NCBI RefSeq assembly: GCF_001194135.2
Contig: NC_068984.1
Span: 54,616,889-54,680,888, forward strand
DNA from: Octopus bimaculoides
Lineage: Eukaryota
DNA length: 64,000 nt
Direction: 5' to 3'
This document shows, one piece after another, positions 1 through 64,000 of the stretch. The notes beneath the pieces were generated by a model that made no database searches, was not told the DNA's origin, and saw only the letters and a list, made by a program, of their open reading frames with translations. A program made the translations under genes and the position numbers. Every line of letters begins with the position of its first letter. The stretch's first letter is position 1.

Positions 1-99
1 TAATTAAATTTCCCGAATAGAAATTGGATGAAAATATGTGAGTCAGCTACCTTAAGAATAATGAACCGTAAGAAGTAGTTTTTACATTGAATCCTTATT

Positions 100-1440
100 A
101 TAGAATATTGATAATCTTCCCTCTTCGTAGTAACCCACATCTCATTTGCGTATAAGAGCTCAGGTAGGATGGTGCTATTGAAAAGTCTGGCTCGTATGGT
201 ATTGTCCAGTTCTGATTTGAGCACATCTTTTATTGAGGTAAACACCTTCTAACTAGCCCTTATTCTTTTCGAGATTTCAGCATCTATTTCTCGGCGTATG
301 TCCATTTTGTGCTCTAAGTAGATGTACTCCTTTACCTCCTCCATTTCATCACTTCCAACCTCTATTCGGCTCTGTGCTACATCTTTGGACCGCGTGGTTT
401 TTTTCTTTCCATGTGGTTCATTTTAAGGCCTACTGGGTGTCCAGCTCTGTCTGTATGGTCTGCAGCTGATTTGTGACTTCCGCGTTGAGTACAATATAAT
501 TTGCGAATCGGAGATGAGTAGCTCGCAGTTAATGTTCACGCTTTCTGCCCAGACAATGTCCATGATGACCATTTCTAGACATACGGTAAAGAGCTTTAGC
601 GAGATGGGACTTCCTTGTTTGACGCCGTTCCAAACTGGAACTCTTACTGGTGGCGATGGCAGAGCTATATCAATTGTACATACTGAGTTCGCATCTTTGA
701 GCAGTTTGTGTATTGCGCCTCGACATATTGCATTTTCAGAGATTTCAGCAATGCATTCATTTCGACGCTATCACCTAATAGCTTTGCAGAGAACAGAATA
801 CTTTAGGCTATCTTTCATGTTCCTCCTCATAGTTTTTTTCGTTTCTCTAATATTTTCTTTGTCTCTTCTGTCAGGGTCCGGCTAGCTTGCAATTCTCACC
901 CTCTACACACAACTTTAATTTTCTGGACCAGTGAATTGTAGTGCTCGTCAAGCTTTTCAAGTTGACTCCAAACTTTCCTCTTGATAGCATTCTGCAACTG
1001 CGTCACATCGAAGGCCTTGAGTGTTGAGTCTTCATTGAGATGTGAAGAGCTTTTCTCTCTTTCTTTGTCGACCACGATTTAGTCAATCTCATTTTTATAC
1101 TGAGCGGCTCCAGATTGCTTCCTGAATAGATTGTTCCCAATGTTTAGTATTCTTGCCGCTGCCATGGTAATCAAACCTACTCTTTCGTTTCCCGATCCAT
1201 ATTTTCCAACATATTTCTCGTCTTGCCACCCTATTTCAACCTTTTCTACGAGAGCATATTCGAAATTAAACAATTCGAGAACGTAGTGGCGTGAACGATG
1301 GGATCGCAGAATACCGAAAGTACAAACTCTGCTTGGCCGGAGATGTCGTAAGGTTCACATACAACAGGTGGATCCCCACAGCTACCGAGTGATATCCAAG
1401 AGATCGAAAAAGGCCACTTGGAAGACATCTACAACAATGA
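100..1440 (-). mobile_element. Decayed RTE-clade LINE (APE endonuclease + partial RT + C-terminus) with internal deletion
   Basis: Minus-strand translations: EN-like VGKYGSGNERVGL...IGNNLFRK...KNEID (1079-1273); RT DSVEMNALLK...NGVKQGSPISLKLFTVCLE...HLRFANYIVL (FADD decayed to FANY); C-terminal KEYIYLE...RLFNSTILPELLYANEMW. Multiple stops and frameshifts. Confidence 0.88.
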
Positions 1441-2273
1441 GAAGATTTAATTAAATGATTTGGAACAAGATGGAAAAGAATGACGCAATGAAGAAAGAAC
1501 TGGAAACTTATCGTAACCAGCGATGTATAAAAACATCTGATAGCCTGGGCGATACAGTGACACAGTGATTATAGAATATGAGAATGATAGAAATACCACT
1601 TTGGGACAACATTCCTGTATTGTAATAGAAAAATATCCATAGTGTATTAGCTGAGCTACCTTTATAGGCGTAGGAGTAAAATAAAGTGCTCTGTTTAAAG
1701 ATATATTATACTTTCTCGTAGAGAAAGTTGGATGTTTCACAACACATCTTCATAGACAAAACTGACGTGCTTTCAGATCAACTCCATTCCTCTCTTGTAT
1801 TTATAACGTTAACAGACTTCTTCACTTGTTAGCTACTCAAGGATAAATCTATGCTGTAATTTTAATTTTAAACGATGCATAGTTCATTGAAATGTATTAT
1901 TTTGGATTCTTTCTAATGAATTGGAGGCATCGATCATTCTTAGAAGTTAATCATGTCTGACACTATAAACAACATAAATGCTTGTATAACTGTAATATAA
2001 GATGCAGTTAACAGCTAATTATTACAGTCAGAGTATTTGAATAGATAGAGAAAATCTTCATTCATTCTTTCCTCCATCATTCTTCTGAAACTTCTTTCTC
2101 TTAAAACGACTATAATCGCCTTAATACTAATTAACAACTGTAGAATTTTCAGTTATTACGTTACTGCTTATTTAACCTGATTATAACCCTGAGGTCGTCA
2201 TGACTTTCCTATGATTGTAATATAATGAATGTTTCTTTTTCAGTTAGAATTTAAAGGAAGAATTTTGTACCAT

Positions 2274-2479
2274 TGGTTTCAAATTTTGGCATCAATTTCG
2301 GGGAGGGGTTAGTTGATCAAATCGACCCAATGCTCAATTAGTGCGTCTTTTATCAACCACACCGAAAGGGAGAAAGGCAAAGTCGACTTCAGCGGAATTT
2401 GAACTCAGAACGTAAAGACGGACGAAGCGCCGCCTAGCATTTTGCCCGGCTTGCTAACGATTCGGCTAGTTCACTGCCG
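2274..2479 (-). mobile_element. tRNA-derived SINE, family A (head GGCGGCGAGCTGGCAGAATCGTTAGC)
   Basis: Reverse complement matches the many other copies here: A box, B box GAGTTCAAATTCC, central GTCGACTTTGCCTTTC...GAT(A)AAA, tail CCAAAATTTGAAACCA. Confidence 0.9.
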
Positions 2480-2651
2480 GAATCAAATATACACGGTTTC
2501 TGAGTACGATGGGGCTCGAATGTTTCCCTTACTGTCATATTCATCCACAGAAATAGCGCTACTAAATTTATAATATCGACTTAATCTCCTTAATTTTTAT
2601 ATTTCGATTTCATTTTTGGCTTCTATCTATAACTATAAAAGAGAGTTTGTG

Positions 2652-2687
<36 letters not shown>

Positions 2688-3060
2688 TGTGCGTGCGTGT
2701 GTATGCGTGTGTGTGTGTGCGTGCGTGCGTGCGCGCGTGCGTGCGTGTGCTCGTATGTTCCTTATGCATTTCAAACCTGAGTTGCCGATTTTCATGTAAG
2801 GGGTATCAAAAGATTCAGTAAGGTTTTGGTTACCAACTAAACTATATTTTCATTCACATATTTGCATTACAAAAATTTAACATTATCATTTTTCTTTTAG
2901 TCACCTATTGACATTTTATATCACCACCATAATGACGATGACGTCACATTTTCTATATGCGTATGTTCGCACGCTCGTTACCTACGTTGGGCCGATGACT
3001 GACAAGTATGTGTGTGACGGTGTATGTATCTGTCAGTATACATACATTTTTGTGACGACT

Positions 3061-3099
<39 letters not shown>

Positions 3100-3857
3100 C
3101 TAAAGACAGAGACAGATACAAACAGGGACAAAGATAGGCTTCACATGTGCATTAATGCACGTGTGTGTGTCTCTTAGTTTATGTATGCAACTTCCCCTCT
3201 CCCCAACAGTGAAACACGTGGATATTGAAAGTTCACTTGCAGCTTGGACATCAAACAAACAACAACGTTCACTTTCAAGAACTACCAACATGAACATTTG
3301 CTTCATTTAACACCACTCACAATACTCTCAAATATATCTGTTTCAAGATAATTTTTCTTTAACACTCCTTGTGTTCTTCATCACTGTGAGTGTCAACGTC
3401 GCACAACCTTTTTACTGCGTTACTCAGTATTTTTTTACAGGCTATAATGTTACACAGTTCAAAAACAGCATCTTCCTTTTTATTCACTTTGTTCAGCGTT
3501 CGTTTCAAAATTATAAAATAAATTATTTTTGTATGTAAGATTGAATTTTCTTGGACTTTCACTTACTTCACCGTGACATTCATTCAATCGTGAATTTTAA
3601 AACTTTTAGTACATGTTCCAAATAAATGTTGACTTTCTGTACTTTCTTACATTAGTGACGCATATTAACTTATGATAAATTGCTATTTTTTTTATAGCCT
3701 AACTATGCTACAAAAGTATGTTTTGCACCTATATTGACTACATTTCGTTTCGCTTGAACTGCGTGTGTGTACCTTTTGCTATTTTCAATATCGATTCTAT
3801 GAGTGTGCGTTTCTGCGTTCGTTACGTCTATAGAACATTTTACGCTGTTTTAATGAG

Positions 3858-4195
3858 CCTACATCTAATGAAGTAGCAATCCTTTATGGTTGGTGATCTC
3901 CATGAAAATCATGATATTCTCATTCGTGTTCAAGATAACAACCTTAAACATGTTTCACAGATTCATCCCTCTTATGATGCTCTCTAGTATAATCTTATTC
4001 TGTAGAATGGACAAGATGGGTATTATTTTAATATTCCTCGGATTGAGCTTGCAACAGGATAGCCAATTACAAACAAAAGGGCCTCTCTCTCTCTCTCCAC
4101 ACACACAAAATATGAAACACATTTCGGCGCCAAAAATTGCAATGGGAAAATCTATTTGGGATTATATATATATTATATCCGGTGATTTTAAGAAG
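3858..4195 (+). mobile_element. Helitron RepHel fragment (pseudogenised)
   Basis: With one frameshift reads PTSNEVAI.MVGDLHENHDILIRVQDNNLKHVSQIHPSYDAL*YNLIL*NGQDGYYLNIP. This matches the Helitron pre-Rep motif PT.NEVA...HRSYDALQYPL.F..GEDGY. Confidence 0.72.
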
Positions 4196-4877
4196 TAAGA
4201 AAAAGATATTTTGTTAATATTAAACTTTTACTCCGTTTCACACAAACAGGCAAAAACTCTAATGTGTTTTTTTTTAGATGAATTTATCGTTTGTTATCTC
4301 TCCACACACTTCGTTACCACTAACTTCTATAACCTCTGCATTTTCACTTATTTATTTCAAACTTCTTTGAATTTTCAATATAATGTAATCCACACTCTCT
4401 CGAAAACATATTTCTGTAAAATATTATCTAAAATTATGGGTAAAGAAAGAAATAGCAAAAAATATTTGAAAATGGGGGTGGTGGTGAAATTTCCGTGGGT
4501 TTCATCCCACCCCACCCCACCCCANNNNNNNNNNNNNNNNNNNNNNNNNNNNNNNNNNNNNNNNNNNNNNNNNNNNNNNNNNNNNNNNNNNNNNNNNNNN
4601 NNNNNNNNNNNNNNNNNNNNNNNNNNNNNNNNNNNNNNNNNNNNNNNNNNNNNNNNNNNNNNNNNNNNNNNNNNNNNNNNNNNNNAAATAAGGGGCTTGA
4701 GCATATTAGGAGGTCAGAGTACTTGATTCCATGCCAAAAATCTAATTTTTTTTCTTAGTGAAAAACGTGACGGTGAAAAGATCAATGGGGTGGGGTGGGG
4801 CGATATTTCCGAGGCCTCCACCTCACCCACCCCGTTTTCCGGACCCAAAAAGGGCTTTGTAGCATATTAGGAGGTCA

Positions 4878-4945
4878 CTTGAATTCATTCACGATCTAAC
4901 GATCGTGAGCCGAATACCACTGACTATTAAGTCGCGCGCCTTCAT
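4878..4945 (-). mobile_element. tRNA-like SINE head fragment (GAAGGCGCG... family)
   Basis: Reverse complement GAAGGCGCGCGACTTAATAGTCAGTGGTATTCGGCTCACGATCGTTAGATCGTGAAT. Related heads at 38152, 43225-43280 (minus) and about 55650. Confidence 0.5.
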
Positions 4946-5356
4946 ATGGTGATTATATACAACCTGCAAAAACAAAATTTTGTGAGCACAGTGCCTTTGT
5001 TCCGGAGACGGAACACAGTGCTTTTGAGATAGAACACAGTGCCTGTGTTCCGTCTCTTCACATTTCATTCATGCTGTGTCGACTCATAGCAACTATAGAT
5101 ATATAACACCAATATTCTCTTTTGAAATTCTCTGCTGACGAGATATGTACCTCTACGCATTTCAGGAAGTAAATTTATATATTTTGTGGTAAATATCCTA
5201 TACTTTATGCTCTACATTTGAGCTCCATTGTTTTCGTTTATTTCACATGGACTTAAAGTCGTATCACAAGCTACTTGCTGAGTTGTTGTGTGCACTCAGT
5301 GAATAATTATTTCAACTGAATTAACATTGTACTAAGTTAATGTGCGTCTATTTACT

Positions 5357-5357
<1 letters not shown>

Positions 5358-5438
<81 letters not shown>
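5358..5438. repeat. (CA)n microsatellite
   Basis: Uninterrupted CA run of about 80 bp; representative of dozens of (CA)n/(TA)n/(GA)n/(CATA)n/(TATC)n tracts in the window. Confidence 0.98.
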
Positions 5439-5441
<3 letters not shown>

Positions 5442-5771
5442 GTCTGCAATATAAACAGACGTCATTAAATTGGTATCTGGTTCATTTCTGTTCTCTTACC
5501 TGGTTCATTCCTTTTTTATTCCTTTGATAAAGGTTACAGCCCGAAACATATCCTTTTACTCTTTTCATTGTTGTCTTTATTTATATTGAACACATTTATT
5601 TTCATGGCATACGTTTCTTTGATTCTTATTGTTTTGTTTCATAGTCCTACGCTCTTTTTACCACGCGTTTTACTACTCTAATTTCCTATGCTATTCATTT
5701 GTCCCTTCTTTTCCTTATTATTCACTTCATTTTATTTGTATTCGATATATATTATATATATATATATATAT

Positions 5772-5809
<38 letters not shown>

Positions 5810-7595
5810 GAACTATGAAATGACACCCATCGGAAGGAACGTTTATCAGTGGTAATTCAAAGTGTTAAACCAATTCAGATTTCATTCCACAACAAATTGC
5901 TATCGTGGTGGCGTACGTTTAAATATTTGGTTCTTCGAGGAAAAAAATCGTTCGAAGAAGAGCTCTCCAAGAACACTTTAAAATGCCTTTATTCACAATC
6001 TTTAGTAAACCTATGCATTATAAACAAGAAAACAAACGAACAAACAAACAGAAATGACTAAAATTGGAGCTACTTAGGCAAAGGAAAATAACAATTAGCG
6101 TATTATAATCTATTTTTCTGCAGTCTGAATGAGTTTTATGCAAATATTCTTTTTCAAATAACAGTTCATAACATTTCATGCTTCTGTCCACCACTACAAA
6201 AACAAGACAAGGCAAAAATAAAATAAACAACAACAAAAGACGTAAGCAAGACTGAAGCAAATTAAAGACGCCGAATAGCAAAATAGTTAAATGTGAATTG
6301 TGTAAATTATTTTCCTTGTAACCTTACGTTTGTAATAAGTAAATGTGCTGGCCAATTAGCAGCCTCACATGATGGTTGCAGGTGCAATCTTTGTTGTCAA
6401 CGTCAGCTCATCAAAAAGACATGCCATTAAAATACTGCTAGGATTCCAAGCAAATCCGTTTCGCTGGCATATTAGTAATTGGTCATGTGTCTTATAATGA
6501 AATCTAATTCTCTTATAAGATAACAATATCCTGTTGATTATATGATATACTAATGAAACAAAGTTAGCTTTTCCTAAATAATTCTATTGTAAGAATAAGG
6601 TGGTTCTACTTTATAAATTGTTACCAGTTGTAGTATAAAAAAAGATAAAATTTAAATATTTGGTTTCTTTTGTATAGAAGGAAGAGAAATCGCAATCGCT
6701 GACTCTGGTATCATTTCCAAGTTAATTAGCAGTGTAAATGATGTAAAACTACTTCAATCAAGAGGAAAATATTGTCTTATAACTAGTCTATAAGAAATTT
6801 ATTATTTGCTTGAAATTAGTGTACACATTGCAGTGATTATATTTATTAAAGAGTTAACTGTACATAGCACATCCATACACTAAATATAGCCATTTGTAAG
6901 TGATAAACTATGGATTTTCTGTAGAATCCATATCCAGTACTTTAAGTTACAGCGTTTCGTATAGGAATGTATCTATGTAAACAATGCGATCGAAAATTGA
7001 AAAATAGGTAATGCGCTATATGCATTTTTCAAGTGTTATTTTTTCGTTACCACAACATCCAACCCATTAACTATCGACGAAGACACTGCTTAAATACCCA
7101 CTAATTTTAGCGATGTAACACTATTGTTAACAATTAATATCTATGCAGTAGCTGCCAAGAATGTATTTAATATGTATATTAGTCTTTTAAATAGTGTTAC
7201 ACGACTTATCTTAATGGGTATTCAAACAATGTGTTCGTCGATAGTTCATGGGTTGGATGTGGTGCTGATGAAAGAGCAATAACTCTTGAAGTATGCATAT
7301 ACAAGCATTACCAATTTTTTCTATCTTCAATTGCATCATTTAAATAGACGTATGAGTAGACAAAGCGTCTTAAGTTGCAGTGCTGGTTCTCATATAAGAT
7401 CTATAGCTTATCACTTAAAAATGAGAATATCGCACTGCTAACACAAAACGTATGATACAATATCGACTTACAAACCTTTAATATAGTAGTATTAAAAAAA
7501 TTTCGGATATTCAATATTTCAATATTTCACGTACGTGAAATATTATTGTAAGTTCTAAAGTAAGTTCGGCTGTTGTGTAAACACAAACAACTACA

Positions 7596-7626
<31 letters not shown>

Positions 7627-8761
7627 NNNNNNNNNNNNNNNNNNNNNNNNNNNNNNNNNNNNNNNNNNNNNNNNNNNNNNNNNNNNNNNNNNNNNNNNNN
7701 NNNNNNNNNNNNNNNNNNNNNNNNNNNNNNNNNNATATATATATATATATAAAGTTTGTTATATATAGTAAACTTTTGGGCTATTTCGACGGCCTAGGGA
7801 GTGACGATTTACATAATACGTAGAACATTGAACTGAATTACTTTCGGTACTTCTTCAGGTCCTGAAATCCTACTGAAGTTAATTTTGCCTTTCATCTATT
7901 CAAGAACAATAAAATAAAGTACCAGTCAAATACTGTGGTCTAGTATCATCGACTAACCCTTTCGCCTCAAAATATCTGACCATGTAACTAAATTGGTAAT
8001 CATCCTACTTATAAAGGTATCAAACAAGAGGTTTTAAGCCTTTGTCTGTCCATAGCAATTTCATAAATTTGTGTTAAATATCTATACTTGTTTCATACTT
8101 TTAGTTAGCCCTTGATTCATACGTTCTGAGTAAAATAAAGCTTTCGTTTCTTGAGTTCGACGTTCTTCTGCTGGTTGAAAAAACTGGGAATGTGTATATG
8201 ATAAATGAATGCTAGGGAAATATGTGCTGTGTATCACAACAGGCAATGGACAGGACAGGTAAAGAGTTAAACATAAAATTGAATACGTTCGTATTTACAG
8301 ATAGTATTAAGAAATTCTCGTGTAAATAGATAAAAGATATTAAGTTATAGTTGATGGTATCTAAAGATTTATGTTTAAAAAATATTCCAATTAATTATGA
8401 TGGAATGATAACAATACAAAATTTGTATTTTTACTTCGATTTCAATTAATTAACTGTGAATCGTGCATACACAATATGAATTTATTTCAGGTTTGGTAAA
8501 TTAATAAAGTTATTTCTATCGAAATAAAATAAATAGCCGTATGATTTCATATTTATTGTTAACTGATTGAAAACTTGGAAGAACAGAGAGCAACAACTAA
8601 TTTTTTTCTGGTCAAAAATATCATTACGGGTTTCGTAAAGTATATATGGTTTAGAGTTGGACGAGTAAAATCAATATAGCATAAATCACGAAAGAAAAAT
8701 ATAAAAATAAAAGATTGGTTGCTATTAAAATTTATCTTTGCAGTGTATTATATTGTATAAC

Positions 8762-8801
<40 letters not shown>

Positions 8802-8832
8802 CTCACACGCCTACACATATATCTTCTTTCAT

Positions 8833-9128
8833 CTCTTATTTGTTTCAGTCATTAGACTGCGGCCATTCTGGGGCATCGCTTTGAACAATTGTTAGTCGAA
8901 CGGATAGACCTCAGCCCTTATTATCTTTCTGTAAAACACACACACACACACAAATATATAAACATACGATGGTCTTCTTTCAGTTTCCGCCTACCAAATC
9001 CACTCACAAGGCTTTGTTCGGCCCGAGGCTATAGTAGAAGACACTTGACAAAGTTGCCACACAGTGGGATTGAATCCAGGACCATGTGGTTGGGAAGCAA
9101 GCTTCTTACCACACAGCCATGCCTACGC
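8833..9128 (-). mobile_element. SINE family B (CORE-like, internal microsatellite), internally deleted
   Basis: Reverse complement has head GGCTGTGTGGTAAGAAGCTTGCTTCCCAACCACATGG, CORE-like CAACTTTGTCAAGTGTCTTCTACTATAGCCTCGG and tail ...GCCGCAGTCTAATGACTGAAACAAAT. Matches 46685-47148. Confidence 0.88.
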
Positions 9129-9194
9129 GCGCGCGCACACACACACACACACGTTACATACGTATAATATGTATAACAAAATGATGCCTAAATT

Positions 9195-9407
9195 GATTCC
9201 AAATTTTGGCACAAGGCTAGCATTTTGGGGGATGTGATAAGTTGTTAACATCGACTCCTGTACTCAAACGGTACTTATTTCATCGACTCCGAAAAGATGA
9301 AAGGCAAAGTCGACCTAGGCGGAATTTGAACTCAGAACGTAAAGATGGACAAAACACTGCTGAACATTTTGCCCGGCGTGCTAGCGGTTTCGCCAGTTCA
9401 CCACCTT
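9195..9407 (-). mobile_element. Full-length SINE family A with 16-bp target-site duplication
   Basis: Complete head, body and tail; flanked by identical AAATGATGCCTAAATT at 9179-9194 and 9408-9423. Confidence 0.93.
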
Positions 9408-9821
9408 AAATGATGCCTAAATTAGAATGAGGTAAAATAGGATTTGAAGCAATACAAGGTTTACAAATGTTCCAACTATTAAAAACAACGTGGTTCTAGT
9501 TTTGCAGTATAATAACAGATAATTTTAGGTATACTGACTGTTTTGATAAAAATGAACTGCAGAAAAATATTTTTGTGTTTGCTGAATCTATTATATGTGG
9601 GCAATATATTTTAAATTGAATGATATATAGAGCAGTGCTGGATCATGTAGAAGTCTATCTTGCGGGAAAATGTGGATGAAGGCTGGGTAAATATAGCAGG
9701 ATAGGAGTGCTATGGACTTGGTAATTTATTCTCTTAAGGGTATTTATTGATTTGTTCACACGCGCGCGCACGCGCGTTCACACGCACGCATGCGCACGCA
9801 CGTGCACATACATATATACTA

Positions 9822-9928
9822 GTTCCAAAGTTTTGTACAAGGCCAGCAATATCATGTAAAGAATGTAAAGACAGACGAAATGCCTTAAGCATTTTGCCCG
9901 GCGTGCTAACGATTTTGTCAGTTCGCCG
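9822..9928 (-). mobile_element. SINE family A, internally deleted
   Basis: Tail (GTTCCAAAGTTTTGTACAAGGCC) joined directly to the head; central domain absent. Confidence 0.8.
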
Positions 9929-9959
9929 CAAAATACATACATATATTACATTACTTTAC

Positions 9960-10445
9960 ATACATAAAGAATACTGGTGGAACTTGAAAATCAAAGCAGC
10001 TATCAAGTTAAAATAAAACCGGCCAGATATCGTTGTGTGGGACCACATAGAAAGGGTATGTTCTGTTGTGGAAATCAGCTGTCCCCTGGATAAGAAAATG
10101 GTTAGAAAAATGTAGGAGAAAGAAGACATCTATGTGCTATTGATAAGGTGTTTGCAAATCTAGTACCCAAGATACACCTTCAGCTTCATACCCATATTAT
10201 TGGAGCAACAAGATACACACCAACCCGTCTGAAGCAAAGTGTGGCTGAACTTGGAATCTTGGGGAGAGAATGCAAGTCCTTAATTCATATGGTACACATA
10301 ATCACAATATCTGGGACTATAAAAATCTGCAAGATCTTTCTAAAATTAAAAGGATGACAGTTAAAACAAGATACTTTCCTTCATAATCTTGTTAGCAAGT
10401 AGGTAGCCGGTCAAAATTTACTCTAAATTAGAAAGCGAAAGAGAA
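9960..10445 (+). mobile_element. 3' fragment of a restriction-like-endonuclease (RLE) LINE (R2/NeSL/R4 group)
   Basis: Reads KEYWWNLKIKAAIKLK*NRPDIVVWDHIERVCSVVEISCPLD...EKEDIY...PII-GA...GTIKICKIFLK, the PD-(D/E)xK RLE signature. Stops and a frameshift present. Confidence 0.85.
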
Positions 10446-11094
10446 CATACATTCATACCTACACACCTACAGACATATTAAGGACAACTTGAGCAGATGA
10501 ATTTTAGAGAAGCATGTATCTTGATTTTGGATTTACTAATATACACAATCTCGGACTTACTAATATATGAAAAATATAAATAACATAAATATTATCAGAT
10601 AGTATTATACTTCATAAATAAGTAAACACACACACACAATACATAAAACGCAAACACATATATGCACGTATGAATGTTGTTTATATTAAAATTATTCAAT
10701 ATTTGATAAAGTTGTCTTGTGACTTCCGTGCATATAAACAAACAACTTAGATTTATAAAGATATGACTATACAATATACATAACTTTAAACGTTATTATC
10801 TTTTGCAGAGTTGTGTCAGATCAATACTATGGTATGTTTGTAAATTACATTTTAGCAACGACAGGTTAATATATGCTAAAACACTTGTATTAGCTAATAA
10901 ATATCTGTTTTTAGGAAATGTAATGCAGTCAAGTTAAACGTAAAGTTAAGAAAGGAAGAAGTAGATTAAAATAACGTTAACAGAAAAATATGCAAATTTG
11001 TATAGTTTGAAATAAGTGTTCATTTTTGTAAATGAAAGTCTGAAAAGGAAGTTGTAAGCTGTATGTTCAATAATTAATATTGTTTATCTTTTAT

Positions 11095-11325
11095 TTGTTT
11101 CAATCAATGGACTGCAGCCATGCTGGGGCCCCGCAATGAAAGGTCTTGGTAGAAACAAGTAGCTATTCATCTTTAGGTCTTGTACTTATTCCATGACTCT
11201 CTTTTGCCGAGCCGATAGATTACGGGGACGTAAGCAAACCAGCACCAGTTGCTAGGCTGTGTAGGGGATCAGACTGGACTGACACAAATATACATACACA
11301 TCTATATATGATGGATTCCCACACA
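11095..11325 (-). mobile_element. SINE family B, 3' half
   Basis: GGACTGCAGCCATGCTGGGG...TTACGGGGACGTAAGCAAACCAGCACC matches the family-B tail. Confidence 0.75.
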
Positions 11326-11559
11326 GCGGACTCATATTTCTAGCATCAGAAGTTGGATTTCTCCCTTTAAGAGGCATTTCCGTAGCGAAGTACTTGAATG
11401 TACATCCACCTCCTCCTTTCTACAGATAATTTTGCAGATTGAAGTGATTATTTGCTCACTGAAGTATGACAGCACTAGGAAACAGGTATTAGGAAAGTTT
11501 ATCCTTTTTTGTGTGTTTGGGAACATTAGTAATGATGGGCAGCCGTTAACCTGCATCAT

Positions 11560-11870
11560 TCTATTAAATGTGAATCGGCTTTTACTTCTTCAAGCAGCAA
11601 ATTTATCACCTTCTACTAACAATGAAAACGCAGAAATCTGAACGAAAACACAAGATTAAACCCATTAGACTCAATTTTACTAGCTGTGAAGAACTATACA
11701 CAAAATTTCTTATTCTTTAAGCCTTTCTTGAAACCTTTCTTATAGCTGTCAATAGACTTAATGGCGCCATGCAAGGACATGAGCAACTCAATCCCAAAAC
11801 ACTAAAACACTATAGATATGTTTTTAGCTATGACATAGTATCCCTCTACATCTCGATCTCTGCTCCCCCG
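11560..11870 (+). mobile_element. Penelope-like RT fragment
   Basis: KHKIKPIRL...YVFSYDIVSLYISI resembles the Penelope RT RPI and F.SFDV.SLYT.I motifs; heavily decayed. Confidence 0.5.
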
Positions 11871-11879
11871 TTTTATTTG

Positions 11880-12950
11880 TGCTTACTTATACTTGCAGCG
11901 GCTATCAACCGGGCGGTGGTTGTGGTGGTGATGGTAGTGGACTTAGCCGGCTCTGACCAACGAGTAGAGTTCATGATCGGAATTTCGGTGGGAATATAAG
12001 TTCACATATGGTCTCTGGTCACATGCATACACACTTTGAGGTAATGAGATCCGTAGCAGCTTATCTTGCCGTCGATTGTCGACCGTCGCAGAGGATTCGC
12101 TAAGTCGCCGCCGATTATCGGAGTAGGCATAGCCTGGATTTGAAGCGGGTTATTGAGATATGCTTTAACAAAAGCTCAGGAGTTCCTCACTCCCTGTAGT
12201 TTTCCAGCATGCCAGATACCAACCCAGAATTTCTGAGGCCCTGTACTATTGCTAGATAGTCGTTAAACCTATACTAGAGGCTGGGTTCATCCATCCTTTT
12301 ACAGGCCTTATTTTGAGTCTTGCCGGGATTCTTGCAACCCTCTTCATCAGACAATCCTAGTTGGAGTGCCCGTTTACTTACCGACGACCGGACCATACAA
12401 TAGGTTATATTGGATTCAATGCTACCAGAAGCACTCATGAAAGACCTCATAAGACACCTAATACAGGCCCTCCTATCTATCAAACTACTTGCTGTCTGTT
12501 TCTTTCTTGCAATCTCTATCGCCTTTACCTAATTCACTTACATATCCGTTAATTCCACTCCATCATCGTATACAACGCATACCTCAACATCTTCAGCCTC
12601 TCGTCCAAATAGGTCTGAGATCTACCCATATGATCCAGGCTGTGAGATTACTGGTTAGCACATAAACGGACCAGTGGAAAGCAGAACATTTAATACCTGC
12701 CACTCTTGTGCCTTCTCCAACAAATATGCATATGACATCCCTATCTGATCATATGCAAAACATTTGTTAATATTCATAACCATTGCGGTTTCAGTGCAGA
12801 ACAATCCTGCGACACTGGGTCACACTCCATACTAGCTATCTAACTCAAAGTGTCAAGGTCGACTAATACGGCTCGTGATTGTCCAGAGTAATGACAAGTG
12901 CAACGAGATAGTGGATAGGGTTACCGATACCATGCAAATCCAAAAGGTCC
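11880..12950 (-). mobile_element. Highly decayed LINE-like fragment, clade uncertain
   Basis: GC-richer than its surroundings; the minus frame has SIESNITYCMV (like IES.LTY...W of L2/Rex1-type RT C-termini) and ends in a CACCAC-type tail. Confidence 0.3.
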
Positions 12951-13079
12951 TGGAAGTTAACAGCCAAATATTATAACTTAGTAGTTACTGGAAAGTTCCA
13001 ATCCCAAAGAACTGAGTAACTTTTCAGATATCTATTTCTTGATCTCACAATTTTTCTTGAGGATAAGTAATGTAAGAAA

Positions 13080-13420
13080 TATAGGATATGAAGTTGCCAG
13101 AAGTGGTTAGTGTTTAAAGTAAAATGGGATTTGCTGTCCATTATGATGTATCAGATATACTGGACCTCGATACAGAGTACAGGAGATGAAACATTTTAGT
13201 TGATCTCTGGTGAGAGAAGTGGCAGTGTAGTGGCAGAGATGGGCTAAGTGATCAATATATTCTACAAAAACTTTACGTGGTGAAAGCATATTTTAGTGTG
13301 GCTATTGTATATTTAGACAGAAATACTTTTACGAAAACTTACAAGACCGAACTCATTTTGTTTTAGTAACGAGGATAAAAGATGAATATTTTTAGCGTAA
13401 CGTGGATAAAAGGTAAAAGA
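13080..13420 (+). mobile_element. Possible Penelope GIY-YIG endonuclease remnant
   Basis: Near 13145-13195 reads roughly IRYTGPRYRVQEMKH, similar to YIG.T.R.L..R..EH; lies downstream of the Penelope RT fragment. Confidence 0.35.
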
Positions 13421-13751
13421 TAAAGATCCAGGGAGGTACAGAGATATTGCCCCAACAAAAAGCCTTGGGAAGTTAAACAAAATTGGCAAGAAGATAGTAC
13501 TAGCAGCCAATTCGTTTATGATATTAGAGAGAATTATATTCAACTGAAATGCCTTGTGATTTATTTGAGCAACCCAGCCGTGTTTTTAATAACAAGCTAC
13601 AATAAATAAATAAATAAGTAAATAAATAAGTAAAAAGGCGTGCCACATCGTCAACAATTGCCTACATACTTGTTCCAGAAACGACATACACAATGAAACC
13701 AAAATAAATGTTTCTTAATCAGGACCAATAATTAGAAGGTTACTCAATACC

Positions 13752-13905
13752 TCCCGCAGTGCTCAAGTGGTACTTTAATTCAACAATCTTGGAAAGATGA
13801 AAAGTCAAGTTAAACTCAGTGAGATGAGAGATCGGAAATTGTCGAAATAAACACCTCAAGAATGGCCTCTGTCATGCTAACAGTTCTGCCACATCACCAC
13901 CTTGA
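13752..13905 (-). mobile_element. Old SINE family A remnant
   Basis: GTGGTACTTT...GAAAGATGAAAAGTCAAGTT...AACAGTTCTGCC...CACCACCTT is a degenerate match to family A. Confidence 0.55.
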
Positions 13906-16591
13906 CAATATAATCAAAATAATGAAAATGAAAGATCATCTGAATTCGCAAGTTCCACAAAAAATTAATTTTTCTCAAGTAATCGAAACCAAAAGTGTGA
14001 TCATATCTTGTCACAAGTTCTAAAATTATCCTCCTTTTTAGGAATATATTTCTGCATAATTTTTTCTCAAGATTTTAGTATACTGACCATTTATTTAACT
14101 GAATATAAAATATTTCCTATACATAAAACCAAACCATATTGTTAGTTACAACAACAAAAATAAGGAAAAATAAATTTTCTAAATTAAATTAAAGGAAATG
14201 ATAAATAAATACTTTCATTGCTATATAATGCTTGGCTGATGGCACGGTATATCGAAACCCGAAATATATCTAATGGATGAGTTTACGTAACAGATATTTA
14301 ATAAACTAAGTCTAATCCAGTGTGAAAATTAAGTCTATTATTTCTGCACCTCGCAGCGATATGATGTGATCAGAAATATTTGTTTCAAACTTCGCAGTTT
14401 TGCAGAAATATGTAGTTATCGTAATAGGAGAAACAACCTTTAGCTATCCTTTGAAGTTCAGAAAGCGTATACCGATTGTGACAATATCGTCTTTGATAAA
14501 TCGACACTTTATTTCACATAAACGAACTCATAATAGTGAGAAAAAAAATTGCTACGGGATTTCAGTGTTTAAAATAAAATATTTTAGCGATAGTAAAATC
14601 TACTTGCATAGAAATACTTAACTCTGCGCTCAAGAAACTTGAGGTAACTATAAGAACGACCATAGGCAAGGAATCATTTAGAAATTCAAATCATGTAGAA
14701 AGTTTAAGCTGTTTTATTCCTTATTAAGCAAAAACTTTCGTAGACATTCTATTGGTGTTTACCAATGTTTGCGTACTGTTGTCTAAAGTTGGACAAGGTT
14801 AGTTCGTGATGGAATTTCAATTCTCTGCTAAGTTATATCAGTTCAATCATAACAGTTTCACTCTTGGTCATTAATTATAAAACAGATTACATACACATTT
14901 TTGTTACTGATTTTTTTTCTTTAGAAAGTAAATGTTTTATGCCACCACCTAAGTAAGTACCAATTGAAACATGATTACCTATTTGAACGCTAAAATATTT
15001 GTTTTAAAAATCTGTGCCGCCCACAAATTAGATTTATAATTTGTAATATCTAGACGATATTTTCTATTTATTGAAATCCGTACAAGCAAGTGTTTCTTCG
15101 AAGCAAATGTAATATGTCACTTCTGGCGATGTTTTCTTTTTTGTCCATTTATTCTGTTGAAATAAGGTACATATTTAATTTCGTCCGAAATAGTTTCGTA
15201 ATTTAATAGATCCTATATAATTGAAAATATATTGCAGTAAATCCTGAAAGATTTAATATTGATAGTCATATATATCCGTTCTATAAGGGGACTGAGTTAT
15301 GTAACGTTTTAAGCTATCTGTTTTTCACAATAGCTATTTCTAATAACTAAGAATAAAGTGCAATATTTGTTGGGCGATTGTTTCTGATAATAGTTTCTGT
15401 TGTTGCTAAATATATAAAAAAAACTCAAGGAAAATTTTTGGGAATAGAATAATGTTGCTTAAATGAACTCGTGTACATATGTATTTTTTCTATTTGCTCT
15501 GGAAAGATGAAAGGAAAAGTTGAATTCGTTAGTATTAGAACGTAGAAAGCTGCAAATAATTTATTCCGTTGCTCTATTCTTTCAAGACCTCCACTAATTT
15601 TATCTCAGATAAACCTTTCTATATGGACATATAACGTCTAGAATTTTCTTTTGCTGACCGGATTAGAGAAAATTACACTTTCTTATTTGAAATTTACGCT
15701 TTAATTTCTTTATACTTAGGGATATGTTTTGGTATTATGCCAAAAAGAAAGACTGACACAGACAAAGTTAAATTAAAAAGAAAAAAAGTGCCAAAAGACC
15801 AAACCTTTTTTATGCTTACAAATGATATAATGATCAACTTATAGAGACGATAGTTAGCTGGCTAGTCAGAAGTTCTTTTTAAATCATTTGCACTGAGAGG
15901 TTTCCTGGCAAAAATGCAAGCCCTTCATGACACACTGTCCTTGCCTGTAATTTTTTGTTTAACCCATATCGAGCTTTTTTTGAGACTAAGTGTATAATCG
16001 GATTTCATGGATTGATGAAAAAGAAATCTATGAAAAGTGAAATAACTTCATAATTAAAGGCTTTATTAGCTTGAAGTGCTGCACATAAATTACCATAAAT
16101 TACCATAAATGTAATTCATGTCTCTGGTTTAATTTAGCGAAACTAACCTTTAGAAGTGCTCAAATTATTTCTTCCGTTGTTTTCAGGTGCGAAGACAAGA
16201 ATCTCCACGTTGTTTACATTACCAAGTTTAGACGTGTCATGTATTTAAAGCACATTACATGTGGACAGATTATTTCTTTATTAGGCATAAAGCCCTAAAT
16301 ACAGATGGGGACACCACAAGGACAGACAAAACCACAGTGGGGACAAAAAACATAAAACGAATGTAAATGAGATGAAAGTTATATAAAAATGAAAAAATGA
16401 AAATGGACGCATGGGCCCCACTTCCATGCAGTACCATTTGAACCATTATATGTATTATCTACAATTGTTCTTTTTTCCCTTTAATTTCATACTTTTTTTT
16501 TGTCTTTAGTAGAACTTCATCAATGGTTCGATATGTCTTAAATTCACCACTGGTGGCAACTCTCCAAATTTCACCTCCACTCCTGGCGGGT

Positions 16592-16608
16592 CAATGCTAT
16601 CTCCACAC
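16592..16608 (+). repeat. Left target-site duplication of element D
   Basis: CAATGCTATCTCCACAC, identical to 18249-18265. Confidence 0.93.
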
Positions 16609-18248
16609 ATAGGAGAGTGCTGATTAGATTAACGAAGAAGGTGTAAGTTTATTTTGTCTGTTGGTTTGCTTTGGTGAAGGATTGTTTTTTTTGTTGTATG
16701 CTGCTTTGCAGCGGTGTAGTTGTGCTTTCCCTCTTTGAGAGTTAGTATGGATAGTAAAAGTAAAAGGAATTCTTTTTACTCAGACCTTAGCGGGTCTGAG
16801 TTGTCATCATCCGAAGAAGAATTGCTAAGGACTGTTGAGGTTATGGATAAGGAGTTGAAAAGGAGGAGGTTCGGAGATGTCGCCCGAGATGACAAATGTG
16901 TTAATTGATATCTAGAAGTACAAGAATCTGAGTCGAGACGGTTACAACGTGCAAGTTTCTCGAAACGGCAAAAATGATGAAAGGTAGAACCATAATGTAT
17001 AAGAAGTACTCAAGAAAGGAAAAATAGACCACATGATGACGGAGCAGGCGGAGAAGGGGATGAGGCCAATCTGGCAAGAAATAACATATCTTGCCAGAGG
17101 GCCGAAATTAGGTGAAATAGAAGTAAGATTCATAAACGAGAACACGGCGAAGAAGCACGCGGCAATGCCATTAAAGGACGAAGAGTTAGTATTTCTATCC
17201 ACGTACCTGGGACAAAGAGCGTCTCGAGTAAGGGTAGAAGGAATTCCTCCAGAAATAGACGTAGCCTGGATAGCGGCTGCTGTATTGGCCGAGACTGACG
17301 GCAAAATAGTGGTGCTCAAGACAACTAAAACAAAAAGTGTAAATTGGAAGGACCAAGTTTTGAACATGATAGTGCAAGGTTCAAGTGAGACTATAGAAGA
17401 GATGGTAGAAACAGTGACTGTGGATGAAATTATAATGAATGTAAGGGTGGAGGGCAAAATACCGCGCTGTTTTAAATGTGGTCAGAATGGCCACATAAGA
17501 GCGAAATGCCCTCCACCAGATAAAAGAGTGGAGGAAGTGCAAGAAGAAAGCAGTAAGGAGAAGACACAAGAGACGCCTCTGGAAGAACAGCAGGAGGAAG
17601 AATTGGTTCCAGAAAAAGAGGAAGAGTGGGAAAAGAGAAGGAAGAGGAAAAAGGCAAGTCCAATACACACAAAACTTCACGCAACAACTACCTAAGGCCC
17701 ACCCATACCCTATCTGTCCCATCCTCGCCCTGCAGACACTAAGCCTTCCCATTCCCCACGATCACAAAAACAAAAGAAAAGAGTACATTCAGACAATGCT
17801 TCAAAAATTCCCCTCCCCCCAGTGGATGTTTTGCGTGTATAATTCATGACGATGACCTGTTTGTAAAGGCTATTGAATGGGAGAACACATTGCATGTTGG
17901 TGTGGTGCTATTATTAACGACACAGCAAAAGATGTAAGTAGAGAGACACAATGTGAATTATGAAATATGGAAGGTTGATTTCGATAAGGAGAAAATACCA
18001 CAGTTTATTGAGTCTGAAGAATTGAAAGAGAGATTTGGGTTGGACATAATGGGGTATACAGAAAAGGAAGCAAGTGATGTTACTTGATGGGGCGGGTTAC
18101 ACCATTTTCATCATTACATTTTTTCCATCTTTCATGGTATCATACGTTTTTATTTATTTTATATTTTATTTTAATTGTACATTTTTTATGTCCCCAATGT
18201 AATTGTATGTCCCACTTTGTCGGCCCCCTCGTGGGTAATAAAGAATTA
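16609..18248 (+). mobile_element. Complete 1640-bp ORF1-only (Gag-like) non-LTR retroelement, copy D, with 17-bp TSD
   Basis: Flanked by CAATGCTATCTCCACAC at 16592-16608 and 18249-18265. About 140-bp 5'UTR, decayed ORF from ATG 16747 to TGA 18085-18087, about 160-bp 3'UTR ending CCCCCTCGTGGGTAATAAAGAATTA. No EN or RT motifs. Confidence 0.88.
17033..17695 (+). pseudogene. Gag/ORF1p-like protein core with CX2CX4HX4C zinc knuckle (element D)
   Basis: 220-aa open stretch: RRM-like RASRVRVEGIPPEID, knuckle CFKCGQNGHIRAKC, E-rich linker and basic KRRKRKK. Upstream part 16747-16908 and downstream part to 18087 are separated by stops and frameshifts. Confidence 0.85.
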
Positions 18249-18265
18249 CAATGCTATCTCCACAC
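18249..18265 (+). repeat. Right target-site duplication of element D
   Basis: CAATGCTATCTCCACAC, immediately after the AATAAAGAATTA 3' end. Confidence 0.93.
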
Positions 18266-18530
18266 CTGTCTTTCAACTTTCTGTAGTTTTCCTCCTCAAT
18301 CAATATTGCCTTCATATCCTCTGCATATATGTATGAAGGCACCTTCACTCTTACTATTGAATGAAACTTATTTTTTTTCTGTTTCTACATTCTTTGGGTA
18401 CGTCACATAATACCACACTCCATCTCCTCCTCGTATCTTCTTTCCTTTCTCTCGGACTTTTTGTTGTCTCTTTTCTTCCTCCATAAATAGTCTCTCCATC
18501 TCACCTTCCTACAGTTGGATTTCCGACGTT

Positions 18531-18738
18531 ACCAATGCAAAAGTAGGGGACACATGCAAGCAAAGTGTCCCCTAAGAGAGGCGAGCGAGGATGCAGCGGT
18601 GGAAGAAAATAAAAACGAAGAGACAACAGATAAAAAAAGAGCGAGGGTGGAGTCGCCACCCAAAAGTCAAAAAAAAAAAAGGAAGAAAAGACAACAGCAA
18701 GTGGAAGTACAGAGATTCGAACGCAGGAAGCGGAGCCA

Positions 18739-18773
<35 letters not shown>

Positions 18774-19134
18774 AAAAGGGCGAAAGTGGATGAGGAGAGT
18801 GGAAGAGAGGATAGCGTATGTAAGGAGGACAGAACGAACTAAGGGACGACACTTGGAAAAGTTAATTTTCTATTATATGGTCATTGAAATTGAGAAAAAA
18901 TTAACGAAAATGAAAGGGATAGTAAGAATAAAGTTGGAGCAACATATGTTTGAACAAGATGATAGAGCGTTATTGGTGGATGTAGAGAAGATAGAAAGAC
19001 TAACGGAGTTGTTTGAAAACAAGATTCCTAAAAGTAAACTATATGTTCGGAACGAAAATCTACCCAAGGTAATAGGTGTAGAGGAACTTATGGAACGTAT
19101 AACGCACGAATGTAATCGATCACTAACTGTATAA
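18531..19134 (+). mobile_element. ORF1-family retroelement copy B (5'-truncated, 3'UTR missing)
   Basis: Begins inside the knuckle (YQCKSRGHMQAKC), then a K/E-rich linker, (GA)n, and a C-terminal domain IVRIKLEQHMFEQDDRALL...LPKVIGVEELMER homologous to copy C. Confidence 0.78.
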
Positions 19135-19985
19135 AGAAAACTGTAAAATGGAACTACGAGCTTTAGGGGGCTCGTAAGCCATTTCATCCTTTCATTAAAA
19201 TATTCCATCACATATTCCTCATTCGTTACATGTACCCCACGTTTTGTGTTGTCTGTCCTTGAAATGTCCATTCTATATTGGACTTTATGCCCAAATAAAG
19301 ATAGTAGTTGGGTTTCCGACTCTTTCTCCAATGGAACAACTGGTATCTTTACTGGTAACTCCACTTTCTTTTTCCTTCCTACTACCCACCTTCACAGTTT
19401 CTTTTCTCACCCCTTCTCTCTTCTTTTTCTGTTTCTCTGGTGGAAAACTCATTTCTCCGCTCCTTTTCTTTTTAACCATAGTGAATCCCTTCGTTTCTTT
19501 TTCTGTTGCCTTGTCCTGTACTACCTGGTCCACACTCTCCTGCCTCTTCTCCTGTTCTGTTTGTGGCTTTCTTTGGGTGCACCATGCCGCCCTGTGGCCC
19601 CTTTCTCCACATGTGAAACACACTGGCGGCCTCCCCTCCATTGTAACTCTCAGTCTCGCATCTTCTGGCAGCACAATCTCATTCACCAGACTGTTCAAGT
19701 CCTCTGTTGTTGCCTGAATTGTTAATTCGATACCATATCCCCAGTGATCTACCTTCTGAGTCCTTGTAGCCTTCAGAATCTTCCCGTCTTTCATATTATA
19801 TATTATGGCTGTCATCAGACATTCTTCTTTCAATTCGGGTGGCACCTTACCCACTCGCACATTGGCCACACGTTTGCTGCAGTACGAAGGCAAGAGCACC
19901 CATTCCTCTGTCCTTATTGCCTCTGTGGAGTGTTTTATTGTAATAAGATTACTGTTACTTGGTTCCCTCCTATTCACTTACAGTA
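19135..19985 (-). mobile_element. ORF1-family retroelement copy A (5'-truncated), 230-aa Gag-like ORF 19285-19977
   Basis: AIRTEEWVLLPSYCSKRVANVRVGKVPPEL aligns with D's PLKDEELVFLSTYLGQRASRVRVEGIPPEI; knuckle CFTCGERGHRAAWC; basic KKQKKKR. Confidence 0.85.
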
Positions 19986-22563
19986 GCTACTCAGTATATT
20001 TGTAGAGAACGACTAAATCAATAAAATATCACAATAAAAATCAGCATGCTAAAATATAAATTTGATGAATCATTACATGTACTTAATGCATTCTGCGAGA
20101 ATTCATTATATTGGAATTAAATCTTTAAAATCTAATATGAGCGTCATGGAAAATGTACTATATTAGATGCATAGTAACTTAGACTATATAGTTTACAGAC
20201 TAAAGTATGTAGTCCATCTTATTACGAGAAACTCCTCAAAGATATAAATTTAAAATCTTGTCCTACTCTGATGAAGGTATGATGTGTTGACGGAGAAAAT
20301 TGACTAAAAGGTTTAAAGATATATGTATGAGAGTCATAATAAGTGAAAGAATGGCAATCCTTAATACAAGATCTAGTTTCTGTATCATTAAGCAGATGTT
20401 AGACACTTTTGCAACTGAATACAGTATTAGAACCATACCGACTTACACCTTCAATGTCGGTGCATTTTGACAAAAGTTTAAGAAGTTCGATTCACAACTA
20501 CGAGATGTCCGGTTCGATCTCACTATGTAGCATTTTGGGTAAATACAATTTTCTGCACCTTCAGGTTGACTCATACCTTGAAATTAGATTGACGGAAACT
20601 GCATAGGGACCTACAATTCAAAAGGTACAACCTTGTTAAATACTGTGTCAGGCTGATTCTACCAATGAATTACATTGAGGATTCCCGTATCTGTATAATG
20701 TTTAATCATTTACGTGTTAATTTAGGAGCATGTAATTCAGTTGATTGAACAATTTAATCTTTGTCGAACGACAGAGATCCTTCACCTCCACAGCTTCAAC
20801 GGAAAGGACCACTGAAAGGTAAATGTCTTGGCAATGGAGAAAAAGCAGGAAATGAACTGCTGACCTTTAAACTGGCTGTCTCTCTCAAGTAAATTAAATG
20901 TTAAATGCTGGGCTATAAACAAGAAAAAAAAATTAAATTCTCTGCAAGTGTAAAGGCATTTTGTTGTTATAAATTATTGCAAATGTTATTATATTAAAAT
21001 TACTGTATATTCTGTTACTCTGTTCCTACTTGTATATAAATCCATTTTTTTCTGTTAACAAATTATACAAGTCAATTCTTCATAGATTAAGCAATTGGAA
21101 TATTGTTTGGGTTTGCTCACGATAAAATAAAAATAGTTTTGGTAATAATAATTTTTATACTTTTTTTGTAATAATTTACAAAATTTATTAATTTACTTTA
21201 GTAGCTGTATATTTTTACATGTGATATATTTGTCACGTTTTGAAAAGATAACAATACATAATAATAAATGTAGCACTTATAAAATCTAATGTCAATTTTA
21301 CATTGTTTGATATTTGCCGTAAAGATGAAACTGGTTTCACAAGAGATTCTTAAATGTTTCCAATTATCTTTTTATTGCATATTGTTTATTATTAATAATT
21401 TCAAAATTATCCTGGAGACTGAAGCAAAGGCAACAATATCTGTTATGTATTTCACCTGTTATACAAAATTTAATAAACTGGATTCATTTGTAAATAGAAA
21501 ACTGATGTTGGTATAATTATCACAAAAACAGATTGGCCAAAAGCAGCTGGGTGAGTACAAATATAAAATTAATATTTCATTTAATAACTGCTATAACCAT
21601 TGAATGAGCTTTAGGTAGGATGGCAGCGGTTAACCAAATGCAATTAATCTTCACATATGATTAAATTTATGCTTCTTTCATGACACTCTGCTAGATGGAA
21701 ATATTCACCCCTAACAAAAGTTCAAATATTGGATTAGTATTGAAATACTAAAATATTTCATGCATGAAGATGGTATCTTACGTAATTGTTCAACCAGGAA
21801 GAAATAGAGGTAAAATTTCAACTCCAACCCTCCCTATCTGTCTTAGAAAAAAAACACGTTTGAGAATGACCAGATGGAATAACTTTTAACATAAATATGC
21901 TCGATTAGAGCTGACCCAAAGTTAAGCAACAACAATAACAATGTATGTGCAAGAATAAGAATATTAGTTTATATTTTGTGTTCAACAAGTATGTAAATAA
22001 TGGTTTCTTAGGCTGACAGGAGACCTGGGAAGGGTTTAGACGATTACATCGCTCCGGCACTTGACTTTTACTTTGTTATCGACTTCAGAAGTAAGGTGTG
22101 TAAGACTGCCACATGATGGTCTCTAATATAGGCACAAAGCCTGAGATTGAAAGTGAGGAATTATTCGATACCATTGACTCCAGTTATTGATTTTAATTTA
22201 TGTGATCGAGTCCAGGAGAATGGATGTCAAAATTGACCTCAGCTTGTTTGACATGAAAAAAGTAGATATTGCAAGCTAGTTTATCTGACACTTATTTTCC
22301 CAATCCACCGTGTATCTCTCCTTCTAATATTAGTTTCTAACACAGTCAAAGGACCATGTATTTTTAGAAGGATGTAGTAGTGGATAAAAATCTAGATCAG
22401 TATTTGACTGCTATTGTATTGTATCGATCCCTGAAGTGACGAAAGACAAAGTTGACCCTAGCTGAAATTAGATTTGGAAGTAAAGGCCGTAACTAAATAC
22501 CATAAGGCATCTCCGATGTACTAATGATGCTACCAACCCACCACTCCTTTCCAGTATTAAAAC

Positions 22564-22740
22564 TGATTTCAAATTTTGGCACAAGGCCAGCAGTTTCGTG
22601 GGGTGGGGGTGGGGGGTAGTAAGTCGATTATATCGACTTCCATTAATCAACTGATACTCATTTTATCAATCCCGAAGGATGAAAGGCAAACCTCGACCTC
22701 AAAATATAAAGACAGACGAAATGCCGCAAGTATTTTGCCT
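22564..22740 (-). mobile_element. SINE family A (partially deleted); older remnants at about 22000-22470
   Basis: TGATTTCAAATTTTGGCACAAGGCC tail, GGATGAAAGGCAAAC centre and AGACAGACGAAATGCCGC head part. Confidence 0.8.
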
Positions 22741-24574
22741 TTCCAGTAGTTAACAACTGGAGTCAAGTATCTGTTCTTTCTATAACCGAAATATTACATC
22801 TAATTCTCCTAAATAATAAAACTAAATAACCTTCAAAAGGGTATATATTATTTCTACTGGGGCAATGGAAGTGATGCCATCTAAGTATAGCAGCAGAACC
22901 TCTCGAAATCAAACTCTATTGTGTTTTTAACAACTACTAGAAAGCGATTTAAAAAACTTGAGTCTCAAATTATACCCGAAAAAGAACAGATTGGGATGCT
23001 TTTGATCATTAGTTTGTTCGATGAAAAGCGACAAAATATCAACAGCTTCAATAACATTGTTACTTCTATGAAGAAACCACGCACAGATCCTATACTAAAC
23101 GATTTAAGACTCGATAAAAAGCACTTCAAACCAACCGTCCGAAGGAGTAATATGTGTTGATATTTTTCACAATGAACTGTATTTTTCCAAATCTTTGTAC
23201 CTTAGAATTGACTATTAATGATTGGTGTTCTATGAATTTCGAACCATAATTTATTTCACTTAATATTTCAACTACATCTGTAACTTGCTGTGAGGCAGAA
23301 ACTACAGTTGCTAGCTGCATCATTCCTCTACATGAAATATTCTTAGGTTTTCATAATTTTCATTAACTGCATCTCCTAATACGAAGACTTCAGAATTTTA
23401 TGGATTTTGAGGAAGTAATTAGCATTTAATTTTACACTAAAATATTTTAAGTTTAAACAATGAATTATTCATCAAACTTCAAAAGTCATATTCTGCTCGA
23501 ACATGTTACTAAACGCTTGCAATGGATTTGGTATCGAAGCCGAAGTAACGATAGTGCGATATTTTATTCACTCGAATCATAGTAAACCAGATCGCAGTAG
23601 TGATTTCAAGTTTTCATCAACTTTCATTAATTACATCAACTAAATGTTAATGGTTTATAATTTTTAATAGAAATAGAATTACAGTAAAAAAATTTCTAAG
23701 TGGTTCATAAAGAAGTAGATAAGGATCGTTTCAATGGAAACCTCTAAAAAAGTTCCACATCCTCGAAGAGATAATTTAGGCTATATCTTAGCTCTTGTTT
23801 TCTTGCATTATGCTGATGGTATACATAGCAAATTCACATATTTATTGCACCAGTTCTTTTAATAACTAACATTCTTAAAATAACTTCTTGCTTTCCCTGG
23901 CTGTTGAATCAATAGTGGCATTAAAAAAATTCTCAGTAAAACGATTGAAAAAGTCTTTGATGTGAAAACCTCGGTCAGTAATCTAATAATGATCCGAGTG
24001 TATTTATTTCACTGCAAACAGTTAACGGGGTTCTCTTAATTTAAGCTGCTTTTGTTGATCTTTGAGAATTAAACAAACTAAGTAGTTCCAATACCAGAGA
24101 ATAAGTTTTCGGTGCATCAAATGGATATTGATGAAAAGATAATTCATTATTGTACAAATATCATCATCGTAAGTATCTTTACTAACATGAAAATAAACAG
24201 TGTCCGTTGATAAAAAATTCCACGGTTAAGGGTTTCGAAAATAACATTTATCAGTCAATTAATTATAGTAACTAGAAAGAACAGAGATGCTCACCAAAAG
24301 TATTGCGGACTCGTGAACTGAGTATTACAGAAAACATGGACTATAGACATGAAATTAAGTTGAACGAATGTCTGAATAGCTTCATAGAAACATCGTGTCA
24401 ATATTCTGTCGGTTTCTACGATGAGTACATCTGATGTTCAATTGAACTAATTTTATCATATCAGCATGATGCTATAAACAGGTTCTTTCAAAAACAGATA
24501 GGGTACATCCAGGTGAATTCTGCGCAGTTTTCGTCTTTCCGATTTCATTCATCTATATTGGATCAACCCGATAA

Positions 24575-24650
24575 AAGGTATTTGCCAAGATGTCACGTAG
24601 TGGGATTGAACCAGAGATCACGTTATTGTGGCGCTAACTTCTTGCCAGCT
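24575..24650 (-). mobile_element. SINE family B head remnant
   Basis: TTTGCCAAGATGTCACGTAGTGGGATTGAACC is the reverse complement of the family-B B-box/CORE region. Confidence 0.6.
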
Positions 24651-24676
24651 TGACTATTCTTGCTACACTGTAACTA

Positions 24677-24717
<41 letters not shown>

Positions 24718-24879
24718 GTCTATCAATCTATCTTTCTGTCTATCAATCTATATGCATATGTGTGTTTGTTACAAATTCCAACAGTGTGTTAAATATAAAT
24801 GTAAGCATTCTTTCTACATCACTGATGTGCAAGAAAAGGGGAGGGAGTCTTTTGACGGGCTGTTTCATGTTATTTTGTT

Positions 24880-25290
24880 GACTGCTGCTCAGAGAATACG
24901 CATCTAGCTTCTGTCCTCAATCAGCAGATCGGCTGCTTGTAAAGCAGTTAGGAATTAGGCGTGTATCATGGTTGATAGCCTAATAGTGAAACCGTCTATT
25001 AACACATTCCCTACCTCTTTTCTGCGCATAAGTAGTATAAAAAGAATATGTTTGCATTCTAATTTAACCCTCTGTGAGGTTTTGTTATATTTGAATTTAG
25101 GTTCTGATTTACGCTATACAGATATTCTTCAATTAATGACGAACTGTCAAATGCTCCATTATGCAAACTATGGAGTCCACCAAGATGCTAACCTAATTCA
25201 TAATTCATGGCTGCTCTATAAGGAGCTGATCTATGGTATTAATTTGGGAAAGAAACCAGGTATATTCTCGAAGGAACTGTAAACAAACAA
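24880..25290 (+). mobile_element. Decayed RTE-type LINE C-terminal fragment
   Basis: NLTL...LLY.NLGSD..Y and LLYKELIYG loosely match the RTE/BovB LLYGSETW and LLYGEL motifs. Confidence 0.35.
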
Positions 25291-25419
25291 TGAAATAATC
25301 TGTCAGGAGACCCCCCCCCTCTCTGTTTTCTTCCGCACATTACTTGTGTAGAAAGACTGCGTTTACATTCTTTTTTATCACACAGTGTGGCTTCATGATA
25401 TTTAGATTTACCCTGTTAT

Positions 25420-25483
<64 letters not shown>

Positions 25484-25487
25484 GAAC

Positions 25488-25496
<9 letters not shown>

Positions 25497-25582
<86 letters not shown>
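25497..25582. repeat. (TA)n microsatellite within a compound (CA)n-(TA)n-(GA)n tract
   Basis: Directly visible at 25421-25618. Confidence 0.97.
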
Positions 25583-25586
<4 letters not shown>

Positions 25587-26229
25587 CATATGTATATATA
25601 TGAGAGAGAGAGAGAGAGGTCGAATTAACGAAAAGGTACATCTTTTCTTTGACTTTCGTTATAACACTGCATAAATAACTGAAATGATATACAGTGAGAA
25701 TAAATTAGTCTCAATCGCACATAATATCCTCAAGTGTCAAATTATTACATTTCAATCTCTACTTCGTTTAAGAAGACGAGAAATTTTGTCCGGATAATCT
25801 TAGGAAGAGAATTCTTAACAGCTATCCGCTTATAGTTCTTAATCTTTCTTTTGCCACTTGATCTAGATAGTACAAAATTGGTTACTTCACAAATTTGATC
25901 TTTAGGATATTCTGTGACACATTAACTTAATTATCACAAGGTCAATTACTGGTATTATTATAATTGATTTAAATATATTAATAGTTTCAATTTGATAGAT
26001 TGCACGCCACATTTTGTATTGGAAAGAGTTTAGTTGAATCTTGGTTTATTACTATGTCGTTTCATTAGAAGCACGATGAAAGGAAGATGAACTCAAAGCT
26101 AGAGGGATTACATTCAATGCTGCAAGGAAATTGTACTAGCAAGTGTACAATTTCGCTATAGCACCAAATTCTAAAATGCAAACAGACTGATTTAACTCTG
26201 TGTTAAGGTTTTAATTTTAGTCTGATTCT

Positions 26230-26420
26230 TAGGTGCTGTGCTGCAGAATCGTTAGCACGCCGGGCAAAATGCTGACAGGCATTTCTTCCGTCTTTACATA
26301 CTAAGTTCAAATTCCGCCGAGGTCGATAAAAGAAGTACCAGTTAAAAACCGGAGTAGATTTAATCGACTTAAGCCTCTCCCCCGAACTTGTTGGTGTTGT
26401 ACCAAAATTTGAAACCAATT
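26230..26420 (+). mobile_element. SINE family A (small central deletion)
   Basis: GCAGAATCGTTAGCACGCCGGGCAAAATGC...AGTTCAAATTCCGCCGAGGTCGATAAAA...CCAAAATTTGAAACCA. Confidence 0.9.
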
Positions 26421-26671
26421 TTAGTCTGATGTTTCAGTCGTAAACTTTTCTAAGCCACTTCATTTCTGCGTCATTTGATGAGCTGGCAAAAACGTTTGAG
26501 TATCGGAAATATATCTCGAGGTATTTCTTCCAACTCTTTATACTTTAAGTTCAAATCCCATCGAAGTCAATTATACTATTCATCCTTCCAAGATTAAGTA
26601 CCAGCCAAGTACTGGGGACTGAAATTTTCCATCCAAATTCTAGGCTTTGCATCTTTATTTGAAACTATTTA

Positions 26672-26812
26672 AAAGCGGCGAGCGAGCAGCATCGTTAGCA
26701 ACTCCAGCGACATGCTTAGTGGAATTTCTTCTGACTCTTTACGTTCAAAGTTTAATTTCCGCCAAGATCATCTTTGCATTTAATCATTTCGAGGCCGATA
26801 AAATGAAGTAAT
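26672..26812 (+). mobile_element. SINE family A, 3'-interrupted
   Basis: AAAGCGGCGAGCGAGCAGCATCGTTAGC head through GATAAAATGAAGTA; cut by the mariner-like insert that follows. Confidence 0.75.
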
Positions 26813-26813
26813 A

Positions 26814-27035
26814 CTAGGGTCGATTAAAAAGTTCATAGGCTGACTAAGATACTCACATGGACTGTGAGCAAATGTGGTTTATTTTTTAACATAGCCTCCC
26901 CATCCTGCAATCCACACTCGTCTTCCATCGGTGTTGCACGGCTTGGATTCTATAGTATTTCACAACTATGTTAATAGCATTTCATAACTCTTGCATCATT
27001 TCTTCATAGTCAACCTATGAAAGTTTCAGCCCACC
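26814..27035. mobile_element. Mariner-derived MITE-like element
   Basis: Starts TA|CTAGGGTCGATTAAAAAGTTCATAGGCTGACT; imperfect inverted end AGTCAACCTATGAA at 27008-27021. The SINE tail resumes afterwards at 27040-27118. Confidence 0.5.
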
Positions 27036-27239
27036 ATTGTAGTTGAGTACTGAGTGGATGTAATCGATGTGTACCCTCCCTTAAAATTTCTGGCATAGTG
27101 TTAAAATTTGAAACCATTCGAGGTTGACTTTGCCTTTCATTCTTTTGGGTCAATGAAATAAGTACCAGCTACGAGCTGGGATTGATGTAATCAACTAGCT
27201 CCTCCTTCAGATTTTAGGTCTTGAGCCTTTTTTATCACC

Positions 27240-27697
27240 ATCATTTCATTTACGTACAACAGATTAGACTATTCTAAAAACCACGACAACATTCTTTTCC
27301 AGGTAAATATAACCTTGCTACACCTGCTCTAAGATGGTGCTCAATTCACATTGGATTCCTTCCTAATTCTGTCTTGATTTGCTAATCCAGGTTTTGACCA
27401 ATCTACAAAAGCTACTGCATATCTAAGAAACGATACTGCCCAAGTATTTACAGCCTTCACTAGATTTGAACCATTTAGCTTTGACTTCATTAACTTCCTC
27501 ACCTATCTGATGTATTCCTCAATTTTCTTTCGTTTCTCTAGTTTCTTCTCTGTAAGATTCTAGTACTCTTAGATATTTATAACTTTCTCCTTCTTTCAGT
27601 GATTCTAATGTCTGGCCATCTGGTAAGTGAATGCCTTCACTGACTACCTGTCCCTTTTTTATGAGTAACACTGTGCACTATCTTTCCCAAATTCTAT
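27240..27697 (-). mobile_element. Dong/R4-clade LINE fragment, 5'-truncated
   Basis: IEFGKD..TVLLIKKGQVVSEGIHLPDGQTLESLKEGESYKYL...KLMKSKLNGSNLVKAVNTWAVSFLRYA...VARLYLP; typical R4/Dong post-RT motifs. Confidence 0.88.
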
Positions 27698-27719
27698 GAA
27701 TATTATTATTATTATTATT

Positions 27720-27932
27720 AAGGGAGAAAGCTGGCAGAATTGTTAGCATGCCGGACAAAATGCTTAGGGGCATTTCGTCCATCTTTGCATTTCATTTTCA
27801 CCAAGGTCGAGAGTTAGCCTTTCACCCTTTCAAGATCAATAAAATAAACACTAAGTTGAGTACTAGATTCAATGTAATCGATTAAACCCGCCCTCCGAAA
27901 TTGCTGGCCTCGTACTAAAATTTGAAACCATT
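27720..27932 (+). mobile_element. SINE family A
   Basis: Head directly after (TTA)n; tail GGCCTCGTACTAAAATTTGAAACCATT. Confidence 0.88.
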
Positions 27933-27959
27933 GTTAATATTATTTTCTTCTTGATGTTA

Positions 27960-30460
27960 TTTCTGATAAACAGGCATCTCTAGTCGGCTCCGAGGATATT
28001 GGGATTTCCTGCATTTAATTTGATTGAAAGTTTCGTCCTATTTTGCAAGAGAAATTTAGAACGTCTGAGTGTCCACCTCTTTGTCCTAGGGTAGGACATA
28101 AATTTTATCGTTAGGCATATTTCATATTTTTCATTTTTGCAAATATTGTTTACCATTTAAATTTGCTTTAAATTTCTTCCCTTTCTTTGAGAAGTACATA
28201 ACTGTTCGTTGAAACTGATACTTCTATTAGGAGTGATTTTACTTCCTGATAATATCTGCTCATTTATTCTTACTTTGTCTGTTTGTGTAGACTAGTATAT
28301 TTTTGAATATTATCACTTATCATTTTTTAACACATTTCTGATGAATGTTTATACTGCCTCTTTCATAATAGCGGCATAATTTCTGTCTTGCCTGTAAGTA
28401 TATTCTTTCTTGGTTAAACCTGGGTCATTAGACGCAATGTAATTAATTGTTTTTTCTCGACCTCCACAAATTCTTCAGTTTCTAAACGCATTCCACTTCA
28501 TTAGAAGTGTTTTATGGTCTCTGGGAGACTCCATTCCTGTGTTACAAACAAAAGGGCGATTTCGTTCCTGTGCCACAATCAAGAATCCTTCAGTCTCAGG
28601 AAGTGATATGCTTTTTCCATGTCTAATTCCACTCTATTTAGTTTATTCAGGTATTTTGTCATGCGCGTAGTTTTCTCTTTTGCAAATCTAACTACGATAG
28701 CTAGCACACCCATGAGATTCCCTTATTTTGTAGCACTTAACTCTTGTTTAAATATTTATGTAAATACGCCTTTAATATTGTTTCCTTATTTTTCTTTCAT
28801 TTATATGACTGTCTTATCTAATTCTCTTTCATTGTTTATTTATGTAATATAATATTTTCTCAATTTATTTTTCTCTTTTCAAGTTGGTTGGGCATATTCC
28901 TCTTATCCAAATCTCATAACTTCTTATAGTAAATCTATGTAATGTCTGTATGAGTGTTTCTAGTTGTTTATCATATACAGCGTGAACCTCGAGGTTAACC
29001 AAATACAAAAGATGGCTCATTGCCATATCACATTTGTACCTAAGTTGAATCTGACTTAACATGTTGGTCGAAGAGATTAGCGCCAGACAGGAAAGGAACT
29101 GATACTGGGAGATCCATGGAATATTCGTCTTCTGTTGTCTGCATCTGCAGGATTATTTTTCGTTTACTCATGATGCATATAATGCACTTGATTTATAAGT
29201 GGTGCAACTTTACTCATGACAAATATTTTCAGAATGCCAGTACAGGGAAACCGTTAAATGCCTTCTGTCAGTCCACATCTAGCTCTGACCCTTTTCCGCC
29301 TCCTGCATGTTCCAATTATAGCCCTACGATTAGTAAGTGATCTTCACAGTTATATGATCCTTTCAGCATCCTTTCACTCTTCTGAAAATAAATTTATTTT
29401 CCCTGATGCTTCTATGTTATTAAAGTAAAGGCTTTGTAAGCTAAAGGAAGGCTTGTTATGAGGCTGTACATAAGTTTTCTGCTTTTAGTTCTGAAGATTA
29501 AGATGATTTTTCACCTCTCACTGAACCAGTTAGGTGTTTTCGTCTTTGTCAGTATCATATTAGACACCTCTGCTAGTGCTGTATGTCAACCTAGAAGTTT
29601 TGAATCGTGCTATTTATTAGTACCTGCTGATTCTGTAGCTCTTTGAATGCTTCTAAAGAACATAGGTTTCCGTAAGCTGGTTTAAATTCTGCATTCGTTG
29701 TTTTGAGCAGCCCCATCCGTTGAGATACTTTCGCTATTCATACTTATCCCCACCACCTAAAATTTTTCTACTTGCTTTGCTGTAAGTTCCACATTTATTT
29801 CCATTTTGTTTTATACCTAGTTTTTTTTTAATCAAAATATTTTGGTTTGGAGTTGAAATGCTTGTTATGTTCGAAGAACCGTTGTCACCTTTCATACCGA
29901 GAAATATTTTGCAATTTAGCAAGAACCTATCCTTTATGGACATATTCTCCATTGTAACTATTGTATTTGTTGTACCTATTATTTTGGTGATAATAATGTT
30001 CGCACATTATGAGTTACTTTCGTTGTAAGATTTTCTAATGATTCTAAATATATAATTAGTTCCAATTGATTGTCATCTTTAAGATTTCACTCACTAGAAT
30101 TTTCTTTTACTTTTCTTGTATTTTCCTCATATTTTTAAAGATAGTTTTTACGTTGTTTTCTTCTTTGTTTGGTCAGTGTTCTGTATATACCAAGGGGTTT
30201 GAATTTTGATTTTTGTCACACCCTTGTCCTTCCTCTTTTAAGCTCTACTCTTTTAAATCTTGGGCTCAATCAAACAATTTTTGCATTATTTATCATTTCT
30301 TGTGTAGGAATGATTGCATCGACATAACGCTTCGTTCATTTGTATACAAGTAGACTGAATTGATTTACCTTTTCGTAAGTTTGTTTTCAAGTGGTATCCG
30401 AAAGGCATCCATTAGGAACATTTGTAGCACATTAATTGTCAGAGGTAACAAAATTAAGTC
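27960..30460 (-). mobile_element. Long decayed Dong/R4-clade LINE (RT + RLE)
   Basis: Minus-strand remnants in the correct order: LDVD*QKAFNGFP (IDYRKAFDSVP), RRIFHG, SHLLYLVNLEVHA (SHLLYMDDLKLYA), LPETEGFLIVAQE, and an RLE-like LLIEVS...KE region. Confidence 0.75.
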
Positions 30461-30492
30461 TTAAGATTAGTCTGTGTATTCCATTATTTTCC

Positions 30493-30665
30493 TTGCACAG
30501 GCAAAATATTTAGCGGCATTTCGTCCGTCTTTATGCTCTGAGTTCAAATTCCACCGAGGTCGACTTTGCCTTTCATCCTTCAGGGTTTATTACTGGGGTC
30601 AATGTAATAGACTCACCCACTCCCTCGAATTTTCTTATCTTGTACCAAAATTTGAAACCAATATT
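30493..30665 (+). mobile_element. SINE family A
   Basis: TTAGCGGCATTTCGTCCGTC...GAGTTCAAATTCCACCGAGGTCGACTTTGCCTTTCATCC...CCAAAATTTGAAACCAATATT. Confidence 0.88.
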
Positions 30666-30915
30666 AAGCGTCTCCGGTGTTCTAATTCTTATCAGGCTTC
30701 TCTTTGCTTTTAATTCTTGTGAGATTGGTAAAATAAAGCATCATTTATGTACTGGGGTTCATTTAATCGACTAACTTCCCTCAAAGTTGACCTTGTGTTT
30801 ATATCAATTATTATTTTGCTTTAATATGATATTTATATTGAAACCGGTTAAATTTTAATTCCTCCCATACTACAATCTATGGTTTAGAATATGAAACATT
30901 CTTGTCTCTCACCGA

Positions 30916-31400
30916 TTAAAGTTCTTTCAAGCTGTTCATATATGTACTTGTTTCGTATTGGAGACTTTCTGGAAAATTATTGCTAGATCTCCTGTACAAC
31001 ATTTCAAGATCAAAATCTATAAATTTCCAAGATTTATCTTTATATTCTTCGCCATATTTGTCAAAACCCCGAAAATAATTGGGAAGATAAAGATCCTTAA
31101 CTTCTTTATCCCAGTCTTTGAGAAGGTCTTTCTTCAAATCAGTTCCTATTTTCTTTTCCATTACTCCGGTATCAGCTGGGCAAACCACGTCAGTTAAAAG
31201 ATACGCTTTCTCAAACCGTAGTATCCGATTTATTGTGCTCTATACCTCCTTCGATTTGTATAGGATTGTGCCTTAACAACTTTAGCTCATCGTTTGCAAG
31301 GAGTTTAATTTATGCTTCCACAAAATGATCGTAGCCTTTTATCTGCATACAAAGCTGAACAACCTCTTGCAAAAACTTCCAGCAGTTTTATAGAATAGTT
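30916..31400 (-). pseudogene. Unassigned coding-like relic (108-codon open stretch plus a frameshifted upstream part)
   Basis: Complex, non-repetitive reading frame STINRILRFEKAYLLTDVVCPAD...SWKFIDFDLEMLYRRSSNNFPESLQY...LKEL*; upstream frame IKLLEVFARGCSALYADKGYDHFVEA*. No family recognised. Confidence 0.3.
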
Positions 31401-31540
31401 TTATGTTTATACTCTTGTATTCATTTAGAGCTAAATCTTATCCTTCCGAAACACAATCAGCTACAGTTATATCTGTTGTCGATATTCTACATTGGTTACA
31501 GCGTCCTCTTTATTTATCGATCTAACTTATTATCATTATT

Positions 31541-32424
31541 AAGACGGCGAGCGGGACAGTTGTTACCGTGCCGAACAAAATGTTTAGCGGCCTTTCTTCC
31601 GGCTTTACGTTCTGAGTTCAAATGCCACCGAGGTCGACTTTGATTTTGGTTCTTTTGGGGGTCGATAAAATAAGTACCATTTGAGCACTGAGATCGATGT
31701 AATCAACTTATCCCTCCCTTAAAATTACTAACCTTGTGCCAAAATTTAAAACCATTATTAAGGCGGCGCACTGGCTGAATCCTTAGCTTACCGAGTAAAA
31801 TGCTTAGGGACAGTTCGTCCGTCTTTACGTTCTGAGTTGAAATTCTGCTCAGCTTAAATGTGTCTTTCGTCTTTTTGATATTGATAAAATAAAATACGTA
31901 CAAGCTGAGCACTGGCTTCAATATAATCAACTAGTCCTCACTCCCGAAACTGCTGGCCTTTTGCCAAAATTTGAAACCACTATTAAAGCGGTTGGCTGGC
32001 GGAAACGTTAGCACGCTGGACAAAATGCTTAGTCACATTTCGTCCGTCTTTTTGTTCTGAGTTTAAATTTCGCCGTGGTGGTCTTTGCTTTTCATCCTTT
32101 CAGGGTAGATAAAATAAGTCCCTGATCATTACTGGGTTCGACGTAAACGGCTGGGTACCTCCCCCAAAATTTCCTGCCTTGTGTCTGTAGTAGAAAGGAC
32201 TATTAAGGCAGTGAACTGACAGAAACGTTAGCACGCCGGACAAAATGTTTAGCCACATTTCGTCCGTCTTTACGTTCTGAGTTGCAATTCCGCCGAGGTC
32301 GATTTTACCTTCATTCATTCGGTGCCGATAAATTAAGTACCAGTCATGCATTGGTATTGATATAATCTACTAAACTGCTCTACCAAAATTTAGGCCTTGT
32401 GCCTATAATAGAAACGATTATTAT
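31541..32424 (+). repeat. Head-to-tail array of four full-length family-A SINEs
   Basis: Units start at 31541, 31760, 31985 and 32205; every junction is TATT|AAG or TATT|AAAG. Confidence 0.92.
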
Positions 32425-35144
32425 TTGCAACAGCAATAACTGCAGAAGCAGTCACGGGAGTAGTTTTGTGTAATGGATTAGCGAAATAAGGAATGCTTTG
32501 GATCATAAACCTTAAGTTATTTATCTACGGCCCTTTACATTAGTCTAAATAGATATCTCATCATAGTCGACACCAGGCATTTCACCCCACCAGGATCAAT
32601 AAAATACGTACTAATCAAGTACTAGTAAATTAACACTATTTCTCCCTCTAAAATTGCGTTCTTTCATCGATGTTAGAAACCATTATAATGTGGTGGGTAG
32701 CAAGAGTAGCAATAGAAACGAAATACATCAATCGAACAAGTTTTAATTGATTAACTCTGTTTTGAGTAGGTTTCGAACTCAGAACTGTTATCTGACGCTA
32801 ACAAACTACCGCTTCCTTGACAAACGATTTACAATAATGTTTGTGTCTTTTAGTAGTGTTTTAGGTATTGCGTTAGTGGGCCGAAAACATACCTAATCCT
32901 TAAAAACTATTCGAGAGATTTGTAGAAAGCCACAATAAAAGAAATAATTATAACGTTACTGCATTAAAGCTTTTAGTTGACGGGCTGGAGACAGAGGGAA
33001 GAATCAACGAATGGAATGAAAAACAACCCTTTTTAACACAATATTAAACAAATCAGTAAGATATAGATGGAAAGACAGACACAAAGAGAGAGAGAGGGAG
33101 AAATGTAAAGAGAGAGCGAGAGAGGCGGGGAGAGCAAAAGAAAGTGAATGAGTATCGAGCGACATAAAGGCGATGTAAGTGGTAGATTTACTCAGATATG
33201 AAAACTAAACATTTTGTTTAGCAATATTCTCGATGCAAGGGAAACATTTTTCTTGCTAGATCAAACAATATATTCAATAGGAAATGACAAATAAAAACTA
33301 CAAATAAAATGTAATAAAATAAAAGGAATGAAAATTTCATGAAAGATATATTTTCTGCGATCACTTTTAATGCTATTTACGTCAGATAATGCTACATCTG
33401 ATCTGAAGGTGGACTCAGAAAATTGAAATAAGCAGAAATTACAAAGTAGAACTTCTATAAGCGAGCAAAACATGTACACCAAACAGAAGAAAAAGTGTGG
33501 ACAAGAGAAACCCAGTATTTGTTTGATGGATTGATTTGTCAATTGACCTTTTTAGTATGTAGAGAGTTCATGTGCAGTAGTGATTTGAACGCCCACCCAC
33601 CTCAGCTTGCACCACATTTGACGTTGCTTAATTTTACTGTGCTGACATGGAATGCTGCTGTTGTGGTGGTCGTGGTGGTGACAGTTCCTATGATAGGAAA
33701 AGTAACGAAATTGTAACGTTCATGTAAAATATTATAGTTGCTTAACAATGGTAGTCGCTAGGGACTTTTGATATGAATACCTTTGGGTGGTGTATTTTCC
33801 TTTAAAACGGAAGTGATTCTATAGAAACTTATATTGAATAACATTATTGATTTCTTACCTTAAGCAGAAGGCTACAAATTTCGACGTAACAGTAATGAAA
33901 GTGTGGGATAATCATTCCAAGGGATTTTAACGGCATAAATGAAATGAAAGACTCCAATCGGGAATCGAAAACCGAATATTCATTAGCAACTTCTCAATAA
34001 ACAATATCCAGCCAACAAGGGAGTCTCTACATGGTCGCTCGAATTGATAGAAAAAGCCACAAAATCGCCCACAAACCAAACTCTAGGTTGTAGTTTGGTA
34101 GAACTAATAGAGTGTCGGACAAAATTCATAATTTAGTTTCAACTCTGCGGCGTGAATTCGAATTCTGTTGATGTCATTTTAGGTGCCATTCTTCTGAGAT
34201 AAATGAAACATAGTACCAATAAAACGCTATGGTTAATTTAAAATTTATTTCGTACCTAGAATGGAATTATAATAATTACAATGGAATTGTAATTAAAGAA
34301 AATTAAACCTCCGTTTAAAAGAAAATTTAAAAGAAAATTAAACCTCCGTTTAAAAAAAAACATGATACGGTGTAGTCATTGATTTGCAAAAAGAAGAGAC
34401 GGTCACGGCTACACATCATATTGATTTTCTTTTGATTTGGATGGAAATGAAAAGCAGTATAATTTAAACCATCATACCTTTTCCAATGCTATTAGTAACA
34501 TAAGCGAAATGCAATGACTACACGAAGAGATGCAGGCTCACCAAGAGCTTATCCGTGCGCCAACATCCGCCGGCATCAGTACAAGATATCGAATAGTTTG
34601 AACTGAAAGCTGTGGTTGCTTAGCTTCCGTCTGATTCAGAATATGGGTCAGTGTTTAAAACAGCCGGTGTTTTTTAGCATGTGACTTCTATGTTTGTACA
34701 AAACATTTCATTCAAGCAGAGAATAAAAAAGATAATGTCAAAATAAATTCATTATGAAAGTATCTGATAGACACCTAACAGATCTATTGAAGCGATAAAA
34801 TAGAAATGTGTTTTTGATAAATTTCGGCTGCAGTACATTTTTGCTCAATAAAAACATTTATCCTAGTTTCGTCTATTTTTAAAATAACAATCTCGGATTA
34901 GTATATTCATGACATGTTCACAGAGAATGCATGAATGGTAAAGTGTGCGCACATATATATGGATTCTTGCATTCGCTTAGATAATCAGTGTGTGTATTTG
35001 CTAAGTAACAACTTAAATTGGGCCCACTGATCTATTCTATGAAACAAACTTATTGATTAAAAATATTTCTAGTGATTATAAATATCTAGTGTTTATCTTC
35101 AGAAATGGTGAGTCCTTGTCTATGTTATTTAATATACCTATCTT

Positions 35145-35358
35145 AAGGCGGCGAGCTGGCAGAAACGTTAGCACGCCGGGCGAAATGATTAGCGGTGTTT
35201 CGTCCGCCGTTACGTTCTGAGTTCAAATTCCACCGAGGTCAACTTTGCCTTTCATCCTTTCAGGGTCGATAAATTAAGTACCAGTTGCGTACTGAGGTCG
35301 ATCTAATCGGCTGCTCCACTCACCCGAAATTTCGGGCCTTGTGCTTAGAGTAGAAAAG
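35145..35358 (+). mobile_element. Well-preserved full-length SINE family A with imperfect TSD
   Basis: Near-consensus copy; flanks AATATACCTATCTT (35131-35144) and AATATGTCTATCTT (35359-35372). Confidence 0.92.
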
Positions 35359-35765
35359 AATATGTCTATCTTTAAAATGATATGTTGTGCTCTAGGAGAG
35401 ATTTAATTGAATTTTCGAGAGAAGACCTAGAGGCTCTCTGTTTGCTTAGTATTCACTGAGGAAATATGTGAAAGTTAGAAATCATAGTAAACTTGACTAA
35501 ATGCCGTACAGTTGTTGAATTCTTCGTCTTATATTCTGAATTTAAGCCAAAAATCGTTATGTTGAGTACTGTTTCAAGCATGGTTGTATGCTTAAGAATG
35601 TTTGCATCATAACACTATGGTTCTGAGTTCAAGCCTAATGACTTTAAAGTTAGGTAAGTATCTTTATAACTCCAGGTTGACTATTACCTTGCGAATGAAT
35701 TTTGACAAACGTCCTTAAGTTTGTCATTATAGTATACAGAATATAAAGAATGCCATTCCTATATA

Positions 35766-36662
35766 CAGGGTGTACAGGCTAAATTTGACGATTATTTATG
35801 ACTCCTTTTTTTGTTTTTCAGGAACAGCTTGATGTATTGGAGAACAGTTAACGACGTTGGAGTACAAAAAGATTAAAGTTGTAGATGAGAAAAAGTTATC
35901 TGACGTGGAGAATAAATGAAAAACATCTGAATATTGGAAAAGAATTACTTTTACCATGATGATTCGCTTCAGGTATCAAAATGCCGACATCATGACTACA
36001 GCTCAATGCTCTGTTAATACCGTAAAAACTGTAAGACGTGACATGGACAGCTGCAATGGAGACTAGGGCGCCGTGGACTTCAGGAAGGGATACAACCGGT
36101 ATTCTGACTGAGTCCATGCACTGGAATTCATCCAGCAACTGCAGGAGAAGGTGATTGAAGACCTGAGTAAAGGAATCTGGGTTTTGGCGAAAGAGACGGG
36201 TGGTGGAGTTGCCACCATGAAGTTAGCCCTGAGTGAGGACCTTTGCTACAACTCGTACAAGAGGCGTAAGGGACAAATTCTGATACAGCTAAGGACAAGG
36301 AGAACCGCATGACGAAGGAAAAGAAGCTCCTGAACAAACTGAGGCGTCTTGTTGAGGCGGGGATGTTCTGGTTCTTCTCAGATGAAAAGCGCTTCTGCCG
36401 GACTAGTTGCACAACACCCAGAAAAACAGTACCAAATATTATGAAAACCAAGTTCCCACAAACTGAGATGGTTTTGTGTGTGTTTCCAGTGAGGTTAGCG
36501 TCATACCGCCCCACATCTTTGAAAAAGGCTTTTAGGCACAATTCCTATGTTGATACATATGTGTGATAACAATATCGGTTTCTTTCCATAGCTCCGGAAA
36601 GAGCCAGAAGTGGTTGTTGGAGAATTTCTACAACTTCACCTGCCCCAATTTCTGGCCTCCCC
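35766..36662 (+). mobile_element. Tc1/mariner (maT/DD37D-like) transposon, left end plus broken transposase
   Basis: TA|CAGGGTG start; EDLCYNSYKRRKGQIL, KKLLNKL...WFFSDEKRF, MKTKFP..MV and WLLENFY...NFWPP (truncated before SPDLNP). Stops and frameshifts; no right TIR seen. Confidence 0.85.
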
Positions 36663-36873
36663 AAGGAGGGACACAGCGAGGAACGCATGTGCTAGGCTCC
36701 GGAGCCGTCTCGAGGCCGTGGTGGAAGCTGGAAGGTGAGGGTGGCTACGTTAACAGTAAATAAGTAGTTTGGAACCTAAAAAGTTACGAACAAATAGTTG
36801 CCGGAAATCTAAGCATTCTCACATGATCATGTCCATATCTAAAGTGGTTGCCAGAAAAGTTGTCGGAAAATCA

Positions 36874-36903
<30 letters not shown>

Positions 36904-36904
<1 letters not shown>

Positions 36905-37242
36905 TGTTGTTGGCACTCCGTCGCTTACAACGTCGAGGGTTACAGTTGATCCGATCAACGGAACAGCCTGCTCGTGAAATTAACGTGCAAGTGGCTGAGC
37001 ACTCCACAGACACGTGTACCCTTAACGTAGTTCTCGGGGATATTCAGCGTGATACAGTGTGACAAGGCTGACCCTTTGAATTACAGGCACAACAGAAACA
37101 GGAAGAAAGAGTGAGAGAAAGTTGTGGTGAAAGAGTACAGCAGGGTTCGCCATCATCCCCTGCCGGAGCCTCGTGGAGCTTTAGGTGTTTTCGCTCAATA
37201 AACACTCACAACGCCCGGTCTGGGAATCGAAACCGCGATCCT
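36904..37242 (-). mobile_element. SINE family C (about 390 bp), head lost in gap, (TATC)n at the 3' end
   Basis: Reverse complement is collinear with 40033-40416; (TATC)n at 36874-36903. Confidence 0.88.
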
Positions 37243-37765
37243 NNNNNNNNNNNNNNNNNNNNNNNNNNNNNNNNNNNNNNNNNNNNNNNNNNNNNNNNNN
37301 NNNNNNNNNNNNNNNNNNNNNNNNNNNNNNNNNNNNNNNNNNNNNNNNNNNNNNNNNNNNNNNNNNNNNNNNNNNNNNNNNNNNNNNNNNNNNNNNNNNN
37401 NNNNNNNNNNNNNNNNNNNNNNNNNNNNNNNNNNNNNNNNNNNNNNNNNNNNNNNNNNNNNNNNNNNNNNNNNNNNNNNNNNNNNNNNNNNNNNNNNNNN
37501 NNNNNNNNNNNNNNNNNNNNNNNNNNNNNNNNNNNNNNNNNNNNNNNNNNNNNNNNNNNNNNNNNNNNNNNNNNNNNNNNNNNNNNNNNNNNNNNNNNNN
37601 NNNNNNNNNNNNNNNNNNNNNNNNNNNNNNNNNNNNNNNNNNNNNNNNNNNNNNNNNNNNNNNNNNNNNNNNNNNNNNNNNNNNNNNNNNNNNNATATAT
37701 ATACCAACACGCAACAGCTCCGCTATTAGTGTAAACTCTCACGCTCACTCCTCCGTTTCTTTCCT

Positions 37766-37810
<45 letters not shown>

Positions 37811-38151
37811 TTCTTTCACCGAATACAACAATAGTAGAATTTTGACCGAATAGCAGTGTCTATTTCCTCAATGTTCATTTGAACTAATAGTTAGTTACAA
37901 CATAATTACTATCCTTATTCATTCTGATAATGTATCGATGCTGATTTAAGCTGAGCTTATGTCTTAGCTCTTAGGTTCGGAAAATTAATTCACTGTTATA
38001 CCCCATATTTGTTACTGAATAAGGCTGATTTCAAACGAAACGGGTTAAATTACTTTCCATTTGTGAGTTTTGAAAATACCCTAAGAGTCTTCTTATAACA
38101 AATATAGACATACACTAATTACATTCCTACGCGCGCGCGAACACACACAGA

Positions 38152-38400
38152 GGACGCATTGCCTAGTGGTTAGAGCGTTGCACTAACGATCGTGAGATCG
38201 TGGTTTCAGTTCTTAGGCCGAGAGGTGCGTTGTGTTGTTGGGCAAAACACTTGATCTCCCGTCGCTCTGCGATCACTTCCGCATCTGATGCATGGTTCAC
38301 CGTTGCACCTGTTCAGGTAAGGTCGATTTGATGAAGAGAGTGAGCCAATGCACGACACATACACTATAAACAAATCATTTGTGCAGGTCGTTTCAGAAAA
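38152..38400 (+). mobile_element. tRNA-derived SINE (family D)
   Basis: A box GCCTAGTGGTTAGAGCG, B-box-like GTGGTTTCAGTTC, then TGTTGGGCAAAACACTT (CORE-like) and a non-tRNA body. Confidence 0.7.
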
Positions 38401-38687
38401 TGCTGTATATATATATATTGTACGATATAAAGATGATATTTTTTTCGAATGTAGGATTGCCGTACGCACAGCAGAAATAATACGTAAAATTACCCTTACA
38501 AAGCCGAAGTCGTGAGGGATGTGGGTTCGAGCCCCATACCTGTTTGTTGAATAGTTTTCCTACTATGTAAGAGTAATTTCCTCAGCGTCTCTGCTGCTCT
38601 AACGGCAATTCTGCGTTCGAAAAATATCGTCTTATTTGTATCGTACAATGCACATTTTGACGCTTAAAAAAACAAATGTTTGTTTAT

Positions 38688-38724
<37 letters not shown>

Positions 38725-38919
38725 GTAGTAATAAATACATAGAGTATGGAGACTATATACTCCAGACGATATTACTGTCCAGCGAAGCGAACTTGGAATT
38801 ACCCAACGGAAAGTTTCACAGAGTGACTGACAACTAATAGTCACAGACGATCGCTGTGGTTACCCGTAAACTGGAACTTAACTGATGGCCACCACGAAAT
38901 CCGCCTGAATATATAATAG

Positions 38920-38955
<36 letters not shown>

Positions 38956-39484
38956 NNNNNNNNNNNNNNNNNNNNNNNNNNNNNNNNNNNNNNNNNNNNN
39001 NNNNNNNNNNNNNNNNNNNNNNNNNNNNNNNNNNNNNNNNNNNNNNNNNNNNNNNNNNNNNNNNNNNNNNNNNNNNNNNNNNNNNNNNNNNNNNNNNNNN
39101 NNNNNNNNNNNNNNNNNNNNNNNNNNNNNNNNNNNNNNNNNNNNNNNNNNNNNNNNNNNNNNNNNNNNNNNNNNNNNNNNNNNNNNNNNNNNNNNNNNNN
39201 NNNNNNNNNNNNNNNNNNNNNNNNNNNNNNNNNNNNNNNNNNNNNNNNNNNNNNNNNNNNNNNNNNNNNNNNNNNNNNNNNNNNNNNNNNNNNNNNNNNN
39301 NNNNNNNNNNNNNNNNNNNNNNNNNNNNNNNNNNNNNNNNNNNNNNNNNNNNNNNNNNNNNNNNNNNNNNNNNNNNNNNNNNNNNNNNNNNNNNNNNNNN
39401 NNNNNNNNNNNNNNNNNNNNNNNNNNNNNNNNNNNNNNNNNNNNNNNNNNNNNNNNNNNNNNNNNNNNNNNNNNNNNNNNNNNN

Positions 39485-39524
<40 letters not shown>

Positions 39525-39889
39525 GGGAGAGAAACACATACATGCATTATTAGCATACTAAATTTGATGATTGTTTTAAAATTCATTGACACTCTCCTAA
39601 ACTGCTCCACTAAGGAATTAAAAACTACATCAAAATTACTGCGTGAATAATGTACACTATGTAACGAAAATAACAAGAAAACACATCTGAATTAATACAT
39701 AATAAATAACCGTAGCTCAGCTTAAGTTTCGTACTTGAGCTTGCGTGACCATCAGAGGAGGTGGGGAATCAATTTAAAGTTATTTTTTCTGATACACATC
39801 CTATAGTAACTATAAAATAAAGAAGATTACTCATACGCAAAACGATAAATAGTAGGAACTTAAAATATACTTTACTGAACTGACATACA

Positions 39890-39920
<31 letters not shown>

Positions 39921-40032
39921 GTGTGCATCGATTTATGTATGTATGCATCTTTGTATTTACGTAAGCACGTGTGTATGCATTTGTTTTTATCGTCTATGTA
40001 TGTATGTATGTTTCTATCTATCTATATTTCAT

Positions 40033-40415
40033 GGAGGCGCAATGGCTCTGTGGTTAGGGCAGTGGACTCGCGGTCATGGGATCGCGGTTTCGATTCCCAG
40101 ACGGAGCGTTGTGAATATTTATTGAGCGAAACACATAAAGCTCCACGAGGATCAAGCAGTGAGTGGTGGTGAACACTGCTGTACTCTTTCACCACAACTT
40201 TCTCTCACTCCTTCTTCCTGTATCTGTTGTACTTGTATTTCAAAGGGCCAACTTTGTCACACACTGTATCACGCTGAATCTACCCGAGAACTACGTTAAG
40301 GGTACACGTGCCTGTAGAGTGCTCAACCACTTGCACATTAATTTCACGAGTAGGCTGGTTTCCGTTGATCGGATCAACTGGGATCCACGTCTTCGTAACC
40401 GACAGAGTGCCACGA

Positions 40416-40416
<1 letters not shown>
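40033..40416 (+). mobile_element. Full-length SINE family C with (TATC)n tail
   Basis: GGAGGCGCAATGGCTCTGTGGTTAGGGCAG (A box), GGTTTCGATTCCC (B box), body matching 36904-37242; (TATC)n at 40417-40446. Confidence 0.9.
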
Positions 40417-40446
<30 letters not shown>

Positions 40447-40753
40447 CATATTTCTACATACATGCATATTTAAGAGAATGTGAGTTTATGGGAGAGAGAG
40501 AGAGATCTATATAATATAAACACAAGCACATACATATATGTGCGTGTGTACATCAATGTCAATATATATTTCTACATACATATTGAGCCGAGTGAGTTAA
40601 TGAGGGAGAGAGAAAGAGAGAGAGAGAGAAAGAAAGATGGAGAGAGAGAGAGATGTATATAATATAAATATAATCGTATGTATGTATCTATTTTTGTAGC
40701 TTGTATAATGATCTGAAACGTACGTATTAAATGCGATAAAACTATCAAAATTT

Positions 40754-41347
40754 AAAGTGAAGTATATTTGCCACTTAAATGTGGCTGACTCCTAAGGGTG
40801 GATGTTACTGTTGCTTTTAGCCCCAGGAGAACATCTCCTCCAGCTGGCTATCGACACACATCTGTGTCCTGTCTATATGTGCAAAGGGAAGTTATCTTTC
40901 CCATCTTGATCTGCGATACGTACGGACTCGAGTTTCAGGGTAGTTTCCCTTCTTCAGCGTACGACAATCGCCGATTGGCAAATATACTTCACTTTATCGT
41001 GCAGTTACTGTTAATACCTCGTTCAGAGATTTAATATTGCTTGTTTTCACTTTTTCGATATCAGTGAATAACTTCACTGGAAAAAGTCTTATATATTTTG
41101 CAAGGAAATATCTTTCGCATCGAAGATTGGTGATTGTCGTACGCTGAAGAAGGGAAACTACCCTGAAACTCGAGTCTGTACGTATCGCAGATCAAGATGG
41201 GAAAGATAACTTCCCTTTGCAAATATAGACAGGACGCAGATGTGTGTCGATAGCCAGCTGGAGGAGATGTTCTCCTGGGGCTAAAAGCAACAATAACATC
41301 CACCCTTAGGGGTCAGCTACATTTAAGTGGCAAATATACTTCACTTT
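40754..41347. repeat. 222-bp inverted repeat (arms 40754-40975 and 41126-41347)
   Basis: Arms are reverse complements with about 8 mismatches by eye; 150-bp spacer. Confidence 0.95.
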
Positions 41348-41394
41348 ATCGTGCAGTTACTGTTAATACCTCGTTCAGAGATTTAACGTTGCTT
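40977..41394 (+). repeat. 66-bp direct repeat (40977-41042 and 41329-41394)
   Basis: GGCAAATATACTTCACTTTATCGTGCAGTTACTGTTAATACCTCGTTCAGAGATTTAA..TTGCTT occurs twice. Confidence 0.95.
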
Positions 41395-41536
41395 ATCAAT
41401 ATTTAGTTTGACTTTATACAACTCTGAGACTTTACAAGCTAGCCACTTACTCCGTTTAAACGGATACTCTGGTTTCTTCTACTGGAACTAAGTCGGAAAC
41501 CTGCATCACTTTTAACTATAACACGATAGATGCATA

Positions 41537-41612
<76 letters not shown>

Positions 41613-41929
41613 AGTATATATGCACACATATGTATATATATCTACATCTATATTACCATATATAGTTATTGTATTTGTGAAATTAAAACTTTGTTACTAC
41701 TTAAGAGATTCTCGAGTGTGGCCTACATAAATAAGTTCAGACGATTAAGACCTGATATTTATAGAAAAATGTCATCTACTGAACTCATTAGGGAGAGTCT
41801 TGTGTGACTGACAATTTGAAGTTATACTACTGGGTCCAAGCTGTTGCAGGTATGTCTGTGCCGGTATAAGAGGTCGCAATGAAAACAGAGCAAAGCGCCC
41901 AGGCTAGATGTTGGGCATGGAGTCAACAA

Positions 41930-42360
41930 TAACGTATTTATGCTATGCGACCTTCGATGGCAATAAAAATCCCACCAACCAACGAGATAAAAGGGTCATT
42001 CAAGCAGTGTTTACGAAAGCGTGTAGGGAATTATGATGAATTCAGTCTCTCAATGTCAAATCTTGTTCTAATATATAGCTCAAGATGCTGGCCAAATGAT
42101 AAAAAGTGGCATGAATATATAAAAACTTTCCACGAGGGATATCTGAAAAAAAAATCTACCGTATCATCTGGTTCAATAAAGATTCTGCTCTTTGAAATAC
42201 AGTGCCGGTAGTTCAAATGGCAAGGCCACATATTCAGAAAGTACCAGACTAAAATATTAATGGAAGCGCATTAAAATTGACCCGGAAAAGCGAACATGTG
42301 GATAGCCAAAGAACTCATCGCATAAAACAGTCTGTCAAGAGAAATGCGTCTTACATGGGG
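41930..42360 (+). mobile_element. Decayed RTE-type LINE C-terminal fragment
   Basis: SNLVLIYSSRCW...KTFHEGYLKK...CR*FKWQGHIFR resembles SN..SVLLYGSETW...F...CLRRI...RR.KW.GH..R. Confidence 0.6.
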
Positions 42361-43294
42361 CAAAGTACAGAGTTGTTCTAGACCAATCCAAATTGTATCG
42401 AATCGTCAAGCTCTTATTTAATAACTGGGAGGAGTGGAATTATTGCCAGTATGCTTATCCTTTCTGATTACATTGTGGTTGAAATAATGTCCGTGAAATG
42501 ATCGTCAGATGCTTTTTAGTTTTTTAATTTTTAGACTTTCATAATATTTATACTCAATTACGCACACATTTTTATATGCATTTATATACACATGTATTTA
42601 TATGTACATTTGTATTTTTTTATATATATTTATATTTTGTACATCTTAAATTTTAATTTAATNNNNNNNNNNNNNNNNNNNNNNNNNNNNNNNNNNNNNN
42701 NNNNNNNNNNNNNNNNNNNNNNNNNNNNNNNNNNNNNNNNNNNNNNNNNNNNNNNNNNNNNNATATATAAACAAAATTCGAAAGGAGAAACAAACTCTAA
42801 GATGTAGAGCAGTATATATTAAAAATGGGGAAGGCTAGCTTATGAAATTACCTTAGGAGCCCACAAGATGGTGGCACAGCCGGAAGTCGATAGTCAATAG
42901 CAAAGGGAGATAATCCCTAATTCTTACCTTTGAATAACGAGGCATTTCCCTTTCCATTTTTTCAAGAAGGCATGGGCCAACAAGCTTTTGGGATTTGGTG
43001 ATACGCCATAAAGCTAAACCCTCTATGGCTGGAAACCCTAAGATAATCCCATGAACCGGCCGTCCCCATTTTTAGTTATAAATATATATATGTGTGTATG
43101 TATATATGCATATTTATTTGTATATACATATATATATATGTGTATATATATGTGTGTGTGTATATATATATGTGTGTGTGTATATATATATATATGTGTG
43201 TGTGTATATATATGTGTGTTCTGACAATGGAAACCCTGATCTCGCGATCGTAAGTGCATCGATATGTTCACGCGCCTTTGCACACACGCGCGCG

Positions 43295-43351
<57 letters not shown>

Positions 43352-44645
43352 TCATCCACTCGCACAGGCACCTACTCACGCATATGAAGGACATGAACGC
43401 TTGTATTGATGCGATACGTATTTTATAGTTTTGTCTTTAATATTGCTATGAGTAAAGAAAACAATAAATCAAAGGAAAGTATAGACTCCGAGTGAGACTA
43501 TCTTCAATACTTCAGCAGATTGTAGGTTGTAATATTGTAAAACATATCAGACTACTAGAATTTGAGATTGCTAGAACGGCGTCTTTAATAAAAACGAAAA
43601 GCAAATGTAACAAACAAACACAAAAAACACAGAAACGTAAACGTAAAATTACCTTTAAAACCAAAGATAAAACAGGTGTACTACTTGTGCATACCCTACA
43701 TAGTACCCTCAGATGCAAACAGAAAAATATGTACATATATAATCAAGATACTCCAACTGTAACAATATATCCATTCTACGACTGGAGAACTAAACACACG
43801 TTCTTCATATAACGGAAATGGTATTCAAATAAAGCAGCAAGCATTTCTTTAACCAAATGCTTAACAAACTGATCTAACACTTATGATGGCGCAACTGACA
43901 CTGGCAATATTCCATCGAACATACTTCAAGAAGTAGTTCGTCGACCTATTTATCATTGAATTAGTTTCATCAATATATTATGATTATTGTTGTTGTTATT
44001 TGACTTCTATCCATTTCTTTACTCTTCAACTACACATTATTAAATCGACATAAAATTACCAGTTAATATATTCCAAAACAAATTAGAAGGTTCTAAATTC
44101 CGAAGTTGAATCTGTCGAATGGAACCTGTTCTACAAAATGTCATTTTGTTTTGGATTTCTTTTTTTTTTTTTTGTAGTTCCTATATATAATATAGAAACA
44201 TTTTATTGCATACACAGCCGTACCAAAGTTAAACGCTGTTCAGCTCACCATTACGATGGAGAAATTCTCTCCGTCAAATAAGGACATTATTAACAATATT
44301 AACGGAATAACAATTTTTCTTGCCATTTTTGTTTGTCGTTGTGGTATATATATTCTTCCATAATTGATATATTGTTCGCCTTTCCCGCAAATGAAGTAAG
44401 TACATGAGAGTTCAAAGATTTATTTTTCTCACTCCTTTATCAGTAAGAGATTTATTATATATTGATATAAAGTAAGATATTTCAATGTAATGTCACATCA
44501 TAATATTGGATATGATTTCATTCATGCTACTACATGAAAAGTAAACTATGCTTCTCTCTTTGTGTCCACACACACGTTTGTATGACTGTGTTTATATGTT
44601 TGTGTGTGTGTATATATATATATATACATATACACACATATATAC

Positions 44646-44723
<78 letters not shown>

Positions 44724-44731
44724 GTATATAT

Positions 44732-45032
44732 ATTTAGTTTCAGTCATTTGACTACAACCTTTAGTTGAACAAATCGACTCCAGGAATTATTCTTTGTAAG
44801 CCTAGTACTTATTCTATCGGCTATTATGCCGGACCGCTTGGTTACGGGGACATAAACACACCAACATCGGTTGGCAAGCGATGGTGGGGGCAAACACACA
44901 CATACATATATATATACGACGGGCTTCTTTCAGTTTCCGTCTATTTAATCCACTCAAAAGGCTTTGGTAGGCACAAGGCTCTAGTAGAAAACACTTTCCC
45001 AAGGTGCCACGTATTGAACTCGGCACTGTGTG
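44732..45032 (-). mobile_element. SINE family B (head truncated)
   Basis: TTTCAGTCATTTGAC...GGTTACGGGGACATAAACAC...(CA/TA)n...ACGACGGGCTTCTTTCAGTTTCCGTC...CCCAAGGTGCCACG. Confidence 0.88.
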
Positions 45033-45039
45033 AAAGTGG

Positions 45040-45174
45040 CACCTTGGACAGCACTAATAATAAATCAAAAAACATAAAATTATACATAAAAATAAGCATT
45101 TGACGGTTTTATGGATATTTCAAGAATTATAATGCTATGATGCTAGGTGTTTCCATTATTTTGTCCAACCCCTG
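45040..45174 (-). mobile_element. Tc1-like transposon terminal fragment
   Basis: Reverse complement starts TA|CAGGGGTTGGACAAAATAATGGAAACACCT, a typical Tc1 TIR start, next to (TA)n. Confidence 0.6.
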
Positions 45175-46684
45175 TATATATATACATATANNNNNNNNNN
45201 NNNNNNNNNNNNNNNNNNNNNNNNNNNNNNNNNNNNNNNNTATATATATGTTAGAGTTGCAAACCGAGGAAAATATCTTTTGCTGACGAAGTCTCAGTAG
45301 GACGAAGTGTGTCATTTGGATTTTTCTTTCCCAACTTAAAAAGTAGGTTTACTCCAATCTCCATTATTTGTACTTTGCAAAAAATTTTGCTATACTGGTA
45401 GTGATGGAGTTATTCCTTTTGCTCGTTACTTTGAGATTTTAAATGCTCGTTACTTTGAGATTTTAGATGTTTTCCTTATAAATTGCTTTGTGTGGATTTT
45501 CCCCATTAACAAGAATATTAGCCATAGCTTTTAGTCGCAGACGAATCCCCCCCACTTTCTTCAAGCCCAAATAAATAATATAATCTCATTTATTACTTTG
45601 AGTCTCTTTGTCTTGTAAGGAATATAAAAGTAACATAAAGGTATCTGGTAAAGAAGGGGAACGAATTGGATATAGGCTACCTATGAATATAGACATGTTT
45701 TCTTCAACCTGTTTTCATTCGTTACGCACCAACGAGTCTTACCTTCAGGAACTATTCCAAAAAATATTAAAAAAAAATATTAGCAAAGTATTACGGACCC
45801 CATTCCTTCTCTTTGCAGACGGTATCGACAGAGTTCATTTAATTTCACACATGAAACGCGATGCATCAAGGTTACGATCATGTGATCTACATATTTCTGT
45901 ATACTAATGAATAGTTCAATACGAGTTGTAATCCATAATCAAGCAGTTACGTAATTTATATCACCTATCAGCTTTCACACTCCACTAAGTTTCTTCTAAT
46001 AAGTGTTACATCCGCATAATTGCAGCTCTGCACGTTTTCTACGAATAGAAATCTCAACAATTTCATCCAAGTAGATCATGACAATTAGTTTCTTTCAACC
46101 TCATCAAAACACAATCAGTAAACATTAAGCTGTCTTGCACTAAATATCGTTTTTCACTTGAACAACACTCAACCAAAAACAATTTAAAGGCGCTACAAAT
46201 ATTTTACCTTCACAATAAGGATTTTGAGTGGTGACCATTGCCCAAACTACATCCCAAAAGCTAAAGTTCTTTTTCTGAGTAGAAACTATTTCAACTCTTA
46301 TTAGAATATTGACTCTCTACGGAGCTCAATGACATATGTATATACTGGTCACATGTATAACCACATCCAACTTCAAATATTTTAAGACTGTCCAACAAAT
46401 CATGACTGACAGACTACAATCAATATCGCCTCAATCCTTGAATTGACACGCCTTCCCATGTCTCTCATTGTCACTAGTGACGCATGCTACACATTTGATT
46501 CAGTTGGGGGTTATAGTGTCAATATTAGCAAAGTATCAATTACATCAGCCATGCTCGGTATACAGTGATACCAACACACTCCATCTCTGATCAGTTCCTA
46601 CAGAATATACGAAGATGAAAAGGTGAAAATGTAAAAATTCATGCATGCATGTATGTTTGTTATGTATGCATGTCTGTATAGCAT

Positions 46685-47148
<464 letters not shown>

Positions 47149-50100
47149 TATATCTGTATACATGTATGTAATATAAATATATGTTGCATGTCTGTCTGCA
47201 TATGTGTATATGTACGTACTATGGAAGGATGGATATATATATATATATATATATATNNNNNNNNNNNNNNNNNNNNNNNNNNNNNNNNNNNNNNNNNNNN
47301 NNNNNNNNNNNNNNNNNNNNNNNNNNNNNNNNNNNNNNNNNNNNNNNNNNNNNNNNNNNNNNNNNNNNNNNNNNNNNNNNNNNNNNNNNNNNNNNNNNNN
47401 NNNNNNNNNNNNNNNNNNNNNNNNNNNNNNNNNNNNNNNNNNNNNNNNNNNNNNNNNNNNNNNNNNNNNNNNNNNNNNNNNNNNNNNNNNNNNNNNNNNN
47501 NNNNNNNNNNNNNNNNNNNNNNNNNNNNNNNNNNNNNNNNNNNNNNNNNNNNNNNNNNNNNNNNNNNNNNNNNNNNNNNNNNNNNNNNNNNNNNNNNNNN
47601 NNNNNNNNNNNNNNNNNNNNNNNNNNNNNNNNNNNNNNNNNNNNNNNNNNNNNNNNNNNNNNNNNNNNNNNNNNNNNNNNNNNNNNNNNNNNNNNNNNNN
47701 NNNNNNNNNNNNNNNNNNNNNNNNNNNNNNNNNNNNNNNNNNNNNNNNNNNNNNNNNNNNNNNNNNNNNNNNNNNNNNNNNNNNNNNNNNNNNNNNNNNN
47801 NNNNNNNNNNNNNNNNNNNNNNNNNNNNNNNNNNNNNNNNNNNNNNNNNNNNNNNNNNNNNNNNNNNNNNNNNNNNNNNNNNNNNNNNNNNNNNNNNNNN
47901 NNNNNNNNNTATATATATATAATATGGATATATATATATATATATATAATATGGATATATATATATATATATAATATGGATATATATATATATATATATA
48001 TATGGATATATATATACATGTATATATATATGCATGGATATATATATACATACATGTATATATATATATGTATATATATATATATACACATCCATATACA
48101 TACATATATCGATAGATAGTTAAACATACGTATATAAGAACATGCGAACAGCTTTTCCTTAAAAATGGTATCATATCTAAGTCACAGCTGTGTTCTGATT
48201 TGATGTTTTTATTATTATTTTTATACTTATTACCTTAGGTTTTGTGTTTAGTTAAAAAAAATAGTGTTCCTATTAAGTATAATACCTTTCTTCGCACGAA
48301 AGCATACATGCATTTTGTCTGAAGTACATTCAGACAACCAATGTAATATGAAATTTTCAATCTAAGCATGAAAGCTATGAGCTTCGTGGATAAACGTATT
48401 ATCAGTAATTTTCTTATCAATTGACTGTACAATTACAATAAGGAACAATTACAAATCATTTCAATAAAGAATATGGAGCAAGACTAGATATAAAAATATT
48501 TGTTGATAACACTACCATCCTATAAAGAATTGTACATACAAAAAAAAAAAAAAGGAAATAGATTATCGATGGAATGTTTTATATATAACAAATTATAAAC
48601 CAGAAGTACACGTACAGATACATCATACGTTAGATGACATGTGAAAGTAACTGGAGCTGGCTGTAAAACTATTTTAACTCTTACGCACTCTTGTTCTTAT
48701 CACAAAATGTAGCAACAATTGCAACACTATCGTCAATTCATTAAGAACTTGAGGCTGAGAATTTGTTTTAACTCTCAGTCGGATGTGCGCGCGCACACAC
48801 ACACATACATACATAATACATACATACATGCATACATATATATACGTTCACATACACACAATTTGTGTGTGTATGTTTATAAGTGTGTATATATTGTTCA
48901 TATCATAAGAAAGGAATGCACATCTATGAAAAGGTAAACGTCAGAGAATGTGAGAAATATTCAAGAACCCCTTCATAAGGCCCATCGCCAAACAATTTAT
49001 TTGCTGTCATGCGACTTGTGGTTTCTGTTCCGTCATTATAAGGCGCCCACACGAATATTCCTGAACTTTGACAAAGAACGAAGTGGTAGACTTTCCGTAC
49101 TTTTCATACCTGCCTGATATACATACATGCATACATACATACATTTTTGTAAATTTTCAACTCGTAGATGTTAATGACCATCACTCATAAATGGTCTTAT
49201 TCCAGCTGTGAAAGACAATCAGTAATACGCATACTGAAATTTAAAGTCAATAACAGCTTTAACAACACTAACCTACAAAGCCGAGTAGTCCAGAGACAAG
49301 CAAGAGCAAGATCCTTGACGTCGCTGTAAAATGGATATTATTTCGGAATTTCTATCTCATAGAGAGATTAGTAGGTCTCTCACTTTCAGCTGTTGGATGG
49401 CCATTACATTTACTCCCCCTTTGGCATACATACATACATACATACATACATACATACATACATACATACCTGCACACATACATGCACGCATACATGCATA
49501 CATACATATATTAAAAACAACCTTATGATCGAGTTTGTCATTTTTTATTAAAAATTTCTTCATTTTTACCTTAATCTTTTGTATTTAGTTTATAGGAATT
49601 GTGTTCCCAAATCAATTGTTTCATTAATGTTTCAAGATCTTCTCGGTATCATTAAATAAGAGAAATGGTAATAATAGTATGACAGTATGTAGTTCGTGTA
49701 CTTTGTAGTATATCGCAAAGGATTTTACTAATACCGTTATAACTGATACGATCAACAAAATGGGATTTAACATGTGTGTGTGTATACACACACACACACA
49801 CACAAACGCACGCACGCAACTGTTGAACTAGGTTCCAATGATCAAGCTTATGAATCTTTAAGTTGCACACAGCCGAATCAAACTGATATTGAATAATAAT
49901 ATATATGCATACTAATATACATAGACAGAAACTTTTACACAGGCGCACACATAGCACGCGTTATCCTCATCACTTTTGAGTGTTACTAGCCTCTGATTTG
50001 CATCAGTTCCCTTTGACTCATGAAGTCTAAAATGACCGCTCATTCCCACCAATGATTAGCATTGTTTATTGAATATCATACAATACTGCTCAATTGTCTT

Positions 50101-50449
50101 TAAATGGGCAATGTTAAATATTTTGTGAATTCTTGCTCTAAGTTCCAAACATCGATACATTTTTTTTTTCACAAATATTTGAAACTGGATTCTTTCGGTT
50201 GTAGTCTTTCTTTATTTTCTGCGAAATGTTTCAAATCATACAAAGAATTTTGGCTCTTTCCTAGCTAGAATTTTAAGCAATCACTATATCTGAGCTTCTG
50301 TTTTGAATTATTGCATTTAAACTGTAATTTTCAGTAGAACATTTGTTTCGGAAATAGTTATTTCTATTTAAAGGTTCTATATTTGGCAACCCTATTCTCC
50401 GAAAAAAAAAACAAAACCCTTCGATATTTGGAGTGTATAATGAAAGGAT

Positions 50450-50915
50450 GTATCCCCCCAAATTCTGATGAAAATATTTTAGTAATTTGTTTGTGTTTAT
50501 TGATAACTTGTGTTCCAGTGGTATATAGATGAGCTGCCAAAATACATACTATATATTCTGAAACTTTTGCCACAGTTATGCTGCATTTGAGCTTTTCAAA
50601 GGATTGTGAAGAACCTTGATGCCTCCTCATTATAGAGAGGTATTTCATTGTTGCTATCCTTTTTTTGTTGCCAAGAACCCAGCAGACTGGATCATCTGCT
50701 ACGGTTTCTTATTGACTAGGATGACCGATTAAGCATTATATTGATTAGGAGCAGTTTCGTGAATGACTGCGGTCATTTTAGCGCTAATATTGAGCCCGAA
50801 AGCCTTGCAAACATCAGAGAAATGACCCATTAATAATTACTTTTTCATCTCATTGTATGTTGCTTTGTTGCAGTCATCTAAATGTAAGGTGTTTCTGATC
50901 AGAACAATTAATACT
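50450..50915 (-). mobile_element. RTE-BovB-like LINE fragment (RT end)
   Basis: LHLDDC...LMGHFSDVCKAFGLNISAKMTAVIHETAP matches the BovB FADDCAL...FS.AC..FGL.IS.KKT.V.HQPAP motif. Confidence 0.78.
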
Positions 50916-51108
50916 TTCGTTTCAAATAAGTCTCAATAAGTTAAATACTTTGCCTGAAGCTTGTTATTAGATATAGATAAGCTAGGCTATCATTGGAATA
51001 TGTGAAAGATACAACAGTAAAGAACTTTGTGAATAAAGATGCAACGGTGTCTTCTTGTTTAACCCTATTTTCTACTTGGAATAATTCAGAGAATAAATTC
51101 TACTTGGA

Positions 51109-51146
<38 letters not shown>

Positions 51147-52318
51147 TGTGTGTGTCATAAGAATAAATTCTTAAACTCATGCCATCATCCAGAGAGTGTA
51201 TGAGAATAATACACTCTACAAAGTGGTGTATATTGTTCTGAAACCCGATCCTAATATAATTAAAGAAATCGTCCACCACTACATTTTAACCGCTAATTGT
51301 GTCAAATGAATTAGTGAGATCGATAAAACTATGATATAGGGGAAGTTTTACTCTACAATTCACTTGAATTTTGCGGCCTCAAAGATCATATCTACTCTTT
51401 TCCATTTTGTACTGAAGCCATACTGATATTCCGGTAGTATATGTTGTATGAGATCATAAGTCAGCCAATTCAAAATAATTCAGATGTACGTTTTCCTGAT
51501 AAAAGACAATAGAACTGCACATAATCCAATTTCTGGTAAAAGGCAGAGATTCTGAAGACATAAGTGAGATGACCGATCATATTAATCTCTCAAGTTTTTT
51601 TTTTTATACCTCCTAGTCCTTTAAAGCTAAAGGGACCTACCGAAGATCTGAAATCTTAATTCGTATTTCTCAAACTAGTTAGCTCCACAGCAGCCAAGGA
51701 ACTCTATTCACTCCACGCCAACAAAATGTTTTGATAAGACTCAGGGATGCAGATCAGGAACTATCTTATAATAATGCGTGGGGGTCATAGAAATATTTGA
51801 GATGGTAAACGAATACGTTGTAGTATCACTACATTAGTGGTATTACATCGGACTCCTTTACAATCTGTAGTATTTCTATATTCCTGCGCACTATTACAAG
51901 ATTGTTATTGATCTTATGTTGGTTTCTTCCACAGTTTAAACATGTTCTGTTAGTTTCTGGATACATTCATCACAAGCCTAGCGTGGTGGTAGTACCACTT
52001 TAGTTGCCGACTTCCCGACCATGTACCAGGATGAACTAGAATATATGTTACCAGTGGCATACAGAGTGAAGTGTGTCCGAGTGAAAAATTTAATATTGGA
52101 GAATCTTCCAACAATAAGGTATAAGCAGACATTCTTAAAGAGAGAAAGCTTCTCAAAAACAGCATTCTTAAACTACTATTAAAATTCAAACATGAAGAAG
52201 GAATTTATTGCCACAATACTTCTTATTGACAATACGTTGTACATAAAAATATAATTAATTAATGATGAGCCGTCCAGAGAACAAATAAGCAAACTTAGCT
52301 GGACACCACGGTGATATC

Positions 52319-52395
<77 letters not shown>

Positions 52396-52818
52396 ACCCC
52401 ACCACACATAAAGGTAAATGTGCTTGGTTTAACGTTTACGATCTCGAGATCCCGATCATGCGGCAGGAGTTTCTATTCTAAGACTGAGAAGCACGTTGTA
52501 CCTCTGAGCATGGTATTTCATTTCATGTTGCTCTAGTCTACTCAATTAGAAATGAATACTAGCCGAGTGCTAGTGCAGTTCTCTCTTCCACCAGCTGTCA
52601 TATCCTCGATGCCCCACTGGGTGAAAGGCAGCAGAGTTGTGACAGCGTTTTTGTCTGCCCGTGATCACTAGGCATTTAAAGCAACAAGCGAAAGCATGGT
52701 ACAAGTAATCAGATCATACGTACATGCGTATAGTGGCCATGCTTTTAAGCATTATTTGACACAGGACATTAAAGCTTCTTGCATTTTCGCCTGCCAGCTC
52801 ATGTAAAACAATGGAGAG

Positions 52819-52886
<68 letters not shown>

Positions 52887-54309
52887 CTGTATGTATATGT
52901 GTATGTATATACAAATATACATTGGCACTAAGAGAGACTATAGTGAAGCAATTCATCACCGATATTTTTGCACTTATGTGAAATTGTAAACCAAAAGAAT
53001 GCTGGCTCAAACCCACTGCAGGTATTATAGAATACTTTTGCCAGTCGTGCAATGGATTATTGTTCCAACATCTAGGACGATGCTGTATATACACGCAAAT
53101 TTCTTGGTTCGCATCAAGAGAAGTGTCACTTGATTGATTAGCATTCAGTCACTAACGAACATGCGAATGTGCTCTATCCTCTTGGCCTTTTGTAACACTA
53201 CTATAATGGCCTCCGTTCCTCGAAGCTGGATGATCCCGTGCCGTCATCACTCAGGATTCTCGAATCCGCTCACATTGCTATGTCCACTCCAGCCTTGTAC
53301 TGACCTCTGTGCTCAGTCCTGTCTACCCAGGACACCGGCCTTCTAGAATATTCTACCTGCTCATGTAATTCCTGCTGGTGTTGATCGACAGCAGTTTTAA
53401 ATGGTACATTAACGATTTCAAGATCAACGATCTCTGGGAGCCTGTAAAGTTCATGGGCACTGCCTCCTCCGCAGCAAGTAAAAAAATTCAATGAAAATAT
53501 ATGTTGTCTTTGAAAGATATCTGATTAATTTTTCACATTTTTCTCGTTCAACTCACCTGTCTTTAGTTATGTTGGACTAGGCACATTTCCTGTAATTTTA
53601 ATAAATTGACTAATGTATATAATTTGTTAATATACAAGGTAAACCTGCTAGAAATAGCAGTTAAATCTTTTTTTAATAACGCACCCTACTCTCTGAAAAA
53701 TTAATAGTAGATAGGATAGTGTGGTCTTAGACATGAAAGAAAGAAAAAAAAATATGAAAAAAATTCCCCCATACATTGGTTGATCATAGCTAGATTGCCT
53801 TCAATTCATGGATTGATGAACGTGGCTTGGTCAGGAGTTAAATGTGAATTGATTTCTAATATTTCTAGTGTTCTAATATTCGGGACGATTTAAACAGGAA
53901 AAGCTTCAATCAGGTCACGTAATACCTCTCAGTCAGTGATTCATATGGAGCATTGAAACGAGTCGGACACTCATAATTAATAAATTCTGATTTAAACTTA
54001 GGAAAAACCATGGTGAAAGAACAAGAATTATATCGACGTAAACTCTGTTTACGTTTGTGTAATTAAGAGAAATGTGGTGAGCTAGGAGAACCATTAATGC
54101 ATCAGAAAATGGTTTGTTCTTTTCTTCTTGTTCTTTTCCTGCGTTCAAATACCGTCATGACAAATTTTGCCGTTCATTGTTTCGGGGTCAATAGAATGAT
54201 GTACCAGTCAGTTACTAGGATGGTAGTGTCGACTAACTCCATCCTCTTAAAAATTGTTGGCTTTGTAACTTAATGAAAAATCATTAATAACGTGAAGTTT
54301 AAAAATTTC

Positions 54310-54744
54310 CATAATATACATTTATCTGTATCTGTCTTCGTGTTCACACCTCTTGCAAACTTACCGTACATTTTCTTTTCTTTTCATGCTTTTTGTTTTT
54401 TCATTTCTTGTTTAAATTTTTCTTTAGTTACTCCATTATCAGTTTTGATGACGCCGACCTTCGTGTAATTCAACAGTGGCTCAACGGCATTTTTTATATA
54501 CTACTCTAAGCTGTTTCGATACAGTCTAGGCAACTGATCAAACCTCTCCTACCGTTTCTTCTGGACAAGTACAGCCTATCAATGTCACTCTTGTGGTGGA
54601 AGGGTCCGTGTACTGTCAACATTTTTCTGGTCTTGGTAGCCATTTTCTTCATTTTTCTCTTTTGTCCTTTTATAATTCCCGCTCCTACCGAAGTGATGCT
54701 ATCACCCACGTATAAGCTGCTTGAATTTTATTCCACCCAGTCAA

Positions 54745-54746
<2 letters not shown>
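54310..54746 (-). mobile_element. Dong/R4-clade LINE fragment, 5'-truncated, abutting (TAA)n
   Basis: GAGII...KMATKTRKMLTVHGPFHHKSDIDRLYLSRRNGRRGLISCLDCIETA...KKMYGKFAR; (TTA)n at about 54747-54790. Confidence 0.88.
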
Positions 54747-54783
<37 letters not shown>

Positions 54784-54967
54784 CATTATTACTTCCATTA
54801 ATCTCTGTTCCGTTATTCACAATGCTATACTTATTAGTATTTTCCCCGTTCTCGTGGTTACCAGTATTAGCTACGCTGTATCAAGATCCTGCGGACGTGT
54901 GATTTCAACAACTAGTATTACGCCATGAATCTACGCTATTTCAGACAATATTGTTAGTTTACACTTC

Positions 54968-55013
<46 letters not shown>

Positions 55014-55459
55014 NNNNNNNNNNNNNNNNNNNNNNNNNNNNNNNNNNNNNNNNNNNNNNNNNNNNNNNNNNNNNNNNNNNNNNNNNNNNNNNNNNNNNNN
55101 NNNNNNNNNNNNNNNNNNNNNNNNNNNNNNNNNNNNNNNNNNNNNNNNNNNNNNNNNNNNNNNNNNNNNNNNNNNNNNNNNNNNNNNNNNNNNNNNNNNN
55201 NNNNNNNNNNNNNNNNNNNNNNNNNNNNNNNNNNNNNNNNNNNNNNNNNNNNNNNNNNNNNNNNNNNNNNNNNNNNNNNNNNNNNNNNNNNNNNNNNNNN
55301 NNNNNNNNNNNNNNNNNNNNNNNNNNNNNNNNNNNNNNNNNNNNNNNNNNNNNNNNNNNNNNNNNNNNNNNNNNNNNNNNNNNNNNNNNNNNNNNNNNNN
55401 NNNNNNNNNNNNNNNNNNNNNNNNNNNNNNNNNNNNNNNNNNNNNNNNNNNNNNNNNNN

Positions 55460-55520
<61 letters not shown>

Positions 55521-55649
55521 TGTGTGTGTGTGTGTGTGTGTATATATATAAACACACATGCATATATATATATATGTGCACGTATATCTATATATATGTA
55601 CCTGTGTGTGTGCGCGCGTATGTACGTATATATATATATATGTATATAG

Positions 55650-55900
55650 AAGCACGCAACTTAGTAGTTACAGGTGTTGTGTGTCATTGCGGAGTAGTAA
55701 GATTGTGGTATTGATTTCTGTATTGGGCGTTGCGTTATGTTCTTGAGCAAAATGCTTCACTTCACGTAGCTACACTCCACTCAGCTGACAAAAATGTTTA
55801 ATCCTTCATAGGACCAGCGTCCTGTCCTGGAGGTAAAATAGATGTAACAAAATCATGAATCCCGACCTTACGAGCCTATGGTTCGGGAAGGAATTTTGAT
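55650..55900 (+). mobile_element. Old tRNA-derived SINE (GAAGGCGCG-like head)
   Basis: AGAAGCACGCAACTTAGTAGTTA head and TTCTTGAGCAAAATGCTTCACTTCAC CORE-like segment. Confidence 0.5.
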
Positions 55901-56253
55901 CCTTTTTGTTTATATATATATATATCGTTTATGCATAACAATACTAATAACCTGTTGCTAGAACTCAACACACATGTAGTTTGGAATGTAGCGTTAATAA
56001 ATTATACAGCACGATATAAAATTAAATAAATGATAAACCCCACTCCGAAAAAAAGACAACAAGAAATTATGCTATCAACTATGTTAATTTTCAGCACTTT
56101 GTACTATACGATGCAGTGTACTCAAAGTTGAGTACGCATGCATCATGTTATAGCTTCTCCAGAGCTTAAAGATTGCAGGGGGCACATACTCTCAGCTCTG
56201 CGTACACTGCATCTTAGAGCAGAAACAACTGTAAGTTCGTTGCGTAATTTCTA

Positions 56254-56305
<52 letters not shown>

Positions 56306-56928
56306 NNNNNNNNNNNNNNNNNNNNNNNNNNNNNNNNNNNNNNNNNNNNNNNNNNNNNNNNNNNNNNNNNNNNNNNNNNNNNNNNNNNNNNNNNNNNNNN
56401 NNNNNNNNNNNNNNNNNNNNNNNNNNNNNNNNNNNNNNNNNNNNNNNNNNNNNNNNNNNNNNNNNNNNNNNNNNNNNNNNNNNNNNNNNNNNNNNNNNNN
56501 NNNNNNNNNNNNNNNNNNNNNNNNNNNNNNNNNNNNNNNNNNNNNNNNNNNNNNNNNNNNNNNNNNNNNNNNNNNNNNNNNNNNNNNNNNNNNNNNNNNN
56601 NNNNNNNNNNNNNNNNNNNNNNNNNNNNNNNNNNNNNNNNNNNNNNNNNNNNNNNNNNNNNNNNNNNNNNNNNNNNNNNNNNNNNNNNNNNNNNNNNNNN
56701 NNNNNNNNNNNNNNNNNNNNNNNNNNNNNNNNNNNNNNNNNNNNNNNNNNNNNNNNNNNNNNNNNNNNNNNNNNNNNNNNNNNNNNNNNNNNNNNNNNNN
56801 NNNNNNNNNNNNNNNNNNNNNNNNNNNNNNNNNNNNNNNNNNNNNNNNNNNNNNNNNNNNNNNNNNNNNNNNNNNNNNNNNNNNNNNNNNNNNNNNNNNN
56901 NNNNNNNNNNNNNNNNNNNNNNNNNNNN

Positions 56929-56979
<51 letters not shown>

Positions 56980-57448
56980 TTATGTATGTACATCTATATA
57001 GACATACATTCATATAGATATATATGTACACACACATACATACACACATATGCATGTATATATAGTAATTTTTGTACAGAGTGTGTGTTGTGTATGGACA
57101 TGTGTATTTTAAATTAATTCCAATATTCAAATTGAATTGTAAAAATCTCTGTAACATATGAAATATATACATGATTACTGCATGAAATATGAGTGCTTAT
57201 TACAAATAAGAATGTGTATAAGAAAGCACTTAAAATTTTATCTTCACATTGATATACAGCTTTTCTTGCACATCTTATGTAGTTGCAGCTTCTATGTGTA
57301 ATAAAAGTACAGGTCATCCCAGTAATAGTTAGCTGCGTTATAAATTCTCTATTTTTAACAGGAACTGTTTCTATAAGATAGAAATAGCAACAATGTGGTT
57401 GCCTGGCAAGTCGAAGATAGTAGCTAAAACTTGGAATTGCAAACTATT

Positions 57449-58070
57449 TCTTCTAGAGGCACAACGCCTCAAATTTTGTGAGGTGGGAGCCTAGTCGATT
57501 ACATCGGCACCAATATTTATTTCATCGATCTCAAAATGAGGAAAAGCAAAGTCGACCTCAGTGGTATTTCAATTTGGAACGTAAAGCACTAACGACTCTG
57601 CTTTAGTAATGATAATAATAATGCTTTCAAAATTTAGCACAAAGCCAGCAATTTCAGAGGTGTTGGAAAGTGGATCACATCGATTCCAGTGCTTTACTGG
57701 TACTTATTTTATCTACCTTGAAGGGGATGAAAGACCAAGTCGATCTCGGCGGAATTTGAACTAATTTGAACGTAATGCCGTTAAGTATTTTGGTCGACGT
57801 GCTCACGATTCTGCCAGTTTACTGCCGTATCAATAATAATAATAATAATAATAATAATTGATAATGGTTTCAAATTTTGGCACAAGGCCAGTCATTTCGC
57901 AGGAGGGAATAAGTGGTCAACTGATGCTTATTTTATCGACTCGAAAGGATGAAAGGTAAAATCGACCCTGGCGGTGTTTGAACTCAAAATGACGAACAAA
58001 ATGCTACTATGCTTTTCGCCCGGCATGCTAACAATTCTGCCAGCTCGCCGCCTTACTACTACTACTGCTG

Positions 58071-58125
<55 letters not shown>

Positions 58126-61100
58126 CACTACTACTAATAATAAAAATACATTCTGCTATGGTCACAAGGCCTGAAATTTGAGGGGAGGGGCTAGTTAATT
58201 ACATCGACTCCAGTGTTCAACTGATACTTACTTTAAATAATAATAATAATAATAATACATTCTGCTATGATCACAAGGCCTGAAATTTGAGGTGGGTGGG
58301 CTAGTTAATTACATCGACTCCAGTGTTCAACTGATACTTATTTTATATGATAATAATAATAATAGTAATAATAATAATAATAATACTTTCTTTTATTGGC
58401 CACGGGAGCCGAACACAAAATAATGATACATGGTCCCGATTTAGCTATAAAGCTAGCAATTTCGAGGGGAGGACTTAAGTTGGCTTCATCAACTCCTCCC
58501 AAGTTGCTGAATGAAATTTCATTTTACCGAACCTGAAAGGATGAAAAAGCATTTGAACTCAGAATGCAAAGAATTAGAAGAAATACTGCAAGGCATTCTG
58601 ACTCTCTAACGATTCTGTCAGTTCACCACTTTCACAATAATAATGTTTATGATTTATATTTTAAGCGCAAGACCAGAAATCATGAGGGAAAGCTAAATAG
58701 TCGTACCATCGGCCCAATAATAGACTAGCTATTTCTTTTATAGACTCTGTGGGATGAAAGGTAAAGTTGACCACGGTGGGATTTGAAATCAGAATGTAAA
58801 GAGCGAAAACGAATGTCGCAGGCTATTTTTGCTCCAGGCAAGAAATTTTATTGTGTGATGTTAGTCGATTAAATCACCTCCTATTCTTGACCAGCTCTTG
58901 ATTTCATCGTTCTTAAGAGGCTGAAAAGCAAAGGTGACTTTGGCTGGATTTGCACTCAAAGCAAAGAACGAGAACAAATACTGTACAGCATTTTTTGCCG
59001 AAGATCTAATGACGCTACCACTTGACCGCTTTAACAATAATAATCCTTTCAAGGGTGACGAGCTGACAGAATCATTAGCATATCGGGCAAAATGCTTAGC
59101 GGCATCTCACTCATCTTCATGTTCTGAGTTCAAATTCTGCTGCGGTCGACTCTGCCTTTCATCCCTTCAGGGGCTATAAAATGAGTACTAGTTGAGCACT
59201 GGGTCGACGTAATCGACTTATTCTTACCTCGAAATTGCTGGCCTTGTGCTGACATTTGAAATCAATAATAATTCCTTTTACTACAGGTACAAGGTCTGAA
59301 ATTTTGTGGGAAGAGTTAATCGATTACATCGAATCTAGCACTTAAATGGTACTTATTTTATCGACCCCGAAATAATGAAAGGAAAAGTCGACCTCGGCAG
59401 AATTTAAACTCAGAACATAAGGACGGACAAAATATCGCTAAGTATTTTGTCCAGCGTGCAAACGATTCTGCCAATTCGTCGCCTTAATAAAATAATTGTT
59501 TCTTCATAAAGCCAACTGTTTCTTCACAAAGGGTGGGAATTAAGCGATGCCAATTGATTCCAGTATTTGACTGGTACTTTATTATATCGCCCCGAAATGA
59601 TCAAAGGCAAAGCTGACTTCGGTGGGATTTGACATATTAAAAATAACAATTAAAACAATTGTTTCGACAAACACTAACGTGTTTTACCATAATTATTCTC
59701 GACCTCTATCTTTTTTATCTTCAAACTTAGGTTTCTAATACTCTGATGAACATTGGTAGTTGTATCCCTTGATCAATGTCGTTCCAGTCATAAACAACCT
59801 AGGTTAGACTACATTTTCCCACTAGTTACGTTTTCATTTGTATGATGATGGAATGTGATTTACGGGAAAAATTAACAGATATTTCTTAGGCGCAGGAGTG
59901 GTTGTGTAGAAGCTTGCTTCCCAGTCACATGGTTCCGGATTCAGTTCCACTGCGTGGCACCTTGGGCAAGTGTCTTCTGCTATAGCCTCGGGCGCACCAA
60001 AGAAGAAAATAGGTCAAACGACCACATGATATGCTGGGACTAGATTAATCTGATTAATTATTAAAGTAGCCTTGTGCTTAGTCAAAAGAAATGTGTATTT
60101 TATTAATATTAGCACCGTCTCTATATTGGTTTGAAAGTTTGGCACAAGGTCAACAATTTTTTTTGCTGGGGAATAAATCGATTACATCGATCCCAATACC
60201 TCAAAAGGATGAAAGACAAAGTCGATCTCGGCGGAATGAGCATTCAGAACGTAAAAACGAACGAATTGCTGCTAAGCAGTTTTCTGGCGCACTAACGATT
60301 CCGCCAGCTCAATGCTTTACACTATTTCTATATTAATAGCTAATGAATTTGCTTGTTATACTTCTGGTATTAACGGTTGTTAATTCACTCTTGCTCAATC
60401 TTTTATCACAGTGAGGTTTCATACAGTACAAGGAGACTTCATTTGTTGCAGTATTGGAAGGTAATGAGTATGGAAGGTCTCAAACTTACTCAATACTATT
60501 GTCCTTGTTAAGATGGCCAACTAGTAGAATCGCTGGCACTCTGGAGAAAATGCTTAGCGGCATTTCATCCGTCATTACATTCTGAATTCAAATTCTGCTG
60601 AGGTCGACTTTGCCTTTCATCCACTGGGAGTCGATGAAATAAAAATCAGTTAAGCACTGAGTTTGATGTAATCAACTTACCCCCTCCCCTAAAATACCAG
60701 GCCATGTGCCGATTGTAGAAAAAACATTTTCTGATTCCATTTGCTTTCATTTGACTTTGGAAAGTAATTGTAAATGCTAAATGAAAAGTAAAATTGCTTG
60801 AGCAACATCAGTTACGGGTCTATTCGTTCCGATTTCAAATCTAATCAAGGTCAACTTTGCCTTTTATCCTTCCAATATTGATAAAACGAAGATCAGTCAA
60901 GTCATTGATATAATGGACTGCTCGCTTCCTCAAAATTCTTCGTGGCCGTATGTCTATGTTAGAAATTTAGTGTCATGAATATGTTTGCTTGTATTTGAAT
61001 TTGGGAAGTAGCTACGAAACAAAATTTTGGGTGGTATATTGGCCAAATCTTTAGAGCGCCAGACAAAAGGTCTTGCGGTATTTAATCTCAGAAATCTACG

Positions 61101-62197
61101 TTCAGAGTTAAAATTCTGCCGTGGTCCTTTGATCTTTTAGGATCGATAAAATTAAGTACCAGTCACGTACTGGAGGCGAATGAACCGACTGATACTGGTG
61201 CATCCCAGCAAGCGCTTACGAATGAAAATCTTAGTGCAGCTTGCACTTTTAGTGCGAATAGGACCGTAACCACTTTAGGACTACAGAATTTCTGTGAAAA
61301 AGAAATGGGTGAACTCATGCACTTTGAAATACATAACGGTAAACAATGCCCATACACATCCCAGTAATGAACGACGAGAATGTAAGTTTAAGTTTTTAAG
61401 GGGTAATGTGAGGCATCTAAGTTTAGAATAAAGGAAATCATTGAATTCGAGGGAAATAATGATTTCAGGTTGAGGCACAAGGCAAATAATTTTTAGGAAG
61501 GAGGTTTTTGATACGATCAACCCCAGTACTTCACTGACACTTTATGTTATCGACGTCGAAAAGATAAAATGAAAGTTTACCTTAGCATCATTTGAACTCA
61601 GAATGTGAAGTACTAGAAGAAATGTAGGACCGTATTTTCCTTGAAGGTCTATTGATTCTACTAGCACTCTGCTTTATTTGGTAGAAATACTGATTTCAAA
61701 TTTTGATGCAAGGCCAGCAGTTTTAGGAGAAGGGATTTAGCCGATAGTATCAACCCTAGTACTTGATTAGTACTTTATGTTATCCACTCCGAAAGGCTGG
61801 TTGACCTCGGTGGTATTTGAACTCAGAATGTAAAGAACCAGAAGAATTGTTGCAAAGTATTTTCTCTACGACACTGTACCGACTCAACAAGCTTGCCGCC
61901 TTAATCGTCGGAAATATTAATCTGTGTGACCAGTCTTCACTACTATTTCATTTGAATAAATGAAAGTGAATACCATTTTTTTTCTTTTCTCCTCTAGGCA
62001 CAAGGCCCGGACTTTTTGGAGAAGGCGCCAGTCGATTAGACGGACCCCAGTACGCAACTTGTACTTAATTTATCGACTTCGAAAAAATGAAAAAGCAAAG
62101 TCGACCTCGGTGGAATTTGAACTCAGAACGTAAAGACAGACGAAATACCGAGAAGCATTTCGCCCGGTGTGCTAACGATTCTGCCAGCTCGCCGCAT
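57449..62197. repeat. Dense SINE cluster: about 18 family-A copies or fragments in both orientations plus one family-B head (59888-60002)
   Basis: Approximate family-A units, minus: 57449, 57622, 57864, 58145, 58254, 58435, 58660, 58880, 59275, 59530, 60128, 61475, 61690, 61987. Plus: 59050, 60520, 60800, 61030. Separated by (TAA)n, (CTA)n or short AT linkers. Confidence 0.9.
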
Positions 62198-63293
62198 TAA
62201 AGTGAATATCATTTTGAGAAAAAAAGAAGTGCATATAAGTGTTGAGTTTATAATTCTGCTTAACCATACTCTTAAGATAAAAGTTAAAATATATAGATAT
62301 AAAGAAAAATAATTAAGAATTCCTGAGAATTGAGACACATATTTATTCCTTTTCAATTNNNNNNNNNNNNNNNNNNNNNNNNNNNNNNNNNNNNNNNNNN
62401 NNNNNNNNNNNNNNNNNNNNNNNNNNNNNNNNNNNNNNNNNNNNNNNNNNNNNNNNNNNNNNNNNNNNNNNNNNNNNNNNNNNNNNNNNNNNNNNNNNNN
62501 NNNNNNNNNNNNNNNNNNNNNNNNNNNNNNNNNNNNNNNNNNNNNNNNNNNNNNNNNNNNNNNNNNNNNNNNNNNNNNNNNNNNNNNNNNNNNNNNNNNN
62601 NNNNNNNNNNNNNNNNNNNNNNNNNNNNNNNNNNNNNNNNNNNNNNNNNNNNNNNNNNNNNNNNNNNNNNNNNNNNNNNNNNNNNNNNNNNNNNNNNNNN
62701 NNNNNNNNNNNNNNNNNNNNNNNNNNNNNNNNNNNNNNNNNNNNNNNNNNNNNNNNNNNNNNNNNNNNNNNNNNNNNNNNNNNNNNNNNNNNNNNNNNNN
62801 NNNNNNNNNNNNNNNNNNNNNNNNNNNNNNNNNNNNNNNNNNNNNNNNNNNNNNNNNNNNNNNNNNNNNNNNNNNNNNNNNNNNNNNNNNNNNNNNNNNN
62901 NNNNNNNNNNNNNNNNNNNNNNNNNNNNNNNNNNNNNNNNNNNNNNNNNNNNNNNNNNNNNNNNNNNNNNNNNNNNNNNNNNNNNNNNNNNNNNNNNNNN
63001 NNNNNNNNNNNNNNNNNNNNNNNNNNNNNNNNNNNNNNNNNNNNNNNNNNNNNNNNNNNNNNNNNNNNNNNNNNNNNNNNNNNNNNNNNNNNNNNNNNNN
63101 NNNNNNNNNNNNNNNNNNNNNNNNNNNNNNNNNNNNNNNNNNNNNNNTATATATATATATATGTGTGTGTGTGTAATTTTATAATTAATAATATCGAAGG
63201 GTAATAGAAATATTAGAAATTTCTACTATCAGTGGCCTAGCGTGTAAAAATTTAGTCCACAGGCTATATATTTTTCATCATATAAATACAGTA

Positions 63294-63790
63294 TATTCTT
63301 TTATATGTTTGAGCCTTGAGGATGCGGCCATCCTGGGACACCACCAGTGCAATCACCTTTTAATTGGCCACTTCTATGTGATTGGCTTTTGCTGAAGGAG
63401 GGAGTTCAATACCGCTGCCCTGTTTTGAGTTTCCTGCTTTGATATCGTTTCATCTGGGATCTTGGATAGCAAGAGGTCAAGATATTTCTTGAAAACAACT
63501 ACTTTCACTCCATGCAGATCCCTCAGATGTTTTGGCAAGGAGTTAGATAGCTGTGGGTCCTTGAATTCCAAGCTATTGCAGTTCATGGTCCTCTCCTTAG
63601 ATGGGACAGCTGGGACTTATGGAACAGTGCAGTGATGTCCATTTCGAGGTATGGTATAACTCTCAGTTCCAAAGTTTGGTGCCAGCCCCTCCAGTATCTT
63701 CCACACATACATAACTGCATACCTCTCCCGTCTTATATATGAGTAGGTCTCCGTGCAACGTGTTGAATCCATTTTGCAGTCTGGTAGCTC
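63294..63790 (-). mobile_element. CR1-clade LINE 3' fragment including 3'UTR
   Basis: YIRRERYAVMYVWKILEGLAPNFG...GHHCTVP...CNSLEFKDPQLSNSLPKHLRDL...VFKKYLDLLLSKIPDE...RAAVLNSL, a typical invertebrate CR1 ORF2 end. Confidence 0.88.
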
Positions 63791-63965
63791 AAACTGTACC
63801 AGTGCTCTACTCAACACTTTAACACACTAATCGAAATATACTCATTAGTCCAAAATATTGCATATATAAATTGGACTGTCACATTACACAGACAGACAGG
63901 CACACACACACACATATATATGCATGGATGTATATATGTTTATATATATTATAATAACCATGCCA

Positions 63966-64000
<35 letters not shown>

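What the first reader, a model, noticed from the sequence alone, without database searches (positions are those of the whole stretch)
16592..18265. A 1.64-kb Gag/ORF1-only retroelement that inserted as a unit (perfect 17-bp TSD): candidate 'half-LINE' family
Seen: a perfect 17-bp direct repeat brackets a 1640-bp unit with a short 5'UTR and one decayed ORF of about 445 codons (RRM-like segment, one CX2CX4HX4C knuckle, E/K-rich linker, C-terminal domain). A T-rich 3'UTR ends AATAAAGAATTA. There is no room for, or trace of, an APE endonuclease or RT. Known: 7-20-bp TSDs are the footprint of target-primed reverse transcription; CCHC-knuckle ORF1 proteins occur in L1/Tx1- and I/Jockey-type LINEs; ORF1-only non-autonomous elements exist (mammalian HAL1). 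Inference: the TSD abuts both ends, so this RT-less RNA was itself retrotransposed in trans by a partner LINE rather than being a post-insertion deletion product. Whether such a family is described in cephalopods is unknown to me.
Basis: partly seen in the sequence, partly recalled or inferred. Interest (0 to 1): 0.88.

Follow-up and report, generated by a model that had tools for sequence, protein, structure and literature searches.

The report
ORF1-only "half-LINE" in octopus DNA
A 1.64-kb dead retrotransposon copy in an octopod genome keeps only the RNA-binding gene of a LINE and has lost the copying enzyme, so it was copied in by a full-length relative, much like mammalian HAL1 elements.

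Summary
A perfect 17-bp target-site duplication (16592-16608 / 18249-18265) brackets a 1640-bp unit. The unit has a 138-nt 5'UTR, one decayed ORF of about 447 codons (at least 7 lesions) and a 161-nt 3'UTR ending AATAAAGAATTA. No endonuclease or RT sequence is present.

The ORF is homologous to ORF1 of an autonomous octopod LINE family. Its ORF2 carries Exo_endo_phos, RVT_1 and zf-RVT domains. Full-length copies occur in Octopus sinensis, O. vulgaris and Argonauta hians, and they share the 5' terminus (ATAGGA...) and the 3' tail (...CCCCTTGTGGGTAATAAAGAAAT).

The copy is not a lone deletion:
- It sits inside a second ORF1-only copy on the other strand.
- That second copy also carries a third, 5'-truncated ORF1-only copy with its own 15-bp TSD.
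- O. sinensis has two more ORF1-only copies, one with a 19-bp TSD and one with an intact 463-codon ORF.

The ORF1-only copies still keep the ORF1-stop/ORF2-start junction (GGTAAGYGATG). They were therefore derived by an almost exact excision of ORF2.

This is a cephalopod analogue of mammalian HAL1: a new member of a known kind, of moderate interest. Genome-wide copy number and selection on ORF1 remain untested.

The parts
16592..16608 (.). Left copy of the 17-bp target-site duplication of the inner element
   Evidence: Exact repeat D6. Chance expectation is about 0.08 per window.
16609..16746 (+). 5'UTR of the inner ORF1-only element, starting at the family's canonical 5' terminus ATAGGAGAGTG
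   Evidence: The same ATAGG(A) start is seen in L001, in the L009 units and in L010 unit b. L010a starts ATGGATGTGATATAATGAG, a close variant.
16747..18087 (+). Decayed ORF1 of about 447 codons with at least 4 frameshifts and 3 in-frame stops. It comprises an N-terminal region, two RRM-like folds, one CCHC knuckle, an E/K-rich then P-rich linker, and a C-terminal region.
   Evidence: Three-frame translation. Frame-aware tblastn against L008, L010a, P0066 and P0001. 70% identity to P0001. Profile search found 926 cluster representatives at E<=1e-3; every one whose source was looked up and that carries a species name is octopod.
17033..17695 (+). Longest open stretch (220 aa), covering the RRM-like folds, the knuckle and the E/K linker
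   Evidence: ORF list. AlphaFold pLDDT 84.5. Foldseek best hits are tandem RRMs at E=4.7e-3.
17468..17509 (+). CX2CX4HX4C zinc knuckle (CFKCGQNGHIRAKC)
   Evidence: Pfam zf-CCHC E=1.4e-4, 22.2 bits against a cut-off of 20.8. Coordinates.
18070..18079 (+). Relic of the ORF1-stop/ORF2-start junction (GCAAGTGATG). The former ORF2 ATG is at 18077-18079 and is followed directly by 3'UTR sequence.
   Evidence: Full-length copies read TAA-GGTAAGTN-ATG-ORF2. ORF1-only copies L010a and L008 read GGTAAGTGATG and GGTAAGCGATG, then 3'UTR.
18088..18248 (+). 3'UTR of 161 nt with the family tail. It ends in a 4-bp hairpin region (18224-18236) followed by AATAAAGAATTA. There is no poly(A).
   Evidence: nhmmer tail profile E=4.7e-12. 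3'UTR alignment with full-length copies. Hairpin pair counts.
18249..18265 (.). Right copy of the 17-bp TSD
16271..16505 (-). 3'UTR of 235 nt and tail (...GGGCTTTATGCCTAATAAAGAAATA) of the outer, host ORF1-only element. No ORF2 lies between its ORF1 stop and its tail.
   Evidence: (E=4.7e-11)
16506..16608 (-). Last 33 codons and the stop of the outer element's ORF1 (C-terminal domain), cut off by the inner insertion
   Evidence: tblastn with P0001 aa 353-386, 79% identity
18266..18512 (-). Outer ORF1 C-terminal domain, the middle piece between the two nested insertions
   Evidence: tblastn with P0001 aa 265-358, 73-78% identity
18513..18527 (.). Left TSD of the third element (AGTTGGATTTCCGAC)
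   Evidence: Its partner at 19306-19320 matches 14 of 15 bases.
18528..19305 (+). Third element: a 5'-truncated ORF1-only copy. It starts inside the knuckle and continues through the linker, the C-terminal-domain ORF at 18790-19134, a relic of ORF2 codons 1-3 (ATGGAACTAC, 19148-19157), the 3'UTR and the tail.
   Evidence: blastp of its ORF against P0032 aa 205-288 gives 39% identity, E=7e-17. blastx of its first 60 nt matches knuckles. Tail nhmmer E=4e-7. Junction.
19306..19320 (.). Right TSD of the third element (AGTTGGGTTTCCGAC)
19321..19977 (-). Outer ORF1 N-terminal part (RRM-like folds, knuckle, linker). The 5' end of the outer element is not resolved; it is either truncated or deleted.
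   Evidence: ORF 19285-19977, 230 aa. tblastn with P0001 aa 27-253. hmmsearch E=8e-63. No convincing TSD was found.

Best explanation
The unit at 16609-18248 is a dead but complete copy of a non-autonomous, ORF1-only derivative of an octopod LINE family.

Full-length members of that family are about 5.3-5.6 kb. They encode two proteins:
- ORF1: an N-terminal region, two RRM-like folds, one CCHC knuckle, a low-complexity linker and a small C-terminal domain.
- ORF2: AP-type endonuclease, reverse transcriptase and a zinc-binding region.

In the derivative, ORF2 has been removed almost exactly from just after its start codon to about 25-35 nt past its stop codon. What remains is the 5'UTR, ORF1, the ORF1-stop/ORF2-ATG junction and the whole 3'UTR.

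The proposed sequence of events is as follows. An ORF1-only source copy was transcribed from the normal 5' terminus (ATAGGA...). Its RNA ended in the family-specific tail: a short hairpin followed by AAUAAAGAAAUA, with no poly(A). ORF2 protein made by a full-length relative used that tail to start target-primed reverse transcription at a staggered nick. The insertion landed in the coding region of an older ORF1-only copy on the opposite strand and produced the 17-bp duplication. The copy then decayed.

Shown: the insertion and its limits; the absence of ORF2; homology to ORF1 of full-length LINEs; the shared termini; the retained junction; the existence of other ORF1-only copies.

Inferred: supply of ORF2p in trans; recognition of the tail hairpin; any role for the element's own ORF1 protein.
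For: Insertion:
- The TSD is perfect 17/17, and the empty site is restored in the alignment to P0001.
- No ORF2 is present: tblastn with the family's ORF2 finds nothing in the window.

Full-length relatives with homologous ORF1 followed by ORF2:
- L007, O. sinensis.
- L009, O. vulgaris, three units.
- L010, O. sinensis, units b-e.
- L011, Argonauta hians, with a perfect 16-bp TSD.
- L012.
- ORF2 matches Pfam Exo_endo_phos, RVT_1 and zf-RVT. It is collinear with human L1 ORF2p at E=4e-42.

Shared ends:
- The 3' tail is shared by full-length, ORF1-only and SINE copies. The nhmmer profile gives 17 hits down to E=3e-14.
- The 5' terminus is shared.

Other ORF1-only copies:
- The window's outer copy.
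- The window's third copy, with a 15-bp TSD.
- L008 9458-11055, with a 19-bp TSD (18/19) and collinear with the inner copy from 5'UTR to tail.
- L010a, with an intact 463-codon ORF.

Derivation by deletion: the junction relic GGTAAGYGATG is retained.

Propagation after the deletion: the inner copy, L008 and L010a share the same breakpoint although their ORF1 domains are only 37-56% identical.

Tail structure: the tail hairpin is paired in 89.7% of cells, and 3 of 4 pairs show compensatory changes.
Against: - Only five ORF1-only copies were seen, in about 230 kb of sampled octopod DNA. The loci were not sampled at random.
- No second copy of the inner element's own subfamily was found. The closest relative is a 70%-identical protein, so a consensus, the copy's age and the state of its source ORF are unknown.
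- The inner copy has at least 7 disabling lesions yet a perfect TSD. This would also fit a source that was already non-coding.
- Breakpoints differ slightly between lineages. The inner type breaks right after the ATG, the third copy after ORF2 codon 3, and the outer copy after about 70 nt. The architecture may therefore arise repeatedly rather than persist as one family.
- The ORF1 tree does not resolve ORF1-only copies as a clade.
- The hairpin was proposed from the same sequences on which it was counted.
Confidence: 0.8

Rival explanations
1. Each ORF1-only copy is an independent by-product of retrotransposing a full-length LINE RNA. During cDNA synthesis the reverse transcriptase copies the 3'UTR and then jumps to the ORF1/ORF2 junction. 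On this view there is no ORF1-only source gene and no self-propagating family.
For: Breakpoints differ between the inner type, the third copy and the outer copy. Another kind of internal deletion (ORF1 plus partial RT) exists in L013. ORF1-only copies do not form a resolved clade.
Against: The inner copy, L008 and L010a have the same breakpoint and the same P-rich linker. Yet they are only 37-56% identical in ORF1 and about 67% identical in DNA. That is hard to obtain without long propagation after one deletion event. L010a keeps an intact 463-codon ORF.
Confidence: 0.12
2. The founding ORF1-only RNA was a spliced LINE transcript, like the spliced integrated L1 copies known in humans. ORF2 would have been removed as an intron.
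For: ORF2 is removed almost exactly. A strong 5' splice-site-like motif (AG/GTAAGT) is conserved at the ORF1/ORF2 junction of full-length copies.
Against: That GTAAGT motif and the ORF2 ATG are retained in the ORF1-only copies, so this donor was not the one used. No GT...AG pair is evident at the real breakpoints. The subfamilies are too diverged to map the breakpoints to the base.
Confidence: 0.05
3. The unit is a full-length LINE insertion that lost ORF2 by a deletion after it integrated.
For: None beyond the absence of ORF2.
Against: Five copies at different loci, and in different genomes if the window is not O. sinensis (its species is unknown), have the same architecture. Three of them share the same breakpoint.
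Confidence: 0.01
4. The unit is a processed pseudogene of a domesticated, Gag-derived host gene, or a fragment of an LTR-retroelement gag gene.
For: Octopus genome annotations list relatives as ordinary proteins, for example 'CCHC-type domain-containing protein' and 'EPM2A-interacting 1-like'.
Against: There is no poly(A) tail, no LTRs and no terminal inverted repeats. The termini are identical to those of a LINE with EN-RT. There are hundreds of diverged, mostly fragmentary relatives. The TSD is 17 bp, not the 4-6 bp typical of LTR elements.
Confidence: 0.02

Closest known systems
HAL1 ('half-L1') of mammals (Smit 1999; Bao & Jurka 2010, as cited in PMC5753468)
   Same: It is a non-autonomous LINE derivative that keeps the 5' region, ORF1 and the 3' end, and lacks ORF2. 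It is mobilised in trans by the parent LINE's ORF2 protein. HAL1 is reported to have arisen several times independently, and the differing breakpoints here suggest the same.
   Different: The phylum differs (cephalopod mollusc). The ORF1 type differs: two RRM-like folds plus one CCHC knuckle, rather than the coiled-coil/RRM/CTD of mammalian L1. The element ends in a specific tail (hairpin plus AATAAAGAAATA) with no poly(A). The ORF2 start codon is retained. It is therefore an analogue of HAL1, not a member of the HAL1 family.
HeT-A of Drosophila telomeres (Gag-only non-LTR element that depends on RT from TART/TAHRE; from my own knowledge)
   Same: It encodes only a Gag-like protein with CCHC knuckle(s) and relies on RT from related elements. 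Relatives here also form head-to-tail arrays in which an ORF1-only unit directly precedes full-length units (L010).
   Different: The copy in the window is an ordinary interstitial insertion with a TSD. There is no evidence for a telomeric location or a host function. HeT-A has poly(A)-linked arrays and a very long 3'UTR.
Tail-sharing LINE/SINE pairs ('stringent' recognition, e.g. eel UnaL2/UnaSINE1; from my own knowledge)
   Same: The 3' tail is conserved among the autonomous LINE, the ORF1-only elements and a SINE subfamily. It contains a small covarying hairpin and lacks poly(A).
   Different: Recognition has not been tested. Rfam, which holds a UnaL2 3' element model, gives no match. The rider here is protein-coding and 1.6 kb long, so it is not a SINE; ARAGORN finds no tRNA gene in 15500-20500.
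Type I LINE ORF1 proteins (RRM plus CCHC knuckle; Khazina & Weichenrieder classification, from my own knowledge)
   Same: A ferredoxin-like/RRM-like fold is followed by a single CX2CX4HX4C knuckle.
   Different: The model shows two tandem folds. The structural match to RRMs is weak (E about 5e-3, TM about 0.25-0.33). No Pfam RRM or L1 ORF1 family matches.

Membership tests
Non-LTR (LINE-type) retrotransposon insertion made by target-primed reverse transcription | Variable-length target-site duplication of roughly 7-20 bp that abuts both ends | tested here: met
   17/17 bp for the inner copy. 14/15 bp for the third copy. 18/19 bp in L008 and 16/16 bp in L011.
Non-LTR (LINE-type) retrotransposon insertion made by target-primed reverse transcription | No LTRs or terminal inverted repeats; relatives show 5' truncation with a constant 3' end | tested here: met
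   No terminal repeats other than the TSD. The third copy starts inside the knuckle yet has the full tail.
Non-LTR (LINE-type) retrotransposon insertion made by target-primed reverse transcription | 3' end shared with an autonomous element that encodes EN and RT | tested here: met
   Tail profile hits on full-length copies in L007, L009, L010 and L011. ORF2 domains confirmed.
ORF1-only non-autonomous LINE derivative (HAL1-like kind) | ORF1 homologous to the ORF1 of an autonomous LINE, with ORF2 absent between ORF1 and the 3'UTR | tested here: met
ORF1-only non-autonomous LINE derivative (HAL1-like kind) | Amplified as such: several copies at different loci share the same deletion breakpoint | tested here: met
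   The inner copy, L008 and L010a share GGTAAGYGATG followed by 3'UTR. Only 3 copies share this breakpoint, and genome-wide numbers were not obtained.
ORF1-only non-autonomous LINE derivative (HAL1-like kind) | Consensus or source copies have an intact ORF1 under purifying selection | tested here: inconclusive
   One intact 463-codon ORF exists (L010a). The inner copy has at least 7 lesions. dN/dS cannot be computed at 37-56% identity without closer copies.
HAL1 proper (mammalian L1-derived family) | Derived from mammalian L1, with L1-type ORF1 (coiled coil, RRM, CTD) and a poly(A) tail | tested here: not met
   The host is an octopod. No L1 ORF1 Pfam match. The tail is AATAAAGAATTA without an A-run.
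L1/Tx1 group of LINEs (for the autonomous partner) | ORF2 with an N-terminal AP endonuclease, an RT and a C-terminal Cys-rich zinc-binding region | tested here: met
   Exo_endo_phos, RVT_1 and zf-RVT in L007, L009 and L011. End-to-end match to human L1 ORF2p at E=4e-42.
L1/Tx1 group of LINEs (for the autonomous partner) | Placement inside the clade in an RT phylogeny with reference LINE clades | not tested
   No reference set of LINE clades was available. The lack of poly(A) and the specific tail are atypical for L1.
SINE | Short, non-coding, with a pol III (tRNA/7SL/5S) head | tested here: not met
   The unit is 1640 bp with a 447-codon ORF. ARAGORN finds no tRNA gene in 15500-20500.
HeT-A-like telomeric Gag-only element | Head-to-tail arrays at chromosome ends, without TSDs | tested here: not met
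   The inner copy is a nested interstitial insertion with a TSD. Arrays exist in L009 and L010, but their chromosomal position is internal (record coordinates).

The most novel reading that the evidence does not exclude
ORF1-only elements may be an old, diversified and self-sustaining lineage across Octopoda that is kept coding by selection for its own ORF1 protein. Together with the full-length LINE and a tail-sharing SINE they would form a three-tier parasitic system, all read through one small conserved 3' hairpin. Members of the system would preferentially join head-to-tail (tail...ATAGGA junctions), giving mixed arrays reminiscent of the HeT-A/TART arrangement but at internal chromosomal sites.
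Probability: 0.3. Interest if true: 0.65.

Novelty: new member of a known kind. Interest (0 to 1): 0.45.

Why it matters
ORF1-only LINE derivatives are well known only from mammals (HAL1) and, in a special telomeric form, from Drosophila (HeT-A). A cephalopod example has a different ORF1 type and a tail-specific, poly(A)-less partner LINE.

If it proves to be an abundant family, it would show that 'keep the RNA chaperone, borrow the polymerase' is a recurrent strategy of LINE parasites. It would also allow a test of whether ORF1 protein acts in cis on its own RNA.

On the practical side, it explains hundreds of 'CCHC-type domain-containing' and 'uncharacterized' proteins in octopus annotations as LINE ORF1. 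It identifies an autonomous LINE family with near-intact copies in O. vulgaris and Argonauta. It also points to the likely partner of one octopus SINE subfamily. These points bear on the debate about which retroelements drove the expansion of octopus genomes.

Tried and rejected
- Exact-protein look-ups for P0001 and for the two window ORFs found no contigs.
- The word-indexed protein search with the whole pseudo-ORF returned only one hit. The exhaustive profile search was needed to find the family.
- I tested whether the inner type's poorly conserved C-terminal region comes from the C-terminus of ORF2 through an in-frame fusion. There is no similarity (best E about 0.7), so the idea was rejected.
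- The C-terminal-domain HMM gives only marginal scores for the inner copy and L008. Their C-terminal domains are either diverged or decayed.
- I searched for a TSD and a 5' end for the outer element. Only a non-abutting 10-mer and a 15-mer with 2 mismatches turned up, so this is unresolved. An ATAGGAG motif at 19973-19967 (minus strand) may mark a further-deleted 5' end, but that is not shown.
- The NJ tree of ORF1 has unresolved deep nodes, so it cannot decide between one and several origins.
- The splicing origin through the conserved GGTAAGT motif was rejected as the donor, because the motif is retained.
- Rfam gives no match. Pfam matches only the knuckle in ORF1.
- Literature searches found no description of ORF1-only LINE derivatives in cephalopods. 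PMC9115989 describes RTE and Dong elements only.
- The species of the window was not determined.
Full report
**Observation.** The 17-mer CAATGCTATCTCCACAC occurs exactly at 16592-16608 and 18249-18265, enclosing 1640 bp. In 100 first-order Markov simulations of the window, the mean number of 17-mers repeated within 3 kb was 0.08. A stronger test comes from the flanks. If the unit and one repeat copy are removed, the minus strand reads ...ENYRKLKDRCGDSIDPPGVEVKFGELPPVVNLRHIEPLMKFY*. This aligns without a gap to the C-terminus of an Octopus bimaculoides protein (P0001 = UniRef A0A0L8G4Z0). The insertion and its limits are therefore certain.

**Anatomy of the unit.** The unit has a 138-nt 5'UTR and an ATG at 16747. 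A reading frame follows that can be traced through at least four frameshifts and three in-frame stops to TGA at 18085-18087. After it comes a 161-nt T-rich 3'UTR ending AATAAAGAATTA. The longest open piece is 17033-17695 (220 aa). It contains the knuckle CFKCGQNGHIRAKC (Pfam zf-CCHC, E=1.4e-4) and an E/K-rich linker. No other Pfam family matches.

**Context: a triple nest.** P0001 also matches the flanks on the minus strand (19920>19363, 18526>18250, 16610>16509). The unit therefore sits inside the coding region of a second, related element, the 'outer' element. The outer ORF1 stops at 16506. It is followed by a 235-nt 3'UTR ending ...GGGCTTTATGCCTAATAAAGAAATA at 16271, again with no ORF2.

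The outer ORF1 is interrupted a second time, at 18528-19305, by a third element on the + strand. This element is flanked by AGTTGGATTTCCGAC / AGTTGGGTTTCCGAC. Its first 60 nt encode a knuckle remnant. Its 114-codon ORF (18790-19134) is 39% identical (E=7e-17) to the C-terminal part of P0032, an O. bimaculoides protein that also has the RRM-like domain. It ends in the same tail. It is thus a 5'-truncated ORF1-only copy. The window therefore holds three ORF1-only copies, which the ORF1 identities and the differing deletion breakpoints indicate belong to different subfamilies.

**The family.** A profile of the N-terminal domain found 926 cluster representatives at E<=1e-3 and 175 at E<=1e-10 among 1.84 billion. 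Every one whose source was looked up and that carries a species name is from Octopoda: O. bimaculoides, O. sinensis, O. vulgaris or Argonauta hians. Most are short fragments from assemblies of sequencing runs.

**The autonomous partner.** Fetching DNA around annotated relatives showed that this ORF1 is the first gene of a LINE.
- L007 (O. sinensis) has ORF1 at 9965-11812. A decayed ORF2 follows with Exo_endo_phos (4e-9), RVT_1 (4e-16) and zf-RVT (2e-7).
- L011 (Argonauta hians) is a 5438-bp element (9806-15243) with a perfect 16-bp TSD, an intact 527-codon ORF1 and an ORF2 broken once.
- L009 (O. vulgaris) has three units that are 99.6% identical, with a 5.28-kb period.
- L010 (O. sinensis) has four different units joined head to tail.
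- L012 shows the ORF1-to-ORF2 transition.

ORF2 aligns end to end with human L1 ORF2p (E=4e-42) and over the RT only with R2 (about 1e-19). The clade was not resolved by phylogeny.

**Shared ends.** Full-length and ORF1-only copies end in the same tail, consensus ...GTCCCCTCTTTGTTGGCCCCTTGTGGGTAATAAAGAAAT(A), without poly(A). A profile of it finds 17 sites in the window and loci. These include all three window elements (E=4.7e-12, 4.7e-11 and 4e-7) and two copies of a SINE subfamily.

Just before AATAAAG lies a 4-bp stem with a 5-nt loop. Across the 17 sequences, 89.7% of cells are paired and three of four pairs show changes on both sides (CG in 8 sequences, GC in 6 at one pair). One of 500 shuffles reaches the observed covariation score, and slid controls give 16-47% pairing. 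I proposed the stem from these same sequences, so this is supportive rather than proven. Rfam has no match.

At the 5' end, the inner copy starts ATAGGAGAGTG. Other members start ATAGGCTCTC (L001), ATAGGACGTTAC (L009), ATAGGATGTGATATAATGAC (L010b) and ATGGATGTGATATAATGAG (L010a). The inner copy is therefore a complete copy from the normal RNA start to the normal RNA end.

**Other ORF1-only copies and the breakpoint.** L008 (O. sinensis) 9458-11055 is a 1598-bp copy with a 19-bp TSD (18/19), inserted in a SINE. It is collinear with the inner copy from the 5'UTR through the N-terminus, the P-rich linker (...SHPSPADTKPTHS...) and the 3'UTR. L010a (about 2470-4184) has an intact 463-codon ORF and is joined directly to the next, full-length unit.

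In full-length copies the two genes meet as TAA-GGTAAGTN-ATG (L009, L010c, L010d; variants occur in L007, L011 and L012). The ORF1-only copies L010a, L008 and the inner copy read GGTAAGTGATG, GGTAAGCGATG and GCAAGTGATG. They then continue with sequence that aligns to the full-length 3'UTR from about 27 nt after the ORF2 stop. The third element keeps ATGGAACTAC (ORF2 codons 1-3) before its 3'UTR, and the outer element keeps the ATG plus about 70 nt.

Two conclusions follow. First, the architecture arose by near-exact removal of ORF2 from a LINE, not from an independent Gag-only ancestor. Second, the inner copy, L008 and L010a share one breakpoint although their ORF1 domains are only 37-56% identical. 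This argues for long propagation as ORF1-only elements. The different breakpoints in the other two copies suggest more than one origin.

**Protein.** With 65 homologues, AlphaFold gives pLDDT 84.5, and about 95 for residues 1-150. The model shows two beta-alpha-beta-beta-alpha-beta units before the knuckle. The best Foldseek matches in the PDB are two-RRM proteins (IMP3 RRM12 at E=4.7e-3; hnRNP A1 UP1). Other ferredoxin-like folds (ACT, NikR) score similarly. 'RRM-like' is reasonable, but it is a statement about fold only.

**Mechanism.** See Best explanation. The insertion, the lack of ORF2, the homology, the shared ends and the retained junction are shown. Inferred are trans-mobilisation by ORF2p, use of the tail hairpin as the entry site for RT (by analogy with tail-sharing LINE/SINE pairs), and any cis role of ORF1 protein.

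**Rivals.**
- Independent abortive products of full-length RNA: 0.12. This is disfavoured by the shared breakpoint among diverged copies.
- Spliced-RNA origin: 0.05. The conserved GTAAGT motif is retained, so it was not the donor.
- Post-insertion deletion: 0.01.
- Host-gene retrocopy or LTR gag fragment: 0.02.

**Comparison with known elements and novelty.** The closest known kind is mammalian HAL1, an ORF1-only L1 derivative reported to have arisen several times (PMC5753468). This element works like HAL1, but it is not a member of that family. The host phylum, the ORF1 type and the tail all differ. HeT-A is a second analogue. The papers searched on octopus LINEs describe RTE and Dong elements and do not mention this family. 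Repbase and Dfam could not be consulted. I rate it a new member of a known kind, with interest 0.45.

Noticed in passing
window 16271-19977 (minus strand), with inserts at 16609-18248 and 18528-19305: Three ORF1-only elements are nested in 3.7 kb. They appear to belong to different subfamilies. The host copy was hit twice within its own ORF1 C-terminal half.
   Followed up: yes
L010 2470-20850 (O. sinensis CM016867) and L009 4443-20000 (O. vulgaris OX597840): LINE units lie head to tail, with the tail running straight into the next ATAGGA start (for example AATAAAGAAAT|AGGATGTG). In L010 the units are from different subfamilies and the first is ORF1-only. In L009 the units are 99.6% identical. 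This suggests either end-to-end template jumping or insertion next to existing copies, and in L009 tandem duplication.
   Followed up: partly
L008 6088-6163 and L010 596-648: A subfamily of the abundant octopus tRNA-like SINE ends in the same tail (...GTTTAGCCCCTTGTGGATAGTAAAGAAATA) as this LINE family. That makes the LINE its likely partner. Most of the 20 or more SINE copies in the window have a different 3' end.
   Followed up: partly
L009 11328-11343; L010 10976-10991 and 16255-16270; L012 2062-2075: The ORF1-stop/ORF2-start junction TAA-GGTAAGTN-ATG is conserved in full-length copies. It resembles a consensus 5' splice site and places the ORF2 ATG 8 nt after the ORF1 stop, which could support termination-reinitiation. 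Its function is unknown.
   Followed up: partly
window 18224-18236, 16283-16295 (minus strand), 19280-19292, and 14 sites in loci: A 4-bp stem with a 5-nt loop lies just before AATAAAG in the tail. Compensatory changes occur across full-length, ORF1-only and SINE copies.
   Followed up: yes
P0001, P0005, P0102 (database proteins): Gene models in octopus annotations are built on these elements. P0001 joins an inner-type N-terminus to an outer-type C-terminus and skips 18 residues, so it is probably a spliced chimera. P0005 is named 'EPM2A-interacting 1-like'. P0102 fuses four LDL-receptor class A repeats to an ORF1 fragment.
   Followed up: partly
L013 1-2700 (Logan SRR11869394): This is a different internal-deletion derivative. 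ORF1 is followed within about 700 nt by the middle of RT, and the endonuclease is missing.
   Followed up: no
window 19961-19973 (minus strand): ATAGGAGGGAACC resembles the family's 5' terminus and lies directly before the point where the outer ORF1 homology begins. It may mark a copy that also lost the 5'UTR and the N-terminal region, or it may be chance.
   Followed up: partly
L001-L006 (Logan SRR11869384-94): The same contig of about 1.7 kb (a 294-codon ORF1 ending just after the knuckle, then a C/A-rich stretch) was assembled in six runs. It starts at ATAGGCTCTC after a microsatellite. Its 3' end and architecture were not resolved.
   Followed up: no
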